Source: an uncultured Acidobacteriota bacterium
Lineage (GTDB): Bacteria; Acidobacteriota; Thermoanaerobaculia; UBA5066; Gp7-AA6
Direction: 5' to 3'
Length of the DNA stretch: 64,000 bases
NCBI GenBank assembly: GCA_963733955.1
Contig: CAVTEW010000003.1
Coordinates: 1,308,322-1,372,321 of the forward strand
Each line of letters starts with the position of its first letter. Positions within the stretch are counted from its first letter, which is position 1. The notes under the pieces were generated by a model. It was given only the letters and a program-made list of their open reading frames with translations. It did not search any database and was not told the DNA's origin. A program made the position numbers and the translations under genes. Below are positions 1-64,000 of this stretch, piece by piece.

Positions 1-1398
1 GCGCAAGGATCGCTGCCGCGCCGGCTCGGCGCCGCGCTCGCGCGCGGCTGGCTTCTGCTGCTGCTCTCCGGCGGGGTCCTCGCCGGAGTCTTTCGCTTGC
101 GCCAATGGGTTCTGGGCGGCGCGCTGCGGTCCGCGTCCAGCGGGATCTTCGAGGTGGAGAACGTCCTGGCGCCCCTGTCCTTGGGGCCCAGGGCGGTCAA
201 TGCCTGCGTGCTGTTCTTCCGGTACCTGGGGCGCTGCGTTTTTCCCCTGCACCTCTCGGCCGACGAGTCGGCCTGGTCGATCCGGCCGCTGCCGCTGTCC
301 TCGCCTTGGGCGGTGGGGGCGGTGCTCCTGCTCGTTCTGCTCACCGGCGCGGCCCTCGCGCGGCTCCCCTCGGGCTCTCCGATCGCCCTGGGCGTCCTGT
401 TCTTCGCCGTGGCGCTCCTGCCCACCGGCAATCTGCTCTTTCCGATCGGGACGGTCTTCGCCGAACGGCTGGCCTATCTGCCTTCAGCCGGAATCTGCCT
501 GGCCGCCGGCAGCCTCTTCGTCCGGTCGCCGGCCGTCGAGGGCGCCGCTCCGGCCCTGCGCCGGCGGGCCCTCGCGGCGGTCCTGGCCGTGCTCTCGATC
601 CGCACCATCGTCCGCAACCCCGTCTGGTGGTCCGACGTCGGGCTCTTCCGGAATCTGATCGCGACATCCCCGCAGAGCGCCAAGGCCCACTACGACCTGG
701 CCTACGTGGCCGCGGACCTCAACCGCGACGCGCTCGCGCGCGCCGAGTACGGACGCGCCATCGCGCTGTACCACGACTACTGGGACGCCTGGGCCGGCCA
801 GGGGAGAGTCGAGAAGCGGCTGGGACTGCTCGCCCAGGCCGAGCGGTCCTACGAGGAATCGATCCGGATCTTTCCGGCCTACGAGAACGGCCATTTCGGG
901 CTGGCCGACGTACGGGCGGCCCGGGGAGACCTCGCCGGCGCGGAGAGCGCGTACCGCAAGGGCCTCGAGAAGGTGCCCCGTTCTCTGCCGCTGGCCTATC
1001 ACCTCGCGCTCGTTTCCGGGAAGCTCGGCCGCGCCGAGGCGGCGTCGGACTGGCGTCGGGCGCTGGAGCTGGGCGGCGAGCTCTGCTCGGTGCGCGGCGA
1101 CCATGCCCGGTGGCTGCTCGATCAGGGCAAGGTCGACGCGGCGCAGCGCGAAGCCCGAAAGGTGCTGCGGCGGATCCCCGGATGCCCCGAAGCCCTGCGC
1201 GTTCTGGCGCACGCCGCCGGCCGGCGCGGGCGTCTCTTTGCCGCCGCGCTCGCTCTGGAGAAGGCCTACCGCTCCTCTCGGTCGCAGGACGACCTGGCCG
1301 AGCTCGCCCGGGCCGCGTCCTCCTCGCCCCAATACGCGCGCCGCTTCGACGGCCTCACGCGCTCGGGCGTTCTGCCGCGCCGGGTGGGCGGGAGCTAA
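1..1398 (+). CDS. TPR-repeat membrane protein (5' partial; frame is open to the window start, with hydrophobic N-terminal segments followed by TPR repeats)
   Basis: Provided ORF 97..1398. The upstream 96 nt are in frame with no stop and encode a hydrophobic stretch (GWLLLLLSGGVLAGV). TPR-like repeats are visible, e.g. AKAHYDLAYVAADLNRDALARAEYGRAIAL. Confidence 0.6.
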   Translation, partial: AQGSLPRRLGAALARGWLLLLLSGGVLAGVFRLRQWVLGGALRSASSGIFEVENVLAPLSLGPRAVNACVLFFRYLGRCVFPLHLSADESAWSIRPLPLSSPWAVGAVLLLVLLTGAALARLPSGSPIALGVLFFAVALLPTGNLLFPIGTVFAERLAYLPSAGICLAAGSLFVRSPAVEGAAPALRRRALAAVLAVLSIRTIVRNPVWWSDVGLFRNLIATSPQSAKAHYDLAYVAADLNRDALARAEYGRAIALYHDYWDAWAGQGRVEKRLGLLAQAERSYEESIRIFPAYENGHFGLADVRAARGDLAGAESAYRKGLEKVPRSLPLAYHLALVSGKLGRAEAASDWRRALELGGELCSVRGDHARWLLDQGKVDAAQREARKVLRRIPGCPEALRVLAHAAGRRGRLFAAALALEKAYRSSRSQDDLAELARAASSSPQYARRFDGLTRSGVLPRRVGGS

Positions 1399-1407
1399 GC
1401 CGCCGGG

Positions 1408-2020
1408 TCAGACCCGGCCGGACTTGGATCGCAGGTTGCGCTCCCGCCGGCTCGCGGCGCGGATCGCCACGCGGGGGTGGCGCCGGTGGTAGAGGCGCAG
1501 GACCGCGAGCGTCAGGCCGTTGGCCAGGAGCCCGAGCAGCGCGGCGAGGATGGTGGTTCCGACGAGGAACGAGAGGAGCCGGGGCGCGAAGGCGTGGCGC
1601 CCGAAGACGTGGTGCGCCGTCTGGATCGGATGAAAGACCCAGGTTGGATCGCTCTGGAGGATCGCTCCCCAGTTGAGCCGCGGGACGGCGTGGCTGCCGT
1701 ACCCGAGCAGGGTTCGGCCCAGCCGATACCCGATCGGAAAGATCGGAGTCCAGGTCGGGGCGTTGCCGCAGAACGTGCCGAGCACGGTGTCGATCTTGTT
1801 CAACCGGAAGAGCAAGGCCAGTCCCAGGGCGATGAAGAGATGAAGGCCGATAAACGGAGAGAACCCGATTCCCACGCCCAGCCCGATCGCCGCGGCCACC
1901 CGCTCGGGGGGCTCCTCCCTGCCGAGGAGATCGAGGAGGAGAATCTTCCAGCGGCGCCGCCATTTCCAGCGGTGGTGCTTGCGGGGCCGGAACGCCCGCG
2001 GGGTCACGAAGCGGTTCACC
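1408..2020 (-). CDS. DUF2062-family membrane protein; GTG start overlaps the thiL stop (GTGA)
   Basis: Only the C-terminal ~200 aa of ORF 1408..2655 look protein-like (GIGFSPFIGLHLFIALGLALLFRLNKIDTVLGTFCGNAPTWTPIFPIGYRLG). The N-terminal extension is Arg-rich frame noise. Confidence 0.55.
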
Positions 2021-3053
2021 GCGTCTCCTCGACGGCGCCGGGCTCGAAGTGATCGTGGCCGATCTCGGAGACGTCGCGATCCCCGTGCCCGCCGCGGAGC
2101 ACGGCGCCGGATCCCTCCTCCACGCGGCCGATGCGGGTGATCGGCACCGGAGGGCGCTCGGGCGCCTCGGCCAGCCGGAGCTCGGCTTGCGCCGAGGCGG
2201 TAAACAGCAGCTCGTAGTCGTCGCCTCCCGCCAGGATCCACTCGATCGGGTCCAGGCCCTCCAGGTCCGCGAACGTCGTCAGGGCCGGATGGACCGGCAG
2301 GCGTTCCCGTTCCAGGACCAGTCGCACGCCCGAGGCGCGGGCCAGGCGTCCGGCGTCGACCCCGAGTCCGTCGGAGACGTCGATCGCGGAGCCGGCGGTC
2401 CGTTCCTGCGCCAGCCACAGGCCGAGGTCCACGCGCGGCTCCGGATCGCGGTAGGCGTTCAGAAGCTCGCGCTGCGCGACGGGCGACAGCCCGATCAGGC
2501 GCGGCGTCGGCGCCGAGCCCCGGCTCGCGAAGACGGCGAGACGGCGGGCCAGGCGCAATCCGGCCGCGGCGCGGCCGGGCCACCCGGACAGGAAGAGCAG
2601 GTCTCCGGGCTTCGCTCCGGACCGGGTCAGCGGCCGGGCCGGCGCGGAGCCGCACAGCGCGATGGAAACCAGCGTCACCGGCGCGTCGGACAGATCGCCT
2701 CCGACCAGGCGGAGCCCGAAAGGCTCGGCCCGGGACAACGCTCCGCGCGCGACGGCCAGCGGAAACTCCTCGCCGCGGTCCGACCGGAAGCCGATGGAGA
2801 GGAGAAAGAACTCGGGGCGCGAGCCCATCGCGGCCAGGTCGGAGAGGTTGACGGACAGGGCGCGACGGCCGATCGCCTCCGGCTCCTCATCGGAAAGGAA
2901 ATCGATCCCCTCGACGCACAGGTCCGTGGTCGCCACCACCGGGCCGGCCCAGGATTCGACCACCGCCGCGTCGTCGCCGGGACCGAGGGCGACTCCGGGC
3001 GCCGCAGGGAGCAGGGCTCGGAGCTTCTGGACGAACCGGTCCTCCGCCTTCAC
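2016..3053 (-). CDS. thiL: thiamine-monophosphate kinase
   Basis: GPGDDAAVVE, ATTDLCVEGIDF, NLSDLAAMG and GGDDYELLFT motifs typical of ThiL (AIR-synthase-related fold). GTG start. Confidence 0.85.
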   Translation of the reverse strand: MKAEDRFVQKLRALLPAAPGVALGPGDDAAVVESWAGPVVATTDLCVEGIDFLSDEEPEAIGRRALSVNLSDLAAMGSRPEFFLLSIGFRSDRGEEFPLAVARGALSRAEPFGLRLVGGDLSDAPVTLVSIALCGSAPARPLTRSGAKPGDLLFLSGWPGRAAAGLRLARRLAVFASRGSAPTPRLIGLSPVAQRELLNAYRDPEPRVDLGLWLAQERTAGSAIDVSDGLGVDAGRLARASGVRLVLERERLPVHPALTTFADLEGLDPIEWILAGGDDYELLFTASAQAELRLAEAPERPPVPITRIGRVEEGSGAVLRGGHGDRDVSEIGHDHFEPGAVEETR

Positions 3054-3140
3054 GGGGAGGCATTATTCACGAAGGCGCCGAGAACCGACAGGCAGGCCGC
3101 GTGAGGCGTAAGGCGTGAGGCGTGAGGCGGGACGTGGCCC

Positions 3141-3201
3141 GGTCGCGGCGCGCGTAGTCTCCTGAGCGGAAGCGAAGGAGGAGGCGCGCGCCGCGGGAGC
3201 C
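3141..3201. repeat. ~60-bp dispersed repeat, identical copy at 60351..60412, with an internal 10-bp GC stem (GCGGCGCGCG...CGCGCGCCGC)
   Basis: GGT(C)GCGGCGCGCGTAGTCTCCTGAGCGGAAGCGAAGGAGGAGGCGCGCGCCGCGGGAGCC is present at both loci, each next to GGCGTGA heptamer arrays. Confidence 0.85.
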
Positions 3202-3222
3202 GGAACGAAGTGGAGGCGACGT

Positions 3223-5700
3223 TTACGCCCGTGGCGCCGGAGTGGAACGACCCCTCGGGGCCGGCGCGACCTCCCGTGCCGGCGCCGCCGGAGGCGCGGG
3301 CATCGGCTCGGGGGCCGGCTTTTCGGCGGACACCGGGGGCAGGAGCGCGATCTCGAGCACCTCTTCGACCGTGTCGACGTAGCGGAACGTCATCTCGTGG
3401 ACCAGACGCGTCGAGATCTGCGTGATGTCCCGCCGATTGAGCCTGGGCAGCACCACCATCTTGATCTTGGCCTGGCGGGCCGCGAGCACTTTCTCCTTGA
3501 CGCCGCCGATGGGCAGCACTTCGCCGCGCAGCGTGATCTCGCCGGTCATCGCGACGTCGCGGCGGACCGGGCGCTGCGTGAAGGAAGAGATCATCGCCGC
3601 GGCCATGGTGATGCCGGCGGACGGCCCATCCTTGGGGATCGATCCCTCCGGAACGTGCACGTGCACGTCCCGCGTCTCGAAAAAGTCGTCGGCGATTCCC
3701 AGGTCGCGGGCATGGGCGCGGGCGTACGACATGGCCGCCTGCGCCGACTCCTTCATGACGTCCCCGAGCTGGCCGGTCAGGCGCAGGCTTCCCTTGCCGC
3801 GGACGGCCAGGGACTCGACGAACAGGAGATCTCCTCCGGTGGACGTCCAGGCCAGCCCCGTGGCGACGCCGACCTGGTCCTTCTTGAGGAGCTCGTCGGC
3901 GAAATGCTTGACCGGGCCGAGCATCTTCTCGACCGACGCGGAGGTGATCCGGTACCGGCGCGTCTTGCCCTTGGCCACGGACACGGCGACCTTGCGGCAG
4001 ATCGAGCCGATCTCCCGCTCCAGATTTCGCAGCCCGGCCTCGCGGGTGTAGGCCTCGATGACCTTGGCGAGCCCGCCCTCGGTGAATTCGAGGTTCGCCT
4101 CGGAGACCCCGTTCTCCTCCATCTGCTTGGGGATCAAGTGGCGGCGGGCGATCGCCTTCTTCTCCTCCAGCGTGTAGCCGGAGAGGCGGATGACCTCCAT
4201 CCGGTCGAGGAACGCGGGCTGGATCGGATCGAGAATGTTCGCTGTGGCGATGAACAGGACCCTGGAGAGATCGTAAGGGACTCCCAGGTAGTGGTCGCGG
4301 AACGAGAAGTTCTGCTCGGGGTCGAGCACCTCCAGGAGGGCCGAGCTCGGATCACCCCGGTAGTCCGCTCCGATCTTGTCGATCTCGTCGAGCATGAAGA
4401 CGGGGTTGGAGGTTCCAGCCTGGTGAATCCCCTGGACGATGCGGCCGGGCATGGCTCCGACGTAGGTGCGGCGGTGGCCCCGGATCTCCGCCTCGTCCCG
4501 CACGCCGCCCAGCGACAGGCGGACGAACTTGCGATCGAGGGCGCGGGCGATCGACCGTCCGAGCGAGGTCTTCCCGACTCCGGGCGGGCCCACGAAACAG
4601 AGGATCGGCCCCTTGAGGGTCTTCTTCAGCGCGTGCACGGCGAGAAACTCGAGGATCCGTTCCTTGACCTTTTCGATGTCGTAATGGTCCTCGTCGAGGA
4701 TCTGGCGCGAACGCTCGATGTCCTCGGCGTCGGAAGAGACCACGCCCCAGGGAAGCCCGGTCATCCAGTCGAGGTAGGTCCGGATGATGGCCGTCTCCGC
4801 CGAATCGGGGTGGCTGCGCTCCAGGCGCTTGATCTGCTTCTCGATCTCCAGCGCGGCCTCCGCGGTGATCTTCTTCTCCGTCACCAGCTCCTTGTAGTGG
4901 GAGAGCTCCTCGCTGATCTCTTCCCCTTCTCCGAGCTCCTGCTGGATGGCCCGCAGCTGCTGGCGCAGGTAGTACTCGCGCTGCGAGCGGTCCATCTCGC
5001 CGCGGGCCTGGGTGGAGATCTCCTGCTGCATGGTCAGGACGGTGATCTCCTTGGCCAGGCTGTCGTTGACCGCCCTCAAACGGTCGATCGGATCGACCGA
5101 TTCCAGGATCTTCTGGGCCTCTTCGAGCTTGAGGTCGAGGTTGGAGGCCGCCAGGTCGGCCAGGCGCGCCGGATCGTCCAGGTTGGCGGCGATGACCATG
5201 ACCTCGGGCGAGATGTTCTTGCCGAGCGAGACGGACTTCTCCAGGTTCTGCTTGACGCTGCGCACCAGGGCTTCCTGCTCGGGAGGGAGCTCCTTGGGGC
5301 TGTCGCGCTCCTCCAGCCGGGTGATCTTGGCCTTGAGGTAGGGCTCTTCGGCCAGGAAGGAGTCGACCCGCGCGCGGGTGAGACCCTGGACGAGAAGCCG
5401 GATGCGGCCGTCCGGGAGCTTGAGCATCCGCATGATGGCCACCACCGTGCCGACCGAGTACAGGTCCGCGGGGCGCGGCGTTTCGTTGGAGGCGTCCTTC
5501 TGCGCGACGAGCATGATGATGCGCTGCTCGGCGAGCGCGGCGTCGACGGCCTGGATCGACTTCTCCCGGGAGACCGAGAGCGGCAGGATGATGAAGGGGA
5601 ACACGACCACGTCCTTGAGCGGAAGGACGGGGAGGATGTCGGGGATCGGGAGCTCCTGGTCCCGCTCGGCGACGACCTCTTTCTCTTCTACTTCGGCCAT
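3223..5700 (-). CDS. lon: ATP-dependent Lon protease with a ~40-aa Pro/Ala-rich C-terminal tail
   Basis: Full-length Lon: N-terminal LON domain, Walker A GPPGVGKTS, and a C-terminal proteolytic domain containing PKDGPSAG. Confidence 0.95.
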   Translation of the reverse strand: MAEVEEKEVVAERDQELPIPDILPVLPLKDVVVFPFIILPLSVSREKSIQAVDAALAEQRIIMLVAQKDASNETPRPADLYSVGTVVAIMRMLKLPDGRIRLLVQGLTRARVDSFLAEEPYLKAKITRLEERDSPKELPPEQEALVRSVKQNLEKSVSLGKNISPEVMVIAANLDDPARLADLAASNLDLKLEEAQKILESVDPIDRLRAVNDSLAKEITVLTMQQEISTQARGEMDRSQREYYLRQQLRAIQQELGEGEEISEELSHYKELVTEKKITAEAALEIEKQIKRLERSHPDSAETAIIRTYLDWMTGLPWGVVSSDAEDIERSRQILDEDHYDIEKVKERILEFLAVHALKKTLKGPILCFVGPPGVGKTSLGRSIARALDRKFVRLSLGGVRDEAEIRGHRRTYVGAMPGRIVQGIHQAGTSNPVFMLDEIDKIGADYRGDPSSALLEVLDPEQNFSFRDHYLGVPYDLSRVLFIATANILDPIQPAFLDRMEVIRLSGYTLEEKKAIARRHLIPKQMEENGVSEANLEFTEGGLAKVIEAYTREAGLRNLEREIGSICRKVAVSVAKGKTRRYRITSASVEKMLGPVKHFADELLKKDQVGVATGLAWTSTGGDLLFVESLAVRGKGSLRLTGQLGDVMKESAQAAMSYARAHARDLGIADDFFETRDVHVHVPEGSIPKDGPSAGITMAAAMISSFTQRPVRRDVAMTGEITLRGEVLPIGGVKEKVLAARQAKIKMVVLPRLNRRDITQISTRLVHEMTFRYVDTVEEVLEIALLPPVSAEKPAPEPMPAPPAAPAREVAPAPRGRSTPAPRA

Positions 5701-5776
5701 GAGTCCAAGCTATCAGCTTTCGTCGAGGAACGGCGGCCCGCGGGCCTGGCGACGCCGCCGAACGGGCAGCGCAACG

Positions 5777-6244
5777 CTAATCCTCCTCGCCCTTGACCGA
5801 CAGCTCGTATTCCTTCTCCCGCTGATCGGGCACTCGAGGCAGCAGGACTTCCAGGAGGCCGTCCTTCAGGAACGATGTGGCTTGATGGGTGTTGACCGGG
5901 CGCGGCAGGGGCACCGACTTCACGAAGGCGCCGAAGTATCTCTCCATGCAGAAGAATCGCAGGCCCTCGCGCGAGCGGATGCGTCCCTTCTTCTGTCCCT
6001 TGACCGTCAGAACGCGGCCGCGCACGGTGACCCGCACGTCCGCGGACTCCACGCCGGGCAGCTCGATCAGGACGCGGATCGTCTCGCCGTCGTCCAGGAT
6101 GTCCACGCTCGGGTCCCAGGCCGTCGCGCTGGCGCCCACTCCCCGGTTGGCCTCCACGAACGCCGCGAACAGGCGGTTGATCTCCCCCTGGAGCCGCGAC
6201 AGCTCCACGATGGGCCCGTAGAGCTTGGCCGAGCGCTTTACCAT
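5777..6244 (-). CDS. Hsp20/alpha-crystallin family small heat-shock protein
   Basis: WDPSVDILDDGETIRVLIELPGV...ERYFGAFVKSVPLP alpha-crystallin-domain pattern. Confidence 0.9.
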   Translation of the reverse strand: MVKRSAKLYGPIVELSRLQGEINRLFAAFVEANRGVGASATAWDPSVDILDDGETIRVLIELPGVESADVRVTVRGRVLTVKGQKKGRIRSREGLRFFCMERYFGAFVKSVPLPRPVNTHQATSFLKDGLLEVLLPRVPDQREKEYELSVKGEED

Positions 6245-6250
6245 TTGAAT

Positions 6251-6327
6251 GAGGCGAGAGGCGTAAGGCGCAGCTCAACGCTCCCGGCTCCCGTTCGCCT
6301 CACGCCTGACGCCTTACGCCTAACGCC
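6251..6327. repeat. GGCGTRA heptamer arrays in inverted orientation (hairpin-forming) between hsp20 and nrdR
   Basis: GAGGCGAGAGGCGTAAGGCG ... CGCCTCACGCCTGACGCCTTACGCCTAACGCC. Confidence 0.8.
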
Positions 6328-6332
6328 CTGTG

Positions 6333-6800
6333 TCATACCTTCGTCTCCGCCCGGCCGATCAGGCCCTTGAGCTCGTTCAAGAATTCGTCCACATCTTCGA
6401 ACTTTCGGTAGACCGAGGCAAATCGGACGTAGGCCACCTTGTCGAGCTCGCGCAGGCGCTCCATCACCAGCGCGCCGATTTCCCGGGTGGCCATCTCGCG
6501 CTCCTCGGTGTCGTGGAGGCGCGACTCGATCTCGTCGACGATCGAGTCCAGGCGGGCCGGGGGCACCGGCCGCTTCTCGCAGGCCTTGGCCAGGCCCGCG
6601 CGCAGCTTCTTTCGGTCGAAGGTTTCCCGGCGGCCGTCGTTCTTGACCGCCATGTAGGGGATTTCCTCGATGGTCTCGTAGGAGGTGAAGCGCCTTCCAC
6701 ACGACACGCACTCCCGGCGCCTGCGGATGACCTCGCCTTCCCGGCTCTCGCGGGAGTCCACGACGCGGTCGTCGACGCCGCTGCAGAAGGGGCATTTCAT
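6333..6800 (-). CDS. nrdR: transcriptional repressor NrdR
   Basis: MKCPFCSGVDDRVVDSRESREGEVIRRRRECVSCGRRFTSYE zinc ribbon followed by an ATP-cone. Confidence 0.9.
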   Translation of the reverse strand: MKCPFCSGVDDRVVDSRESREGEVIRRRRECVSCGRRFTSYETIEEIPYMAVKNDGRRETFDRKKLRAGLAKACEKRPVPPARLDSIVDEIESRLHDTEEREMATREIGALVMERLRELDKVAYVRFASVYRKFEDVDEFLNELKGLIGRAETKV

Positions 6801-6803
6801 ACG

Positions 6804-6886
6804 GGGCGTAAGGCGTGAGGCGTAAAGCGTAAGGCGATGGCGACGGCGACGGGGCGTGAGGCGTGAGGCGTGAAGCGTAAGGCGAA
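6804..6886. repeat. tandem GGCGTRA heptamer array upstream of nrdR
   Basis: GGCGTAAGGCGTGAGGCGTAAAGCGTAAGGCG...GGCGTGAGGCGTGAGGCGTGAAGCGTAAGGCG. Confidence 0.8.
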
Positions 6887-6911
6887 CATGGCTGAACTTA
6901 TCTTGCCCCTT

Positions 6912-7940
6912 CTAGGAATGGCCGTCCACCGCTTCGCGCTTCTGGATCTCCGCTTCCGCCGCCCGGGCCAGCGCCCGCTCGCGGCCGGACAGGGCGAGCA
7001 GGGTCAACCCGATCAGGGTGATCAGGATGAACGAGGTGGCCCAGGCCAGGATGGCCACGCCGGCGGCCGCGTCGGCGCCGACCCCGAACACCTTCTTGAG
7101 CGTTTCGGCCACCGCGGCCTGGTAGGAGCCCAGCCCGCCGGGCGTGGGCACCGCCAGCCCCAGAACGGCCGCCGCCGTCACGACGAACGAGGCGGGAAAC
7201 GGCAGGCCGAGATGGAAGGCCCGCAGGACGCTGTAGATCTGGAGATTGATGACGAGCCACATCCCCAGGGACCCAGCCGTGATCGCCAGCAGCAGGGGGG
7301 GACTCTTCAAAGAGGCGAACCCGTCGATGAAGGTGGTCGAGAAGGCCGCGACCTTCGGCTGGATCCGAGCCGGAAGGCGGCGCCAGATCTTTTCCAGCAG
7401 GCGCTCCGTCGCGCTCCGGCGAAAAACCGCGAAGAGGGCCAGGGCCACGAGCGCGCCGAGGACGGCCGCGGGCAGGAGGCCGACCAGGCCGAGGCTGCCC
7501 TTGCGCCCCGGCTCGAGCCAGACCGCCAGGAGGAGATAGAAGAGGACCGAGGCTCCGTCGAAGACGCGCTCGAGCGCCACGGACGCGAGCAGGGGAGAAA
7601 AGGGGAGTCCCTCCGACCGGGCCAGAAGCGCCGGGCGCAGAACCTCGCCGACCTTGCCGGGAAGGTTGTTGGCGGCGAATCCGACCGCGGTGGCCTGGAA
7701 CGCCGGGTAGACGCGCACACGCGCCACCGGCCGAAGGATCCAGGTCCAGCGGACGGCCCGAAAGACGAACGTGCCGACTCCCAGGAGGAGGCTCGCTCCG
7801 AGCCAGCCCGGGGAGGTCGAGAGGACGGCGTCCCTGGTCCTTCGCAGATCGATGCCCCGGATGAAGAACCAGAGCAGAAGGACCGTCAACGCCAGGGAGA
7901 TGGCGATCTTTCCGGCATGGGAGCGGACGGTCGGTTTCAC
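6912..7940 (-). CDS. flippase-like / lysylphosphatidylglycerol-synthase TM-region (UPF0104) membrane protein
   Basis: Multi-pass membrane protein with NNLPGKVGEVLRPALLA motif. Confidence 0.7.
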   Translation of the reverse strand: MKPTVRSHAGKIAISLALTVLLLWFFIRGIDLRRTRDAVLSTSPGWLGASLLLGVGTFVFRAVRWTWILRPVARVRVYPAFQATAVGFAANNLPGKVGEVLRPALLARSEGLPFSPLLASVALERVFDGASVLFYLLLAVWLEPGRKGSLGLVGLLPAAVLGALVALALFAVFRRSATERLLEKIWRRLPARIQPKVAAFSTTFIDGFASLKSPPLLLAITAGSLGMWLVINLQIYSVLRAFHLGLPFPASFVVTAAAVLGLAVPTPGGLGSYQAAVAETLKKVFGVGADAAAGVAILAWATSFILITLIGLTLLALSGRERALARAAEAEIQKREAVDGHS

Positions 7941-8089
7941 GGGTTTTCGACTTTTCAGGGGCTTTCGGCGTCCCTTTTTAGCACCTGTGAGTGCGTTTTG
8001 CCTAAAAAAATGAGGCTAAGGCGAGACGGAGCTTGACTTTCCATCGAGATTTTCACATTCTTTTCTTAAATTTTCGGGGAGGATTGCGC

Positions 8090-9856
8090 ATGTCCAGGAA
8101 GGTGCCCTCGTCTCTGGCCCTTCTCCTCGGTGCCGGGTGGCTTTTCGCTCAATCGGCGAACGCCGACGTCATCGGTGTGATCGATACACCGAGCCAGAAC
8201 CAGACCGTCTCCGGCGTCGTGCGGGTCTCCGGCTTCGCGCTGGACTTCACCCCGATTTCCAAGATCGAGATCCTGGTAGACGGGGTCATCGTGAACCAGG
8301 CCGATCTGAACATTCCCCGGGCCGACGTCCTGGAGGTGTTCCCCAACTATGTCGGCAGCCCGACGAGCAACCCCGGCTTTCTCTCGTCGTTCCTGGCGCG
8401 CAACTATGGCGACGGCCTGCACTCCCTGACCGTCAAGGTCACCGAGTCGACCAACGCGGTCACGCTGCTGGGGCCGGTGTCGGTCAACATCGACAACAAC
8501 ATCAACCAGGCCCCCTTCGGCTACATCGACATTCCCGGGCCGACCGGCACGCAGGGCGCCAACGGGTCCTTTCCCGTGGCCGGCTGGGCCGTCGACGACC
8601 AGGACATCGACCACATCGACTTCTTAGTCGACGGTGAGGTGGTGGCCGGCGCGGTCGGCCGGGGAGAGCCCTCGAGCGCCGTCTTCGGTTCGCCCCGCCC
8701 GGACGTCTACGCCGCGTTCCCGGACTTTCCCGGGCCGGCGCCCAAGTCCTTGTTCTCCGGGTTCATCGCCAACATCGACACCACCCGGTTCCTGGACGGC
8801 CTGCACGTCATCACCGTGCGCGCCTTCGATAACCAGGGGCTCTCGAGCCAGATCGGAACGCGGACCGTCCAGGTGGAGAACAACGGGTCGAATCTGACGC
8901 CGTTCGGGCGCATCGATTTCCCGCTGGACAAGGCGTCGCTGCTCTGCTCGGCGCCGGCTCCGCCGTCCTGTCCCTCCCCGTGCACGCAGCCGCAGAGCAC
9001 CGATATCCCGAATCTGACCAAGGGATGGGCGCTCGACACGGGAGCCCGTCTGGATAAGGGCCAGGTCGCCTACGTCGAGCTCCTGATCGACGGCGCGATC
9101 ATCGCCAACACCCGGAGAGACTGCGTCCTCTCCAACAGCGTGTTCTACAACTGCTACGGGGTGAACCGCCCCGACGTCGCCCAGCTCTTCCCCGGCTACG
9201 TCAACGCGGACAACGCGGGCTTCAACTTCGTGTACTACTTCCGGCAGAATCCCGCGAGCGGGCAGTTCGACATCCTGATCCCGAACTCGACGCCGACGTC
9301 GTCCTTCACCCCGAACCTGACCGCCACGGGCAGCATCACCAGCGGCAAGCACACCATGGCCGTCCGCGTCGGCGACGACCACGAGACGGTCATCGAGCTC
9401 GGAGCGATGTCGTTCGACGTCGTCTGCGACCTGGTCACCGGCGACGTGCCGGCGATCGGCTACATCGACGGCCCGGCGCCCTACGAGTTCGTGCAGGGGA
9501 TCATTCCGGTCAACGGCTGGGCCTTCGACTTCAACGGCATTCACACCAACTCGAGCGGCGTGGTCAACGGAGTCGAAGTGGACATCGACGGGCAGGTGGT
9601 GGCTTCGGCGACCTACGGGATCTTCCGGCCCGACGTTCCGATCAACGATCCGCGGGTGGGAAGCAATCAGCACACCGGGTATCTCTACAACCTCGACACC
9701 ACCAAGCTGACCGACGGCGAGCACGAGGTCGTCATCTACGTGGTCGACTCCTCCGGCACGGTCAATCCGCCGCTGACCCCGCCGAGCCTCTTCCGACGCA
9801 CCGAGATCGGCCGGCGCAAGTTCGTGGTTCAGAACAACGTGCTGATCAACCACTAA
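8090..9856 (+). CDS. secreted protein with four tandem ~130-aa beta-sandwich-like repeats (family not assigned)
   Basis: GGAGG RBS 8 nt upstream of ATG 8090. Signal peptide MSRKVPSSLALLLGAGWLFAQSANA. Four repeats share G(Y/R)ID.P...GWA.D...I..(I/V)..VDG...RPDV..FP. Confidence 0.6.
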   Translation: MSRKVPSSLALLLGAGWLFAQSANADVIGVIDTPSQNQTVSGVVRVSGFALDFTPISKIEILVDGVIVNQADLNIPRADVLEVFPNYVGSPTSNPGFLSSFLARNYGDGLHSLTVKVTESTNAVTLLGPVSVNIDNNINQAPFGYIDIPGPTGTQGANGSFPVAGWAVDDQDIDHIDFLVDGEVVAGAVGRGEPSSAVFGSPRPDVYAAFPDFPGPAPKSLFSGFIANIDTTRFLDGLHVITVRAFDNQGLSSQIGTRTVQVENNGSNLTPFGRIDFPLDKASLLCSAPAPPSCPSPCTQPQSTDIPNLTKGWALDTGARLDKGQVAYVELLIDGAIIANTRRDCVLSNSVFYNCYGVNRPDVAQLFPGYVNADNAGFNFVYYFRQNPASGQFDILIPNSTPTSSFTPNLTATGSITSGKHTMAVRVGDDHETVIELGAMSFDVVCDLVTGDVPAIGYIDGPAPYEFVQGIIPVNGWAFDFNGIHTNSSGVVNGVEVDIDGQVVASATYGIFRPDVPINDPRVGSNQHTGYLYNLDTTKLTDGEHEVVIYVVDSSGTVNPPLTPPSLFRRTEIGRRKFVVQNNVLINH

Positions 9857-9892
9857 GCACTGAGCCTCGGGACAAACCTCAGTCCATCGCAA

Positions 9893-9924
9893 GGCCCGCC
9901 GAGAGGCGGGCCTTTTGTTTTTAT
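9893..9924 (+). terminator. rho-independent terminator of the 8090..9856 gene
   Basis: GGCCCGCC-GAGA-GGCGGGCC hairpin followed by TTTTGTTTTTAT. Confidence 0.8.
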
Positions 9925-10466
9925 CCCGGAGCGGCTTGGGCCGGGCGGCGGGTGGGCTAGCTGTGGTCCCTTGAGACGTCGTTCCTGTGGAAAGGCGCCC
10001 CGGCGTCGGGCCGCCTCCCTCATCGGCACGCTCCGGCCCGGCCGCTCGAGCGTGACCCGGGCCGTCGCTGAGACGCTCGTCGCAGTCTTTCCGGAGCGTC
10101 GGACTGACCCGTCCCTGCTCCGCGCTCATGGCTTTCGGCCGCGACATTGGCTTCGCCAACGGCGGCCGAGAGGTTCTAACCCGGGCCTGGCCGTCCGGGC
10201 CTACGCTCCGGTGCTGAAACCTCTCGGCGCCGGCCGCGTAGCGACCGCCGCGCCGAAAGTTTTTCCCGCCGGGACCTTCGAAATCGCGTTGGTCCGCGAA
10301 GGACGGGAGAGCCGGTGCGTTTCACTCGCGCTTGCGGCGATTTCGCATGCGGCGGGCTGGAAGAGATCGCCCCTGCCCGCGCCAGGCCCGCCGCGTGGTC
10401 CCAGGGGGAAGGCCGCAGGGCTGGAGCGCCTGACTGGCGTGAGGACAGTCTCTTGAAAAGAGCCGG

Positions 10467-11837
10467 CTAGCCGCCGGCCCGCTGCCGGCGGGCCCCGACC
10501 GCGTCGCGCAGCCGCCGCGCCCATCGGCCCCAGGGAGTCCCCGCGGGCAGGGCGCGGCGCGCCGCGGAGGCCAGGCCCGGCCGGCCCCGCTCCCAGAGAC
10601 TCCGGACGCGGTTTCGGAAACCGGGATGGCGCCGGGCCTCCTCCAGCGTCTCCGCCAGCTGCCGGTAGAACGCGTCGTCCCCGCGGAAATAGATGTTCTT
10701 CAGCCAGCAGGCGCCGTACTCCACGCACTGGGGGCGGATGATTCGGTGCCGCGCCGGATCGAACCGGGCTTGCTCGCCGGCCAAGAGCGCCTCGCGCTGC
10801 TCCTCACGAAGCCGCCGAAAGGCCGGGCCGTTCCAGTGGTCGGCGAACCGGCCGTCCAGGGCGTTGCCGAGCGGCTTGTAGTCGGGGAACATGAGGAGAC
10901 AGCAGGGATAGAGATCGCCGTTGCCGCGGATCGTCGCTGTGTACCAGCCGAAGAAACACTGCCCGTTCTGTTCTCGAAAGGACGGCGCGGTGGGGAAGAG
11001 CGCCGGCGGCGGGAGGGCGCCGATTTCGCGCCGGATCTCCTCCACCATGGCGTTCCAGGCGGGCACCGGAAAGAACATCTGGAGCAACCCGGCGTCCCGG
11101 TCGCGGCGCAGGACCTCTTCGAGCAGTGGCCGCAGCGCGTCTGCGTCCGACGGTCCGAGGAGGACGCCGCGGTCGAAGTGCTCCCCGGGAATGTCCAGCA
11201 CCAGGGCCACGGCCACGCGGTCGGCGCCGAGCGAGCGGCCGAGGTCGTACATCCTGGGCAGGTCGCCCACGTTGCGCCGGTCCAGGAGGAACTGGACGAC
11301 GACGGCCGGGTGGGCGCCTCCCGCCCGCAGGCCGGCCAGCCGCGCCACGTTCTCGACGACGCGGTCGAACACGGTCGGCTTGACCTGCATCATGCGCGCG
11401 TAGTCCTCGGCGTCGGCCGCGTTGACGGAGAAGACCACCTCGCGGGCCCGGTGGTCGACCAACCGGCGCGCGATGTCCGGCCCCAGGAGCGCCCCGTTGG
11501 TGGTCAGGTTGTCCACGACGACGCCGCGGGCCTGGAGATGGTCGAGGACGCGGCCGGCGTCGCGGTGGGCCAGCGGATCTCCGCCCCCCGAGAGCCGGAC
11601 CGAGCGGACTCCCGCCTGGGCCAGCTCGTCGATCAGCGCGGCCAGGTGATCGAAGGAGATCTGCTGCTTGGTGCGGACGTCCTGCTGGTTGCAGAAGTAG
11701 CAGGCCACGTTGCAGCGGTCGGTGATGTCCAGTTCCGCGTGGGACGGGCCGCGCGTGGCCCGTCCCGATCGGATGGCCCCGAGGATCTCGCGCTTGCGCT
11801 CGGCGTCGATCTCCGCCCAGCCGTGCGTGCCGCGCAT
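10467..11837 (-). CDS. radical SAM protein with SPASM/twitch-like C-terminal Cys clusters
   Basis: CNVACYFC (CxxxCxxC). C-terminal CFFGWYTATIRGNGDLYPCC and CVEYGACW motifs. Lies downstream of tatC on the same strand. Confidence 0.75.
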   Translation of the reverse strand: MRGTHGWAEIDAERKREILGAIRSGRATRGPSHAELDITDRCNVACYFCNQQDVRTKQQISFDHLAALIDELAQAGVRSVRLSGGGDPLAHRDAGRVLDHLQARGVVVDNLTTNGALLGPDIARRLVDHRAREVVFSVNAADAEDYARMMQVKPTVFDRVVENVARLAGLRAGGAHPAVVVQFLLDRRNVGDLPRMYDLGRSLGADRVAVALVLDIPGEHFDRGVLLGPSDADALRPLLEEVLRRDRDAGLLQMFFPVPAWNAMVEEIRREIGALPPPALFPTAPSFREQNGQCFFGWYTATIRGNGDLYPCCLLMFPDYKPLGNALDGRFADHWNGPAFRRLREEQREALLAGEQARFDPARHRIIRPQCVEYGACWLKNIYFRGDDAFYRQLAETLEEARRHPGFRNRVRSLWERGRPGLASAARRALPAGTPWGRWARRLRDAVGARRQRAGG

Positions 11838-11874
11838 CGGTCGATGATACGCCGCCGGCCGCGCGGGCGCTCCG

Positions 11875-12651
11875 CTAGGCGCGCTTGCGGAAGATCCAGG
11901 CGACGGCGATGCCGAGCAGGTAGAGCGCGATCATCGGCAGCGCGAAGACGCACTGCGTCGCGATGTCGGGAGTGGGCGTGATGATGGCCGCGATCACGAA
12001 GATCACCAGGACCGCGTACTTGAACTTGGAGAGCAGAAACTTCTCCGAGACCACGCCCATGCGGGCCAGGAAGAAGATGAGGATGGGCATCTCGAAACAG
12101 AGGCCCAGCCCCATGATGATCTTGGTGGCGGTGGAGAGGTACTCGTTGATGGTGATGACGGCATTGAAGTTCTTGCCGACGCCGACGAGGAAGCCGACCA
12201 CCACGGGGAAGGCCTCGTAGTAGCCGAAGGCGCAGCCGCCCAGGAAAAACACGACGCCCGCCGTGATGAACGGCAGGACGTACTTTTTCTCCTTGCGGTA
12301 CAGCGCCGGCGCGATGAAGAGCCAGACCTGCCAGAGGATGACCGGGGAGGACGCGATGATCGCGGCCAGCAGGGCCACCCGGAAGTACATCAGGAACGGC
12401 TCGGTCAGGGTCGTGTAGGAGAGGTTCTGCCCGGGGGGCAGGACGCGGCGCACCGGCTTGGCCAGGAACTCGAAGATCTGGGGGGCCCAGGCCCAGGCCA
12501 CGAAGAAGAGGCCGAAGACCGAAATCAGGCAGACGAAGATCCGCTTGCGAAGCTCTTCCAGGTGGTCGAAGAACCCCATCCGCGGAAGCTCTTCTTCCGA
12601 GGCGGGGTCCCTGGCCTCGTGCGTCAGGCGCCGGGGAAGAAGCTCGCTCAA
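11875..12651 (-). CDS. tatC: twin-arginine translocase subunit TatC
   Basis: Six-TM TatC pattern (FDHLEELRKRI...). Overlaps the tatA stop by 4 nt. Confidence 0.9.
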   Translation of the reverse strand: MSELLPRRLTHEARDPASEEELPRMGFFDHLEELRKRIFVCLISVFGLFFVAWAWAPQIFEFLAKPVRRVLPPGQNLSYTTLTEPFLMYFRVALLAAIIASSPVILWQVWLFIAPALYRKEKKYVLPFITAGVVFFLGGCAFGYYEAFPVVVGFLVGVGKNFNAVITINEYLSTATKIIMGLGLCFEMPILIFFLARMGVVSEKFLLSKFKYAVLVIFVIAAIITPTPDIATQCVFALPMIALYLLGIAVAWIFRKRA

Positions 12652-12956
12652 GCGGGAAGGGTGGGTCCCGTTTCCGGGTGCGTCGCGGGTCCTTCCGCGG
12701 TCGCCGGCGGGGCGGCCTCGACCGGTTTGGGTCCGGTCATCGATTGCGCGACCGTGTCCTTGACGCCGTTGGCCTCGGACTTGACCTGGTCCATTTCGTG
12801 CTCGATCGTCTTCTTCAGGTCGTCGGAGGCTCTCTTGAACTCGGACAGTCCCTTTCCGATGGACTTCCCGATTTCAGGCAGTTTCTTGGGCCCGAAGATG
12901 AGCAGCGCCAGGAGAAAAATCAGCATCAATTCGGGCATTCCGATGGAGCCGAACAT
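12648..12956 (-). CDS. tatA: twin-arginine translocase TatA/TatB-family protein
   Basis: MFGSIGMPELMLIFLLALLIFGPKKLPEIGKSIGKGLSEFKRA. Confidence 0.85.
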   Translation of the reverse strand: MFGSIGMPELMLIFLLALLIFGPKKLPEIGKSIGKGLSEFKRASDDLKKTIEHEMDQVKSEANGVKDTVAQSMTGPKPVEAAPPATAEGPATHPETGPTLPA

Positions 12957-13049
12957 GTTTCCTCCAGGGATGGATTCTACGCCGATCGCCGACGCCGCCT
13001 ACGACTTTCCCCCCGGCCGTGTCACAATGAAGGCCAGAGGAGGACTCCC

Positions 13050-14675
13050 GTGAGCCAGCCCCGTTCCCGAATCCTGATCGCGGTCGCCCTCGTGGCGGCG
13101 GCGACCCTCGTGGGAGGCACGGTCGGAAGCCGCCTCCTGGCCTCGCCCGAGCGCGACACCCCGTCTCTGGACGAGTACGCCGACATCCTGACGACCCTCA
13201 CGGAGTGGTCGCCGGAAGCCATCCCTCCGGAGAAGTTCGTGTACGCGTCGATCCACGGCATGCTGGCGCGCCTGGATCCGCACACCGCGTTCCTGGAGCC
13301 CGATGACTACGCGGCCATGCGGGAGAAGCAGCAGGGCTCGTTCTTCGGCTTGGGCATCCAGATTCAAAAGCGGATGGGCAAGATCACCGTCATCGCGCCG
13401 ATGGAGGGAACCCCCGCCTACAAGATGGGCGTCCGCGCCGGCGACATCATCAGCGCGATCGAGGGGGAGGAGATCAAGGACGACAGCTCCACCGACGAGG
13501 TGGTCAAGCGCCTGCGGGGGCCCAAGGGCACGAAGGTCACCATCACCCTGCGCCGCCCCGGCATCGACGAGCCGATCAACCTGACCATCACGCGGGCGGA
13601 GATCCCGACGCTCTCGGTTCCCTACGCGTTCCTGCTGGGGCCGGAGACCGGCTACATCCTCCTGCGCGACTTCACCCACACGTCCAGCCACGAGCTCACC
13701 GCGGCGATCGAGAAGCTCCAGAAACAGGGCATGAAGCGGCTGATGCTCGACCTGCGGGGCAACCCGGGCGGAGTCCTGGATCAGGCCGTGGACGTGTCCG
13801 ACGTGTTCCTGCCCAAGGGCTCCAAGGTCGTCTACACGCGCGGGCGGACGAACTCCTCCGCGCAGGACTACTTCGCGCCGGGCGAGGGCGTGCATTTCGA
13901 CCAGCCCCTGGTGGTCCTGGTGAACCGGGGCTCCGCGTCCGCGTCGGAGATCGTGGCCGGCGCCATCCAGGACCATGACCGCGGCCTCCTGGTCGGGCAG
14001 CGCAGCTGGGGCAAGGGCCTGGTCCAGAGCGTCTACACCCTCCCCTACGGAGCGGGCCTGGCCCTGACGACCGCGCGCTACTACACGCCCTCGGGGCGGT
14101 GGATCCAGCGCGACTACAGCGACCTTCTGGCCTACGTCAATCCGACCGATCCCGACGCCGGGGACGCGGAGACGGGCGAGGAGGCGCGCAAGAGCGGCCA
14201 GCCCTTCTATACCGACGCCGGCCGGGTCGTGTATGCGGCCGGAGGGATCACTCCCGACGTCCTGGTCAAGAACAACCTCGGGGACTCCAAGCTCCTGTCC
14301 CAGCTCCTGGCCCGGAGCCTCTTCTTCAACTTCGGCATCGACTATCTCGCGCGGCACCGGGACATTCCCCCGGAGTTCCAGGTCACTCCGGCGCTGCGCG
14401 ACGAGTTCTTCCATTTCGTCGAGAAGTCGGGCTACCTGACCGCCGAGGAGCTGCAGCGCCAGTATCAGGAGGATCCCAATCGCAATCTCATCGACCTGGC
14501 CACGCGGGTCGAGATCGTCAACTCCAAGTTCGGCCTGGAAGCGGGCCGGCGCGTGCAGGTCAGCGGCGATCTCCAGGTCCAGAAGGCCATGACGCTCTTC
14601 AGCGAAGCGGCGCGCATCGCGGCGCTGCCCAAGAAGTCCAACACCGCGCAGCGCGGGACCAAGTCGGGGGTCTAG
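13050..14675 (+). CDS. ctpA: S41 family C-terminal processing peptidase
   Basis: GAGGAGG RBS then GTG 13050. PDZ domain plus LDLRGNPGG...RGSASASE catalytic core. The annotated ORF 12678..14675 over-extends the N-terminus. Confidence 0.85.
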   Translation: MSQPRSRILIAVALVAAATLVGGTVGSRLLASPERDTPSLDEYADILTTLTEWSPEAIPPEKFVYASIHGMLARLDPHTAFLEPDDYAAMREKQQGSFFGLGIQIQKRMGKITVIAPMEGTPAYKMGVRAGDIISAIEGEEIKDDSSTDEVVKRLRGPKGTKVTITLRRPGIDEPINLTITRAEIPTLSVPYAFLLGPETGYILLRDFTHTSSHELTAAIEKLQKQGMKRLMLDLRGNPGGVLDQAVDVSDVFLPKGSKVVYTRGRTNSSAQDYFAPGEGVHFDQPLVVLVNRGSASASEIVAGAIQDHDRGLLVGQRSWGKGLVQSVYTLPYGAGLALTTARYYTPSGRWIQRDYSDLLAYVNPTDPDAGDAETGEEARKSGQPFYTDAGRVVYAAGGITPDVLVKNNLGDSKLLSQLLARSLFFNFGIDYLARHRDIPPEFQVTPALRDEFFHFVEKSGYLTAEELQRQYQEDPNRNLIDLATRVEIVNSKFGLEAGRRVQVSGDLQVQKAMTLFSEAARIAALPKKSNTAQRGTKSGV

Positions 14676-14739
14676 GACACGCTACGGTCCGAGTCGAGGG
14701 TCCGAGTCGAAGGGTCCGGGGTCGAAGGGACCTCGGACT

Positions 14740-15264
14740 TCAGGACCTCGGACTTCGGCTCCTCTCGTTGCGTTCCAGCACCATCTCGATGAATTCCCTG
14801 GCGGCTCCGCCGCCGCCGCACCGCTCGAGCACGCAGTCGGCCGCGGCCAGCGCCGCCGGCGTGGAGTCGGCCGGGCAGGCGGAGAAGCCGGCGGCTTCCA
14901 GCAGCGCAACGTCCGGCTCGTCGTCGCCGATGGCCGCCGTCTCCGACGGGTCGACCTTCCAGCGGCGGCACAGCGCTTCGTAGCGGACCAGCTTGTCCCG
15001 GATGCCCTGGAGGCAGACGTGCACGCCGAGGTCCCGCGCCCGGGCGTCCGTCGCCGGCGAGGTGCGTCCGGAGATCCAGGCCACCTTGAGCCCGCGCGCG
15101 ATCGCCTTGCGCATCCCGTGGCCGTCCTTGGTGTCGAAGACCTTGAACTCCTGGCCGTCTCCGGCGAGGTAGATCCGCCCGTCGGTCAGGACGCCGTCGA
15201 CGTCGAAGAACAAGGCCCGGATGATTTGCGATTTGCGATTTGTGATTTGTGATTTCGGCTTCAT
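14740..15264 (-). CDS. kdsC: 3-deoxy-D-manno-octulosonate 8-phosphate phosphatase (HAD family)
   Basis: FFDVDGVLTDGRIY HAD motif I. ATG at MKPKSQ; the N-terminus is encoded by heptamer repeats. Confidence 0.8.
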   Translation of the reverse strand: MKPKSQITNRKSQIIRALFFDVDGVLTDGRIYLAGDGQEFKVFDTKDGHGMRKAIARGLKVAWISGRTSPATDARARDLGVHVCLQGIRDKLVRYEALCRRWKVDPSETAAIGDDEPDVALLEAAGFSACPADSTPAALAAADCVLERCGGGGAAREFIEMVLERNERSRSPRS

Positions 15265-15306
15265 TGGAACCTCAAGTCGCAAATCTCAAATCTCGAATCA
15301 CAAATG
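15223..15306. repeat. tandem GATTTGY heptamers (encoding the kdsC N-terminus) plus an inverted GCAAATC/TCAAATC array immediately upstream
   Basis: GATTTGCGATTTGCGATTTGTGATTTGTGATTTCGGCTTCATTGGAACCTCAAGTCGCAAATCTCAAATCTCGAATCACAAATG. Confidence 0.85.
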
Positions 15307-15308
15307 CG

Positions 15309-16265
15309 TCAGCTGATTCCCGCCGAGAGCAGGTCGTGGAGATGGAGCGCGCCGACTAACCGCCCGCGGCCGTCCACCACGAAGAGCGACGTGATCTTGG
15401 CGTCTTCCATGGCCGCCAGCGCCGTGGAGGCGAAAGTCTCCGCGTCGGCGGTGCGGGGGTTCGCGTGCAGGCAATCCCCCGCGGACCGGGCCAGGAGGGC
15501 CACGTCGTTCTCGATCATCCGCCGCAGGTCCCCGTCGGAGATGACGCCCACGAGCTCCCCGGCCGGGCCGACCACCGCCGTGATGCCCATCATCTTGCGG
15601 GACATCTCGTGAATGGCCTCGGGCATGGGGGTTTCGCGCGAGACTTTCGGGACGCGCTCGCCCGTTCGCATCAGGTCCTTGACCTTGAGGAACCGCCGGC
15701 CGAGCTCCCCTCCCGGATGGAGGGCCGCGAAGTCCGCCTCTCCGAATCCCTTCCGTTCGGAGAGGACCATGGCCAGGGCGTCGCCCACGGCCAGCATGGC
15801 CGTCGTCGAGGCCGTCGGAGCCAGGTTGAGCGGGCAGGCCTCTCGGGAGATGGCGACGGAAAGGACGCGGTCCGCGGCGCGGGCCACCGAGGAGCCGGGC
15901 ACGCCGGTCATCGCGAGAGTGCGGATCCCGCGGCCGCGCGCGAATTCCAAGAGACGCACCACCTCGGCCGTCTCGCCGGAATAAGAGAGCGCCAGCACCG
16001 CGTCGCCTTCCATCAGCATCCCCAGGTCGCCGTGCGACGCTTCGGCCGCGTGCAGGTAGAAGGCCGGAGTTCCCGTCGAGGCGAGGGTGGCGGCGACCTT
16101 CTGGGCGATCAGTCCCGATTTGCCCAGGCCGGTGACGCACAGCCGGCCCCGGCAGGCGGCGATGTCTTCGACGGCCCCGGCGAACTCGGGGCCGAGGTTC
16201 CGGATCTGCTCCCGGATCGAGTCGGCCTCGATCTCCAGGACCTTGCGGGCCGTTTCGAGAATCAC
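15309..16265 (-). CDS. kdsD: arabinose-5-phosphate isomerase (SIS + CBS domains)
   Basis: SIS motif GLGKSGLIAQKVAATLASTGTPAFYLHAAEASHGDLG followed by tandem CBS domains. Confidence 0.9.
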   Translation of the reverse strand: MILETARKVLEIEADSIREQIRNLGPEFAGAVEDIAACRGRLCVTGLGKSGLIAQKVAATLASTGTPAFYLHAAEASHGDLGMLMEGDAVLALSYSGETAEVVRLLEFARGRGIRTLAMTGVPGSSVARAADRVLSVAISREACPLNLAPTASTTAMLAVGDALAMVLSERKGFGEADFAALHPGGELGRRFLKVKDLMRTGERVPKVSRETPMPEAIHEMSRKMMGITAVVGPAGELVGVISDGDLRRMIENDVALLARSAGDCLHANPRTADAETFASTALAAMEDAKITSLFVVDGRGRLVGALHLHDLLSAGIS

Positions 16266-16372
16266 GCGCGTATGTTATTCGAGAGGCCTGTTTCGAGGGA
16301 CGCCCCCGAAACCCGGCGCCCCGGAAGCCGTATGAGCGCACAAGAAACCGACGGCGTCGAGAAGGAGGAGCC

Positions 16373-19187
16373 TTGACCGCGAAAAGCCGCCTGATCCCGA
16401 GCCTGGCCGCCCTGCTGGTCGCCCTTTCCCTGTCCGGACAGACCCCCGCGCCGAAGAAGACGAAGACGCGCTCGAGGACGGTCCCCGCGCCGGCCCGGGC
16501 GTCCGGCGCCGGCCCCCGGATCGAGTTCGAGAAATACACGCTTCCCAACGGCCTGCAGGTGATCCTGCACGTCGACCGGAAGCTGCCGATCGTGCACGTG
16601 AACGAGTGGTTCCATGTCGGCTCCAAGAACGAAAAGCCGGGGCGGACCGGTTTTGCCCATCTCTTCGAGCACGAGATGTTCGAGGGCTCCAAGAACGCGC
16701 CGGGAAAATACTGGGCCCGGATGGAGCTGGCCGGAGCCAACGTCTCGGAGGGAGGCGTCAACGGCACGACCAACAACGACCGCACCAACTACTTCACGAC
16801 CGTCCCGTCGGGCAGCCTCGAGTACGCCCTGTGGATCGAGTCGGATCGCCTGGCGACGCTCGGGCAGCACCTGACCAAGGAAAACCTCGACGCCCAGCGC
16901 GCCGTGGTCAAGAACGAGCGGCGTCAGGGCCTGGAGAACCAGCCGTACGGACGGGCCTTCGACCTGATCGCCCAGAACCTCTTTCCGGCGGGCCATCCGT
17001 ATTCCTGGTCCGTGATCGGCAGCCAGGAAGACCTCTCCGCGGCGTCCCTCGAGGACGTCCAGGAGTTCTTCGCGCGGTACTACGCGCCCAACAACCTCTC
17101 CCTCGTCATCGCGGGAGACTTCGACCCGGCCGCGGCCAAGAAGCTGGTGGAGAAGTATTTCGGCGACATCCCTCCGGGCCCGCCCCTGGACCGGCCGGAG
17201 CGCTGGATCCCGGAGCTGCCGGGCGAGAAGATCGTCGAGGCCGCCGACCGGGTGGCCCAGGAGCGCGTCTACATGGTCTGGCCGTCTCCGGAGGGGTACG
17301 CCCCGGGCGACGCGGAGCTCGACCTGGCCTCGTTCATTCTCGCCGACGGCCTGTCCTCGCGCCTCCAGAAGGTGCTGGTCCACGACCGGGAGCTCTGCAC
17401 CGCCGTCAACTCCTTCCAGTCGTCGCAGGAGATCTCCGGCTTCTACGCGGTCATCGCCACGGCGCGCCCCGGAGCGCCGCTCCCGCTGATCGAGAAGATC
17501 GTGACCGAGGAGATCGCGAAGCTGGCCAGGCAGGGTCCCACGCCGGCGGAGCTCGCGCGCGCGAAGACCAAGTGGGAGTACTCCTTCGTCTCCGGTCTGG
17601 AGCGCATCGGCGGATTCGGCGGGAAGGCCGACCGGTTGAACTCGTACAACACCTACCTGGGCGACCCGGGGAAATTCGACTTCGACCGCGACCGCTACCA
17701 GAACGCGACGGCGCAGGACGTCCGAAAGGCCGTGGCCCGCTGGCTCGACACGTCCCATCGTCTCCTGGTCCGGTTTCATCCCGAGAAATCGGGGCGCGTC
17801 GCCGAAGCGGCCTCTGGACCGCTCCAAGCAGCCCGCCCTCGGCGCCGACACGCCGTTCCGCGCGCCGGAGGTCCGGTCGGCGACCCTTCCCAACGGGCTC
17901 GAGGTCCTGGTGGTCGAGCGGCACGATCTGCCCAAGGTGGCCGTCACGCTGGCTTCCCGCGCGGGCTCGATGGCCGATCCGCCCGGGAAGGACGGAACCG
18001 CCTACCTGACCGCCGCGACGCTCAGCCTGGGCACGAAGACCCGCAAGGCCCTGGAGATCGAGTCGGCGTTCGGCGACCTCGGCACGTCTCTGGACACCCA
18101 GACGCAGAGGGAGAGCGTCCGGCTCGGATTCGAGGTCTTGAAGCGCAATCTCGACCCGGCCCTGCGGCTCCTGGCCGACGTCGTGCGCGACCCGACCTTT
18201 CCCGAGACGGAGGTCGAGCGGGAGAAGAAGCAGCACTTGGACGAGCTCGGCCAGCAGGAGAAGAACGGCAGCGCGGTCTCCCACGCGCGTGCGGGCGATG
18301 CTGCTCTTCGGTCGAACCCATCCTTATGGCCGCGCGGTGCAGGGTCTTCCCGAGACCGTCGCGAGCTTGACCCGGGAGGATCTCGCGGCGTTTCACAAGG
18401 AGCGGTACGCGCCGGGAGGCAGCGCCCTGGTGTTCGCGGGGGACGTGACGCTGGACGAGGCCAGGGCCCTGGCCTCGCAGGTCTTCGGCGCCTGGAGCGG
18501 CTCGGCGCCCGCGGCCGTGGCGGCCCCGCCGCCTTCGCCCGCGCCGGGCGGAAAAATCTATCTGGTCGACCGGCAGGACGCGGCCCAGACGGTGGTCAGC
18601 CAGTCCCTGCCGGGCCTGCCGCGGACGGCCGCCGATTACAGGGCCCTGGCCGTCGTCAACGGAGTCTGGGGCGGCGCGGTGAGCGCGCGGTTGAACCTGA
18701 ATCTGCGCGAGGACAAGGGCTATTCCTACGGCGTCTTCTCCGGGCTCGTGCCTTATCGGGATCAGGGGATCTGGAACGCCGCGGGCGGAGTGCAGACCAA
18801 CAAGACCAAGGAGTCGGTCGCCGAATTCGAAAGCGAGCTCAAGGGGATCGGCGGCGCGCAAACCGATCACCGAGCAGGAATTCGATTCCCACAAGTCCCG
18901 GATCGTCCGCGGCTATGCCCAGAAGTTCGAGACGGTCGGCCGGGTCGCCGGGGAGGTCGCCGATCTCTGGACCGACGGGCTGCCCATGTCGACGCTCCAG
19001 AAGGACTATGACGAGACGTAGCAGATCACGCTGGCCGGCGGCGCGGGACGCGGCGCGCAAGCACGCGGCCGCCGACAAGGCCATTCTTCTCCTCGTGGGA
19101 GACCGCGCCAAGATCGAGCCGGGCGTGAAGGAGCTCCACCTGGGCGAGATCGTCGTGCTGGACACGGAGGGAAAGCCGGCGAAGTGA
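16373..19187 (+). pseudogene. M16 (insulinase/PqqL-like) two-module zinc peptidase, ~938 codons, broken by at least four frameshifts (near 17.81, 18.29, 18.85 and 19.02 kb)
   Basis: HLFEHEMF HxxEH motif. Continuous M16-like sequence can be followed across three frames (ORFs 16373.., 17910.., 18289..), ending ...LLLVGDRAKIEPGVKELHLGEIVVLDTEGKPAK. Confidence 0.6.
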
Positions 19188-19221
19188 CGACGAGGACGTA
19201 GGACGTAGGACTTAGGACGTA

Positions 19222-19250
19222 GGACGTCGGAGGGACCCACCCCGACGTCC
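19222..19250. terminator. hairpin between convergent genes (weak T-tract), possible bidirectional terminator
   Basis: GGACGTCGG-N11-CCGACGTCC, preceded by GACGTAG heptamer repeats. Confidence 0.4.
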
Positions 19251-19263
19251 TTCCACCTAAGTC

Positions 19264-20376
19264 CTATTTCAGAAGGATCTCCTCGAAGAACGCCAGCGCC
19301 CGCGGATCCCTGGACTGGCCGAGCCAGAACACGGCCTGCTTGCGCACGGCGGGGTTGCGGTTGGTGCGCGCGACGCGGATGAGCTGCGCAACGCCTTCGT
19401 CCCCGGGCAGCTGCGACAAGGCAAAGACGGCCTTCTTCTTGACCTCCGTCTCGGGGTCGTCGTGGATGGCGTCTTCGATGGCGCCGGCGGCTTTCTTCCC
19501 GGCTTTCTGCGCCAGCCAGAACAGGGCCTGACCCCGCACCTCCGCCGCGCGATCGTTCCGGGCCATTCCGATCAACGTGTCGAGGGCCTCCGGCTCCGGA
19601 CTCTGCGAGAGCGCGAACGTGACCTGCTTGCGGAACTCCTCCGAGGGATCGGATCGCGCCAGCCCGCGAAGAACCTCGAACCCGCGGCGGCCCCGGGCGT
19701 TTCCCAGCCAGAAGGCGGCCTGCCGCCGAACGGGCTCGGGGTTGGCCGCGGCGACGAGGCTCTCCAGGGCCACATCGGCCGAGGGATCGTCGTGGAACGC
19801 GATCGCCGAAAGGGCCGGCTCTCCGGAGCGCTTGGTCTTCTTCCGCGAGAGGTTGGGATCGTCGACGAGCGTCTTGAGGAAGGCGACGCTCTCGGGCGCA
19901 GCCACGCCGGTCAGCCACACGACGGCGCTCCCTCCGGCGTCGATGGAGCAATTCCCGGAAAACGTCCGCAGCGTCCGCGGCGCCCCGTCCTCGAACCGCA
20001 CGAAGACGAGGAGCCGGTCCGCTCCGTTCAGTTGCGCGCAGTCGCCGGAGTCGGAGTCGAAGAATCCGGAGTAGCGATGCGCGTCGTCGAGGAAACACCG
20101 TCCTCCGCAGGGGGAGCGGTCCACGTCGTCCATCGTGTCGAAGCAGCAGATCGAACGCTGTCCCGCCATCGGCTCCTCCCAGGCGATCCACGGCGGACCG
20201 CCGGGGGAGCCGGAGGACAATCTCTGTATTGTGTCCTGGAGTCCGCCCGACAGGGGAGCGGTCTGGAACCGCGCGTGGGAGATCCGCACGGTCTGGCCGG
20301 ACGCGGCCCCCGCCGCCAGCGCGAGCGCTCCTGCAAGGATCGCAGCGCGAGCTCTCATCGTTCCCTCACTCGTCAC
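19264..20376 (-). CDS. secreted HEAT-repeat (PBS-lyase-like) protein
   Basis: Signal peptide. Repeated VRRQAAFWLG / VRGQALFWLA / VRKQAVFWLG HEAT units. Confidence 0.7.
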   Translation of the reverse strand: MTSEGTMRARAAILAGALALAAGAASGQTVRISHARFQTAPLSGGLQDTIQRLSSGSPGGPPWIAWEEPMAGQRSICCFDTMDDVDRSPCGGRCFLDDAHRYSGFFDSDSGDCAQLNGADRLLVFVRFEDGAPRTLRTFSGNCSIDAGGSAVVWLTGVAAPESVAFLKTLVDDPNLSRKKTKRSGEPALSAIAFHDDPSADVALESLVAAANPEPVRRQAAFWLGNARGRRGFEVLRGLARSDPSEEFRKQVTFALSQSPEPEALDTLIGMARNDRAAEVRGQALFWLAQKAGKKAAGAIEDAIHDDPETEVKKKAVFALSQLPGDEGVAQLIRVARTNRNPAVRKQAVFWLGQSRDPRALAFFEEILLK

Positions 20377-20379
20377 TTC

Positions 20380-21351
20380 TCACTCGTCATCCTCGGCGTC
20401 CCCGCGGCTCTTGACCGAGACCGGGCCGTTGACGGTGGACAGGCGGACCAGGGTCTCGCCGGACCCGAACTCGACCCTTCGGAAATCGTCGTCCCAGGAC
20501 TTGCGGCCGCCGGAGCACGCCGGCGCGCGGCAGGTAAACGGGGAGTGCCCGGCCGACTCGATCCGGGTGCCGGTGCGGTAGTTCTCCGGGATGCGGACCG
20601 ACAGGGGGCCGTTGTCGGCGTGCGCCTCCAGGCGGCGTCCCTCCCAATGGTCTCCCGTGAGGTTGACGGAGATCGGACCGTTGCGCGTCTGCAGGTTCTG
20701 GTCGCCGCCGCCCCCGCGCAGGCTGATCGGCCCGTTGGTCGCCTCGGCCTCGACGGAGCCCCGGCAGTTGGCGATGGAGATCGGCCCGTTCTCGGCGTGG
20801 GCCCGAACCGAGCCGGAGAGATCCAGAAGCGACAGCGGCCCGTTGGTCGTCCTGGCGGCCACCGAACCGGAGAGTTCCCGGACCGAGAGGGGACCGTTGG
20901 ACGCTTCGAGATCGACCGCGGAGCCCCGGGGCGTCTGGACGAGAAGGAAGACGAGCCATTCGCCGTTGGACGGTCCGGAAACGGAGAGACGTCCGTCTCT
21001 GCCCAGGCTGGCGGCGATCCCGGAAAGATCCTCGGAGCGCAAGGCCGCCTTGCAGACCTTGACCGACGTGTCCGAACCGTCGCCCCCTCGGACGTAGGCC
21101 CCCGACGACTCCGGAACGCGGATCGTCAGGACCGCCGCCGAGAGCCGCGCGGTCACGACGTCCTCGGCGCGGGCCGCGTCCCGTTCGTCGAACCGGACCC
21201 GGATCTGCGAGCAACTCGTGATCGCGTCTTCTCCGTCCGTCGTCACGTTGACGTTGTGCCCGCCGTGCCGGTGCCGGGACTCTCCGTCAAGGCGTCCCGG
21301 GACCGTCATTGCCAGAAAGATCGCCCCGATCAGGAATACTCTGCGTTTCAT
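20380..21351 (-). CDS. DUF4097-like beta-helical protein (putative adhesin / LiaG-like)
   Basis: AGGAG RBS before ATG 21351. Signal peptide. Repeated NGP(I/L)S(V/L) rungs. Confidence 0.75.
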   Translation of the reverse strand: MKRRVFLIGAIFLAMTVPGRLDGESRHRHGGHNVNVTTDGEDAITSCSQIRVRFDERDAARAEDVVTARLSAAVLTIRVPESSGAYVRGGDGSDTSVKVCKAALRSEDLSGIAASLGRDGRLSVSGPSNGEWLVFLLVQTPRGSAVDLEASNGPLSVRELSGSVAARTTNGPLSLLDLSGSVRAHAENGPISIANCRGSVEAEATNGPISLRGGGGDQNLQTRNGPISVNLTGDHWEGRRLEAHADNGPLSVRIPENYRTGTRIESAGHSPFTCRAPACSGGRKSWDDDFRRVEFGSGETLVRLSTVNGPVSVKSRGDAEDDE

Positions 21352-21392
21352 CGGATTCTCCTTCGCCTCACGCCTCACGCCTCACGCCTCAC

Positions 21393-22613
21393 TCACTTGT
21401 TCAGGATCTCGATCAGGTAGTCCGTGGCTTCCTTGTCGTGCACCAGGGAGAGCTTCTTGACGATCTCCTGGCGCCACTCCGGGCTCTTCTCCGCCCGCGC
21501 GAGCTCGACCAAGGCGTGGCCGTTGCCCTGGATGAAGAGCCCATTGAGCGCGGCCCGCCGCGCCTCCGGGTCTTTCTCCTCCTTGTAGATCGCGACCAGA
21601 GCCTGCCCGGTCTGCTCGCGGTTCATCACCCCGAGCTTGCGGATCGCCTCGCGGCGAAAGTCCGCGTTCTTGTCGGTCCGCGCGAGCTCCTTCAGGTGTT
21701 CGGCGTCGCCGGCGACGAACATGCCCTGGAGGATCGATTCCTTGACGTCCGGGTCGGTCTCCGTGCCGTAGAGCTCCCGAAGCTCCTGACGGGCGCCCAT
21801 GACTCCCAGCAGGCGCGCTGCGGCGCCGCGCAGGTGCGCGTCCTTCTCGGTCCGCGCGGCGGCCAGAACCCGGTCCTTCTCGCCGGCGGTCATGAAGCTC
21901 TTGAGGATGCGCTCCTTCATGTCCGCGCTCGCCGTCGAGGAATAGATCTCCGAGAGGATCTGCCGGCTCTCCTTGCCGCCGAAGAGGCCGAGGTATTTGA
22001 TGGCGGTGTCCTGCATGCCGGGATTGGACTTGCCCCGGGCGATCTCCGCCACGATCTGCCGGGCCTGCGGCGATCCGCTCTGCGACAGGACGAAGAGGGC
22101 CCGCTGTTTCATCTTCGGGCTCTGGGGACCCTGCAGAATCTTCTGCAGGAGCGGGAGCGCGCGCTCCGGATCGCTCCCGACCAGGCTGTTGATGGCGAGC
22201 AGCTTCAGGTCGTCGTCGCCCTCGCTCTCGGGCCGCGCGGTCTTTCCCTTGAGCTCGACTTCCAGGGCCGCCGCGTCGCCGCCCCAGCGTCCCTTGGGAA
22301 AGCGCCGCTTCAGATCCTCGATCGTGGCCAGGGCGTCCGCCCGCCGGCCGAGCTTGTTCTCGGCGTAGGCCTTCCAATAGAGGGCGCCCTCCACGCGGTC
22401 GCCCGGAAGCTGCGCGGCCTGGGCGAAGGCCTTTTGCGCCTTCTGCCACTGTCCCTCATCCAGCGCGTCGGTCCCCTCCTCGTACACGTCTTCCTGGCGC
22501 GTGTCTTCGTCGTCGTCCGCCCAGGCCGGCATCGCGCGCGGCGGGGCCGCGTGCAGAGGAGGTCCGGACAGGAGCAGGAGCAACGGGATCCACGTCAACG
22601 AGCGCGTCTTCAT
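21393..22613 (-). CDS. secreted HEAT-repeat protein
   Basis: Signal peptide MKTRSLTWIPLLLLLSGPPLHA followed by multiple HEAT-like repeats. Confidence 0.7.
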   Translation of the reverse strand: MKTRSLTWIPLLLLLSGPPLHAAPPRAMPAWADDDEDTRQEDVYEEGTDALDEGQWQKAQKAFAQAAQLPGDRVEGALYWKAYAENKLGRRADALATIEDLKRRFPKGRWGGDAAALEVELKGKTARPESEGDDDLKLLAINSLVGSDPERALPLLQKILQGPQSPKMKQRALFVLSQSGSPQARQIVAEIARGKSNPGMQDTAIKYLGLFGGKESRQILSEIYSSTASADMKERILKSFMTAGEKDRVLAAARTEKDAHLRGAAARLLGVMGARQELRELYGTETDPDVKESILQGMFVAGDAEHLKELARTDKNADFRREAIRKLGVMNREQTGQALVAIYKEEKDPEARRAALNGLFIQGNGHALVELARAEKSPEWRQEIVKKLSLVHDKEATDYLIEILNK

Positions 22614-22641
22614 TTGCTCTCCTTGGGGACTCCGCGTTTCT

Positions 22642-23364
22642 TCACGAAGTCACCGATGTCCCGGTCGAAGCCGGCGCCTGCTCGCGCGCCCGCACCCGGG
22701 CATCCAACACTCGAACCTTGAACAGCACTTCTTCCGAGTCGATCCGGCGCCGCAGCGCGGCCCGCGTGTCGGCCGTCGCGGCGCCGTGCGCGAGCTCGAG
22801 CAGCACCCGCTCGAGGTCGTCCAGCACGCTGGCGACCGCAGCGTCTCCGGCGGTCGACGCCGTCTGGCGGATCAGGCGGTTGTCGGCGGCGAGCTCCCCG
22901 GCCCGGCGGCGGGCCCCATCGGGGATCGTCGCGGCCGGATCGGCGTTGACGAAGTCGAGCAGAACGGCCTGGGAGCGCTCCAGGTGGTCGCCGACGGCGG
23001 AGAGGAGGATGCGCTCCCGAACGCTCGCCGAGAGGGGCTCGGCGCGGCGCGGCCAGGTCCGTCCGACCAGGAAGGCCGCCGCCACCAGCGCGGCAATCGC
23101 CGCGACGCGCAGGAAGGCGCGCTGGACTCCGAAGAGCGGCCGGGGAACGGGCTCCTGGGAGAGCCGCGGGGCAAGCCGGCGCCAGACCTCCCGTCCGTAC
23201 TCCTCGCCGCGCTCGGGAACCGGCGTCTCCTCGAGGCTCGCCAGAAACTCCGTCATGCGGGCCACCCGCAGGCGGCACCGCGGGCAGCCGTTGACGTGAC
23301 GGGCGGCGGGCGAATCCTCGCCGTACGCGAGCAGGATCAGGTCCTCGTCTCCCGCGTGATTCAT
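22642..23364 (-). CDS. anti-sigma factor (zf-HC2, single TM)
   Basis: MNHAGDEDLILLAYGE...HVNGCPRCRLRV zf-HC2 motif. ATG overlaps the sigma stop (ATGA). ORF 22642..23700 over-extended. Confidence 0.7.
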   Translation of the reverse strand: MNHAGDEDLILLAYGEDSPAARHVNGCPRCRLRVARMTEFLASLEETPVPERGEEYGREVWRRLAPRLSQEPVPRPLFGVQRAFLRVAAIAALVAAAFLVGRTWPRRAEPLSASVRERILLSAVGDHLERSQAVLLDFVNADPAATIPDGARRRAGELAADNRLIRQTASTAGDAAVASVLDDLERVLLELAHGAATADTRAALRRRIDSEEVLFKVRVLDARVRAREQAPASTGTSVTS

Positions 23365-23937
23365 GGCGTCTCCGCTCCCAGGGCCGCGAGCTCGCGGCGC
23401 AGCTTGGACACCGCCCGGAAGATGCAGTTCTTGGCCGCCCCCAGCCGCACGTCCAGCGCCCGGGCGATCTCGGCGACCGGCTTGCCCTCGAAGTGCCGGA
23501 GGACGAACGCGGCCCGTTCCATCGGCGACAGCGCTTCGAGCGATGCGGCGAGCTTGCGGCGCACGTCGGCGGCGAAGAGGTCCCGCTCCGGACCGCCGAA
23601 GGCGGCGCCCGTCCCGACCGAGGTCTCGCCCGTCTCGATCAGCTCGATCGGGAAAGCCGCGGCGGCGGGAGCCCTGCGCCGCAACACGTCGATGGCGCAA
23701 TTGGCCGCGATCCGGTGGAGCCAGGTGCTGAACTCGGCCTGGCCCTCGAACCTTGCCAGATTGCGGTAGGCACGTAGGAACGTTTCCTGGACCACGTCTT
23801 CGGCGTCCTCCTCGTTTCCGGTCATGCGGTAGGCCAGTCGGAAGATGTGGCGGCTGTGCCGCTCCACCAGCTCCCGGAAGGCCTCGCGATCGCCGGCCCG
23901 CGCGCGCGCCACGGCGGCGGCATCGATTCCTTCCATC
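23362..23937 (-). CDS. ECF (RpoE-like) RNA polymerase sigma-70 factor
   Basis: Region 2 EDAEDVVQETFLRAYRNL and region 4 PVAEIARALDVRLGAAKNCIFRAVSKLR. ORF 23361..24749 over-extended. Confidence 0.85.
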
Positions 23938-23941
23938 CGCT

Positions 23942-23975
23942 CTATTAGACGCAACGTGGCTCGGAAAGTTAGGCG
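23942..23975 (-). promoter_or_regulatory. candidate autoregulated ECF-type promoter (AACTTT-N16-TCTAA) directly upstream of the sigma gene
   Basis: Minus-strand sequence TAACTTTCCGAGCCACGTTGCGTCTAATAGAGCGG-ATG. Resembles GGAACTT-N16-TCTRA sigmaE-type promoters. The very short leader weakens the call. Confidence 0.3.
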
Positions 23976-24073
23976 GAGGTGAGGGTCCCTCCCCGCGTTC
24001 CCCCGTCCCCTGTCTGATTCTCGAAAGGGTCGAGCGCGCGTGGCAGATCTGAGGAATGACGGTGCCGATCGAC

Positions 24074-25625
24074 CTATCGCCCCCCGTCCAGGATTTCCCT
24101 GATCTTCTTTCCCAGCATGGCTGGAGTGAAGGGCTTCTGCAGGAAGTGCGTGCCGGGCTCCAGGGCGCCTTCCGGCGCCACCGCCTCGTCGCCGTAGCCC
24201 GAAACGAAGAGGACGGGCGTCCCAGGACGCAGACGCTGGATGTGAGCGGCCACGTCGCGCCCGGTCAGTCCGGGAAGCATGACGTCGGTCACCAGGATGT
24301 CGATCGGCCCTTCGTGCGTTCCCGCCGCGCCGATGGCCTCCGCCGCGTCGCCCGCGGGGATCACCGCGTAGCCCTGGAGTTTCAAGAGCTTCAGAACGAG
24401 AGCCCGCACCTCCGGCTCGTCCTCGACGAAGAGAATCGTCTCCGATCCTCTGGTGGAAGCCGTGGCCCGGGCGTGTTCGATGGCCGAAAGGGGCGCGTCG
24501 ACCCGGGGCAGGTAGACCTTGAAGACGCTTCCGTTGCCCGGCTCGCTGTAGACCCAGACGTAGCCGCCGCTCTGCTTGACGATCCCGTAGACCGTCGACA
24601 GTCCAAGCCCGGTCCCTTGCCCCCTCGCCTTGGTCGTGAAGAAGGGCTCGAAAAGCCGGGCCTGGATCTCGTGAGGAATGCCGACGCCCGTGTCGGAAAC
24701 CGCCAGCTGCGCGTATTCGCCGGGCTCGACCGGAAAGTCCTTGCGCCACCTCGTTCCGTCCAGCTCCGTGTTGCGCGTCTCGATCGAGAGTTTGCCGCCC
24801 CGCGGCATCGCGTCACGGGCGTTGATCGCCAGATTCAAGATCACTTGCTCGATCTGCCCGGGATCGGCCAGCACGTGCCAGAGGTCCGGGCTCGCCGAAG
24901 TGATGAGGTCGATGTTCTCGCCGATGAGCCGAACGAGCATGTTGGAGACGCCGCGCACGACCTCGTTCAAGTCGAGCACCCGAGGCTCCAGAACCTGGCG
25001 CCGGGAGAAGGCCAGGAGCTGGCGCGTGAGCGCCGTGGCTCTTTCACCGGCCTTGAGAATCTCCTCGGCATGCTCGCGCCGCGTGTCCCCCGCCGGCAGC
25101 TCGGTCAGGAGCAGAGCGCTGTAGCCCTGGATCGCGGTCAACAGGTTGTTGAAGTCGTGCGCCACGCCCCCCGCCAATCGTCCGACGGCATCCATCTTCT
25201 GAGACTGGATCAGGCGCTGCTCGAGCTCCCGCTGCTCCGTCACGTCGCGGGCGATGCCGACGACCGTCGGTCTCGCGCCCGAATCCCTGGAAACCGAGCG
25301 CCGCACGACGGCGAGGGTTCGCGCCGGCCGTTCCGGCAGCGAGAATTCCTCCGGCGGAACGGCAAACGACCCGCGCTCGATCGCCGCTCGATCCTCCCGC
25401 TCGTATCGGGCTGCCCGCTCGGGGTCGAAGAGGTCGCGGTCGGTCCGGCCCAGGATGGCTCCCGCGTCTCTCCCGACCAGGCGGGCGAACTCGCCGTTGA
25501 TGGCGGCGTAGCGCAAGCCCTCGTCCTTGACCCAGGCCGGATCTCCGATTGACTCCAGGAGAGCCTCCATCCGGGCCCGGTCCAGACCCGAGTCTTTCTC
25601 CCCCTCGGTCTCCCTGTCGTCCATC
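24074..25625 (-). CDS. hybrid sensor histidine kinase (PAS - HisKA - HATPase - C-terminal REC)
   Basis: HDFNNLLTAIQG H-box, HATPase G-boxes, C-terminal receiver ILFVEDEPEVR...DVMLPGLTG. Start taken at MDDRETEG. Confidence 0.85.
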
Positions 25626-25807
25626 ACTCTCCCTCGGGCGGCAACCGGTCCCCGACGTGTCTGTCGGAATGCACCGCTCCAAAGTTGAAGTGGCTCGCCG
25701 GAGGCGAAATCCACACAAACTTTTTTTGCGAAAGTGAAATAGTTGAGCTCCGCAGGCGTCATTTGGGCGCAAGGCGCCGGTTCGGTTAGAATGCCGAAAA
25801 CCCAATC

Positions 25808-26308
25808 ATGTCGACGGAGTTCCCCCAGACCGCCCGGCAAGTCGTCGAGTCGGTCCTGTTGGATCCTCAGGAACGCAAGAAACTCGTCGGTTTCGCCGGA
25901 GCGCGCTACGGAATCCGGGAAGAGGACGCTGAGGATCTGCTTCAGGAAACCGCCCTGGAGCTCCTGCGGCAGCGGCACTCCGTGAGGAGCCCCCAGGCCT
26001 ACCTGTTCACCGTTTTCAAGAACCGCTGCGTGCGGTTCTTCCGGACCCGCAAGCGGCAGGCCGCCGTCGAGCTCGACGAGCAGATGCCTGACCCGACGTC
26101 GGTCGCGGCGGGGGAGAAGCGGGAACGTCATCTGGCCGTCCGCCAGGCGCTGTGCCGAATCTCGTCCGCTTGCCGAAAGCTCCTGGCGTCCTTCTACGTC
26201 GAAGGCAAGAGTCTCAAAGAAACGTCGGCGGAGAGCACGTATGCTTTCAGCGGGATGGGCAATACGATCAATCGTTGCCTGGAGAGACTTCGCGCATGCA
26301 TGGAATGA
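25808..26308 (+). CDS. ECF sigma-70 family factor
   Basis: Region 2 EDAEDLLQETALEL and region 4 LKETSAESTYAFSGMGNTINRCLERLR. Confidence 0.8.
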   Translation: MSTEFPQTARQVVESVLLDPQERKKLVGFAGARYGIREEDAEDLLQETALELLRQRHSVRSPQAYLFTVFKNRCVRFFRTRKRQAAVELDEQMPDPTSVAAGEKRERHLAVRQALCRISSACRKLLASFYVEGKSLKETSAESTYAFSGMGNTINRCLERLRACME

Positions 26309-27693
26309 CGCAGCACCTCGACGACTTCACCCTGCTGCGTTACGTCGCGGGTGACCTGGACGCGTCGGAACGAACTGCGGCGTCCGAACACCTCGATGCC
26401 TGCGCCCCCTGCAAGGCAACCCACCGCGAGATCGAAGAATTGGACGAGGAGCTGAAGGCGATCGCGCAGGATCCGTCCACGCGGCTGGACTTCGAGGTCG
26501 AGGAGCTGCCGGAGGAGGATCCGTTCCTAAGGCGGCCACGACGGGAGTCTCGCATGCGCCGCCCCAATCGGGACACGCCGATGGCGAGCGCCCTCGAAGC
26601 CTCCGAGGAAGGGGGAGTGCTCTCCGGAACTGTTCTGTCCGCGATCAAGGGCTGTCCTGAAGATCTGCAATCTCTTGTCGATCGCCTGGATCTTACGGAC
26701 TTGTCTTATCGCTTCGCGCTTCTCTACGGCCTTCAGGAGGCGGGGAAGCGGATCTCGGAAGCCCCTTACCGGATTCTGCGATCAGCCGAGTCCTTGTTGG
26801 AGAAGCTCCGTCGAGACGGTCCGAGTGCCGACCGGATCGTCCCGGAGGAGCTCCTGAACGGTCAGATCCATCAGCTTGCCGGTAGTGCATGCCTCTGGAC
26901 GGGGGAATACGACAAAGCGGGTACTCACCTGCATTTGGCGTACGAGTACCTCGGTACGACGAGCGACGACACTTCGCTCGCAGTCGTCGAGCTGTTCGAG
27001 GCTCAGCGTCGATCGTTCTTGGGACGTGGGAACGAAGGACTGGCCCTCGCGCGCCGCTCGTTCTCGACCTTCGAGTTGTTCGAAATGAGGGACTACATGG
27101 CTCGCGCCCGGGTCGTCATCGGGCTTGCGCTCTTCGATCTCGGCAAGTACCAGGAAGCAGTGGAGTCCTATCGTCTGGCGATTCCAACCTTCGAGTCCGA
27201 AGGCCTTTGGGCGAACTATGTCGGGGCCGTCAACAGCGTCGCCACGGCCTTGGAGCGCCAGGGAAATCTCGACGGCGCACGCCGAGAGTTCGCGCGCGCC
27301 CTGAAGCGAGTCTCCCGTGAACGGGACCGCGCCTTCGTCGCCGCTATCCGAAAGGGGCTGGCCGAAGTTCTCTTCTCCGCGAAACGGTATCGCGAGGCGG
27401 CGATCGCATCCTCCCAAGCCGGTCGCCTCTATGGCGAAACGAAACAACTTTACTTTCGGTTGTGGGCCCTGCTCTTCGAGATCGAGAGTTGGGCCCGGGC
27501 CGGTGAGGCCGACCGCGCCTGTCACCGCCTCGACCTGTTCCGATCGGAGGTTGCCCGTCTCGGAGCGCTGGATGGATCGATCTGCCGAAACATCGAGTCG
27601 GCTCTCAAGGGTGAGCGTCAGGACTTTGCCGCGATCGCGCTCTTGAGGACAGAGGCCTCGGAGACCCTCAAGGAGCGTTTGCTCGGCGCTTAG
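26296..27693 (+). CDS. anti-sigma factor: zf-HC2 N-terminus with a cytoplasmic TPR-like C-terminal domain
   Basis: LLRYVAGDLDASERTAASEHLDACAPCKA. Overlaps the sigma stop by 13 nt. ORF 26152.. over-extended. Confidence 0.7.
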   Translation: MHGMTQHLDDFTLLRYVAGDLDASERTAASEHLDACAPCKATHREIEELDEELKAIAQDPSTRLDFEVEELPEEDPFLRRPRRESRMRRPNRDTPMASALEASEEGGVLSGTVLSAIKGCPEDLQSLVDRLDLTDLSYRFALLYGLQEAGKRISEAPYRILRSAESLLEKLRRDGPSADRIVPEELLNGQIHQLAGSACLWTGEYDKAGTHLHLAYEYLGTTSDDTSLAVVELFEAQRRSFLGRGNEGLALARRSFSTFELFEMRDYMARARVVIGLALFDLGKYQEAVESYRLAIPTFESEGLWANYVGAVNSVATALERQGNLDGARREFARALKRVSRERDRAFVAAIRKGLAEVLFSAKRYREAAIASSQAGRLYGETKQLYFRLWALLFEIESWARAGEADRACHRLDLFRSEVARLGALDGSICRNIESALKGERQDFAAIALLRTEASETLKERLLGA

Positions 27694-28066
27694 CCTCCGA
27701 TACCAAGACCCCCCCGAAAAAATCTGTCAAAAAGCGCCCCTTCCTAGGCACGTACTAGGTCGGAAGGCGGCCATGGAGCGCTCCACTCCGCTTCCAGATT
27801 CCCCGCCCAGCGCGGGAACCAAGGAGGTTGTGTGTGAACGCCGAAAATACGCCTGTTCCGGCCTGAATCTCTGGCCCCCGTCGGTCCGGCTCGCGCGGGC
27901 CGGGCCGGCGGCCTTCGTTAGGTCAGCTCAACCCCGTGTCCGGTTGGCGATCGGCTAATAATCGACCGCGTGACTGGAGGGCGACGCAGCAGGCGACGTG
28001 GGTCGGCTTCTCGACGATCGTCATCGCAGGATGACGTTGGAACCGGTCCAGGGAAGTCCCTCAGAC

Positions 28067-28377
28067 GATCCACGGAAGCCTTCTATCGCGAGTATTTTCT
28101 GCCGCTCGTCCGCCGGGCGACCTGGCGGCACGGACTGTCCTCCGACGACGCCCGGGATATCGTGCAGGACGCCTTCCTGATCGCGCTCGAGAAAATGGAT
28201 TTCGCCAGAAGCCTGGAAGCCTGGATCCTCTAGAGGGGCGCGGCCGGCCATCGAGGAAGAGAAAATGATCCCCGAAGGCATCGCGGCTTACGGCCTTCTC
28301 GGCGAATCCGTCCGCCGCCGTCAGATCAACCGCCAGGCCCTGCGCGATCTTCACGGCTACTTCCGCCACGATCGCTG
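28067..28377 (+). pseudogene. decayed remnant of a sigma-region-2-only / TPR-partner cassette: a region-2 fragment, then a 38-aa C-terminal partner fragment
   Basis: FYREYFLPLVRRATWRHGLSSDDARDIVQDAFLIALEK (28067-28233) resembles the 30974 gene product. MIPEGIAAYGLLGESVRRRQINRQALRDLHGYF (28264-28377) matches the C-terminus of the 31353 protein (KMVPEGMAALALLRQSLRNHRINREALRNLHGYF). Confidence 0.55.
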
Positions 28378-28494
28378 ACCACTGCGGGCTTCAAATCCGC
28401 CGCCCGTCCTCGGGACCTGGGAACCCTCTCACGGAGCACGGCTTACTCCTCGCGACACTAAGTTAGGTAGAGGATTGCTCTGAGAGGAGGGACC

Positions 28495-29670
28495 ATGCGG
28501 AGTCGGACCGCGGTCGCGGCATCGATCGTCGGCATTTTTCTCAGTCTTCCAGCAGTCGGTCGGCAGGCTCTTGCGAGTGCGGATGCGGGCGGCCAGAGCC
28601 CAGCGGCCGGCCTCCACCGATCGGCGACGAAGCCAGAGAACGTCGCGGCGAGCAATACCTGGTTCTACACGATCCGCGACGAGAACAACCGGCCGGCGAT
28701 CGAGTATCACCTCGGCCAGGCCGGCAACGTCATCACCGATCGCATTTACGCCTACCTCGGCAACACATTGGTAGCCACCTACGAGGCGAGCGGCAATTCG
28801 CCCGGGTGGGTTTACTACGGCACCGATCACCTGGGCTCCGTGCGGACCGTGATGTCCGGTACGACCTGCACGCAGCAGTTCCAGCCTTTCGGCGAACCGG
28901 CCGGGCAGAGCTGCTCAACTGGCAGCCCGGTCAAGTTTGCCGGCATGGAACGAGACTCGACCTCTGGCAACGACTACGACCATGCGAGGTTCCACGGGGG
29001 GGGGAGCACGCTGGGACGGTTCCTCGGTCCTGACAAGCTCCAGGGTCATCCTGCCGATCCGCAGTCCTGGAACCGTTACGCATACGCCCGGAACAGCCCG
29101 GTCACTCTCATCGATCGCAATGGCATGGAGTTCGGCTCGCCGGGTGGAGGTGCCGAGCTGCACACGGCTGTCCTAAACTTTGAGGCGACCTACCATCACA
29201 GCGAGCCGGCGATGGCTGAGCTCGGCCAGTCGGTCGCCCTGCAAGAGACCCTTGGTCCCGTGGGAACGGCGGCTGTGCTCATCTCTGGCGCCGGCCCTGC
29301 GGTCAGACTCATCTCAGAGATCTCGAGCATTCGGCCTCCCACTGCTCCGCGCGAGGCCGATTCGAACACGCTAGGGCCCGGCCCGTACTCGGGCAGATCG
29401 ATTCCGGCTCGTGGAGAGCAACGCAATTTCACCGTAGCAGAGCGATCTCAAATTAACGAGGCAGGTTCAGAAACCGGCTGTCATACCTGCGGTACAAAGG
29501 TTCCAGGAACAAAGAGCGGAAATTTCGTTCCCGACCATCAGCCTCCGAACGCGCTCAACGAGCCGGGCGAGCCGCAACGTCTGTATCCGCAATGCATAGA
29601 CTGCAGCCGGCAGCAGGGCCTTCAAATCATCCGCACATTGAAGGACGTCCTGGGACCGCCCGTGAAATGA
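28495..29670 (+). CDS. small secreted RHS-repeat-associated-core toxin: signal peptide, RHS core, then an HNH/EndoVII-like nuclease-type C-terminal tip (putative)
   Basis: Signal peptide MRSRTAVAASIVGIFLSLPAVG. The core (WFYTIRDENNRPAIEYH...YYGTDHLGSVR...FAGMERDSTSGNDYDHARFHGGGSTLGRF) is near-identical to the core of the giant rhs. C-terminal CHTCG...DHQPP...CIDC motif. Confidence 0.8.
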   Translation: MRSRTAVAASIVGIFLSLPAVGRQALASADAGGQSPAAGLHRSATKPENVAASNTWFYTIRDENNRPAIEYHLGQAGNVITDRIYAYLGNTLVATYEASGNSPGWVYYGTDHLGSVRTVMSGTTCTQQFQPFGEPAGQSCSTGSPVKFAGMERDSTSGNDYDHARFHGGGSTLGRFLGPDKLQGHPADPQSWNRYAYARNSPVTLIDRNGMEFGSPGGGAELHTAVLNFEATYHHSEPAMAELGQSVALQETLGPVGTAAVLISGAGPAVRLISEISSIRPPTAPREADSNTLGPGPYSGRSIPARGEQRNFTVAERSQINEAGSETGCHTCGTKVPGTKSGNFVPDHQPPNALNEPGEPQRLYPQCIDCSRQQGLQIIRTLKDVLGPPVK

Positions 29671-29677
29671 TCTGGCC

Positions 29678-30325
29678 GTGAGCTCCGAAGAGGTCGTGGT
29701 TCTGGCGGAAGGTCTCCGGGCCCGCACCGTTGGTCTTCGCCGAGCGGGTCGTCCCGAGGTGGCTGTCGCCGTTGACGACGCCGCGCTAATGCCTGAAGCG
29801 GAGCGGTTTCTCGGCTTCGTGTCGAGATACATCCTGAGGGCGAAAGTCACGATTAGAGACGGCGAGACGCTGGCGTACGGCTACTGGTTGACGAAGTTCG
29901 TCGCGGTTAACGCCGGAAACTTGGACGTATGGGAGTACGCTAGCTCGGGTACTCACTTCTCTCCGGGCGCCACTCTTACGCTGACGTACTGGCGCGAGCA
30001 ACACGCCATTTGCGAGAAAGCCGGGACCGAGTTCAGGCCGCCCCGTCCGGATGAGCTCGCGGCCGTATCCCCAGCAGTTCTCGAGGGCGCGTCCGTTCAG
30101 GGCGTCAGATACCCGAGCCCCGCACCGATGTCAGGGTGGTGGATTACCGCCGACGACTACACCGGCGACATCAAGATGCTGGGGACGGAACATCTCTATC
30201 ACCTGACGGACCTGCGCCCGGATCTGGCACGGTACCTGGCGCTGCCGCAGGGCTTCAGGTTCGATCTTGCCAACTACGAAGACGTGTGGTTCGATCGAGC
30301 GGTGGCCGACCAATCTGCGATCTGA
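29678..30325 (+). CDS. putative cognate immunity protein of the orphan toxin
   Basis: Starts 8 nt after the toxin stop. No recognisable enzyme motif. Assignment by position only. Confidence 0.45.
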   Translation: MSSEEVVVLAEGLRARTVGLRRAGRPEVAVAVDDAALMPEAERFLGFVSRYILRAKVTIRDGETLAYGYWLTKFVAVNAGNLDVWEYASSGTHFSPGATLTLTYWREQHAICEKAGTEFRPPRPDELAAVSPAVLEGASVQGVRYPSPAPMSGWWITADDYTGDIKMLGTEHLYHLTDLRPDLARYLALPQGFRFDLANYEDVWFDRAVADQSAI

Positions 30326-30361
30326 CCGCCCGCCCCGAAATCTAGCGACGCTAGAGCAACC

Positions 30362-30895
30362 GTGAGCCATATCGGCCTTTTGGCATGGGTCGAAGAACAT
30401 CTGAAGCCTTTCGGCTCGGAACGGCAGCCCCGATCAAGACGGACTCCCAATACCCGTTGCTACCCGGTCGTTTCCCACCTTGTTGACTGCACTTTGGAGG
30501 TCGGGTACTCTCCTCGCGCTGCAAGGGCAAGGATTCTAGATTTGGCGCAGCGCCGCGCGGAGGTTGACTCCGTCTTCCGCCACTCGCTCGGAGCGATCCA
30601 CTTCGCGCTGGTGGACCTTTACCTGCTGAGCGAAGCAGGGGCTGCGGAAGTCGCCGGGAATCTCTACGTCTGGTTTGAACGATTCGCCGAACGCGGGAGC
30701 AGGAGGGAGATGCCCGTTTCGACGCTTCGTTTCCCGTTGCTGCTCGCCGCGTGTCAGGCCGGCGTCGCGGCGAAGCAGCGCGAGCTTCGCGGAGGGTCCT
30801 GCGTGGAAGCGGGATTGCGGGAGACACTCGCTCGAGCGCCGGAGGACGTGGCGCGGGAATTAGCGTTGAAGCTACCGCTTGGCAATGACATGTAA
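30362..30895 (+). CDS. hypothetical protein (possible second immunity or cassette accessory protein)
   Basis: ORF only. Lower local GC. No motif recognised. Confidence 0.35.
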   Translation: MSHIGLLAWVEEHLKPFGSERQPRSRRTPNTRCYPVVSHLVDCTLEVGYSPRAARARILDLAQRRAEVDSVFRHSLGAIHFALVDLYLLSEAGAAEVAGNLYVWFERFAERGSRREMPVSTLRFPLLLAACQAGVAAKQRELRGGSCVEAGLRETLARAPEDVARELALKLPLGNDM

Positions 30896-30973
30896 GCTAC
30901 TGCACCCAAATCACTTCGCACTCGCGACATATAGCTGTTAGGAAGGTGCTTTGAACGACGGCATCGCATTCGC

Positions 30974-31336
30974 TTGAGCGGATGGAAGGGGCGATTCTCG
31001 CCCTCGCGCCGGGTGGCTTCACGCCGGGTTGTCAGCCCCGAGAAGCTCGAGGAATTCCATCTCAAGTTCTTTCTGCCCCTCGTGCGGCGAGCGATACGGC
31101 GGCATGGACTTTCGAACGAGGATGCCCGTGACGTTGTTCAAGAAGCTTTTGTCGTCGCGCTCGCCAAGCTCGGCTCAACCAGCTATGCCCTGGCTTGGTT
31201 GAAGCAGGTCGTGGACTTTCAGTCGATCAATCTGAAGCGGACGTCCGCGCGCCGAGCACGGCTCCTTGCGCAGTGGGCTGGAACGAGTCTTCCCGAAGGT
31301 TCCACTCTGCTCGAAGTCCCGGCGGACGAAATCTGA
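30974..31336 (+). CDS. sigma-70 region-2-only protein (no region 4)
   Basis: FFLPLVRRAIRRHGLSNEDARDVVQEAFVVALAKL...AWLKQVVDFQSINLKR matches sigma70_r2. The protein ends ~40 aa later with no region 4 helix-turn-helix. Confidence 0.6.
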   Translation: MSGWKGRFSPSRRVASRRVVSPEKLEEFHLKFFLPLVRRAIRRHGLSNEDARDVVQEAFVVALAKLGSTSYALAWLKQVVDFQSINLKRTSARRARLLAQWAGTSLPEGSTLLEVPADEI

Positions 31337-31352
31337 CGTGCGGAGTAATCAA

Positions 31353-32957
31353 ATGGCCACCCAGATGATGAGAGATCAGATCGCTGCGTGGCTCGAAGCC
31401 ACTCGAGGCATTGAGCTCGTGGTGGGGCTCGACGCGAAAGAGGCGGAACGGCGGGCGCTCGCGCTACTCGCGGCGATCCTGGAAAATCGGATCTCGCCCG
31501 ATTCTATGGTCCTCGACGAGGAAGCCAAGCAGGTCCTCTCAATTCTCGTCAGGCAGCTCGCCGAGTTGAACGCGGATAAAGGCGATCGTCTCCGCCAAGC
31601 GGCTGCCGTTGCGAGATTTATCGGTCGCCTTCGATGGTCCGATGACAACTTCGGCGAGAAGGAGGATCTTCTTCTCGAATGCGAGCAGGTTGGCCTCGGT
31701 GAGGACGGGATAACTCTTGGAGGAACCCCACCGAACACTCCGGAGTTCGAAGTCCACGCCGGCAAAGTGGATCCGATCAAAAGCGAGTCTCTGCAGCTCC
31801 AGATCGGCCTGGCCCCCACATTCCCGGTCATCGGTGGAGGGGAGAATACCAATTCGTCAAGGTCTGGTCGGCCGCGCCGGCGGCTGCTCTCCGAGAATCA
31901 GGCGAGCGAGGCGGCCGAGCGAACTTTGGCAATTCCAATTTCGGAGCGCGCGGGCAAGGAGATCGAGCTCCGGCTCGAAGCGCCGGAGACACTGTTGGCC
32001 ATGAGCGGCCTCCTGCGTGCGCGCCTGGATGTATCGCCGGCGACGGCCCGCGAGGAGGCGGATTACCTCTATCGGTTCCTGGACAAGCCGAAGCGGGAAA
32101 TCGGGCTCTTCGACGAGAGAGATTATTTCCTTGGCGAGATGGCGTTGATCGCGGCGACGGCGTGCAGACACCTCTCACTTCGTGAAGATTCCAAGCGCTG
32201 GCTCGATCGATCCGAGGCCGGGTTCCGCAAAACGATCAACGGGGCCGCGGAATGGGCGCGGGTCTCGTATCAGCGGCTGGCCTTGAGAATGGAGGAGCGG
32301 GAGTTCGAAGAGGTCTTGAGTCTGGCTCCATCTCTCTTCGATGATCTGGTCAACCGAGGCATGGGGGAGCACGCAATCAAGTGCCGATTCTTGGAGGGTG
32401 GAGCGCTGATCGAGATGGGCCGACTGGCGGAGGCGGTGAAAATCTTCGAGAGCCTCTGCGAGCATTGCGCACTTTTGAAGAACGAGAACCTTCTTGCAGG
32501 CGCTTACACGAACCTGACCCATTGCCATGCTCTACTCGGTGAATCGAAGGAAGCGCTCTCGGCCTCAAAGGAGGCTTCTCGGCTCTTACGGCGGGCCGGT
32601 GACCGGATCGGCTTGGCAAAGCTTCAGTGGTTCCTCGGAAATCTTCTTCGCGAACAGCATCAACTCACCGCAGCAATAGAGATTTATCGCTCGGCGCAGA
32701 GTGAATTCAGCGAGCTCTCCATGCAGGCCGACGTCGCGGCGATTCACCTGATCGTGGCGGATCTCATGCTGGAGCTCGGCCAGGACGCCCAGGCCCGCTG
32801 GGAGATCCAGGCGGCGCTTCCGGTGATCGACGAGAAGAAGATGGTGCCGGAAGGCATGGCGGCCCTTGCCCTCCTTCGCCAGTCCCTACGAAATCACCGC
32901 ATCAACCGCGAGGCGCTGCGAAACCTGCACGGATACTTCGAGGATCTGGGCTCTTAA
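31353..32957 (+). CDS. TPR-like partner protein (similar to the C-terminal domain of the 26296 anti-sigma; lacks zf-HC2 and TM)
   Basis: ATG 31353 (MATQMMRDQIAAWL). Alpha-helical TPR-like C-terminal half. Its C-terminal tail is repeated in the 28264 remnant. Confidence 0.6.
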   Translation: MATQMMRDQIAAWLEATRGIELVVGLDAKEAERRALALLAAILENRISPDSMVLDEEAKQVLSILVRQLAELNADKGDRLRQAAAVARFIGRLRWSDDNFGEKEDLLLECEQVGLGEDGITLGGTPPNTPEFEVHAGKVDPIKSESLQLQIGLAPTFPVIGGGENTNSSRSGRPRRRLLSENQASEAAERTLAIPISERAGKEIELRLEAPETLLAMSGLLRARLDVSPATAREEADYLYRFLDKPKREIGLFDERDYFLGEMALIAATACRHLSLREDSKRWLDRSEAGFRKTINGAAEWARVSYQRLALRMEEREFEEVLSLAPSLFDDLVNRGMGEHAIKCRFLEGGALIEMGRLAEAVKIFESLCEHCALLKNENLLAGAYTNLTHCHALLGESKEALSASKEASRLLRRAGDRIGLAKLQWFLGNLLREQHQLTAAIEIYRSAQSEFSELSMQADVAAIHLIVADLMLELGQDAQARWEIQAALPVIDEKKMVPEGMAALALLRQSLRNHRINREALRNLHGYFEDLGS

Positions 32958-33044
32958 CCGACGCTGCCAGGCGCCGAGCCTGAAGGAACTTCCGCCGGCC
33001 GTCCCTACGGAGAATCTGCAGATTCGATCCTGGGCAATTAGGGC

Positions 33045-33809
33045 TTACCGCGATCGTCGAACCCTTGGCGTATCCTCTTTGAGAACGAGGCGCAGGAGCC
33101 TTTCCAGCCGGGCGTCGGCCGAGAGGTCCGGGGCGGCTTCGGTTGCCAGCTGCCGGTGCTGGCGCGCGAACTGAATCGCCGCGGAAACCACGAGCGCCTT
33201 GGGATTTCTGGGGGGCATGGCGCTGCGCTTCCAGAACCTAGAGAACCACGCCTCCAGCTCTCGTTCCAGCAGGCGGATTTCCGGATCGGTGAACCGCCAG
33301 ACTTCAGCGAGCAGAACCCGGACGAGGGGGAGCGCACGATCCAGAGTGAGCAGGAGCTCAGTCTCCAACGTGCTACGTCCTGCGCCTGCGGGAGGCTCCT
33401 CGGGTCCGAAGGCCGTTTCGTGCGATTCGGCGATCGGCTCTGACACCGTACGCAGGTGCGCCGTTGCGCAAGCTCGCAGCAGAGACTCCTTTCCGTTGAA
33501 CTCGCCTTCCCACGAGAGTCCCTGGATGAACCCCTGGACCGATTTCGCGCGTCGCTCGATCTCGCCGGGAAGTCGGCCTGGGCCTGGGAGAACGCGGTAG
33601 GCGAGCGCGTAGAGGATGTTCTTCAAGTCATCGTCGAGATTTATCGTTTCGGGGTTCGCGGTGCCGTCGTGGATCGACCGCTCCAGCAATTCGGCGCGGA
33701 GAATCGTTTCGTCTTCGTCAATGCGAGAGTGTGTTGCCTCCTGGATGAGCGTGGCCATCCGGTCGACCCAGTTCTCCAGTTCGCGGTCGTACGGGCGGTG
33801 GCTGCGCAT
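33045..33809 (-). CDS. partner protein of the minus-strand sigma-region-2-only gene (anti-sigma-like, alpha-helical)
   Basis: ATG (MRSHRPYDRELENW) overlaps the upstream stop as ATGA. ORF 33045..34676 over-extended. Confidence 0.5.
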   Translation of the reverse strand: MRSHRPYDRELENWVDRMATLIQEATHSRIDEDETILRAELLERSIHDGTANPETINLDDDLKNILYALAYRVLPGPGRLPGEIERRAKSVQGFIQGLSWEGEFNGKESLLRACATAHLRTVSEPIAESHETAFGPEEPPAGAGRSTLETELLLTLDRALPLVRVLLAEVWRFTDPEIRLLERELEAWFSRFWKRSAMPPRNPKALVVSAAIQFARQHRQLATEAAPDLSADARLERLLRLVLKEDTPRVRRSR

Positions 33810-34378
33810 CAATCCTCCTCTTTCCCAGGACGCGCCCGAGCGGCGTCCGGACCCCAGTAGGCGAGAAGCGTGGCACGGCGGCCGCGCTTTCGGTTGAAGT
33901 TGAGGACGAGCCGTTCGACAACGCCCTCGAGCCATGCTCGCGTGTCTTTCAGAGGCCCCGTCCTTTCGAGGAGAACCACGAACGCCTCCTGAACGACATC
34001 CTCCGCGTCTTCGGGCGGGAGGCGGTGCTTCCAGCGCACTTCGATCGCGAGTTCCTTGAAGAGAATTGCGTATGAGCCATTGAGCTCCTTGAATCTCAGC
34101 TCGTCCGAAGCTCGAAAGGCGCTGCGCCAGCGCAGAGGGCTCCGCCTCGCCCTGGCTCGGGCCGCCGCGCCCGCTCCTCGCCCTTCGGTCGCGCGCATGC
34201 TTTCGTGGGTGCTCTTCGACATAGTAGTGTCGCGAGCCCCAAATCCTTTTTCCTGAGAACGTTCCAGAGCATACAACGAACGGCGGTCTCGGCAAGCCGC
34301 GCTTGGTCGGTGGCCAGAAGCCTGTCCGAGCACTCTCGCGCAACTTGCTGCGTGCCTGTCGGTTCTCGTTCGCGACAC
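33809..34378 (-). CDS. sigma-70 region-2-only protein (second paralog; true start may be an internal Met near 34225)
   Basis: PPEDAEDVVQEAFVVLLERTGPLKDTRAWLEGVVERLVLNFNRKR region 2, no region 4. Confidence 0.55.
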   Translation of the reverse strand: MSRTRTDRHAASCARVLGQASGHRPSAACRDRRSLYALERSQEKGFGARDTTMSKSTHESMRATEGRGAGAAARARARRSPLRWRSAFRASDELRFKELNGSYAILFKELAIEVRWKHRLPPEDAEDVVQEAFVVLLERTGPLKDTRAWLEGVVERLVLNFNRKRGRRATLLAYWGPDAARARPGKEED

Positions 34379-34410
34379 TAAGAAGGTAGAGAAACCAGTT
34401 ACGAGGGTCG

Positions 34411-44371: not shown

Positions 44372-44854
44372 TTGAGACGTAGACGCAAGGGACTCAACAT
44401 TTCCGCCGACGACGCCCGGCAGGCGCTGGCCATCCTGGTGTCGGAGGGAAAGATCGCGGCGCACGAGGTGACGCGCGCGATCGAACGCAGGCAGAAGCTG
44501 ATCCGCGAGATCCGTCAGCGGCTGGAGCAGCTGGGGGCGGAGGGCGCCTCGCTGGTGACGACGGCGGTCCGGAAGGCCCGGCCGGTCGTGGCGCGGTCGG
44601 CCCGGAAGGCGGCCAAGGCTGGACGCAAGGGAGCCAAGCGGGCGCTCTCGGCGGCGACGCGGGCCAAGTACCAGGCGCAGGGCCGCTACATGGCGGCGGT
44701 GCGGATGCTTCCCAAGACCGTGCGCAAGAAGATCCGCGAAGTCCGGGAGAAGTCCGGCGTGGAGGCCGCGATCAAGGCGGCGTTCGCGGCGGCGAAGAAG
44801 TCGCCCGGCATGAAGCACACGCGCGAGATGGTCAAGCGGGTGGTCAAGGCCTGA
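44372..44854 (+). CDS. small basic Lys/Arg/Ala-rich alpha-helical protein (histone-H1-like composition)
   Basis: GGAGGG RBS then TTG 44372 in the frame of ORF 44207..44854. Composition ...RKARPVVARSARKAAKAGRKGAKRALSAATRAKYQAQ. Alternative start at 44207. Confidence 0.4.
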   Translation: MRRRRKGLNISADDARQALAILVSEGKIAAHEVTRAIERRQKLIREIRQRLEQLGAEGASLVTTAVRKARPVVARSARKAAKAGRKGAKRALSAATRAKYQAQGRYMAAVRMLPKTVRKKIREVREKSGVEAAIKAAFAAAKKSPGMKHTREMVKRVVKA

Positions 44855-45070
44855 GGAGCCGCCCTCACAAGTTCCTTATTGTAGCTCGTGATCGGCCGCC
44901 GCCACCGCTTCCCCCGAGCGGTGGCGACGGTGATCACGCGGCCATCCGGCCGGATCCGGAAGGCCGCCGGGTCCCGGCCCCCCGCGGCGCTCGGAACGAG
45001 ATCCCCCACCCTTCCAGGGGGCGTTAGGGCGTTTGAGCGGCTCGGTCTTAAGATGCGTTCCCGAGCCGAC

Positions 45071-46046
45071 CATGCACGTTCCCTTTTCGACGTACGTCGC
45101 CCGCCACGGCCTTCCCCTGGTCTTCGTCAACGTTCTGGGGGAGCAGCTGGGTCTGCCGATTCCGGCCATGCCGACCCTCATCGTGGCCGGGGCCCTGGCG
45201 GCGGAGCGGAATTTCCGGGCCTCGAACGCGCTCTTGATCGCCGTCTTCGCCTCCGTCCTGGCAGACAGCGTCTGGTACCTTCTGGGTCGGCGCTACGGCT
45301 TTCGAGTTCTGAAGACCCTCTGCCGCGTTTCGCTGTCGCCCGACTCGTGCGTGCGGCAGACCACGCTCCTGTTCGAGAAATGGGGAATGCCGTCGTTGCT
45401 CGTCGCCAAGTTCGTTCCCGGATTCTCGACCGTGGCGCCGCCGCTGGCCGGCGCGGTCGGAGCCTCGCTCCCGGCGTTTCTGCTCTTCGATTCGGGCGGG
45501 GCGCTGCTCTGGGCCGGCGCCGCGATCGGAGTCGGGATGGTCTTTCATCGGGCCGTCGACCGGATCCTCGCGTTCCTGACCTCGCTCGGGGGTTGGGCCC
45601 TGGTTCTCCTGGGCGGCGCCCTGCTCGTGTTCGTCGCCTGGAAGTGGTGGCAGAGACGGCGGTTCTACAAGTTCCTCCGGATGGCGCGGATTACCGTCGC
45701 CGACGTGTCGACTCTCATGGACGCGGGCGAGAAACCCCTCGTGCTCGACGTGCGCACCGACGCCGCCCGCCGCGCCGACCCGCGGCGCATCCCCGGCGCG
45801 CGCCCGATGACCTTCGATCGGATCTCCGAGAACCTCCGCGATTTGCCACTCGACCGCGACATCATCCTGTATTGCACGTGACCCAACGAAGCATCGGCGG
45901 CCCGTGTGGCCCGCGCGCTGATTGACCAGGGGTTCACCCGCGTCCGGCCCCTGGCCGGAGGTCTGGAGGCCTGGGTCGACGCCGGTCTGCCGGTGGAGAC
46001 CGACACGGAGATGGCTCCCGCGCCCGAGAAAGCCGCATCCGTCTGA
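45071..46046 (+). CDS. DedA-family membrane protein fused to a C-terminal rhodanese domain, with an in-frame TGA at 45879-45881
   Basis: DedA N-terminus (LVFVNVLGEQLGLPIP...). Rhodanese-like C-terminus ...DIILYCT[TGA]PNEASAARVARALIDQGFTRVRPLAGGLEAWVDAGLPVE continues in frame for 54 codons to TGA 46044-46046. Confidence 0.55.
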
Positions 46047-48616
46047 TGAACGGTTCCTCGGTCGATCGGAAGGTCACCGCCGGCCTGCTCGCGTCGGCGG
46101 GGCTCACGGCCCTCGCGTTGTTGTCCTATGCGGCGGGCTGGAGCCTCTGGCTGCCGGGCCTGGCGGCGATCGGCCAGCTCGCGCTCCTCTTCGCCTTGCA
46201 GCTCGTCCTCCGACGCGAGCTCGGAGGGCATTCGCGCGCGGCGCAACAGCAGCGCCAGCAGCTCGCGCTCACCGCGGCCATCACGGAGAACCTCGGGGAG
46301 GGGGTGTACGCGCTGGACGAGGCCGGACGCTTCACCTTCGTCAATCCGAGCGCCGAACGGATGCTCGGCTGGAGCGTCGCGGACCTGATCGGCCGCCCGG
46401 CGCACGCTACGATCCATTTCCAGCGAGCCGATGGTTTGCCCTTCCCGCCGGAGGACTGTCCGCTCGTCACCGTGCTCGCTTCCGGCCTCCCGTACAAGAA
46501 CCACGATGACGTTCTGACCCGCCGGGACGGCACGATGTTCCCGGTGGCCTACAGCTCGACGCCGATCCTGGAAGGAGGCCGTGTCCGCGGCGCGGTGGTG
46601 GCCTTTCACGACATCGCCGATCGCAAGCGCGCGGAGTCCGACCTGGCCGAGCGCGTGCACCTGGCGGCCTTCGCCGCGGCGATCGGCGCAGCGCTGACCA
46701 AGGCGGACAGCCTGGGCCACGCCCTGAACCTGTGCACCGAGGCGATGGTGCGGCACCTGGGAGCGGCCATGGCTTCGATCTGGAGGCTGGACGAGAAGGA
46801 CGGCGTCCTGGAACTCGTCGGAAGCGCCTGGTCGGACCGCCCCCTCTTCGGGCCGGCCGGCCGGGTTCCGGTCGGTGAGTTTCGCATCGGGGCGATCGCG
46901 CGTGACCGCCGGCCCGCGCTGATCGATCTGTCCGCCGGTCCGGAGCGCGAGGACGACAAGGACTGGGCCACCCGCGAGGGAATGACCGCCTTCGCCGGCT
47001 ATCCGATGATCGTCGAGGACCGCGTCGTCGGCGTCCTGGCTCTTTTCGCCCGCCGCCGCCTGACGGAGGTGGCCCTGGACGGTCTGGCCAGCGTGGCCGA
47101 CGAGATCGCCCTGGGAATCGACCGCGCCCGCGCGGCCCAGGCTCTGGAAAAGAGCGAGGCGTCCACGCGCGCGCTCCTGCAGAACATGCTGACCGGCGTG
47201 ATCACCACCGACGAGCGGGGCGTCATCGAAACGGTCAATCCGGCGGCCGAGAGGACGTTCGGCTGGCCGGCGCAGGAGCTGATCGGGCGGCAGCTGGCAA
47301 CGCTTCTCCCGATCGACGACGGGGCGGGCGCCCGGGCCTTCCTGCGGGATGCGCGGGACAAGGCGCTGGGCCGCGTGACGGAGTGGGAGGCCCGGCGCAG
47401 GAACGGCGAAGTCTTTCCCATGGAGCTCGCCCTCTTCCACTTCCAGACTCCCGACGGCGGGAGGCATTTCGCGGGAAGCGTGCGGGACATCTCCGAGCGC
47501 CGCGAGGTGGATCGGTTGAAGAAGGAGTTCGTCTCCACGGTCAGCCACGAGCTGCGCACGCCGCTGACCTCCATCCGGGGATCGCTCGGACTGCTCTCGG
47601 GGGGCGTGCTCGGCGAGCTGCCCGCCGAGGCCAAGGAGATCGTCTCCGTGGCCGAGCGCAACGTCGTGCGCCTGGTGCGATTGATCAACGACATCCTCGA
47701 CCTGGAGCGGCTGGACACGGGGCGGATGGAGATGCGCTTCGAGGACCTGCCGGTCGCCGATCTCGTGGCGCGCTCGCTCGAAGCGGTGCGCGCCTTCGCC
47801 GACGCGGAGGGAGTGGTCCTGGAGGCAGGCCCGACGCAGGCGCGCGTCCTGGCCGACGGGGATAGGGCCGTCCAGGTTCTCGTCAACCTCCTGTCCAACG
47901 CGATCAAGTTTTCGCCGCGCGGCGGCCGTGTGTCCGTATCGGCCGCTGCCTCCGGCGACGGAATCGAGATCCGGGTCGCGGACCGCGGGCGGGGCATTCC
48001 CGCGGCGCAGCGGGAGTCGGTCTTCGAGCGGTTCCGCCAGGTGGAAGCCTCCGACGCGCGGCAGAAGGGAGGCTCGGGACTGGGCCTGGCCATCTGCAAG
48101 GCGATCGTCGAACAGCACGGCGGCACGATCGGCGTGGAGAGCGAGGAGGGGAAGGGCTCGACCTTCTGGTTCCGACTCGCCGCCGCGCGCGCCGCGGCGC
48201 AATCGGACTCGGGAACCGGCGCGGGAGCGCTGGAGGCCCTGGTCGTCGAGGACGACGAGACGCTGGCCGGCCTCCTCGAACGCCAGCTCGGAGGCGAGGG
48301 CCTCTCCGTTCGCGTGGCCCGCTCGGGCGCCGAGGCCCTGAGCTGCGCCCGCGAGCGCCGGCCCAACCTCCTCGTGCTCGACATCGAGATCCCCGACGGC
48401 GACGGCTTCTTCGTCGTATCGTCCATGCGCGAGGACCCGCGGCTCCGGACGGTGCCGCTCCTGGTCTACACTGCCCAGGATTTGACTGCCGCGGAGCGGG
48501 AGCGCCTGCGCCTGGGGCCCACCCGGTTTCTCACCAAGTCGCGCTCCAGCGAAGACGGCCTTCGGGCCGCTGCGCGCGAGCTGGTGGGGCAGGGTGAGTC
48601 GGGAGGCCTGGCGTGA
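46046..48616 (+). CDS. hybrid sensor histidine kinase (2 TM - PAS - GAF - PAS - HisKA - HATPase - REC)
   Basis: VSHELRTPLTSIRG H-box, HATPase N/G boxes, C-terminal receiver LVVEDDETLAG...DIEIPDGDG. Confidence 0.9.
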   Translation: MNGSSVDRKVTAGLLASAGLTALALLSYAAGWSLWLPGLAAIGQLALLFALQLVLRRELGGHSRAAQQQRQQLALTAAITENLGEGVYALDEAGRFTFVNPSAERMLGWSVADLIGRPAHATIHFQRADGLPFPPEDCPLVTVLASGLPYKNHDDVLTRRDGTMFPVAYSSTPILEGGRVRGAVVAFHDIADRKRAESDLAERVHLAAFAAAIGAALTKADSLGHALNLCTEAMVRHLGAAMASIWRLDEKDGVLELVGSAWSDRPLFGPAGRVPVGEFRIGAIARDRRPALIDLSAGPEREDDKDWATREGMTAFAGYPMIVEDRVVGVLALFARRRLTEVALDGLASVADEIALGIDRARAAQALEKSEASTRALLQNMLTGVITTDERGVIETVNPAAERTFGWPAQELIGRQLATLLPIDDGAGARAFLRDARDKALGRVTEWEARRRNGEVFPMELALFHFQTPDGGRHFAGSVRDISERREVDRLKKEFVSTVSHELRTPLTSIRGSLGLLSGGVLGELPAEAKEIVSVAERNVVRLVRLINDILDLERLDTGRMEMRFEDLPVADLVARSLEAVRAFADAEGVVLEAGPTQARVLADGDRAVQVLVNLLSNAIKFSPRGGRVSVSAAASGDGIEIRVADRGRGIPAAQRESVFERFRQVEASDARQKGGSGLGLAICKAIVEQHGGTIGVESEEGKGSTFWFRLAAARAAAQSDSGTGAGALEALVVEDDETLAGLLERQLGGEGLSVRVARSGAEALSCARERRPNLLVLDIEIPDGDGFFVVSSMREDPRLRTVPLLVYTAQDLTAAERERLRLGPTRFLTKSRSSEDGLRAAARELVGQGESGGLA

Positions 48617-48978
48617 GGGTGCTGATCGTCGACGACGAAGAGGATATCCGCCGGATCGGCCGGCTGGCGCTGGCCCGCGTGGGCGGAATGGAAGTGGTGG
48701 AGGCCTCGGACGGAGCGGAGTGTCTGCGGCGGGCCGCGGAGGACCATCCGGACGTCGTGCTGCTGGATCTGATGATGCCCGGGATGGACGGAGCGGCGAC
48801 GCTGCAGAAGCTCCGGGCCGATCCGGCGACCGCGGCGATCCCCATCGTGTTCCTGACGGCCAAGGCGCAGCCGTCGGAAATTGCCAAGCTCAAGGAGATG
48901 GGCGCGGTCGGCGTCCTGACCAAGCCGTTCGACCCGATGACCCTTTCGGAACGGCTCAAGGCGCTGCTTCCGGCCTGA
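48613..48978 (+). CDS. single-domain response regulator (CheY-like receiver)
   Basis: GTG start overlapping the kinase stop (GTGA). VLIVDDEEDIRR...DLMMPGMDG...TAKAQP. Confidence 0.85.
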   Translation: MRVLIVDDEEDIRRIGRLALARVGGMEVVEASDGAECLRRAAEDHPDVVLLDLMMPGMDGAATLQKLRADPATAAIPIVFLTAKAQPSEIAKLKEMGAVGVLTKPFDPMTLSERLKALLPA

Positions 48979-48997
48979 CCGGGCCGGCCGGCGAATC

Positions 48998-49331
48998 CAT
49001 GGACGACGTCGAGGAAGCCCTCCAGAAGTTCCGGGAGGAGTTTCTGCGCGCCTCGCGCGAGCGGGCCGGCGAGATGGAGAGCCTCCTGGCGAGCCTTCGG
49101 GCTCGGCCGGCCGATCCGGTCCTCTTGGGGCCTCTGGAGCGCCACTTTCACGGGCTGGTGGGCACCGGAGGAACCTACGGCTATCCCCGCGTTTCCGAGC
49201 TCGCGGCCCAGGGCGAGATCGATTGCCGGAGCGTTCTCGAGGCGCAGGGCGCAGCGGCTCCCGAGCAGCTCGAGCGGTGGGCTGCCCTGGTGAAAGAGAT
49301 TCGCCGCGCCCTCGAGGGCGCGGGGTCCTAA
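48998..49331 (+). CDS. Hpt-like histidine phosphotransfer protein (putative)
   Basis: Small helical protein with RHFHGLVGTGGTYGY, resembling the Hpt HxxKG...G motif. Confidence 0.5.
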
Positions 49332-49756
49332 GGGCCCTGTCCCAATCGTTCGCGACCGGATTCGTGATTGCTTGGGTGTACTCACCGATCCGGGTATCCA
49401 CGTCTCCGTCGATCGGCAAAGAAGGCGCCCGCAGTCACCGGCGTTGCCCTTGGCGGCACGCGGCGGCCCGGCCGCGGAGAGTCGCCACCGGGCCGCCGCT
49501 CCGGTCACTCGGGCACAGAAACGGCCTGGTATCGTGGTCACCGTGGCGTGTGCCCTCGGACAGGGCCGCCGCCGGGCAACGCCGGCGGCGATGAGCGAGG
49601 GCGCAAGGAATGCAGGACGATTCGCCGGTCTGAGGCCGCGACCGAGCGACCAGCGACGGCCCGGTCGTCTCCTTGAGCGGCCTGGCCGGAGCGGACCGAC
49701 GAGGGAGACGGCCCGACGCCGGGGCGTCTTTGCCACCAAACTCCTGGGACAGGCTC

Positions 49757-50758
49757 TTAGCCTCCGAAGACCGCGCGCGTCCAGCGGGCCCAGAAGGCCC
49801 GCCAGACCGAGGGCCGGCGCGGCAGCAGCGGAGTTCCCATCTCGAATCGCCAGAGCTCCAGCGCGTCCGCGTCGAGCGCGAGGGCCGCGGCGCGCGTGAC
49901 GCCGGGGGGCGGCGGCGAGAGACGAGCCAGGGCGTCGTACACGCGTTCGCGGCTCCCGCCCTCGGTGCGCGAGAGCAGGTGCCAGAGCGAGAGCGCGTCG
50001 GCCGGCCTCGCCAGGGCCAGGATCTCGTCCAGCGCGGCGGCGTCCCGTCCCGAGTCGAACCGCTCCAACGCCGCGAGGAGCGCCGGCGGCGCCCCGTCGA
50101 TCCAGGGCGTCCCCGGCCCGCGTCCCGGCCGCGTCGCGTCGGCGTACCCGGCGGGAACGATCGCGGAGCGGCCGCCCCAGGACATTTCCACCCAGCCTCG
50201 CGACACCGCGACGCGGGTCGCTCCGCCGGGCTCGACCGAGAGGGTGTACTCGCAGCCGAGGTCGACCGTCCGCGCCGAGGACGTCTCCACGGAAAAGAGG
50301 CGCGGCGGGGCGGAGATGGTGGCCACGATCTTTCCCCGCGCCAGGGCGATGCGCTGATCGCGCAGCGAGGAGGCGACGAGCCGGAGCCGGGAGCCCGGCT
50401 CGACGACGATCTGCCCCAAACCGGCCGCCTGCAGCAAAGCGTGCGAGCCCTGGTCCGTTTCCAGCCAGTCGCCGACGCCGAGTCGGTGTCCGGCCTCGGG
50501 GCTGGGGCGCTGCGCGGAAGGGCCCGACCATCGGGCCACCCTCCAGGAGCCGGCCGGGCCGATCCAGCCCCACCAGGCCAGGCCGGCGCAGAAAAAGACG
50601 GCGGCGGCCGCGGCCAACGCGCCGGGCCAGACACGGCCGGGGCGGCGCGGGAGAAGCGGCGGTTCTGCGCGCAGCCGCAAGCGGCCGAGGAGCCTCTCCA
50701 GGCGCTGCACCTCGGCGTCGGCCTCGCCGCTGCCGTCCCAGAGGTAATCGTCGTTCAT
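49757..50758 (-). CDS. FecR-family anti-sigma factor (single TM, periplasmic FecR-like domain)
   Basis: MNDDYLWDGSGE N-terminus, TM segment, then the FecR-like GDWLETDQGSHALLQAAGLGQIVVEPGSRLRL. ATG overlaps the sigma stop (ATGA). Confidence 0.7.
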   Translation of the reverse strand: MNDDYLWDGSGEADAEVQRLERLLGRLRLRAEPPLLPRRPGRVWPGALAAAAAVFFCAGLAWWGWIGPAGSWRVARWSGPSAQRPSPEAGHRLGVGDWLETDQGSHALLQAAGLGQIVVEPGSRLRLVASSLRDQRIALARGKIVATISAPPRLFSVETSSARTVDLGCEYTLSVEPGGATRVAVSRGWVEMSWGGRSAIVPAGYADATRPGRGPGTPWIDGAPPALLAALERFDSGRDAAALDEILALARPADALSLWHLLSRTEGGSRERVYDALARLSPPPPGVTRAAALALDADALELWRFEMGTPLLPRRPSVWRAFWARWTRAVFGG

Positions 50759-51340
50759 GGCTCCTGGCCCCGCATCTTCGCGCGCAGCATCGCCATCCCG
50801 CGGTGGAGGTTGACCCGGACGGATCCCGGAGTCAGGCCGCAGCGCCGCGCGATCTCCGGCCCGGTCAGTCCTTCGACCAGCCGGAGGACCAGCGTCTCCC
50901 GGTAGGCGTCGGGCAGGGTTCGGACGAGATCCAGAACGGCGGCGGCTTCGCGCTCGCCGGAATCCGGGGCCGGCAGATCCCGCGGAAGCTCCTGCGTGGG
51001 AGCCGCGCGCCGGTGAAAATCGCGGGCGCGGTTGCGTGCGATCGCCGCGATCCACCCGCCGAAGGCGCCGTCGTCGCGCAGCGTGACGAGGCGCCGGTAG
51101 GCCCGCAGGAAGACGTCCTGCACCAGGTCCTCCACTTCGAGGCGCGGAAGGCTCGCGAGCAGGATCCCGTGGACCATCCCGGCGTACCGCCGGTACAGGA
51201 TCTCGAAGGCGGCGCGATCACCCCGCCGGGCCGCGGCCACGAGGCCGGGGTCCTCGCGCGCCGCATCCTCCGCCGCCGCGGTCACGCCGCGACGTTGTCC
51301 GAATGCCGGCGGGCCGTCAAGCGCGACCTGCAGGAACACA
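50755..51340 (-). CDS. ECF sigma-70 factor
   Basis: GGAGGAGG RBS then GTG 51340. Region 2 VEDLVQDVFLRAYRRL, region 4 LTGPEIARRCGLTPGSVRVNLHRGMAMLR. ORF 50755..52725 over-extended. Confidence 0.8.
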
Positions 51341-51467
51341 CTCCCACCTCCTCCGCGAAGAGAGGACGCAGGCGGGGCGGCGAGCGTTAGCGCGCCTTGC
51401 TCCCTCGTTGAAGGCGATGAGAAATCCGGGCGATCGATCCGACGAGGCAACGTCCGCCGGAACGGGC

Positions 51468-52304
51468 TCAGGCCTCGTGGCCGCGGGTCAGCGCGCAGAC
51501 CGCCAGGAGCGAGCGGATCATTCCCGGCACGATGCGGACGTCGAGCTGGGTCGAGGCGTCCGAGAGCGCCCGTTGCGGATCGTCGTGGACCTCCAGGAAG
51601 AAGCCGTCGACGGCGCCGGTGGCCGCGGCCGCCCGCGCGAGCGCGGGCGCGTACTGCTTGAGCCCCCCGGTTTCCTTCCCGCCCCCCGGCAGCTGCAGGG
51701 AATGCGTGATGTCGTAGACGATCGGGTATCCGAATCGCCGCATCATCGCAAACGAGCGCATGTCCACCACGAGATTGTGGTACCCGAAGGAGGCGCCCCG
51801 CTCGCACAGGAGGATCCGCGCGTTGCCGGCGGCGGACACCTTTTCGGCCGCCTGGCCCATGTCGTCCGGCGCGAGGAACTGCCCCTTCTTGATGTTGATC
51901 GCCTTGCCCGTCTTCGCCGCGGCGACGAGCAGATCGGTCTGGCGCGAGAGAAATGCGGGAATCTGCAGGACGTCGAGGACCTTCGCGGCGATCTCGGCCT
52001 GGCCGGGCTCGTGGATGTCCGAGAGCAGGGGAAGTCCCGTCCTGGCCTTGACGTCGGCCAGGATGTCCAGGCCTTCCTGGAGGCCCGGCCCACGGAACGA
52101 CTCCCTGGAGGAGCGGTTGGCCTTGTCGAACGACGACTTGTAGACGATGCGCGCGCCGGACTCTTGCGCGACCGCTTTCAAGAGCTCGGCCATGGCCAGG
52201 GCGTGCTCCCGCGACTCGATGACGCACGGACCGGCGAAGAACACGGGCGGCGCGCCGTCGCCGATGACGTAGCCCGGCGCGATCTCGAATGGAGGAACGT
52301 GCAT
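51468..52304 (-). CDS. kdsA: 2-dehydro-3-deoxyphosphooctonate aldolase (KDO8P synthase)
   Basis: PVFFAGPCVIESREHAL...KSSFDKANRSS...GYPIVYDITHSLQ. Confidence 0.9.
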   Translation of the reverse strand: MHVPPFEIAPGYVIGDGAPPVFFAGPCVIESREHALAMAELLKAVAQESGARIVYKSSFDKANRSSRESFRGPGLQEGLDILADVKARTGLPLLSDIHEPGQAEIAAKVLDVLQIPAFLSRQTDLLVAAAKTGKAINIKKGQFLAPDDMGQAAEKVSAAGNARILLCERGASFGYHNLVVDMRSFAMMRRFGYPIVYDITHSLQLPGGGKETGGLKQYAPALARAAAATGAVDGFFLEVHDDPQRALSDASTQLDVRIVPGMIRSLLAVCALTRGHEA

Positions 52305-52314
52305 CGGAGAACCC

Positions 52315-54757
<2,443 letters not shown>

Positions 54758-54982
54758 GGGCAGGCGGTCTCCCGGTGGCCGCCGCGCCCGGGTGAGGCCG
54801 CGGGGTCGCACGGAGAGATGCCGGCCCGAGACGAGGCGCCGTGCGCCGCGACGTCCCAAGGCGAAGGCCGGCAAAACGAATCTCTCGTGCGAACTCCTTG
54901 CAGCGGGCAGCCCCGAAATCCGCGCAGATGACCCGGTCCCAATTCCGATCGCCGCTCAGCCCCCAGCTCTCGATCCGGCCGG

Positions 54983-55663
54983 GTGACCACGAATGGCCCG
55001 GGACTAAAGTGTATCCTTCGCCCCGACTTGCGTCAAACCGGATTCGATCGCCGGCGAGCGCTGGCTTGCATCGCCGTCCTCGCGGCCGCGACGGCCGCCG
55101 GCGGTCTGCTGTGGGCGATTCTCCGGGGCCGAGCGGACCGGTCCCTCGGACAGATCGCGGGCGCGCGCTGGATCTGGTTCTCCTACGGAACCGAGCATCC
55201 GGAGCCGATCCGCTTCTTCGCCGGACGCGAGTTTCGCTGGAGTGGGGGGGGCGCGGCTTCCACCCGCGCTCGCGCCCGCGCCCTCGTCTTCGTCGATCGA
55301 CAATACGTCCTGACGGTCAATGGACGCCGCGTTGGATCCGGAGGGCAGAAGCCGGGGGATCGTCTGGACGCCTACGACCTGTCCGGCCTCGTGCGGCCCG
55401 GGTCCAATCGCATCGTGCTGGAGGCCGAGAGCCCGACCGGCGCCGGCGGCATTCTCTTCTCGCTGAAGCTGCCCTCGGGAGATCGGATCGTTTCGGACCG
55501 CGCCTGGAGAGTTGGCCTGGTGGAGGGCGACCTCTTTTCCAGGGGCGCCGCCCCGATCGTCTGGGGAAGGCCTCCGATGTACCCCTGGGGTTACCCGGCG
55601 CCGCCGGCGTCGACGGCCGCGGCCATCAGAGCGTCCAGGGCCATGCGGGCCGCCGCGCAGTAG
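54983..55663 (+). CDS. hypothetical membrane-anchored protein
   Basis: ORF with an N-terminal TM segment. Its 3' end overlaps the convergent ORF 55591..56001 by 73 nt, so one boundary is probably wrong. Confidence 0.35.
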   Translation: MTTNGPGLKCILRPDLRQTGFDRRRALACIAVLAAATAAGGLLWAILRGRADRSLGQIAGARWIWFSYGTEHPEPIRFFAGREFRWSGGGAASTRARARALVFVDRQYVLTVNGRRVGSGGQKPGDRLDAYDLSGLVRPGSNRIVLEAESPTGAGGILFSLKLPSGDRIVSDRAWRVGLVEGDLFSRGAAPIVWGRPPMYPWGYPAPPASTAAAIRASRAMRAAAQ

Positions 55664-56001
55664 GGGTTGTCCGTCGCGTAGCCGGAGAGGGCGATGACCT
55701 TGCCGTAGGCGGCCACCGCAAGGTCGACGTTGTTCAGCCCGCGGTCGTGGATCTGGGCCACCAGGAGCCGGGTGGGCAGATGGTCGGGATGGACCTCCAG
55801 CGACTTGCCGCAGAAGATGAGGGCGACGTCGTAACGCTCCTCGGCCGCGGCGAGGCAGGCGCGCCGGTAATAGAGCTGGACCTCGTCCGCCGCGTTCTCG
55901 CGGGCGGGCAGGAACGGTGCGATTTGCCGGATCGTCTGCGCGAGGCCGGTCCAGGAGCTGGGGCGTTGCGACATGACTTCGCTCTGATTATAGACAGGCA
56001 T
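55591..56001 (-). CDS. small TPR-like protein (hypothetical)
   Basis: Preceded by an AT-rich promoter-like region (56002-56153). TPR-like helices. Confidence 0.4.
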   Translation of the reverse strand: MPVYNQSEVMSQRPSSWTGLAQTIRQIAPFLPARENAADEVQLYYRRACLAAAEERYDVALIFCGKSLEVHPDHLPTRLLVAQIHDRGLNNVDLAVAAYGKVIALSGYATDNPYCAAARMALDALMAAAVDAGGAG

Positions 56002-56153
56002 GCCCCGGGCACAAGAAAAATTTAGGATTTTTCGCCAAACAGCCTTCTTTTTTATGGGTTAGGAAAGAACCGCGCTTCGCCTAATTATTTTCGGAAACTT
56101 AGCTGATTGTCCTTATTGTGAACGTGCCGGCCGGGTCGCGCGACGAACCGTGG

Positions 56154-64000: not shown

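Follow-up and report, generated by a model that had tools for sequence, protein, structure and literature searches.

In the window, by which we mean the whole 64-kb stretch of DNA that was analysed, the minus strand carries the genes kdsD and kdsC, and at the junction between them two arrays of heptamer repeats face each other as the arms of a hairpin. A further repeat hairpin lies at the 3' end of kdsC. The features of the locus are as follows.

15309-16265, minus strand: kdsD, KpsF/GutQ-family arabinose-5-phosphate isomerase (TIGR00393, 297.9 bits, cutoff 203.7)
15267-15305, minus strand: 5' arm of the hairpin, TTTGTGA TTCGAGA TTTGAGA TTTGCGA CTTGAGG on the gene strand, five imperfect heptamers
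15270-15273, minus strand: Shine-Dalgarno (SD) sequence GAGG, at the hairpin tip, 5 nt before the ATG (anti-SD duplex -6.8 kcal/mol)
15262-15264, minus strand: kdsC start codon ATG, in the apical loop of the hairpin
15223-15255, minus strand: 3' arm of the hairpin, AAATCAC AAATCAC AAATCGC AAATCGC AAATC, period 7, 4.7 copies, 96% matches
14740-15264, minus strand: kdsC, KdsC/YrbI-family Kdo-8-P phosphatase (TIGR01670, 135.7 bits, cutoff 107)
14686-14764, minus strand: second repeat hairpin, at the kdsC 3' end, AGTCCGAGGTCCTGA x2 opposite a CGACTCGGACC-type array (-42.9 kcal/mol)

Repeat arrays and hairpin at the kdsD-kdsC junction

Both the heptamer repeat at the kdsC start and its inverted copy proved to be real when analysed with Tandem Repeats Finder and an inverted-repeat search. 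The 3'-arm array (15223-15255) has the unit GATTTGC on the plus strand, which corresponds to AAATCRC on the gene strand, and the 5'-arm array covers positions 15271-15305 with a period of 7, 5.0 copies and 78% matches. The latter, running from 15305 to 15271 just past the kdsD stop codon, confirms the inverted array that a first-pass annotation had placed in the kdsC leader. The stop codon itself (TGA, 15311-15309) precedes the 5' foot of the hairpin by 3-4 nt, and the SD sequence is supplied by the last, degenerate heptamer of the 5' arm. As delimited by the inverted-repeat search, the arms (15224-15262 and 15267-15305) extend over 39 nt, are 77% complementary and lie 4 nt apart. RNA folding predicts an imperfect stem-loop of ~34 bp with a 1-nt mismatch about every 7 nt and a folding energy of -28.8 to -32.8 kcal/mol, in agreement with the hairpin of more than 20 bp that had been proposed to span the start codon. 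Its z-score against dinucleotide shuffles is modest (-1.4 to -1.6), since low-complexity sequence of this kind still folds when shuffled. Promoter and terminator scans found neither a promoter nor a terminator-like site at the junction, where the stem is A+U-rich and followed by CCGGGCC. A search of the whole window against Rfam 15 gave no match at or above the gathering threshold; sub-threshold miRNA-precursor look-alikes were the only hits, at the hairpin. Within the window, AAATCRCAAATCRC is confined to this junction (4 overlapping matches vs 0.02 expected), and the AAATCRC unit is likewise unique to the kdsD-kdsC locus, the other arrays of the 64 kb being made of other units.

The first-pass annotation had assigned five AAATCRC heptamers to the first 12 codons of kdsC. 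The array stands, with a smaller extent: its 4.7 copies occupy codons 4-14, that is, 11 codons, and encode the residues KSQITNRKSQI (K4 to I14) of an N-terminus predicted to read MKPKSQITNRKSQI from the ATG at 15264. The conserved core of KdsC starts at residue 15 (IRALFFDVDG), which is also where the match to the TIGR01670 profile begins, so that the residues encoded by the repeat are not part of the conserved fold. The N-terminal extension falls outside most PDB alignments of KdsC as well, and the GC3 of its 14 codons (ATG to I14) is 0.50 vs 0.95 in the remaining kdsC. KdsC N-termini are highly variable inside protein clusters of 90% identity, with plain MIRALFF among them. The ATG at 15262-15264 is kept in two related loci (L027 and L068) and in the P0001 protein cluster, while the in-frame TTG upstream at 15282 is not conserved, and in L027 an in-frame TGA comes after it. 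The 174-aa KdsC has no exact match in public assemblies, and an exact look-up of KdsD in the same assemblies retrieved two short contigs. Gene callers give inconsistent starts to related kdsC genes, some of them inside the catalytic DVDG motif. At the opposite end of kdsC, the stop codon (14742-14740) lies inside the first arm of the second hairpin and the last codons are repeat-encoded. Similar hairpins, built from other units, are found at the kdsC 3' end in related loci.

Translation initiation and the hairpin

Occlusion of kdsC translation initiation by the hairpin, as suggested in the first-pass annotation, is not supported by the predicted fold or by the related loci. The ATG sits in the apical loop with its bases unpaired at probabilities of 1.0, 1.0 and 0.3, and of the SD sequence the GG alone is paired, in a weak 4-bp tip helix. 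This is not the arrangement of an RBS-sequestering operator, in which the SD or the start codon is paired in the stem. Opening the region from -18 to +12 of kdsC costs 14.2 kcal/mol, an ordinary value compared with a median of 14.9 kcal/mol for 32 gene starts of the same window, a background made of crude longest-ORF starts. Moreover, many orthologues have the entire hairpin upstream of the ATG, and two related loci (L009 and L069) are devoid of the junction hairpin in an otherwise intact operon.

Reading frame and phase variation

A slip of 7 bp would shift the kdsC frame, as the first-pass annotation had pointed out; this is arithmetically true, since the unit is not divisible by 3 and the tract lies within the 5' coding region (codons 4-14), as in contingency loci. 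Copy number did change in evolution, L068 being exactly 21 nt (3 units) shorter in each arm. If kdsC were a contingency locus, slipped-strand mispairing in these codons would shift its frame or change the strength of the hairpin and render KdsC, and with it Kdo/LPS synthesis, phase-variable. There is a proven precedent in neuO, from the E. coli K1 prophage CUS-3, whose heptanucleotide tract in the 5' coding region gives an N-terminal 7-residue peptide repeat and is in frame only when the number of copies is divisible by 3; in addition, kdsC is dispensable in E. coli. However, neuO carries 3-53 perfect copies and about two thirds (66%) of genomes are out of frame, whereas the 4.7 copies of the kdsC tract are imperfect, and no unit occurs identically more than twice in succession (AAATCAC x2, AAATCGC x2). 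In H. influenzae hmw, a 7-nt promoter SSR of 13-38 copies tunes expression. The neuO and hmw tracts are long, perfect, polymorphic between and within strains, often OFF, and belong to surface-variation genes. In contrast, the short and imperfect kdsC tract has an inverted partner array and resides in a housekeeping gene, which encodes the Kdo-8-P phosphatase of a kdsD-kdsC operon rather than a surface, host-interaction or restriction function.

Neither strain-level polymorphism nor OFF alleles were seen. The strain-level comparison consists of two independent contigs of the same strain, L001 (84 nt of junction) and L002 (20 nt), taken as assemblies; both have an identical KdsD and are identical to the window. 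In L027, at 83% nt identity, the length of the junction tract is unchanged. L068 is the only length variant seen, and its change is in-frame. About 14 related junction sequences without a proximal ATG include no out-of-frame allele, and all of these loci retain open in-frame reading through the 3' arm. Relatives with differing hairpin states stand at species level, with 82-84% nt identity in kdsC. Truncated gene calls (LFF..., VDGVLTDG...) were considered as frameshifted OFF alleles and discarded, because the DNA of the two loci concerned (L072 and L073) has intact in-frame upstream ORFs and the truncated calls are therefore gene-caller artefacts. Since the tract also falls outside the ORF in many orthologues, and similar arrays occur at many housekeeping junctions, we consider a contingency locus highly improbable. 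None of these findings supports on/off switching of the LPS enzyme KdsC.

Period-7 arrays across the window and related loci

The window contains at least 10 period-7 arrays. At a self-match score of at least 14 there are 7 arrays of period 7, while the remaining periods between 4 and 13 yield 0, and no array reached this score in Markov-2 simulations. On a crude, GC3-based gene map, every array of the window falls within a short gene junction or extends into the first or last codons of a gene. Besides those of the kdsD-kdsC locus, they include the following.

3099-3129, 20364-20394, 52316-52360 and 60516-60536: further heptamer arrays
6245-6332, minus strand: junction hairpin composed of a stop TGA, GGCGTNA x4.5, a 25-nt loop, CGCCTNA x3 and ttcaaATG (-48.4 kcal/mol, z -3.1)
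6805-6884: one-armed array GGCGTRA x11.6, filling the gene junction next after 6245-6332
19189-19263: GGACGTA x6 and a partial inverted copy, located between convergent genes (-44.1 kcal/mol, z -5.1)
21364-21392, minus strand: one-armed array exactly filling a junction, with a stop TGA, GTGAGGCG x4 and aaggagaatccgATG
60266-60312: perfect GGCGTGA x6.7 array in a gene junction

The hairpin at 6245-6332 occupies a co-directional gene junction and has the same architecture as that of kdsD-kdsC. Many junctions hold one-armed arrays, and equivalent arrays flank many unrelated housekeeping junctions. The one-armed arrays have no uniform orientation with respect to the gene downstream. Related loci contain 22 period-7 arrays and 4 period-8 arrays, and none with another period. 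Among 26 arrays, no fewer than 15 canonical units were distinguished. The density of period-7 arrays is 1.8 per 10 kb in the clade bearing the hairpin, 0.3 in outgroup Thermoanaerobaculia and 0 in other phyla. In many units, one strand contains both a stop triplet and an AGG or GAGG core (TGAGGCG, TAAGGCG, TAGGACG, TAAGGTC, TAGGTGG). Altogether, the arrays have the properties of the intergenic heptanucleotide SSR class (Mrazek 2007; Rehm 2015; STRR), namely head-to-tail period 7, an excess of this period, a bias to junctions, and persistence of position with turnover.

Arrays of this kind could be binding sites for a protein or RNP reading a 7-nt register, with the hairpin being incidental or modulating access; a similar proposal exists for the Beggiatoaceae TAACTGA repeats, whose arrays overlap ribosome-binding sites. 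The strict 7-nt periodicity genome-wide, the location of arrays next to start and stop codons, and the joint presence of a stop triplet and an AGG or GAGG core in many units are consistent with such a role. On the other hand, the diversity of units and their full turnover at a single locus between genomes make a sequence-specific binder hard to reconcile with the data, the orientation of the arrays is mixed, and no candidate protein emerged. We regard this explanation as quite unlikely.

The same junction in related genomes

A hairpin of 22-47 bp is present at the kdsD-kdsC junction of about 25 related Thermoanaerobaculia loci, with z-scores mostly from -2 to -5.7. These loci derive from MAG and metagenome assemblies, in which repeats could be mis-assembled. 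The hairpins fall into at least 7 families of repeat units, and both arms change together from one family to another: duplexes between own arms or arms of the same family reach energies of -41 to -43 kcal/mol vs -25 kcal/mol between families. In the tree, the hairpin-bearing loci form one clade, except for L045, placed among the outgroup. L009 is nested in this clade yet has no hairpin, and L069 has TGAcgcATGatc at the junction in place of one. Across genomes with KdsC cores 77-88% identical, the arms are about 83-90% complementary, and arm length has grown or shrunk symmetrically by 21 nt (3 units). There are also arm-specific homogenised differences, such as an A.A mismatch in every unit of L029. 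This comparison shows a junction element that is old in position but fluid in sequence and size.

The position of the start codon relative to the hairpin differs among loci. In the nine loci with the ATG at the foot of the stem, a linear SD is absent (9/9); within 14 nt past the kdsD stop, an anti-SD duplex of -5.8 kcal/mol or stronger is found in 7/9, and by eye a canonical SD lies in the unpaired 6-8 nt between stop and stem in 6/9. Conversely, the five clear loci with the ATG in the loop (the window, L027, L030, L033 and L036) have no SD at the foot, and the SD-like element in their loop is strong in 2/5 and weak in 3/5. This sharing of a compartment by SD and ATG is based on few phylogenetically independent groups. 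A broader rule, in which left-arm units (GGTGATC and others) mimic an extended SD and right arms mimic the 16S 3' end, was rejected; given the diversity of units and the mixed orientation of the other arrays, only the narrower observation on SD and ATG was retained. A fixed polarity of the hairpin, with the stop-containing arm first, is contradicted by L003 (2843-2949). Finally, insertion of a MITE-like element with target-site duplication has no clear support: the empty L069 and the filled window differ by one extra G, and their comparison revealed no convincing terminal repeats beyond the arrays.

These data bear on the possibility that the hairpin is a selected cis-acting RNA element of the kdsD-kdsC mRNA. 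Such an element might couple kdsC initiation to kdsD termination or bring SD and AUG together as a split RBS, shield the upstream kdsD segment from 3' exonucleases, or serve RNase III as a processing site and thereby set the KdsD:KdsC ratio. The position kept in about 25 genomes, the co-variation of the arms over at least 7 unit families and the symmetrical difference of 21 nt per arm in L068 would all fit, as would arms that evolve partly independently and still remain complementary. So would the kdsD stop at the 5' foot, the lack of a linear SD in every foot-ATG locus, most of which have a canonical SD 5' of the stem, and the recurrence of the stop-hairpin-ATG geometry at 6245-6332. Nevertheless, L009 and L069 do without the hairpin, neither loop nor unit sequence is conserved among the junction hairpins, many other junctions are filled by one-armed arrays of mixed orientation, and the window hairpin is weak by z-score with an average RBS opening cost. 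Although the arms co-vary strongly, stem mismatches across loci (G.U 26, A.C 29, other 56) have no sense-strand bias of G.U over A.C. Such a lack of wobble bias may favour a process acting on the DNA over selection on the RNA. We thus view a selected RNA element as a credible, if rather unlikely, explanation.

Discussion

In this study, we analysed a pair of inverted heptamer arrays at the kdsD-kdsC junction. On balance, we are inclined to view the feature as a dispensable, fast-evolving, self-complementary heptamer microsatellite, one of the period-7 arrays that fill gene junctions throughout this lineage. Arrays of this kind would arise and homogenise through replication slippage, and a slippage bias has already been proposed for heptamers (PMC4692102). 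Two processes, acting singly or together, may then keep the arms complementary, namely intra-strand template switching at the quasi-palindrome and selection for a compact fold.

The consequences for kdsC would depend on where the start codon falls. In relatives, the proximal start, presumably ancestral, reads ATG-ATC-CGG; the corresponding first codon here reads ATC, so that translation probably begins at the apical-loop ATG, with the GAGG of the final, degenerate repeat unit serving as SD. A ribosome reading on through the 3' arm would add a dispensable 11-residue repeat-encoded tail outside the KdsC fold. In other words, the hairpin loop seems to have captured the kdsC start, and the 3' arm would be translated as a throwaway tail. 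The stem-loop may be tolerated on the mRNA because SD and start codon share a compartment, both in the loop here and both at the stem foot in other genomes. Moreover, the lower stem would be melted by ribosomes that terminate on kdsD, whose stop codon is 3-4 nt away, so that the element would at most tune kdsC translation or couple it to that of kdsD, with no on/off switch. As a counterpoint to the microsatellite interpretation, retention of the hairpin across KdsC cores of 77-88% identity could equally reflect selection for an RNA function.

Several known systems resemble the junction element in part. REP/BIME sequences of enterobacteria are imperfect palindromes transcribed in operons between a stop and the next start, and can stabilise upstream mRNA. 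REPs conform to one consensus throughout the genome and depend on RAYT transposases for their mobility, whereas each hairpin described here is made from its own locally amplified 7-nt unit and shares no consensus with the others. In the split RBS of phage T4 gene 38, a hairpin between SD and AUG brings both to working distance. Foot-ATG orthologues of kdsC would match this arrangement, although their putative split-RBS spacer of about 85-100 nt is far longer than that of T4. The tract resembles neuO in being a heptanucleotide repeat of the 5' coding region, in this case encoding KdsC residues 4-14.

The closest class is that of the intergenic heptanucleotide SSRs (Mrazek et al. 2007, via PMC4692102), such as Xanthomonas GGGAATC, Nostoc GGGGAYT and the Calothrix STRR. 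In the literature (PMC4692102, PMC4679880, PMC2700814), heptamer SSRs are described as over-represented in intergenic DNA, keeping their position while sequence and length turn over, and at times arranged as inverted pairs; some of these pairs can form stem-loops, and the function is given as unexplained, with polymerase slippage as the proposed origin (PMC4692102). The arrays reported here share with this class (PMC4692102) the enrichment of period 7 over other periods and the intergenic location near starts and stops. They differ in having no single genome-wide consensus (at least 15 units) and units that are not G-quadruplex-prone, in that the majority of arrays near kdsC pair up as long hairpins with co-varying arms, in that the arms enter the coding sequence and give start, stop and terminal codons, and in their host, a soil class of Acidobacteriota. 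We came across no relevant report of such repeats when searching the literature on Thermoanaerobaculia and Acidobacteriota. Like our arrays, the Beggiatoaceae TAACTGA repeats (MacGregor 2015, PMC4679880) are direct heptamer repeats a few nt upstream of starts, overlapping an often non-canonical RBS and sometimes located within ORFs, with a unit that contains stop triplets. Unlike the many units and frequent inverted pairs observed here, they consist of one fixed unit, mostly forward, with one indirect repeat in 170 sets (PMC4679880). The kdsD-kdsC element is a fresh form within a known but unexplained class of bacterial heptamer repeats.

A more far-reaching interpretation is that the heptamer hairpins are a lineage-specific class of operon-junction elements that Thermoanaerobaculia actively maintain, growing symmetrically by 3 units and acting as modular translational couplers. 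SD and start would be placed together either in the loop or at the foot, as a split RBS across a stem of 85-100 nt, and the arrays would supply stop codons in three frames as well as ready-made start and stop codons, leaving gene termini unusually plastic. We consider this unlikely; if true, a dedicated mechanism or strong RNA-level selection would stand behind the bacterial heptamer-repeat excess.

The results of our study remove, as unsupported, the tempting claim of phase-variable LPS core synthesis via kdsC. In practical terms, the inconsistent starts assigned by gene callers are a concern for the annotation of related kdsC genes. The excess of intergenic 7-nt tandem repeats in bacteria has been known since 2007 and is still unexplained. 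In this context, the junction offers an unusually clean natural experiment, in which a single orthologous site can be followed over dozens of genomes that keep the place, size and complementarity of the hairpin while the unit is fully replaced, with empty-site and half-size alleles also on hand. Whether arm complementarity is maintained by RNA selection or by DNA template switching, how ribosome-binding sites accommodate an insertion of roughly 90 nt, and how start and stop codons as well as terminal peptide tails are gained and lost through repeat arrays can all be tested at this junction.

A heptamer palindrome at the start of kdsC

The isomerase gene kdsD and the phosphatase gene kdsC meet at two heptamer arrays, arranged as follows:

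16265-15309, minus strand: kdsD, KpsF/GutQ-family isomerase (TIGR00393, 298 bits)
15311-15309, minus strand: kdsD stop TGA, read from the sequence and followed by a 44-nt spacer to the kdsC ORF
15271-15305, minus strand: 5'-arm array (Tandem Repeats Finder: period 7, 5.0 copies, 78% matches)
15273-15270, minus strand: SD GAGG, supplied by the degenerate unit that ends the 5' arm
15223-15255, minus strand: 3'-arm array (Tandem Repeats Finder: period 7, 4.7 copies, 96% matches)

The first-pass annotation had described a heptamer array in the kdsC start with an inverted copy in its leader. Tandem Repeats Finder and an inverted-repeat search show this to be right in all essentials, the arrays pairing as inverted arms over 39 nt with 77% complementarity. 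In gene-strand order, the junction reads TGA-cgca, the units TTTGTGA, TTCGAGA, TTTGAGA, TTTGCGA and CTTGAGG, then ttcca-ATG-aagccg, the units AAATCAC, AAATCAC, AAATCGC, AAATCGC and AAATC, and finally ATC CGG GCC (IRA...). The 3' array makes up kdsC codons 4-14 (peptide KSQITNRKSQI), and within the window its AAATCRC unit occurs at kdsC only. The predicted RNA fold is a ~34-bp stem of 6-bp segments with 1-nt mismatches between them, at -28.8 to -32.8 kcal/mol and a z of just -1.4 to -1.6. Hence, the hairpin of more than 20 bp expected to span the start is predicted, but the occlusion of initiation ascribed to it is not supported: in the fold, the AUG lies in the apical loop, its bases unpaired with probabilities of 1.0, 1.0 and 0.3, and only the GG of the SD is paired, in a weak tip helix. 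Opening the ribosome-binding site (RBS, -18 to +12) costs 14.2 kcal/mol, against a median of 14.9 for 32 crudely placed gene starts of the same G+C-rich window. On this model, the hairpin would frame the kdsC RBS rather than bury it. Scans of the site found no sigma-70-like promoter, intrinsic terminator or Rfam family at the hairpin.

The kdsC product matches TIGR01670 at 135.7 bits (cutoff 107). ATG 15264 is the credible start because it has an SD at 5-nt spacing, is kept in the closest relatives, and has as its sole downstream alternative the TTG of LFF, which deletes the beta-strand before the catalytic DxD motif. The profile match starts only at residue 15, and alignments to solved KdsC structures begin at residues 4-15, depending on the structure. 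GC3 is 0.50 in the 14-codon extension versus 0.95 in the core; thus, the 3' arm is not shaped like coding sequence, and it lies outside the family profile.

Turnover of the junction among related loci

The KdsC homologues are Thermoanaerobaculia/Acidobacteriota MAG proteins, whose N-termini form two groups: plain MI(R/K)ALFFDVDG, and repeat-looking extensions (MKPQSQITNRKSQII, ..NHKSQITNRKSP.. and a large MKRxxIRQSxNRQSSII group). We read the DNA from the kdsD stop to the IRALFF codons in 61 related loci. In ~25 loci of one clade, the junction measures 76-113 nt and folds into a 22-47-bp hairpin, with z mostly from -2 to -5.7. The repeat unit differs among genomes.

Repeat units (5' arm/3' arm) at kdsD-kdsC junctions of the window and of related loci from public assemblies (L numbers)
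TGATTTG/CAAATCR: window, L003, L027, L028, L031, L045
GGGTGATC/GATCACCC: L004, L008, L035, L043
TAGGTGG/CCACCTA: L005, L032
TGACGAT/CAATCGT: L007, L030, L033, L036
GTGAATT/AYTCACA: L010, L011
GGCGAAA/TTCGCCA: L029
GCGGAGG-type: L034

In a cross-duplex matrix, 5' arms paired well only with 3' arms of their own family (-41 to -43 kcal/mol for own or same-family duplexes versus -25 between families). A binding protein reading the 7-nt register is an improbable explanation of such arrays, whose unit also varies from site to site within the window.

In a KdsD+KdsC tree, all hairpin loci but L045, which is placed with the outgroup, form one clade. Nested within this hairpin clade is L009, whose junction measures 15 nt. 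In more distant Thermoanaerobaculia, the junction is 17-50 nt long and a TTG start overlaps the kdsD stop (GCTTGA); L018, L020, L057 and L062 among them carry a one-armed CGTCTCA array within the first kdsC codons. Period-7 arrays number 1.8 per 10 kb in the hairpin clade and 0.3 in the outgroup; loci from other phyla have none. Across the window and the Thermoanaerobaculia loci, a kdsC-centred and thus biased sample, 31 out of 45 period-7 arrays are paired with an inverted one at most 70 nt away. The longest array among the related loci (L003 1658-1723, TGACGAG, ~9 copies, self-match score 55) is one-armed.

The window's nearest relatives are different species, not strains, as their kdsC DNA is just 82-84% identical, and every state of the element is found among them. 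The L027 hairpin equals the window's in length and differs by substitutions only; L068 lacks exactly 21 nt (3 units) in each arm, 5' and 3', with the frame kept (MRPKSQVIRALFF); in L070, the hairpin uses another unit; and L069 reads TGA-cgc-ATG-ATC-CGG, the junction hairpin being absent and the 3' hairpin common to L027 and L070 retained. Since the N-terminus spans MIRALFF to 20-30-residue extensions within 90%-identity protein clusters, the element is dispensable and fast-evolving relative to the protein. Strain-level hypervariability was not seen in two contigs with identical KdsD, L001 and L002, whose junctions equal that of the window exactly over 84 and 20 nt, respectively.

L009 (sister L007) and L069 (sister to the window) represent near-precise empty sites, L069 reading TGAcgcATGatccgg in place of the window's 86 nt. 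The start region ATGATCA holds the 6-bp palindrome TGATCA. Most unit families share a TGAT/ATCA core, which suggests that a small palindrome where stop and start meet may have been the seed from which the hairpin grew outward.

Heptamer-array hairpins are also found at the kdsC 3' end in the same clade, again with differing units (GGTCTAA/TTAGACC, GGTTTCA/TGAAACC, GGGTCCA/TGGACYC and GGCGTAA/CGCCTCA). In the window, this hairpin (14686-14764) sets two copies of AGTCCGAGGTCCTGA opposite CGACTCGGACC-type units. The kdsC stop lies within the first arm in the window, L003, L004, L005, L027, L030, L034, L036 and L040; therefore, the last 3-10 residues are repeat-encoded and differ among close relatives, giving highly variable C-terminal tails (..RSKV*, ..SPRS*, ..QGPK*).

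Translation around and through the hairpin

Loop-ATG loci have the kdsC start in the apical loop; foot-ATG loci have it immediately 3' of the stem. A linear SD (-18 to -3) is absent in 9/9 foot-ATG loci (dG >= 0), and in seven of these the first 14 nt past the kdsD stop form an anti-SD duplex of -5.8 kcal/mol or stronger. Inspection by eye puts a canonical SD (AAGGA, GAGGA or AAGGAG) in six foot-ATG loci within the 6-8 unpaired nt that separate the stop from the 5' foot of the stem. Among the five clear loop-ATG loci, none has an SD at the foot; each has an SD-like element in its loop, which is strong in two (window, L030) and weak in three (L027, L033, L036). We infer, from few phylogenetically independent groups, that SD and start codon share one compartment, either the loop or the foot. 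In these few groups, this sharing suggests, rather than demonstrates, a stem that forms on the mRNA with the RBS arranged around it.

The 3' arm appears to be read as protein, because its frame is open and the start lies upstream in loci without a proximal ATG: all ~14 such junctions have an in-frame upstream start and an open frame through the arm. In the window, L027, L030, L033, L036 and others, an ATC is aligned with the Met of MIRALFF and the sole start is the loop ATG. In the MKRxxIRQSxNRQSSII group, the stretch ahead of the DVDG motif has a constant length of 22 residues even among diverged sequences.

In the TAGGTGG family (L005, L032 and L072 junctions), every unit includes TAG as a stop, AGGTGG as an SD-like element, and a GTG. 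Here the ORF appears to begin at a GTG in the last 5'-arm units, so that the loop and the whole 3' arm would be translated (VLGGRGKPRSLSPTSYHLPPIRALFF-type N-termini).

Public kdsC gene calls often begin at the TTG of LFF or at a GTG/ATG within the catalytic DVDG motif (loci L005, L072 and L073, with KdsC homologues P0081, P0076 and P0178; proteins P0091, P0092, P0096, P0105 and P0115). The repeat hairpin confuses start prediction, and the longer ORFs are intact in the DNA. We considered the truncated L072 and L073 calls as frameshift alleles and rejected this, their upstream ORFs being intact.

Constraint on the arms

Each 5' arm was aligned to the reverse complement of its own 3' arm, giving 533 Watson-Crick positions, 26 G.U, 29 A.C and 56 other mismatches. 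With no sense-strand wobble bias in these alignments (G.U 26 versus A.C 29), the classical signature of RNA-helix selection is absent. Some differences have been homogenised within a single arm (every L029 unit, for instance, has an A.A mismatch), so the arms evolve partly independently. Still, they remain ~83-90% complementary, and the arm-length change in L068 is symmetric. Intra-strand template switching at quasi-palindromes is a known mutational mechanism, and the complementarity and the symmetric change fit either this process or selection for pairing. We regard selection for a function of the RNA (coupling, stabilisation or processing) as rather unlikely.

Other heptamer arrays in the window

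A period scan found seven period-7 arrays with a self-match score of at least 14; at other periods from 4 to 13, no window array reached that score, and none did in Markov-2 simulations. Counting weaker ones, the window holds at least 10 heptamer arrays, all in short gene junctions and mostly between co-directional genes, as judged on a GC3-based gene map.

3099-3129: heptamer array, gene junction
6245-6332: heptamer hairpin with the stop-stem-ATG geometry seen at kdsC (-48.4 kcal/mol, z -3.1)
6805-6884: heptamer array, 11.6 copies, gene junction
14686-14764 and 19189-19263: heptamer arrays, convergent-gene junctions
20364-20394: heptamer array, gene junction
21364-21392: heptamer array; stop, then GTGAGGCG x4, SD, ATG
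52316-52360: heptamer array, gene junction
60266-60312: heptamer array, 6.7 perfect copies, gene junction

Most units read on one strand as a stop triplet plus an SD-like core (TGAGGCG, TAAGGCG, TAGGACG, TAAGGTC, TAGGTGG, GTGATTT), a pattern seen in the window arrays at 3099, 6296, 6805, 19189, 20364, 21364 and 60266 and in related loci; a raw count by eye gives a stop triplet in ~10/15 canonical units. As 7 is not a multiple of 3, a stop-bearing array hits all three frames within 7 codons. Such arrays might derive from stop-SD sequence at junctions; alternatively, they might insulate translation in all frames.

A ~62-nt stretch, TCGCGGCGCGCGTAGTCTCCTGAGCGGAAGCGAAGGAGGAGGCGCGCGCCGCGGGAGCCG, occurs twice without mismatch (3136-3200 and 60347-60411), both copies lying downstream, by a few tens of nt, of a GGCGTGA array in a gene junction. 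It contains a 44-nt element closed by a GCGCGCG/CGCGCGC stem, matches no Rfam family, and is a candidate REP/MITE-like element or small RNA. Elsewhere, 34411-43248 (plus strand) holds a 2945-aa ORF of atypical composition (GC1 0.56, GC2 0.56, GC3 0.82), and no gene passes the GC3 filter at 26-34 kb.

Relation to known heptamer systems

An exact precedent for a switch of the kind proposed for kdsC exists in neuO, where AAGACTC repeats in the 5' coding sequence turn the gene ON only if their copy number is divisible by 3; its tract has 3-53 perfect copies and is OFF in 66% of genomes (PMC13001214). The kdsC tract differs from such phase-variable loci in tract perfection, polymorphism, OFF alleles and gene class, so switchable kdsC expression is not supported, and we hold true phase variation to be highly improbable. 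The tract has instead the defining features of heptamer SSRs, a class known to be in excess in the intergenic DNA of bacteria. Those of Xanthomonas and Nostoc lie between the same gene pairs in related species, vary extensively in length and sequence, and sometimes form inverted pairs; a polymerase-slippage bias has been proposed (PMC4692102). In Beggiatoaceae, TAACTGA repeats lie shortly before start codons, where they replace canonical ribosome-binding sites (PMC4679880), and Geobacter has several families of heptamer-repeat elements (PMC2700814). Our literature search on such repeats in this host lineage found no relevant report. Several aspects appear to be new: the host lineage, the many different units, start and stop codons captured by arrays, the predominance of paired arrays with arms co-varying at a fixed junction, and the symmetric 3-unit change.

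On balance, we favour, with some reserve, a dispensable, fast-evolving heptamer-microsatellite palindrome between kdsD and kdsC. Its loop would carry the kdsC RBS, its 3' arm would be translated into a throwaway N-terminal tail of KdsC, and its influence on translation would amount at most to modest tuning or coupling. For kdsC itself, this is an ordinary finding; its value lies in a clean comparative system for the unexplained phenomenon of heptamer repeats.

Follow-up and report, generated by a model that had tools for sequence, protein, structure and literature searches.

At positions 27970-28378 of the stretch of DNA analysed here (the window, 64,000 nt from an uncultured bacterium of the Thermoanaerobaculia, Acidobacteriota), two pieces of protein-like sequence lie end to end upstream of the gene for an orphan Rhs-tip toxin. 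What are these pieces, and how did they come to be joined? They lie within an island of about 62% GC that spans roughly 25.5-44.5 kb of the window, whose overall GC content is 67%. An earlier note on this DNA had taken them for the remains of a sigma region-2 gene and its TPR partner after recombination or deletion between paralogous cassettes. The segment is very probably a non-functional pseudogene scar, left by a diverged second cassette made up of a sigma-region-2-only gene and a TPR-partner gene.

The first piece is a truncated gene for a sigma-70 region-2-only protein on the forward strand (27970-28233), which has a GTG start and 87 codons, and ends in a TAG at 28231-28233. Its product carries an Arg-rich N-terminus and regions 2.1-2.2, but the conserved QVVDxLxxNxxRKxxRR segment is absent: the ORF ends in ...EAWIL*, while relatives run on for another 35-45 residues. 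Pfam recognises Sigma70_r2 (PF04542) at 24.3 bits, above the gathering threshold of 24 (E 2.7e-5), in a partial match that covers profile positions 4-53 of 71. The region 2 domain is incomplete, the region 2.3/2.4 helix (WL.QVVD..L.N..RK..RR) being missing. The idea of a sigma fragment without a start codon was dropped, as alignments from residue 1 with the intact in-window paralogue and with a relative on contig L088 make the GTG at 27970 the native start. The upstream region (27901-27962, forward strand) contains two boxes, CTTCGTTAGGTCAG (27901-27914) and GGCTAATAATCG (27951-27962). These have aligned counterparts, CCTCGTTGTAGGTCC and GCTGAGATAAATTG, before the most similar intact sigma-r2 genes (L088, L087), and may act as a promoter. 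When 27600-28600 was scanned for generic sigma-70 promoters and for terminators, no promoters were returned, and terminators at chance level only.

The second piece is the end of a TPR368-type gene (28232-28378, forward strand), in a different frame from the sigma ORF. It consists of the last 48 codons (28232-28375) and a TGA stop (28376-28378), and an internal ATG at 28265-28267, preceded by the SD-like GAGGAAGAG, opens a 37-codon ORF. At the junction (28231-28236) the sigma homology stops and the homology to the TPR tail starts, with a +1 change of frame and no filler DNA. This placement comes from register alignments to L084 on the sigma side and to L003 on the tail side, and tblastx gives one block on either side (28075-28227 and 28232-28363). 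In alignment, the TAG at the join sits where relatives have a conserved CAG (Gln). Full-length relatives are 94-121 aa long for the sigma proteins and 368-535 aa long for the TPR proteins, and thus both pieces are truncated. Truncation with respect to full-length homologues, an abrupt switch of homology and disruption of the frame by a stop, the usual marks of a pseudogene, are all found in 27970-28378. The body of the TPR family (upstream of residue 322) has no homology anywhere in 27600-28232, and an Rfam scan of 27400-28700 gave no match. Among the antisense and neighbouring small ORFs no Pfam hit passed threshold, the weak DUF7012 match (E 0.06) reaching 13.8 bits against a cut-off of 27.

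An intact cassette for comparison lies further along the same strand (30974-32957). It comprises a sigma-r2-only gene (30974-31336), in which Pfam finds Sigma70_r2 only, and a gene for a 534-aa partner (31353-32957) with TPR/SNAP matches. When the scar region is searched against the whole window by blastn, exactly two other places match, both in this cassette: 28081-28189 pairs with 31055-31163 (71.6% identity, E 2e-10), and 28237-28363 pairs with 32813-32939 (69.3%, E 3e-9). In proteins, the 87-aa ORF and the 120-aa ORF at 30974 can be aligned from their first residues onward (64.7 bits, E 4e-20), which indicates that the native start of the sigma gene is still in place. For the 48-aa tail, the match within the 534-aa protein is to residues 486-529 (59% identity, E 5e-17).

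These alignments to 30974-32957, far above chance in nucleotides and in protein, bear out the note's pairing of the region-2 segment with the protein at 30974 and of the tail with the C-terminus of the TPR protein at 31353, with some adjustment of limits. The sigma homology begins at 27970 rather than at 28067, and the tail begins at 28232 and has 48 codons, not about 38. The spacer of about 30 nt that had been described between the segments does not exist: the tail homology overlaps the TAG of the sigma ORF by 2 nt, so that the gap is ~0 nt. The interval absent with respect to the in-window cassette is 31205-32807, or 1,603 nt, instead of about 1.8 kb. On both sides of the junction, the scar and the in-window cassette share 54-59% of amino acids and 63-67% of nucleotides over aligned codons. 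The near-identity to the in-window copy that homologous recombination would leave on either side of a junction is absent. Thus the view of the segment as a deletion remnant stands, while an exchange between the in-window copies is at odds with this level of identity and with the non-homologous join.

What, then, is the origin of each half? Most members of the very large family that includes the TPR partner are 368-aa proteins, and the family comes from Thermoanaerobaculia (P0002-P0120). The scar tail is 85% identical in amino acids to the C-terminus of P0029 over all 48 residues (E 8e-28), and 81.7% identical in nucleotides to positions 6158-6299 of L003 over 142 nt, stop included. Compared with 114 stand-alone 368-aa members, it shows a median identity of 66% and a maximum of 85%, versus 55-62% for the long (475-535 aa) sigma-partner type, the in-window protein included. 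The family's C-terminal motif, ...PV(I/L)EE.KMVPEG.AA..LLR.S.R...INR.ALR.LHGYF, is found in the 48-aa tail; the TPR-repeat body of about 320 residues that precedes it in the family is missing from the scar. On the sigma side, the nearest relatives are 94-121-aa region-2-only proteins from short soil-metagenome contigs (P0121/L084, L087 and L088). The scar is 78% identical to them in nucleotides, ungapped over 150 nt in the case of L084, and 78-84% identical in amino acids over the core, and its alignment with the L088 sigma-r2 protein starts at residue 1 (95.5 bits, E 3e-32). On these three contigs a partner gene follows the sigma gene, with an N-terminus similar to the extension that opens the in-window 534-aa protein. 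As the scar matches other Thermoanaerobaculia genes more closely than it matches the in-window cassette, it is not a recent in-window duplicate. Judged by these identities, it is a diverged paralogue or xenologue of the neighbouring cassette.

Genes of this kind usually stand in a four-gene module, seen in 80 genome loci and about 45 metagenome loci, whose order is up121, 368-aa TPR gene, sigma-r2-only gene and ~500-aa partner (for example L095 4359-7786, L100 4349-7771 and L098 1239-4624, among L004-L083 and L085-L130). Here up121 stands for a protein of about 120 aa of unknown family, and the ~500-aa partner is made up of an N-terminal extension and TPR repeats. This module is very common in soil Acidobacteriota, and it is uncharacterised. 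Its annotated sigma-r2 starts probably make the proteins about 21 codons too short, as an upstream ATG after GGAGG gives MSSRAKQ.... The suggestion that up121 is a cryptic sigma-2 domain was abandoned: hhalign against the sigma-r2 profile returned a probability of 0.6%, and neither PDB nor Pfam gave a match. L086, where a 37-aa ORF precedes the sigma gene, was likewise set aside as a second tail-only scar, since tblastn reveals a full, frameshifted TPR368 gene there, probably owing to long-read indel errors. The in-window 534-aa partner looks like a fusion: an N-terminal extension of about 165 aa precedes a TPR protein of the 369-aa type in its full length, which shares 73-75% identity with P0002 and P0003, both of which stand alone. 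The extension is related to a 254-aa protein on the minus strand (33045-33809) and to L003 6301-6969.

From these comparisons, a model of the event can be proposed. One illegitimate deletion would have brought sigma codon 87 directly against the start of the last 48 codons of a TPR368-type gene, with the loss of sigma regions 2.3-2.4 and of nearly all of the TPR protein. The frame shift and the TAG at the junction would then have left at most an 87-aa truncated sigma fragment. Because the joined sequences are non-homologous and overlap by at most about 2 nt, the deletion appears to have been illegitimate, at the level of microhomology, and to have occurred within one diverged copy. Its length depends on the ancestor. 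If the ancestral partner had a TPR368-type body like that of the in-window one, a loss of about 1.6 kb is plausible, and this would imply a partner ending in ...EEEKM(I/V)PEG(I/L)AAYGLL.ESVRRRQINRQALRDLHGYFRHDR. The deletion may have measured at least about 3 kb if it ran from the sigma gene through the long partner and the up121 gene into the next TPR368 gene. Since the tail is nearer to the stand-alone 368-aa type than to the long partners, more than one sigma/partner pair may have been involved. Moreover, the canonical module has TPR368 upstream, not downstream, of sigma, and an intra-pair deletion therefore needs a partner with a TPR368-type body. Such a partner exists in the window, which keeps the simple deletion of about 1.6 kb plausible, but it is not the common arrangement.

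The same observations also lend themselves to an event more complex than a simple deletion in one pair, although this would be an unlikely source of the junction. The deletion could have crossed two adjacent cassettes (sigma, long partner, small gene and TPR368, at least 3 kb); the breakpoint could have come from a toxin/immunity module, carrying a TPR tail and the promoter motif, that was inserted or transferred beside a sigma gene; or the join could be a tandem-duplication junction of the canonical adjacency between a TPR368 tail and sigma. The closeness of the tail to stand-alone TPR368 proteins agrees with such routes, although the 369-aa-type body of the in-window 534-aa partner makes two cassettes unneeded. 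TPR368 precedes sigma-r2 in dozens of loci, where duplication from the tail to the sigma 5' part gives exactly this join. Yet a tandem duplication predicts an intact TPR368 gene upstream and a near-identical tail-sigma copy downstream, and both are absent: the upstream gene is unrelated and encodes a zf-HC2/TPR anti-sigma-like protein, and the sigma gene that follows shares only 54% identity. The nearest intact genes of the two halves do sit on separate, unrelated short contigs (L084, L087 and L088 versus L003 and L004), but at 929, 1335 and 1715 nt, respectively, the first three are too short to show whether the halves co-occur.

For the simple deletion, the pattern of substitutions gives a relative date. 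With respect to the nearest intact relatives, the sigma fragment shows 4, 4 and 25 differences at codon positions 1, 2 and 3 (dN/dS 0.06), and the tail fragment 5, 3 and 21 (dN/dS 0.08); neither contains internal stops or indels. This third-position bias and these low ratios indicate that the divergence arose under protein-level selection, that is, before the deletion. Even when all changes at positions 1 and 2 are assigned to neutral decay after the deletion, they make up no more than roughly one tenth of the divergence as a whole. The deletion is thus recent in comparison with the separation from the closest relatives known, the alternative, of low probability, being that the fragments are still under selection. 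The absence of secondary lesions and the retention of the start and upstream region also speak for a young scar.

Continued function would, however, equally predict a native start, conserved upstream boxes and a low dN/dS. The remnants would then be functional small genes, with the 87-aa product as a decoy for RNA polymerase or for paralogous TPR partners, the 37-aa tail peptide as a product, or both. This is very improbable indeed. The lack of internal stops and indels and the low dN/dS agree with such a role, but a recent deletion accounts for the low dN/dS equally well. The scar is unchanged between two strains, but these are identical across the whole 23.5-37 kb stretch, so that its identity carries no information. 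The GAGGAAGAG and ATG of the tail peptide simply stem from the EE(E/L)KM motif that the family conserves, and no stand-alone tail peptides occur among the TPR homologues examined. In addition, the conserved C-terminal third of the sigma domain is missing, whereas even the shortest (82 aa) of the 10 sigma-r2 homologues found with the scar fragment as query still has the region 2.3-2.4 segment. It is also very improbable that the 87-aa fragment is still expressed, titrates RNA polymerase or TPR partners, and in this way tunes TCGYGACA..TA promoters of sigma-r2, rhs and the Rhs-tip toxin.

Finally, it is extremely improbable that the similarity stems from chance, high-GC composition or an assembly chimera: although the genome is rich in GC (67%) and both strands of the window contain many spurious ORFs, matches at E 1e-10 to 1e-32 link the scar to several independent sequences in nucleotides and in protein, their differences are biased to third codon positions, and the junction is identical in independent assemblies.

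One of these assemblies (L001, ENA ERZ25039551 contig_35777) is a 352-kb contig from a near-identical strain, in which the scar is identical; a Logan contig from ERR12037362 has the same ORF layout as the scar. An assembly artefact is therefore unlikely. L001 matches the window base for base over about 23.5-37 kb, except for one G in the homopolymer at 28996-29004. It differs, by 3-20% per 500-nt bin, only at 21364-23500 and 37000-42507, the second stretch lying inside rhs, and this mosaic, identical between two divergent stretches, suggests recombination tracts. No pre-deletion allele was found at the same locus, as the only close relative found, L001, has the same scar.

The surroundings of the pseudogene scar place it in a larger pattern. 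Downstream of the sigma 5' part and the TPR tail come 70 unmatched nt, a 22-nt motif, the gene for the 391-aa Rhs-tip protein (28495-29670, forward strand) and an Imm33-like immunity gene. The Rhs-tip protein has a signal-peptide-like N-terminus, the end of an Rhs core and a toxin. Its gene is 77.6% identical to the main rhs over 446 nt (28641-29086 versus 42168-42610, toxin residues 48-212). The main locus runs from an up121-family gene (orf30362) through the sigma-r2 gene (30974), the 534-aa partner and a divergent pair to rhs (34411-43248), which encodes RHS repeats and a CDI_toxin_EC869-like tip. The divergent pair, on the minus strand (33045-34198), consists of the 254-aa protein, whose family is unknown, and a second sigma-r2 protein of 129 aa (33809-34198), the two genes overlapping. 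Four blocks are collinear between the two loci: sigma, TPR tail, the shared upstream motif and the Rhs core end. This collinearity upholds the earlier proposal that a further copy of the cassette once stood upstream of the orphan toxin in main-locus order. It also supports a wider reading, in which a second sigma-TPR-rhs-immunity locus, lying upstream of the intact one, has collapsed, with the scar, the Rhs-tip toxin and the immunity gene as its apparent left end. The second locus would have lost most of its regulatory cassette and the divergent pair, and probably the rhs body too. As the Rhs-tip toxin has its own motif and its own ribosome-binding site, its expression should be independent of the scar.

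The contig of P0002 shows the order "small gene, TPR369, divergent pair, Rhs, immunity" again, and L003 shows part of it; the same divergent pair adjoins Rhs on L003, on L004 and on the contig of P0002. The 80 genome loci retrieved through the TPR368 profile (L004-L083) have no rhs within 10 kb, so that the link with rhs seems specific to a subclade. For the first 75 residues of the orphan toxin, searched with an internal rhs deletion in mind, no homologues were returned, and its N-terminus has no significant similarity to that of the main Rhs protein. An exact-match look-up of the whole protein found no record. Within its gene, a tract at 28996-29004 is G9 in the window and in the Logan contig L002, giving an in-frame 391-aa protein. 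The same tract is G10 in L001 and in the Logan contig from ERR12037362, with a frameshift that yields 179 and 229 aa, and the main rhs carries GGGGGTGGG at the equivalent position. Either phase variation or a sequencing error in the homopolymer could account for the difference. Another pair (25808-27693) lies immediately upstream of the scar and encodes a 166-aa Sigma70_r2-only protein and an overlapping 513-aa anti-sigma-like protein with zf-HC2 and TPR. It is not detectable as a paralogue of the scar cassette, and is adjoined by a hybrid histidine kinase gene (24074-26131, minus strand).

The motif that bounds the scar is part of a wider set. An element of the form CTCG(Y)GACA(A/C)TAT(G)TAAGTAAGG, followed about 45 nt downstream by GGAGG and a start codon, lies upstream of sigma-r2 genes in many loci of Thermoanaerobaculia and soil metagenomes (it can also be written CTCG(Y)GACA(A/C)TA..TAAGT.AGG). 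A relaxed pattern has 49 sites in 1.77 Mb of fetched loci, 32 of them 113-145 nt upstream of the conserved EAFY position, and precedes 32 of 43 sigma-r2 genes versus 1 of 80 up121 genes. Beyond the window, the motif occurs in L078, L080, L081, L083, L085, L086, L092, L097, L098, L100, L111 and L013. The window itself holds four sites for TCGYGACA[ACT]N0-1TA, where 0.08 are expected. The first, CTCGCGACACTAAGTTAGGTAGAG (28449-28472, core at 28450, forward strand), ends 23 nt before the ATG of the orphan toxin, with a GGAGG ribosome-binding site in between. The others precede the intact sigma-r2 gene (30922-30945, forward strand), rhs (34370-34391, forward strand) and the minus-strand sigma-r2 gene (34235-34212). 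In the subclade to which the scar belongs (L087, L088), the upstream box takes a variant form, which the scar keeps. Additional copies are seen on L019 (about 7221, minus strand), before a gene for a small signal-peptide protein, and on L003 (4132, forward strand), before a 79-aa gene upstream of an up121/TPR369 pair; going by their sequence, these are possible further targets. The distribution of the motif is consistent with a candidate shared promoter or operator that would link sigma-r2 cassettes to Rhs toxins, and its fixed distance upstream of the sigma genes suggests, by analogy with ECF systems, autoregulation. Its presence before sigma-r2, rhs and the Rhs-tip toxin offers a testable hypothesis for toxin regulation.

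How does the locus compare with known systems? Like ECF systems, the cassette pairs a sigma-2 domain related to ECF with a co-encoded partner, and the family profile A3 matches the ECF sigma-2 domains of SigJ, SigW, SigR, CnrH, SigL, SigH and SigE in the PDB. However, the scar ORF, its 120-aa paralogue, the minus-strand 129-aa paralogue and the database relatives of 82-100 aa show Sigma70_r2 only. No sigma-4 domain was detected in the sigma protein or in any partner, and so the parent sigma falls outside the definition of ECF (group 4) factors. In addition, the partner is a cytoplasmic-looking TPR protein and not a membrane anti-sigma factor. The nearest functional analogy for the parent sigma protein may be SigO-RsoA of Bacillus subtilis, a split sigma factor with sigma-2 and sigma-4 on separate polypeptides (cited in PMC7826278), which serves as a lead only.

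The neighbourhood also recalls the Rhs "rearrangement hot spots" with orphan toxin/immunity modules (Poole et al. 2011, PMC3150448; Koskiniemi et al. 2014, PMC3967940). As in those loci, a short Rhs-tip gene shares the end of its core with a full-length rhs nearby, has its own immunity gene and lies among signs of rearrangement. In contrast to them, the tip gene is here upstream of the main rhs rather than downstream, and it is equipped with a start codon, a ribosome-binding site, a signal-peptide-like N-terminus and a promoter-like motif of its own. The lesion, too, lies in the adjacent regulatory cassette, and a non-homologous join, instead of recombination between core repeats, appears to have produced it. 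The scar documents turnover, by non-homologous deletion, of the sigma-r2/TPR cassettes that flank Rhs toxin genes in this Thermoanaerobaculia genome, and suggests that a second, diverged regulator-rhs-immunity locus was reduced to a stub. In itself it is of little weight, and the uncharacterised module around it, with its conserved motif, is the more interesting lead.

The scar also resembles the pseudogenes that illegitimate, microhomology-level deletion leaves in bacterial accessory islands, which share with it a 5' fragment joined to the 3' fragment of the next gene, no filler, a lost frame with a stop at the join, and full-length homologues elsewhere. It differs from them in having no secondary lesions, in keeping its 5' start and upstream region, and in coming from an uncharacterised parent family. 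By this comparison, it is an ordinary, young and probably inert deletion-derived pseudogene.

Follow-up and report, generated by a model that had tools for sequence, protein, structure and literature searches.

A truncated chimeric Rhs toxin–immunity cassette upstream of a giant rhs gene in an uncultured Acidobacteriota bacterium

Organization of the locus

In the window, the whole 64,000-nucleotide stretch of DNA analysed here, a small rhs gene, directly followed by a second gene, lies 4.7 kb upstream of a giant rhs gene, on the same strand (Table 1). Both open reading frames proposed in the initial annotation, at 28495..29670 (391 aa) and 29678..30325, are present, and the second does start close behind the first, although the spacer from TGA to GTG measures 7 nt rather than 8. 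That the two form a complete polymorphic-toxin cassette, i.e. a truncated chimeric Rhs toxin with its immunity gene, is well supported. So is a division of the toxin into five pieces: a predicted Sec-type signal peptide, a spacer, three YD hairpins with the core “plug”, a pre-toxin linker, and an HNH domain. As at a canonical rhs locus, a variable C-terminal toxin is followed directly by its cognate immunity gene. The neighbouring 177-aa ORF was rejected as a further cassette member, since it matches no Pfam or NCBIfam family and is not conserved beside the same cassette elsewhere (locus L066, see below).

The Sec-type signal peptide, already suspected in the initial annotation, was assigned by rule only (charge, hydrophobic core, A-x-A): the N-terminus, MRSRTAVAASIVGIFLSLPAVGRQALA up to the predicted cleavage site before SA, contains two Arg and a hydrophobic core of 17 residues, along with an A-x-A site. 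AF2 confidence is low over aa 1–27, as expected for a signal peptide, and a signal-like N-terminus is also found on short homologues of this toxin.

Table 1. Features of the small rhs gene and its surroundings, in window coordinates
Feature	Position	Strand	Remarks
Truncated sigma-70 region-2 ORF, 87 aa	27970..28233	+	PF04542 E=2.7e-5; 5' piece of deleted sigma/TPR pair
TPR gene remnant, last ~45 codons	28235..28376	+	Fused to sigma fragment by ~1.6-kb deletion
Conserved cis box TCGCGACACTAAGTTAGGTAGAG	28450..28472	+	Further copies at 34370-34392 (giant rhs), longer-spaced at 30922-30945 (sigma-like gene), half-site at 34228-34235 on minus strand
Shine-Dalgarno AGGAGG	28485..28490	+	4 nt ahead of ATG; read straight off the sequence
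Toxin ORF	28495..29670	+	391 aa, ATG start; stop TGA 29668-29670
Signal-peptide-like N-terminus, aa 1-27	28495..28575	+	Predicted cleavage between ALA and SA; rule-based reading of translation
Gly/Ala/Pro/Ser-rich spacer, aa 28-54	28576..28656	+	No significant similarity to giant Rhs N-terminus; shuffle tests p~0.07-0.11
Last three YD hairpins of Rhs shell, aa 55-129, giant-type backbone	28657..28881	+	
RHS repeat-associated core, aa 130-211	28882..29127	+	TIGR03696; Asp180, Asp207 retained; end motif DRNGM 29113-29127
Pre-toxin linker, aa 213-292 (~80 aa)	29131..29370	+	First ~40 aa conserved with L066 cassette; remainder variable, predicted disordered
C-terminal toxin domain, aa 293-391 (~95 aa)	29371..29667	+	HNH/EndoVII-type beta-beta-alpha-metal fold; NGO1392-like signature CxxC / DH / CxxC / Q
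Immunity gene, 215 aa, GTG start	29678..30325	+	N-terminal domain (weak DUF4261) + Imm33-like domain aa 107-206; no signal peptide
177-aa ORF, no family assigned	30362..30895	+	Between immunity gene and next sigma-like gene; GC3 0.69; cassette membership doubtful
Paralogous module in giant Rhs, aa 2585-2748 of ORF 34411-43248	42163..42654	+	75% aa identity; 77.6% nt identity over 446 nt; longest identical run 32 nt

A partly collapsed sigma/TPR-rhs module

Directly upstream of the small gene lie the two ends of a sigma/TPR gene pair. Positions 28081-28189 are 71.6% identical to 31055-31163, with a dN/dS of 0.29 between the sigma fragment and its intact paralogue, and positions 28237-28363 are 69% identical to 32813-32939, the translation of the TPR remnant (...IEEEKMIPEGIAAYGLL...LRDLHGYF) aligning to the C-terminus of ORF 31266-32957. 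The small and giant genes share a module order of TPR end, box, ATG, and rhs. It is well supported that the small gene sits in a duplicate, now partly collapsed, of the sigma/TPR-rhs module in which the giant rhs is found. The deletion remnant beside the small gene had gone unmentioned in the initial annotation.

The conserved upstream box reported earlier is found ahead of both rhs genes, as TCGCGACACTAAG(TT/A)AGGTAGAG, well beyond chance (z=8.3, 0/500 shuffles) and within otherwise unalignable flanks. Its bipartite form, CGCGACA-N(1-14)-AGGWAG, occurs three times versus 0.08 expected. A scan of positions 27600-31000 returned no sigma-70-type promoter and, as far as can be judged, the spacing of the box is unlike that of the usual ECF -35/-10 elements.

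Rhs-derived part and chimeric origin

The giant Rhs matches both the RHS_repeat and YD_repeat models. Its Ig-like and FG-GAP-like domains are followed by a long Pro/Gly/Asp linker that tethers the core module. In Pfam and NCBIfam searches, the 391-aa protein matched neither RHS_repeat nor YD_repeat nor any other Pfam family, and because of this absence it is taken to be without a shell; the large YD-repeat beta-shell of a canonical Rhs (many PF05593/TIGR01643 repeats, ~1000 aa) is lacking. The earlier description “no YD shell” thus stands for the repeat models and needs amending for aa 55–129, which correspond to three terminal YD hairpins: these residues are predicted as beta hairpins (pLDDT 86–91), and the predicted fold of aa 55–200 is Rhs-shell-like.

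The RHS core is intact, as first proposed, with TIGR03696 matching aa 130–211 above its cut-off (E=3.2e-12, 46.8 bits vs 32.5). Of the two DPxGL-type motifs of the Rhs aspartyl protease, the second contributes the catalytic Asp (PMC8636562). In the small toxin, Asp180 (PDKLQ) and Asp207 (DRNGM) are nearly invariant across alignments, while the Pro and Leu of DPxGL are replaced. Alignment upholds the reported contrast between DRNGM (aa 207–211) and DPSGL in the giant Rhs. Reading this divergent autoproteolysis motif as a mark of decay is rejected, because the full-length Rhs of L066, which bears the same cassette, has DKNGL at this position and relatives have similar variants (DRNGL, DRDGR, DPTGM).

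Homology between the small gene and the giant rhs is confined to one stretch (28641-29086 to 42168-42610) and is therefore one-sided. In identity profiles, the small toxin resembles the giant Rhs backbone up to ~aa 175, with a structural part 87–93% identical, and from ~aa 146–176 onward it matches the cassette of L066, which places the recombination joint at ~aa 146–176. L066 is a full-length Sec-signal Rhs of 1792 aa from metagenome contig Ga0126383_10002916, and from ~aa 186 the two share 75–80% identity, including D(K/R)NG(L/M)EFG.PGGGAELHTAV and the HNH domain. They also share the tip, along with immunity proteins 63% identical. They differ in that the YD shell of L066 is complete and its core contiguous, where the window gene has only three hairpins plus core. 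The same metagenome also contains a second relative, L067. A dS gradient runs from 0.45 to 1.27 and then 2.5. The small gene is hence well supported as a chimera: ordinary recombination at Rhs tips placed an HNH + Imm33 cassette behind the end of a giant-type backbone, with the junction inside the core.

The Rhs segment has a dN/dS of 0.11–0.15, indicating purifying selection, which is no proof of function because the dead sigma/TPR remnants also give 0.16–0.29; a low dN/dS is also expected after a recent deletion. An internal-deletion origin is not demonstrable from the sequence, since the first 47 codons have no significant similarity to the giant 5' end (p~0.07–0.11, four scoring schemes). 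A “KPENV/KSENV” match between the two N-termini is ambiguous, the upstream box being the only significant resemblance there. Genome and metagenome searches returned no record of the exact toxin protein (best genome match 39% over the full length, best metagenome match 53%) and no close relative of the source genome in which conservation of the short form could be seen. The recombinant make-up of the small gene is an addition to the initial annotation.

HNH-type tip and immunity partner

The two CxxC pairs flanking DH...N that had been noted in the C-terminal domain are present (C329-x2-C332, D347-H348, N355, C367-x2-C370). Across alignments of 15 and 94 sequences, C329, C332, D347, H348, C367, C370, and Q374 are invariant and N355 nearly so. 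DH lies at the end of strand 1, with strand 2 and then a helix behind it, the order known from beta-beta-alpha-metal nucleases. Where the second CxxC is canonically followed by H/N as third metal ligand, the window tip has Ser371/Gln374. At E<=0.1 the toxin protein had no match to any Pfam HNH family (PF01844, HNH_2-5, GH-E, AHH, etc.), a PDB profile search, NCBIfam, and Foldseek against PDB returned nothing for the tip, and Pfam produced a single match (HNH_5, E=0.058) across 94 members of the tip family. An hhalign comparison to a canonical PF01844 tip did place CxxC/DH/CxxC in register, weakly (E=2e-3, probability 13%).

The NGO1392-like HNH toxin clade (Tox-SuFu-Nuc; MafB of Neisseria gonorrhoeae; Zhang et al. 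2012, PMC3482391) shares with the window tip the HNH/EndoVII fold, the motif signature, Imm33/Imm21 partners, and RHS/HINT/signal-peptide hosts; published immunity partners of the clade are Imm-SuFu, Imm13, Imm21, Imm33, and Imm38 (PMC3482391). It differs in that no Pfam or NCBIfam model recognises the window tip, which is likened to the clade by published signature and partners. Signature, fold, and immunity partners together make it well supported that the tip is a putative HNH/EndoVII-type DNase domain of this clade. In a search of representatives, the tip family comprises 1378 clusters at 50% identity, in all of which the domain is C-terminal, on host proteins of 100–2679 aa. An apparent restriction of the toxin mainly to short proteins was discarded as an artefact of matches being listed only up to ~1.75x query length (a 179-aa query gave matches up to 313 aa, a 212-aa query up to 371 aa).

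The 215-aa protein matches PF24719 well above its cut-off (E=2e-25, 89.1 bits against 27). Its full-length identity to the genes directly 3' of the same toxin is 57% at locus L065 and 63% at L066, which bears out its earlier designation as a probable immunity gene. Of 128 loci encoding this toxin, 123 carry an immunity gene of one of three types in the 1.5 kb that follow: the commonest is an unnamed ~120-aa type (65/128), ahead of Imm33-like proteins (40/128) and Imm21 (21/128), and the two-domain type represented by the 29678 product occurs at 33 loci. Sequence comparison thus gives good support to this product being the cytoplasmic, two-domain Imm33-like immunity protein of the putative HNH toxin.

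Related short, split and orphan arrangements

The short format of signal peptide, core, and same toxin occurs in at least 12 cluster representatives, and stand-alone examples at L065 and L146 have the same two-domain immunity protein. This wide recurrence in other bacteria was not part of the initial annotation. At four independent loci (L001, L005, L031, L064), the arrangement is split: a YD-repeat protein of 850–1850 aa lacks the TIGR03696 core, and a ~300-aa gene for signal peptide, core, and the same toxin comes directly after it, either overlapping by 4 nt or no more than ~23 nt away. We know of no published description of such short proteins, which were found in Pseudoxanthomonas sp. UTMC 1351, Lysobacter sp. 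CA199, and marine and soil metagenomes. They resemble the window protein in signal peptide, core, HNH tip, and downstream immunity gene. They differ in that their signal peptide abuts the core start (V.Y.H.D..GSP), as conserved short forms elsewhere begin right at the core, and their gene follows a core-less YD gene; in the window toxin, three YD hairpins and a spacer of 27 aa stand between the signal-like N-terminus and the core, and the window contains no core-less YD gene, a sigma/TPR remnant lying upstream instead. In the TcB/TcC pair of ABC (Tc) toxins, TcC gives about half of the cocoon, whereas the window protein would give three hairpins and the plug, and no TcA/TcB genes adjoin it.

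Orphan rhs-CT/immunity modules (E. coli, Salmonella; WapA-CT2 of S. suis, PMC12704120) offer another comparison, having a core end homologous to the main gene, a different tip with its own immunity gene, and tip recombination. The core piece and the different tip and immunity gene are found in the window too. Unlike these orphans, the window gene has its own RBS, ATG, signal-like N-terminus, and the cis box of the locus, as the initial annotation had pointed out, and it lies upstream of the main rhs rather than downstream with activating homology. Given this one-sided homology and the upstream position on the same strand, a simple crossover would delete the shell of the giant Rhs instead of re-tipping it, so that the usual activating deletion route would not work. 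Of the two options first put forward, a shell-less toxin or a cassette stored for swapping, the second is hence less likely than for classic orphans.

Proposed function and alternatives

We consider it somewhat probable that the small gene encodes a truncated chimeric Rhs toxin–immunity cassette that is expressed, exported, and DNA-degrading. Transcription would start from the cis box that the gene shares with the giant rhs and the sigma-like gene nearby, and translation from the gene's own RBS. The immunity protein would block the nuclease in the producer cytoplasm while the toxin precursor is exported by Sec. The core may then cut after DRNGM and so free linker and HNH domain as a fragment of ~180 aa, whose degradation of DNA would be lethal to non-immune relatives. 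As the shell is absent, the small toxin would not be encapsulated, and its reaching a target appears to be the weakest step of this mechanism; moreover, the 160-aa shell fragment alone might be unable to fold or cleave. In experiments in S. suis, truncated Rhs copies were not delivered, although these copies had no signal peptide (PMC12704120).

Because the adjoining sigma/TPR pair was destroyed by deletion, it is just as possible that the small gene is a relic left by deletion, or an orphan-type cassette. It would derive from another complete rhs, with box, signal peptide, shell, core, HNH tip, and immunity gene, that lost its shell by in-frame internal deletion, and its toxin would be undeliverable. 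What is kept would then be the immunity gene, as a defence against neighbours bearing this HNH tip, together with perhaps some raw material for recombination. The clean remnant with ~1.6 kb lost directly upstream, the module order shared with the giant gene, and the same cassette on the full-length Rhs of L066 are consistent with such an origin. So are the three extra YD hairpins and spacer, which look like accidental deletion end-points when set against conserved short forms that begin at the core, and the non-deliverable S. suis copies (PMC12704120); the dN/dS values in the dead remnants also deprive the low dN/dS of weight as proof of present function. The relic reading is nonetheless on the doubtful side overall: the ORF, RBS, signal-like N-terminus, invariant toxin residues, and cis box are all intact, the first 47 codons do not significantly resemble the giant 5' end, and other lineages conserve stand-alone genes that join signal peptide, core, and HNH tip and come with the same immunity.

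A third, unlikely reading is that of a trans-acting payload, in which the exported core + toxin would dock into the YD shell of another polypeptide, as TcC completes TcB, and so provide a second payload without recombination. The four core-less YD + short-gene loci are consistent with it, and the giant Rhs, with its tethered core, is the fused version of that arrangement; the structural part of the small module is also 87–93% identical to that of the giant and under purifying selection, and the cis box is shared. Against this, the giant's own core + toxin would fill its shell in cis, no core-less YD gene lies in the window, and assembly in trans is itself hypothetical for any split Rhs. By analogy with TcB/TcC, the small protein might further represent an undescribed class of Sec-exported “plug + payload” subunits of a two-gene Rhs, made apart from the YD shell and inserted after export, whose free form would let the giant Rhs or another shell deliver the HNH domain without DNA rearrangement; this, too, we think improbable. 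Finally, that the tip is no nuclease, only a zinc-ribbon/treble-clef module with another activity or a binding role, is suggested by Ser371/Gln374 standing where HNH nucleases canonically have H/N as third metal ligand and by the scant Pfam, Foldseek, and hhalign results, yet is very improbable given the nuclease-like placement of DH before strand 2 and helix, a published clade defined by exactly CxxC, DH, CxxC, Q (PMC3482391), and immunity partners that are those of HNH toxins.

Implications for Rhs toxins

Rhs toxins are thought to require their cage, which protects the producer and inside which the core protease works. The recurrence of cage-less signal peptide + core + toxin proteins raises the question of whether plug and payload can be supplied in trans or act without a cage. 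Taken alone, the window gene may be a mere relic of normal rhs recombination and decay; it is also an accessible example, with a clear HNH toxin, a clear immunity gene, and a full-length comparator in L066. The cassette type itself belongs to ordinary bacterial warfare, and what is less usual is its cage-less format, which recurs in other bacteria. Its tip family is large, lies outside Pfam and NCBIfam, and has an unnamed major immunity partner, which makes it useful for annotation.

An intact recombinant toxin gene on a local Rhs backbone

We are confident in describing the small gene as an intact Rhs-core toxin gene that is recombinant and shell-less, carries an NGO1392-type HNH tip, is paired with a cognate Imm33-like immunity gene and sits in a duplicate rhs module that has partly collapsed. 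AGGAGG lies 4 nt ahead of its ATG, and the N-terminus MRSRTAVAASIVGIFLSLPAVGRQALA|SA has, on a rule-based reading, the n/h/c layout predicted for the Sec-type signal peptide proposed in the initial annotation. The RHS core and the lack of a YD shell noted there were likewise recovered: TIGR03696 (NCBIfam) matches aa 130-211 (E=3.2e-12, 46.8 bits, cut-off 32.5), and a Pfam search gave no match anywhere in the protein, hence no RHS repeats. Both conserved core aspartates, D180 and D207, are retained; in Rhs1 the catalytic aspartate is that of the second motif (PMC8636562). The best sequence matches suggest that the source organism belongs to the Acidobacteriota.

Amino acid identity is 87-93% over aa 56-115 and ~53% beyond aa 176, both to the giant Rhs (the main rhs product of the window) and to L067, a fragment that derives from a close relative of the giant. 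The 1792-aa full-length Rhs on metagenome contig L066 bears the same tip cassette; identity to it is low over aa 56-145, 73-80% from aa 146 and 67-93% within the toxin. Along the module, synonymous divergence from the giant goes from 0.45 through 1.27 to 2.5, with dN/dS ~0.1 throughout. At the sequence level the small gene is thus a chimera of the usual Rhs pattern, in which a tip cassette has recombined into the local backbone within the core-coding region. Its autoproteolysis motif had been called divergent, and DRNGM is indeed present, but L066 has DKNGL and relatives have DRNGL, DRDGR and DPTGM, so the divergence belongs to the cassette and is ruled out as a sign of decay. By analogy, an in-frame deletion within a second full-length rhs gene could have given rise to the small gene; comparison of its first 47 codons with the 5' end of the giant gave no significant similarity and so does not show such an origin.

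Toxin domain and immunity partners

The tip, comprising the last ~95 residues, is part of a large family that numbers 1378 clusters at E<=1e-3 and 138 at E<=1e-30 (clustering at 50% identity) and is C-terminal in every host protein, including long Rhs and PT-HINT proteins among others, with lengths of 100-2679 aa in the search of representatives (clusters at 50% identity). The two CxxC pairs around DH seen initially are family-invariant (C329/C332, D347-H348, C367/C370), as are Q349, S371 and Q374. A confident AF2 model (94 sequences, pLDDT 88.4) places a helix, two strands, the first ending in DH, and a long helix in order, a predicted beta-beta-alpha-metal layout. For the NGO1392-like (Tox-SuFu-Nuc) HNH clade, Zhang et al. 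2012 describe the signature "CxxC, DH, CXXC, Q", carriers among RHS, HINT and signal-peptide proteins, and the immunity partners Imm-SuFu, Imm13, Imm21, Imm33 and Imm38 (PMC3482391). The tip fits this published description of the clade. Modelled fold and signature support the suggested HNH/EndoVII-like nuclease, but Ser371/Gln374 replace the H/N that usually supplies the third metal ligand after the second CxxC, so nuclease activity is putative.

The adjacent gene, separated by 7 nt rather than the 8 first given, encodes a 215-aa product lacking a signal peptide, with a weak DUF4261 match in its N-terminal domain and an Imm33-like domain at aa 107-206 (PF24719, E=2e-25). This domain, together with full-length homologues directly 3' of the same toxin in loci L065 (57% identity), L066 (63%) and L146, bears out its proposed immunity role; loci L005-7 have a one-domain version (44%). 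Of the loci retrieved, 128 (not de-duplicated) extend at least 700 nt past the toxin, and in 123 of these an immunity gene can be recognised within 1.5 kb, namely an unnamed ~120-aa type (65 loci), the two-domain Imm33-like type (33), the Imm33-like domain alone (4), Imm21 (18), or both Imm21 and the Imm33-like domain (3). The ~120-aa protein (MK..ITF.PPNSL.LV.D...; L001 8924-9292, L002 3384-3749 and 63 other loci) is the commonest gene after the HNH toxin; it has no Pfam match and is probably a third immunity family of this toxin clade.

Genomic context and a shared upstream box

The island spanning ~25.8-45 kb has a GC3 of 0.69-0.82, against 0.87-0.95 in its flanks, and contains four ORFs with a sigma-70 region 2, whose partners are TPR or other proteins. 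Those of 120 and 137 aa are too short for region 4; among the short ORFs, a TPR protein comes after one and a 254-aa ORF of no known family after another. Directly upstream of the small gene, a deletion remnant has a sigma-like gene cut off after its first 87 codons and fused, at a clean junction (about 28229-28240), to a TPR gene's last ~45 codons. Each fragment has its intact paralogue in the gene pair at 30974-32957, with dN/dS of 0.29 and 0.16 respectively at dS 1.4-1.6; the deletion is therefore recent relative to the divergence, and low dN/dS is no proof of present function.

Features of the window and of related loci
Feature	Source	Position	Strand	Description
Sigma-70 region 2 ORF 1	window	25808-26308		166 aa, then zf-HC2/TPR anti-sigma-like protein
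Deletion remnant	window	27970-28376		
Sigma-70 region 2 ORF 2	window	27970-28233		87-aa truncated fragment
Box, small gene	window	28450-28472		
Toxin ORF	window	28495..29670	+	391 aa, ATG start
Immunity ORF	window	29678..30325	+	215 aa, GTG start
177-aa ORF	window	30362-30895		between immunity gene and next sigma-like gene; GC3 0.69, moderate; no family match; may be orphan immunity gene or spurious
Box, longer-spaced version	window	30922-30945		ahead of sigma-like gene at 30974
Sigma-70 region 2 ORF 3	window	30974-31336		short (one of the 120-/137-aa ORFs)
Sigma-70 region 2 ORF 4	window	33809-34222	minus	short (one of the 120-/137-aa ORFs), divergent
Box half-site	window	34228-34235	minus	abuts divergent sigma-like gene at 34222
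Box, giant rhs	window	34370-34392		
Giant Rhs	window	34411-43248		
143-aa ORF	window	43245-43676		overlaps giant Rhs stop; probably its immunity gene
108-aa ORF	window	43761-44087		after the giant's presumed immunity gene; no family match; may be orphan immunity gene
Box-like sequence	L066	3593-3616		before AraC-like gene and rhs operon
Split-Rhs short gene	L001/L011	8001-8927		own signal peptide, core, toxin; immunity gene next
Split-Rhs short gene	L031	9920-10837		own signal peptide, core, toxin; immunity gene next
Split-Rhs short gene	L064	8001-8885		own signal peptide, core, toxin; immunity gene next
Split-Rhs short gene	L005	8001-8936		own signal peptide, core, toxin; immunity gene next

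At both rhs genes the order is TPR end, box, ATG, and the conserved box reported earlier holds up: TCGCGACACTAAG(TT/A)AGGTAGAG is identical but for one indel, within otherwise unalignable flanks (z=8.3). Both rhs genes, and sigma-like genes too, have the pattern TCGCGACA...AGG(A/T)AG upstream; it neither matches the sigma-70 consensus nor resembles typical ECF promoters. We read the box as a candidate cis-regulatory element of the island, which argues for transcription of the small gene. The main rival reading, that the gene is a relic which can no longer be delivered and is retained for the sake of its immunity gene, we consider possible if rather doubtful; in the S. suis WapA study, it was a truncated copy without a signal peptide that was not delivered (PMC12704120).

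Short and split Rhs forms

At least 12 cluster representatives are short proteins (~300 aa) that combine a signal peptide, the TIGR03696 core and the same tip, the signal peptide lying 2-5 residues ahead of the core start (V.Y.H.D..GSP). At four independent loci (Pseudoxanthomonas sp. UTMC 1351, Lysobacter sp. CA199, L064 and marine L005-7), such a gene follows one for an 850-1850-aa YD-repeat protein without a core domain, with a 4-nt overlap or a gap of at most ~23 nt ("split Rhs"). We found no published description of short or split forms in the papers searched. The giant Rhs looks like a fused form of this arrangement: its YD repeats end at ~aa 1395, its final hairpins and core occupy aa 2585-2748, and ~1,100 aa of He_PIG/Ig-like and FG-GAP-like repeats with a Pro/Gly/Asp-rich linker are inserted between them, ahead of a CDI_toxin_EC869_like tip. 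Other short forms stand alone with no shell gene, in L065 (beside a tyrosine recombinase pair, with a 211-aa Imm33-like gene), L146 and L147 (two in tandem). L065 2043-9553 holds two successive units of a tyrosine-recombinase gene pair, a short toxin gene and an immunity gene, with GH-E in the first and signal peptide, half-core and HNH in the second; these look like recombinase-associated toxin cassettes.

The split-Rhs arrangement suggests a possible "plug + payload" subunit that would assemble in trans, but the window, unlike the split loci, has no core-less shell gene and its giant Rhs has its own tethered core; we give this reading only a slim chance. The earlier suggestion of a cassette stored for swapping is weak, since homology to the giant is one-sided (446 nt at 78%, longest identical run 32 nt) and a single crossover with a cassette that lies upstream of the giant in the same orientation would remove the giant's shell.

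Overall, we lean towards a working scheme for this intact toxin gene in which the box would drive transcription, the toxin precursor would be exported by Sec, the immunity protein would act in the cytoplasm, and self-cleavage after DRNGM may free the putative DNase.
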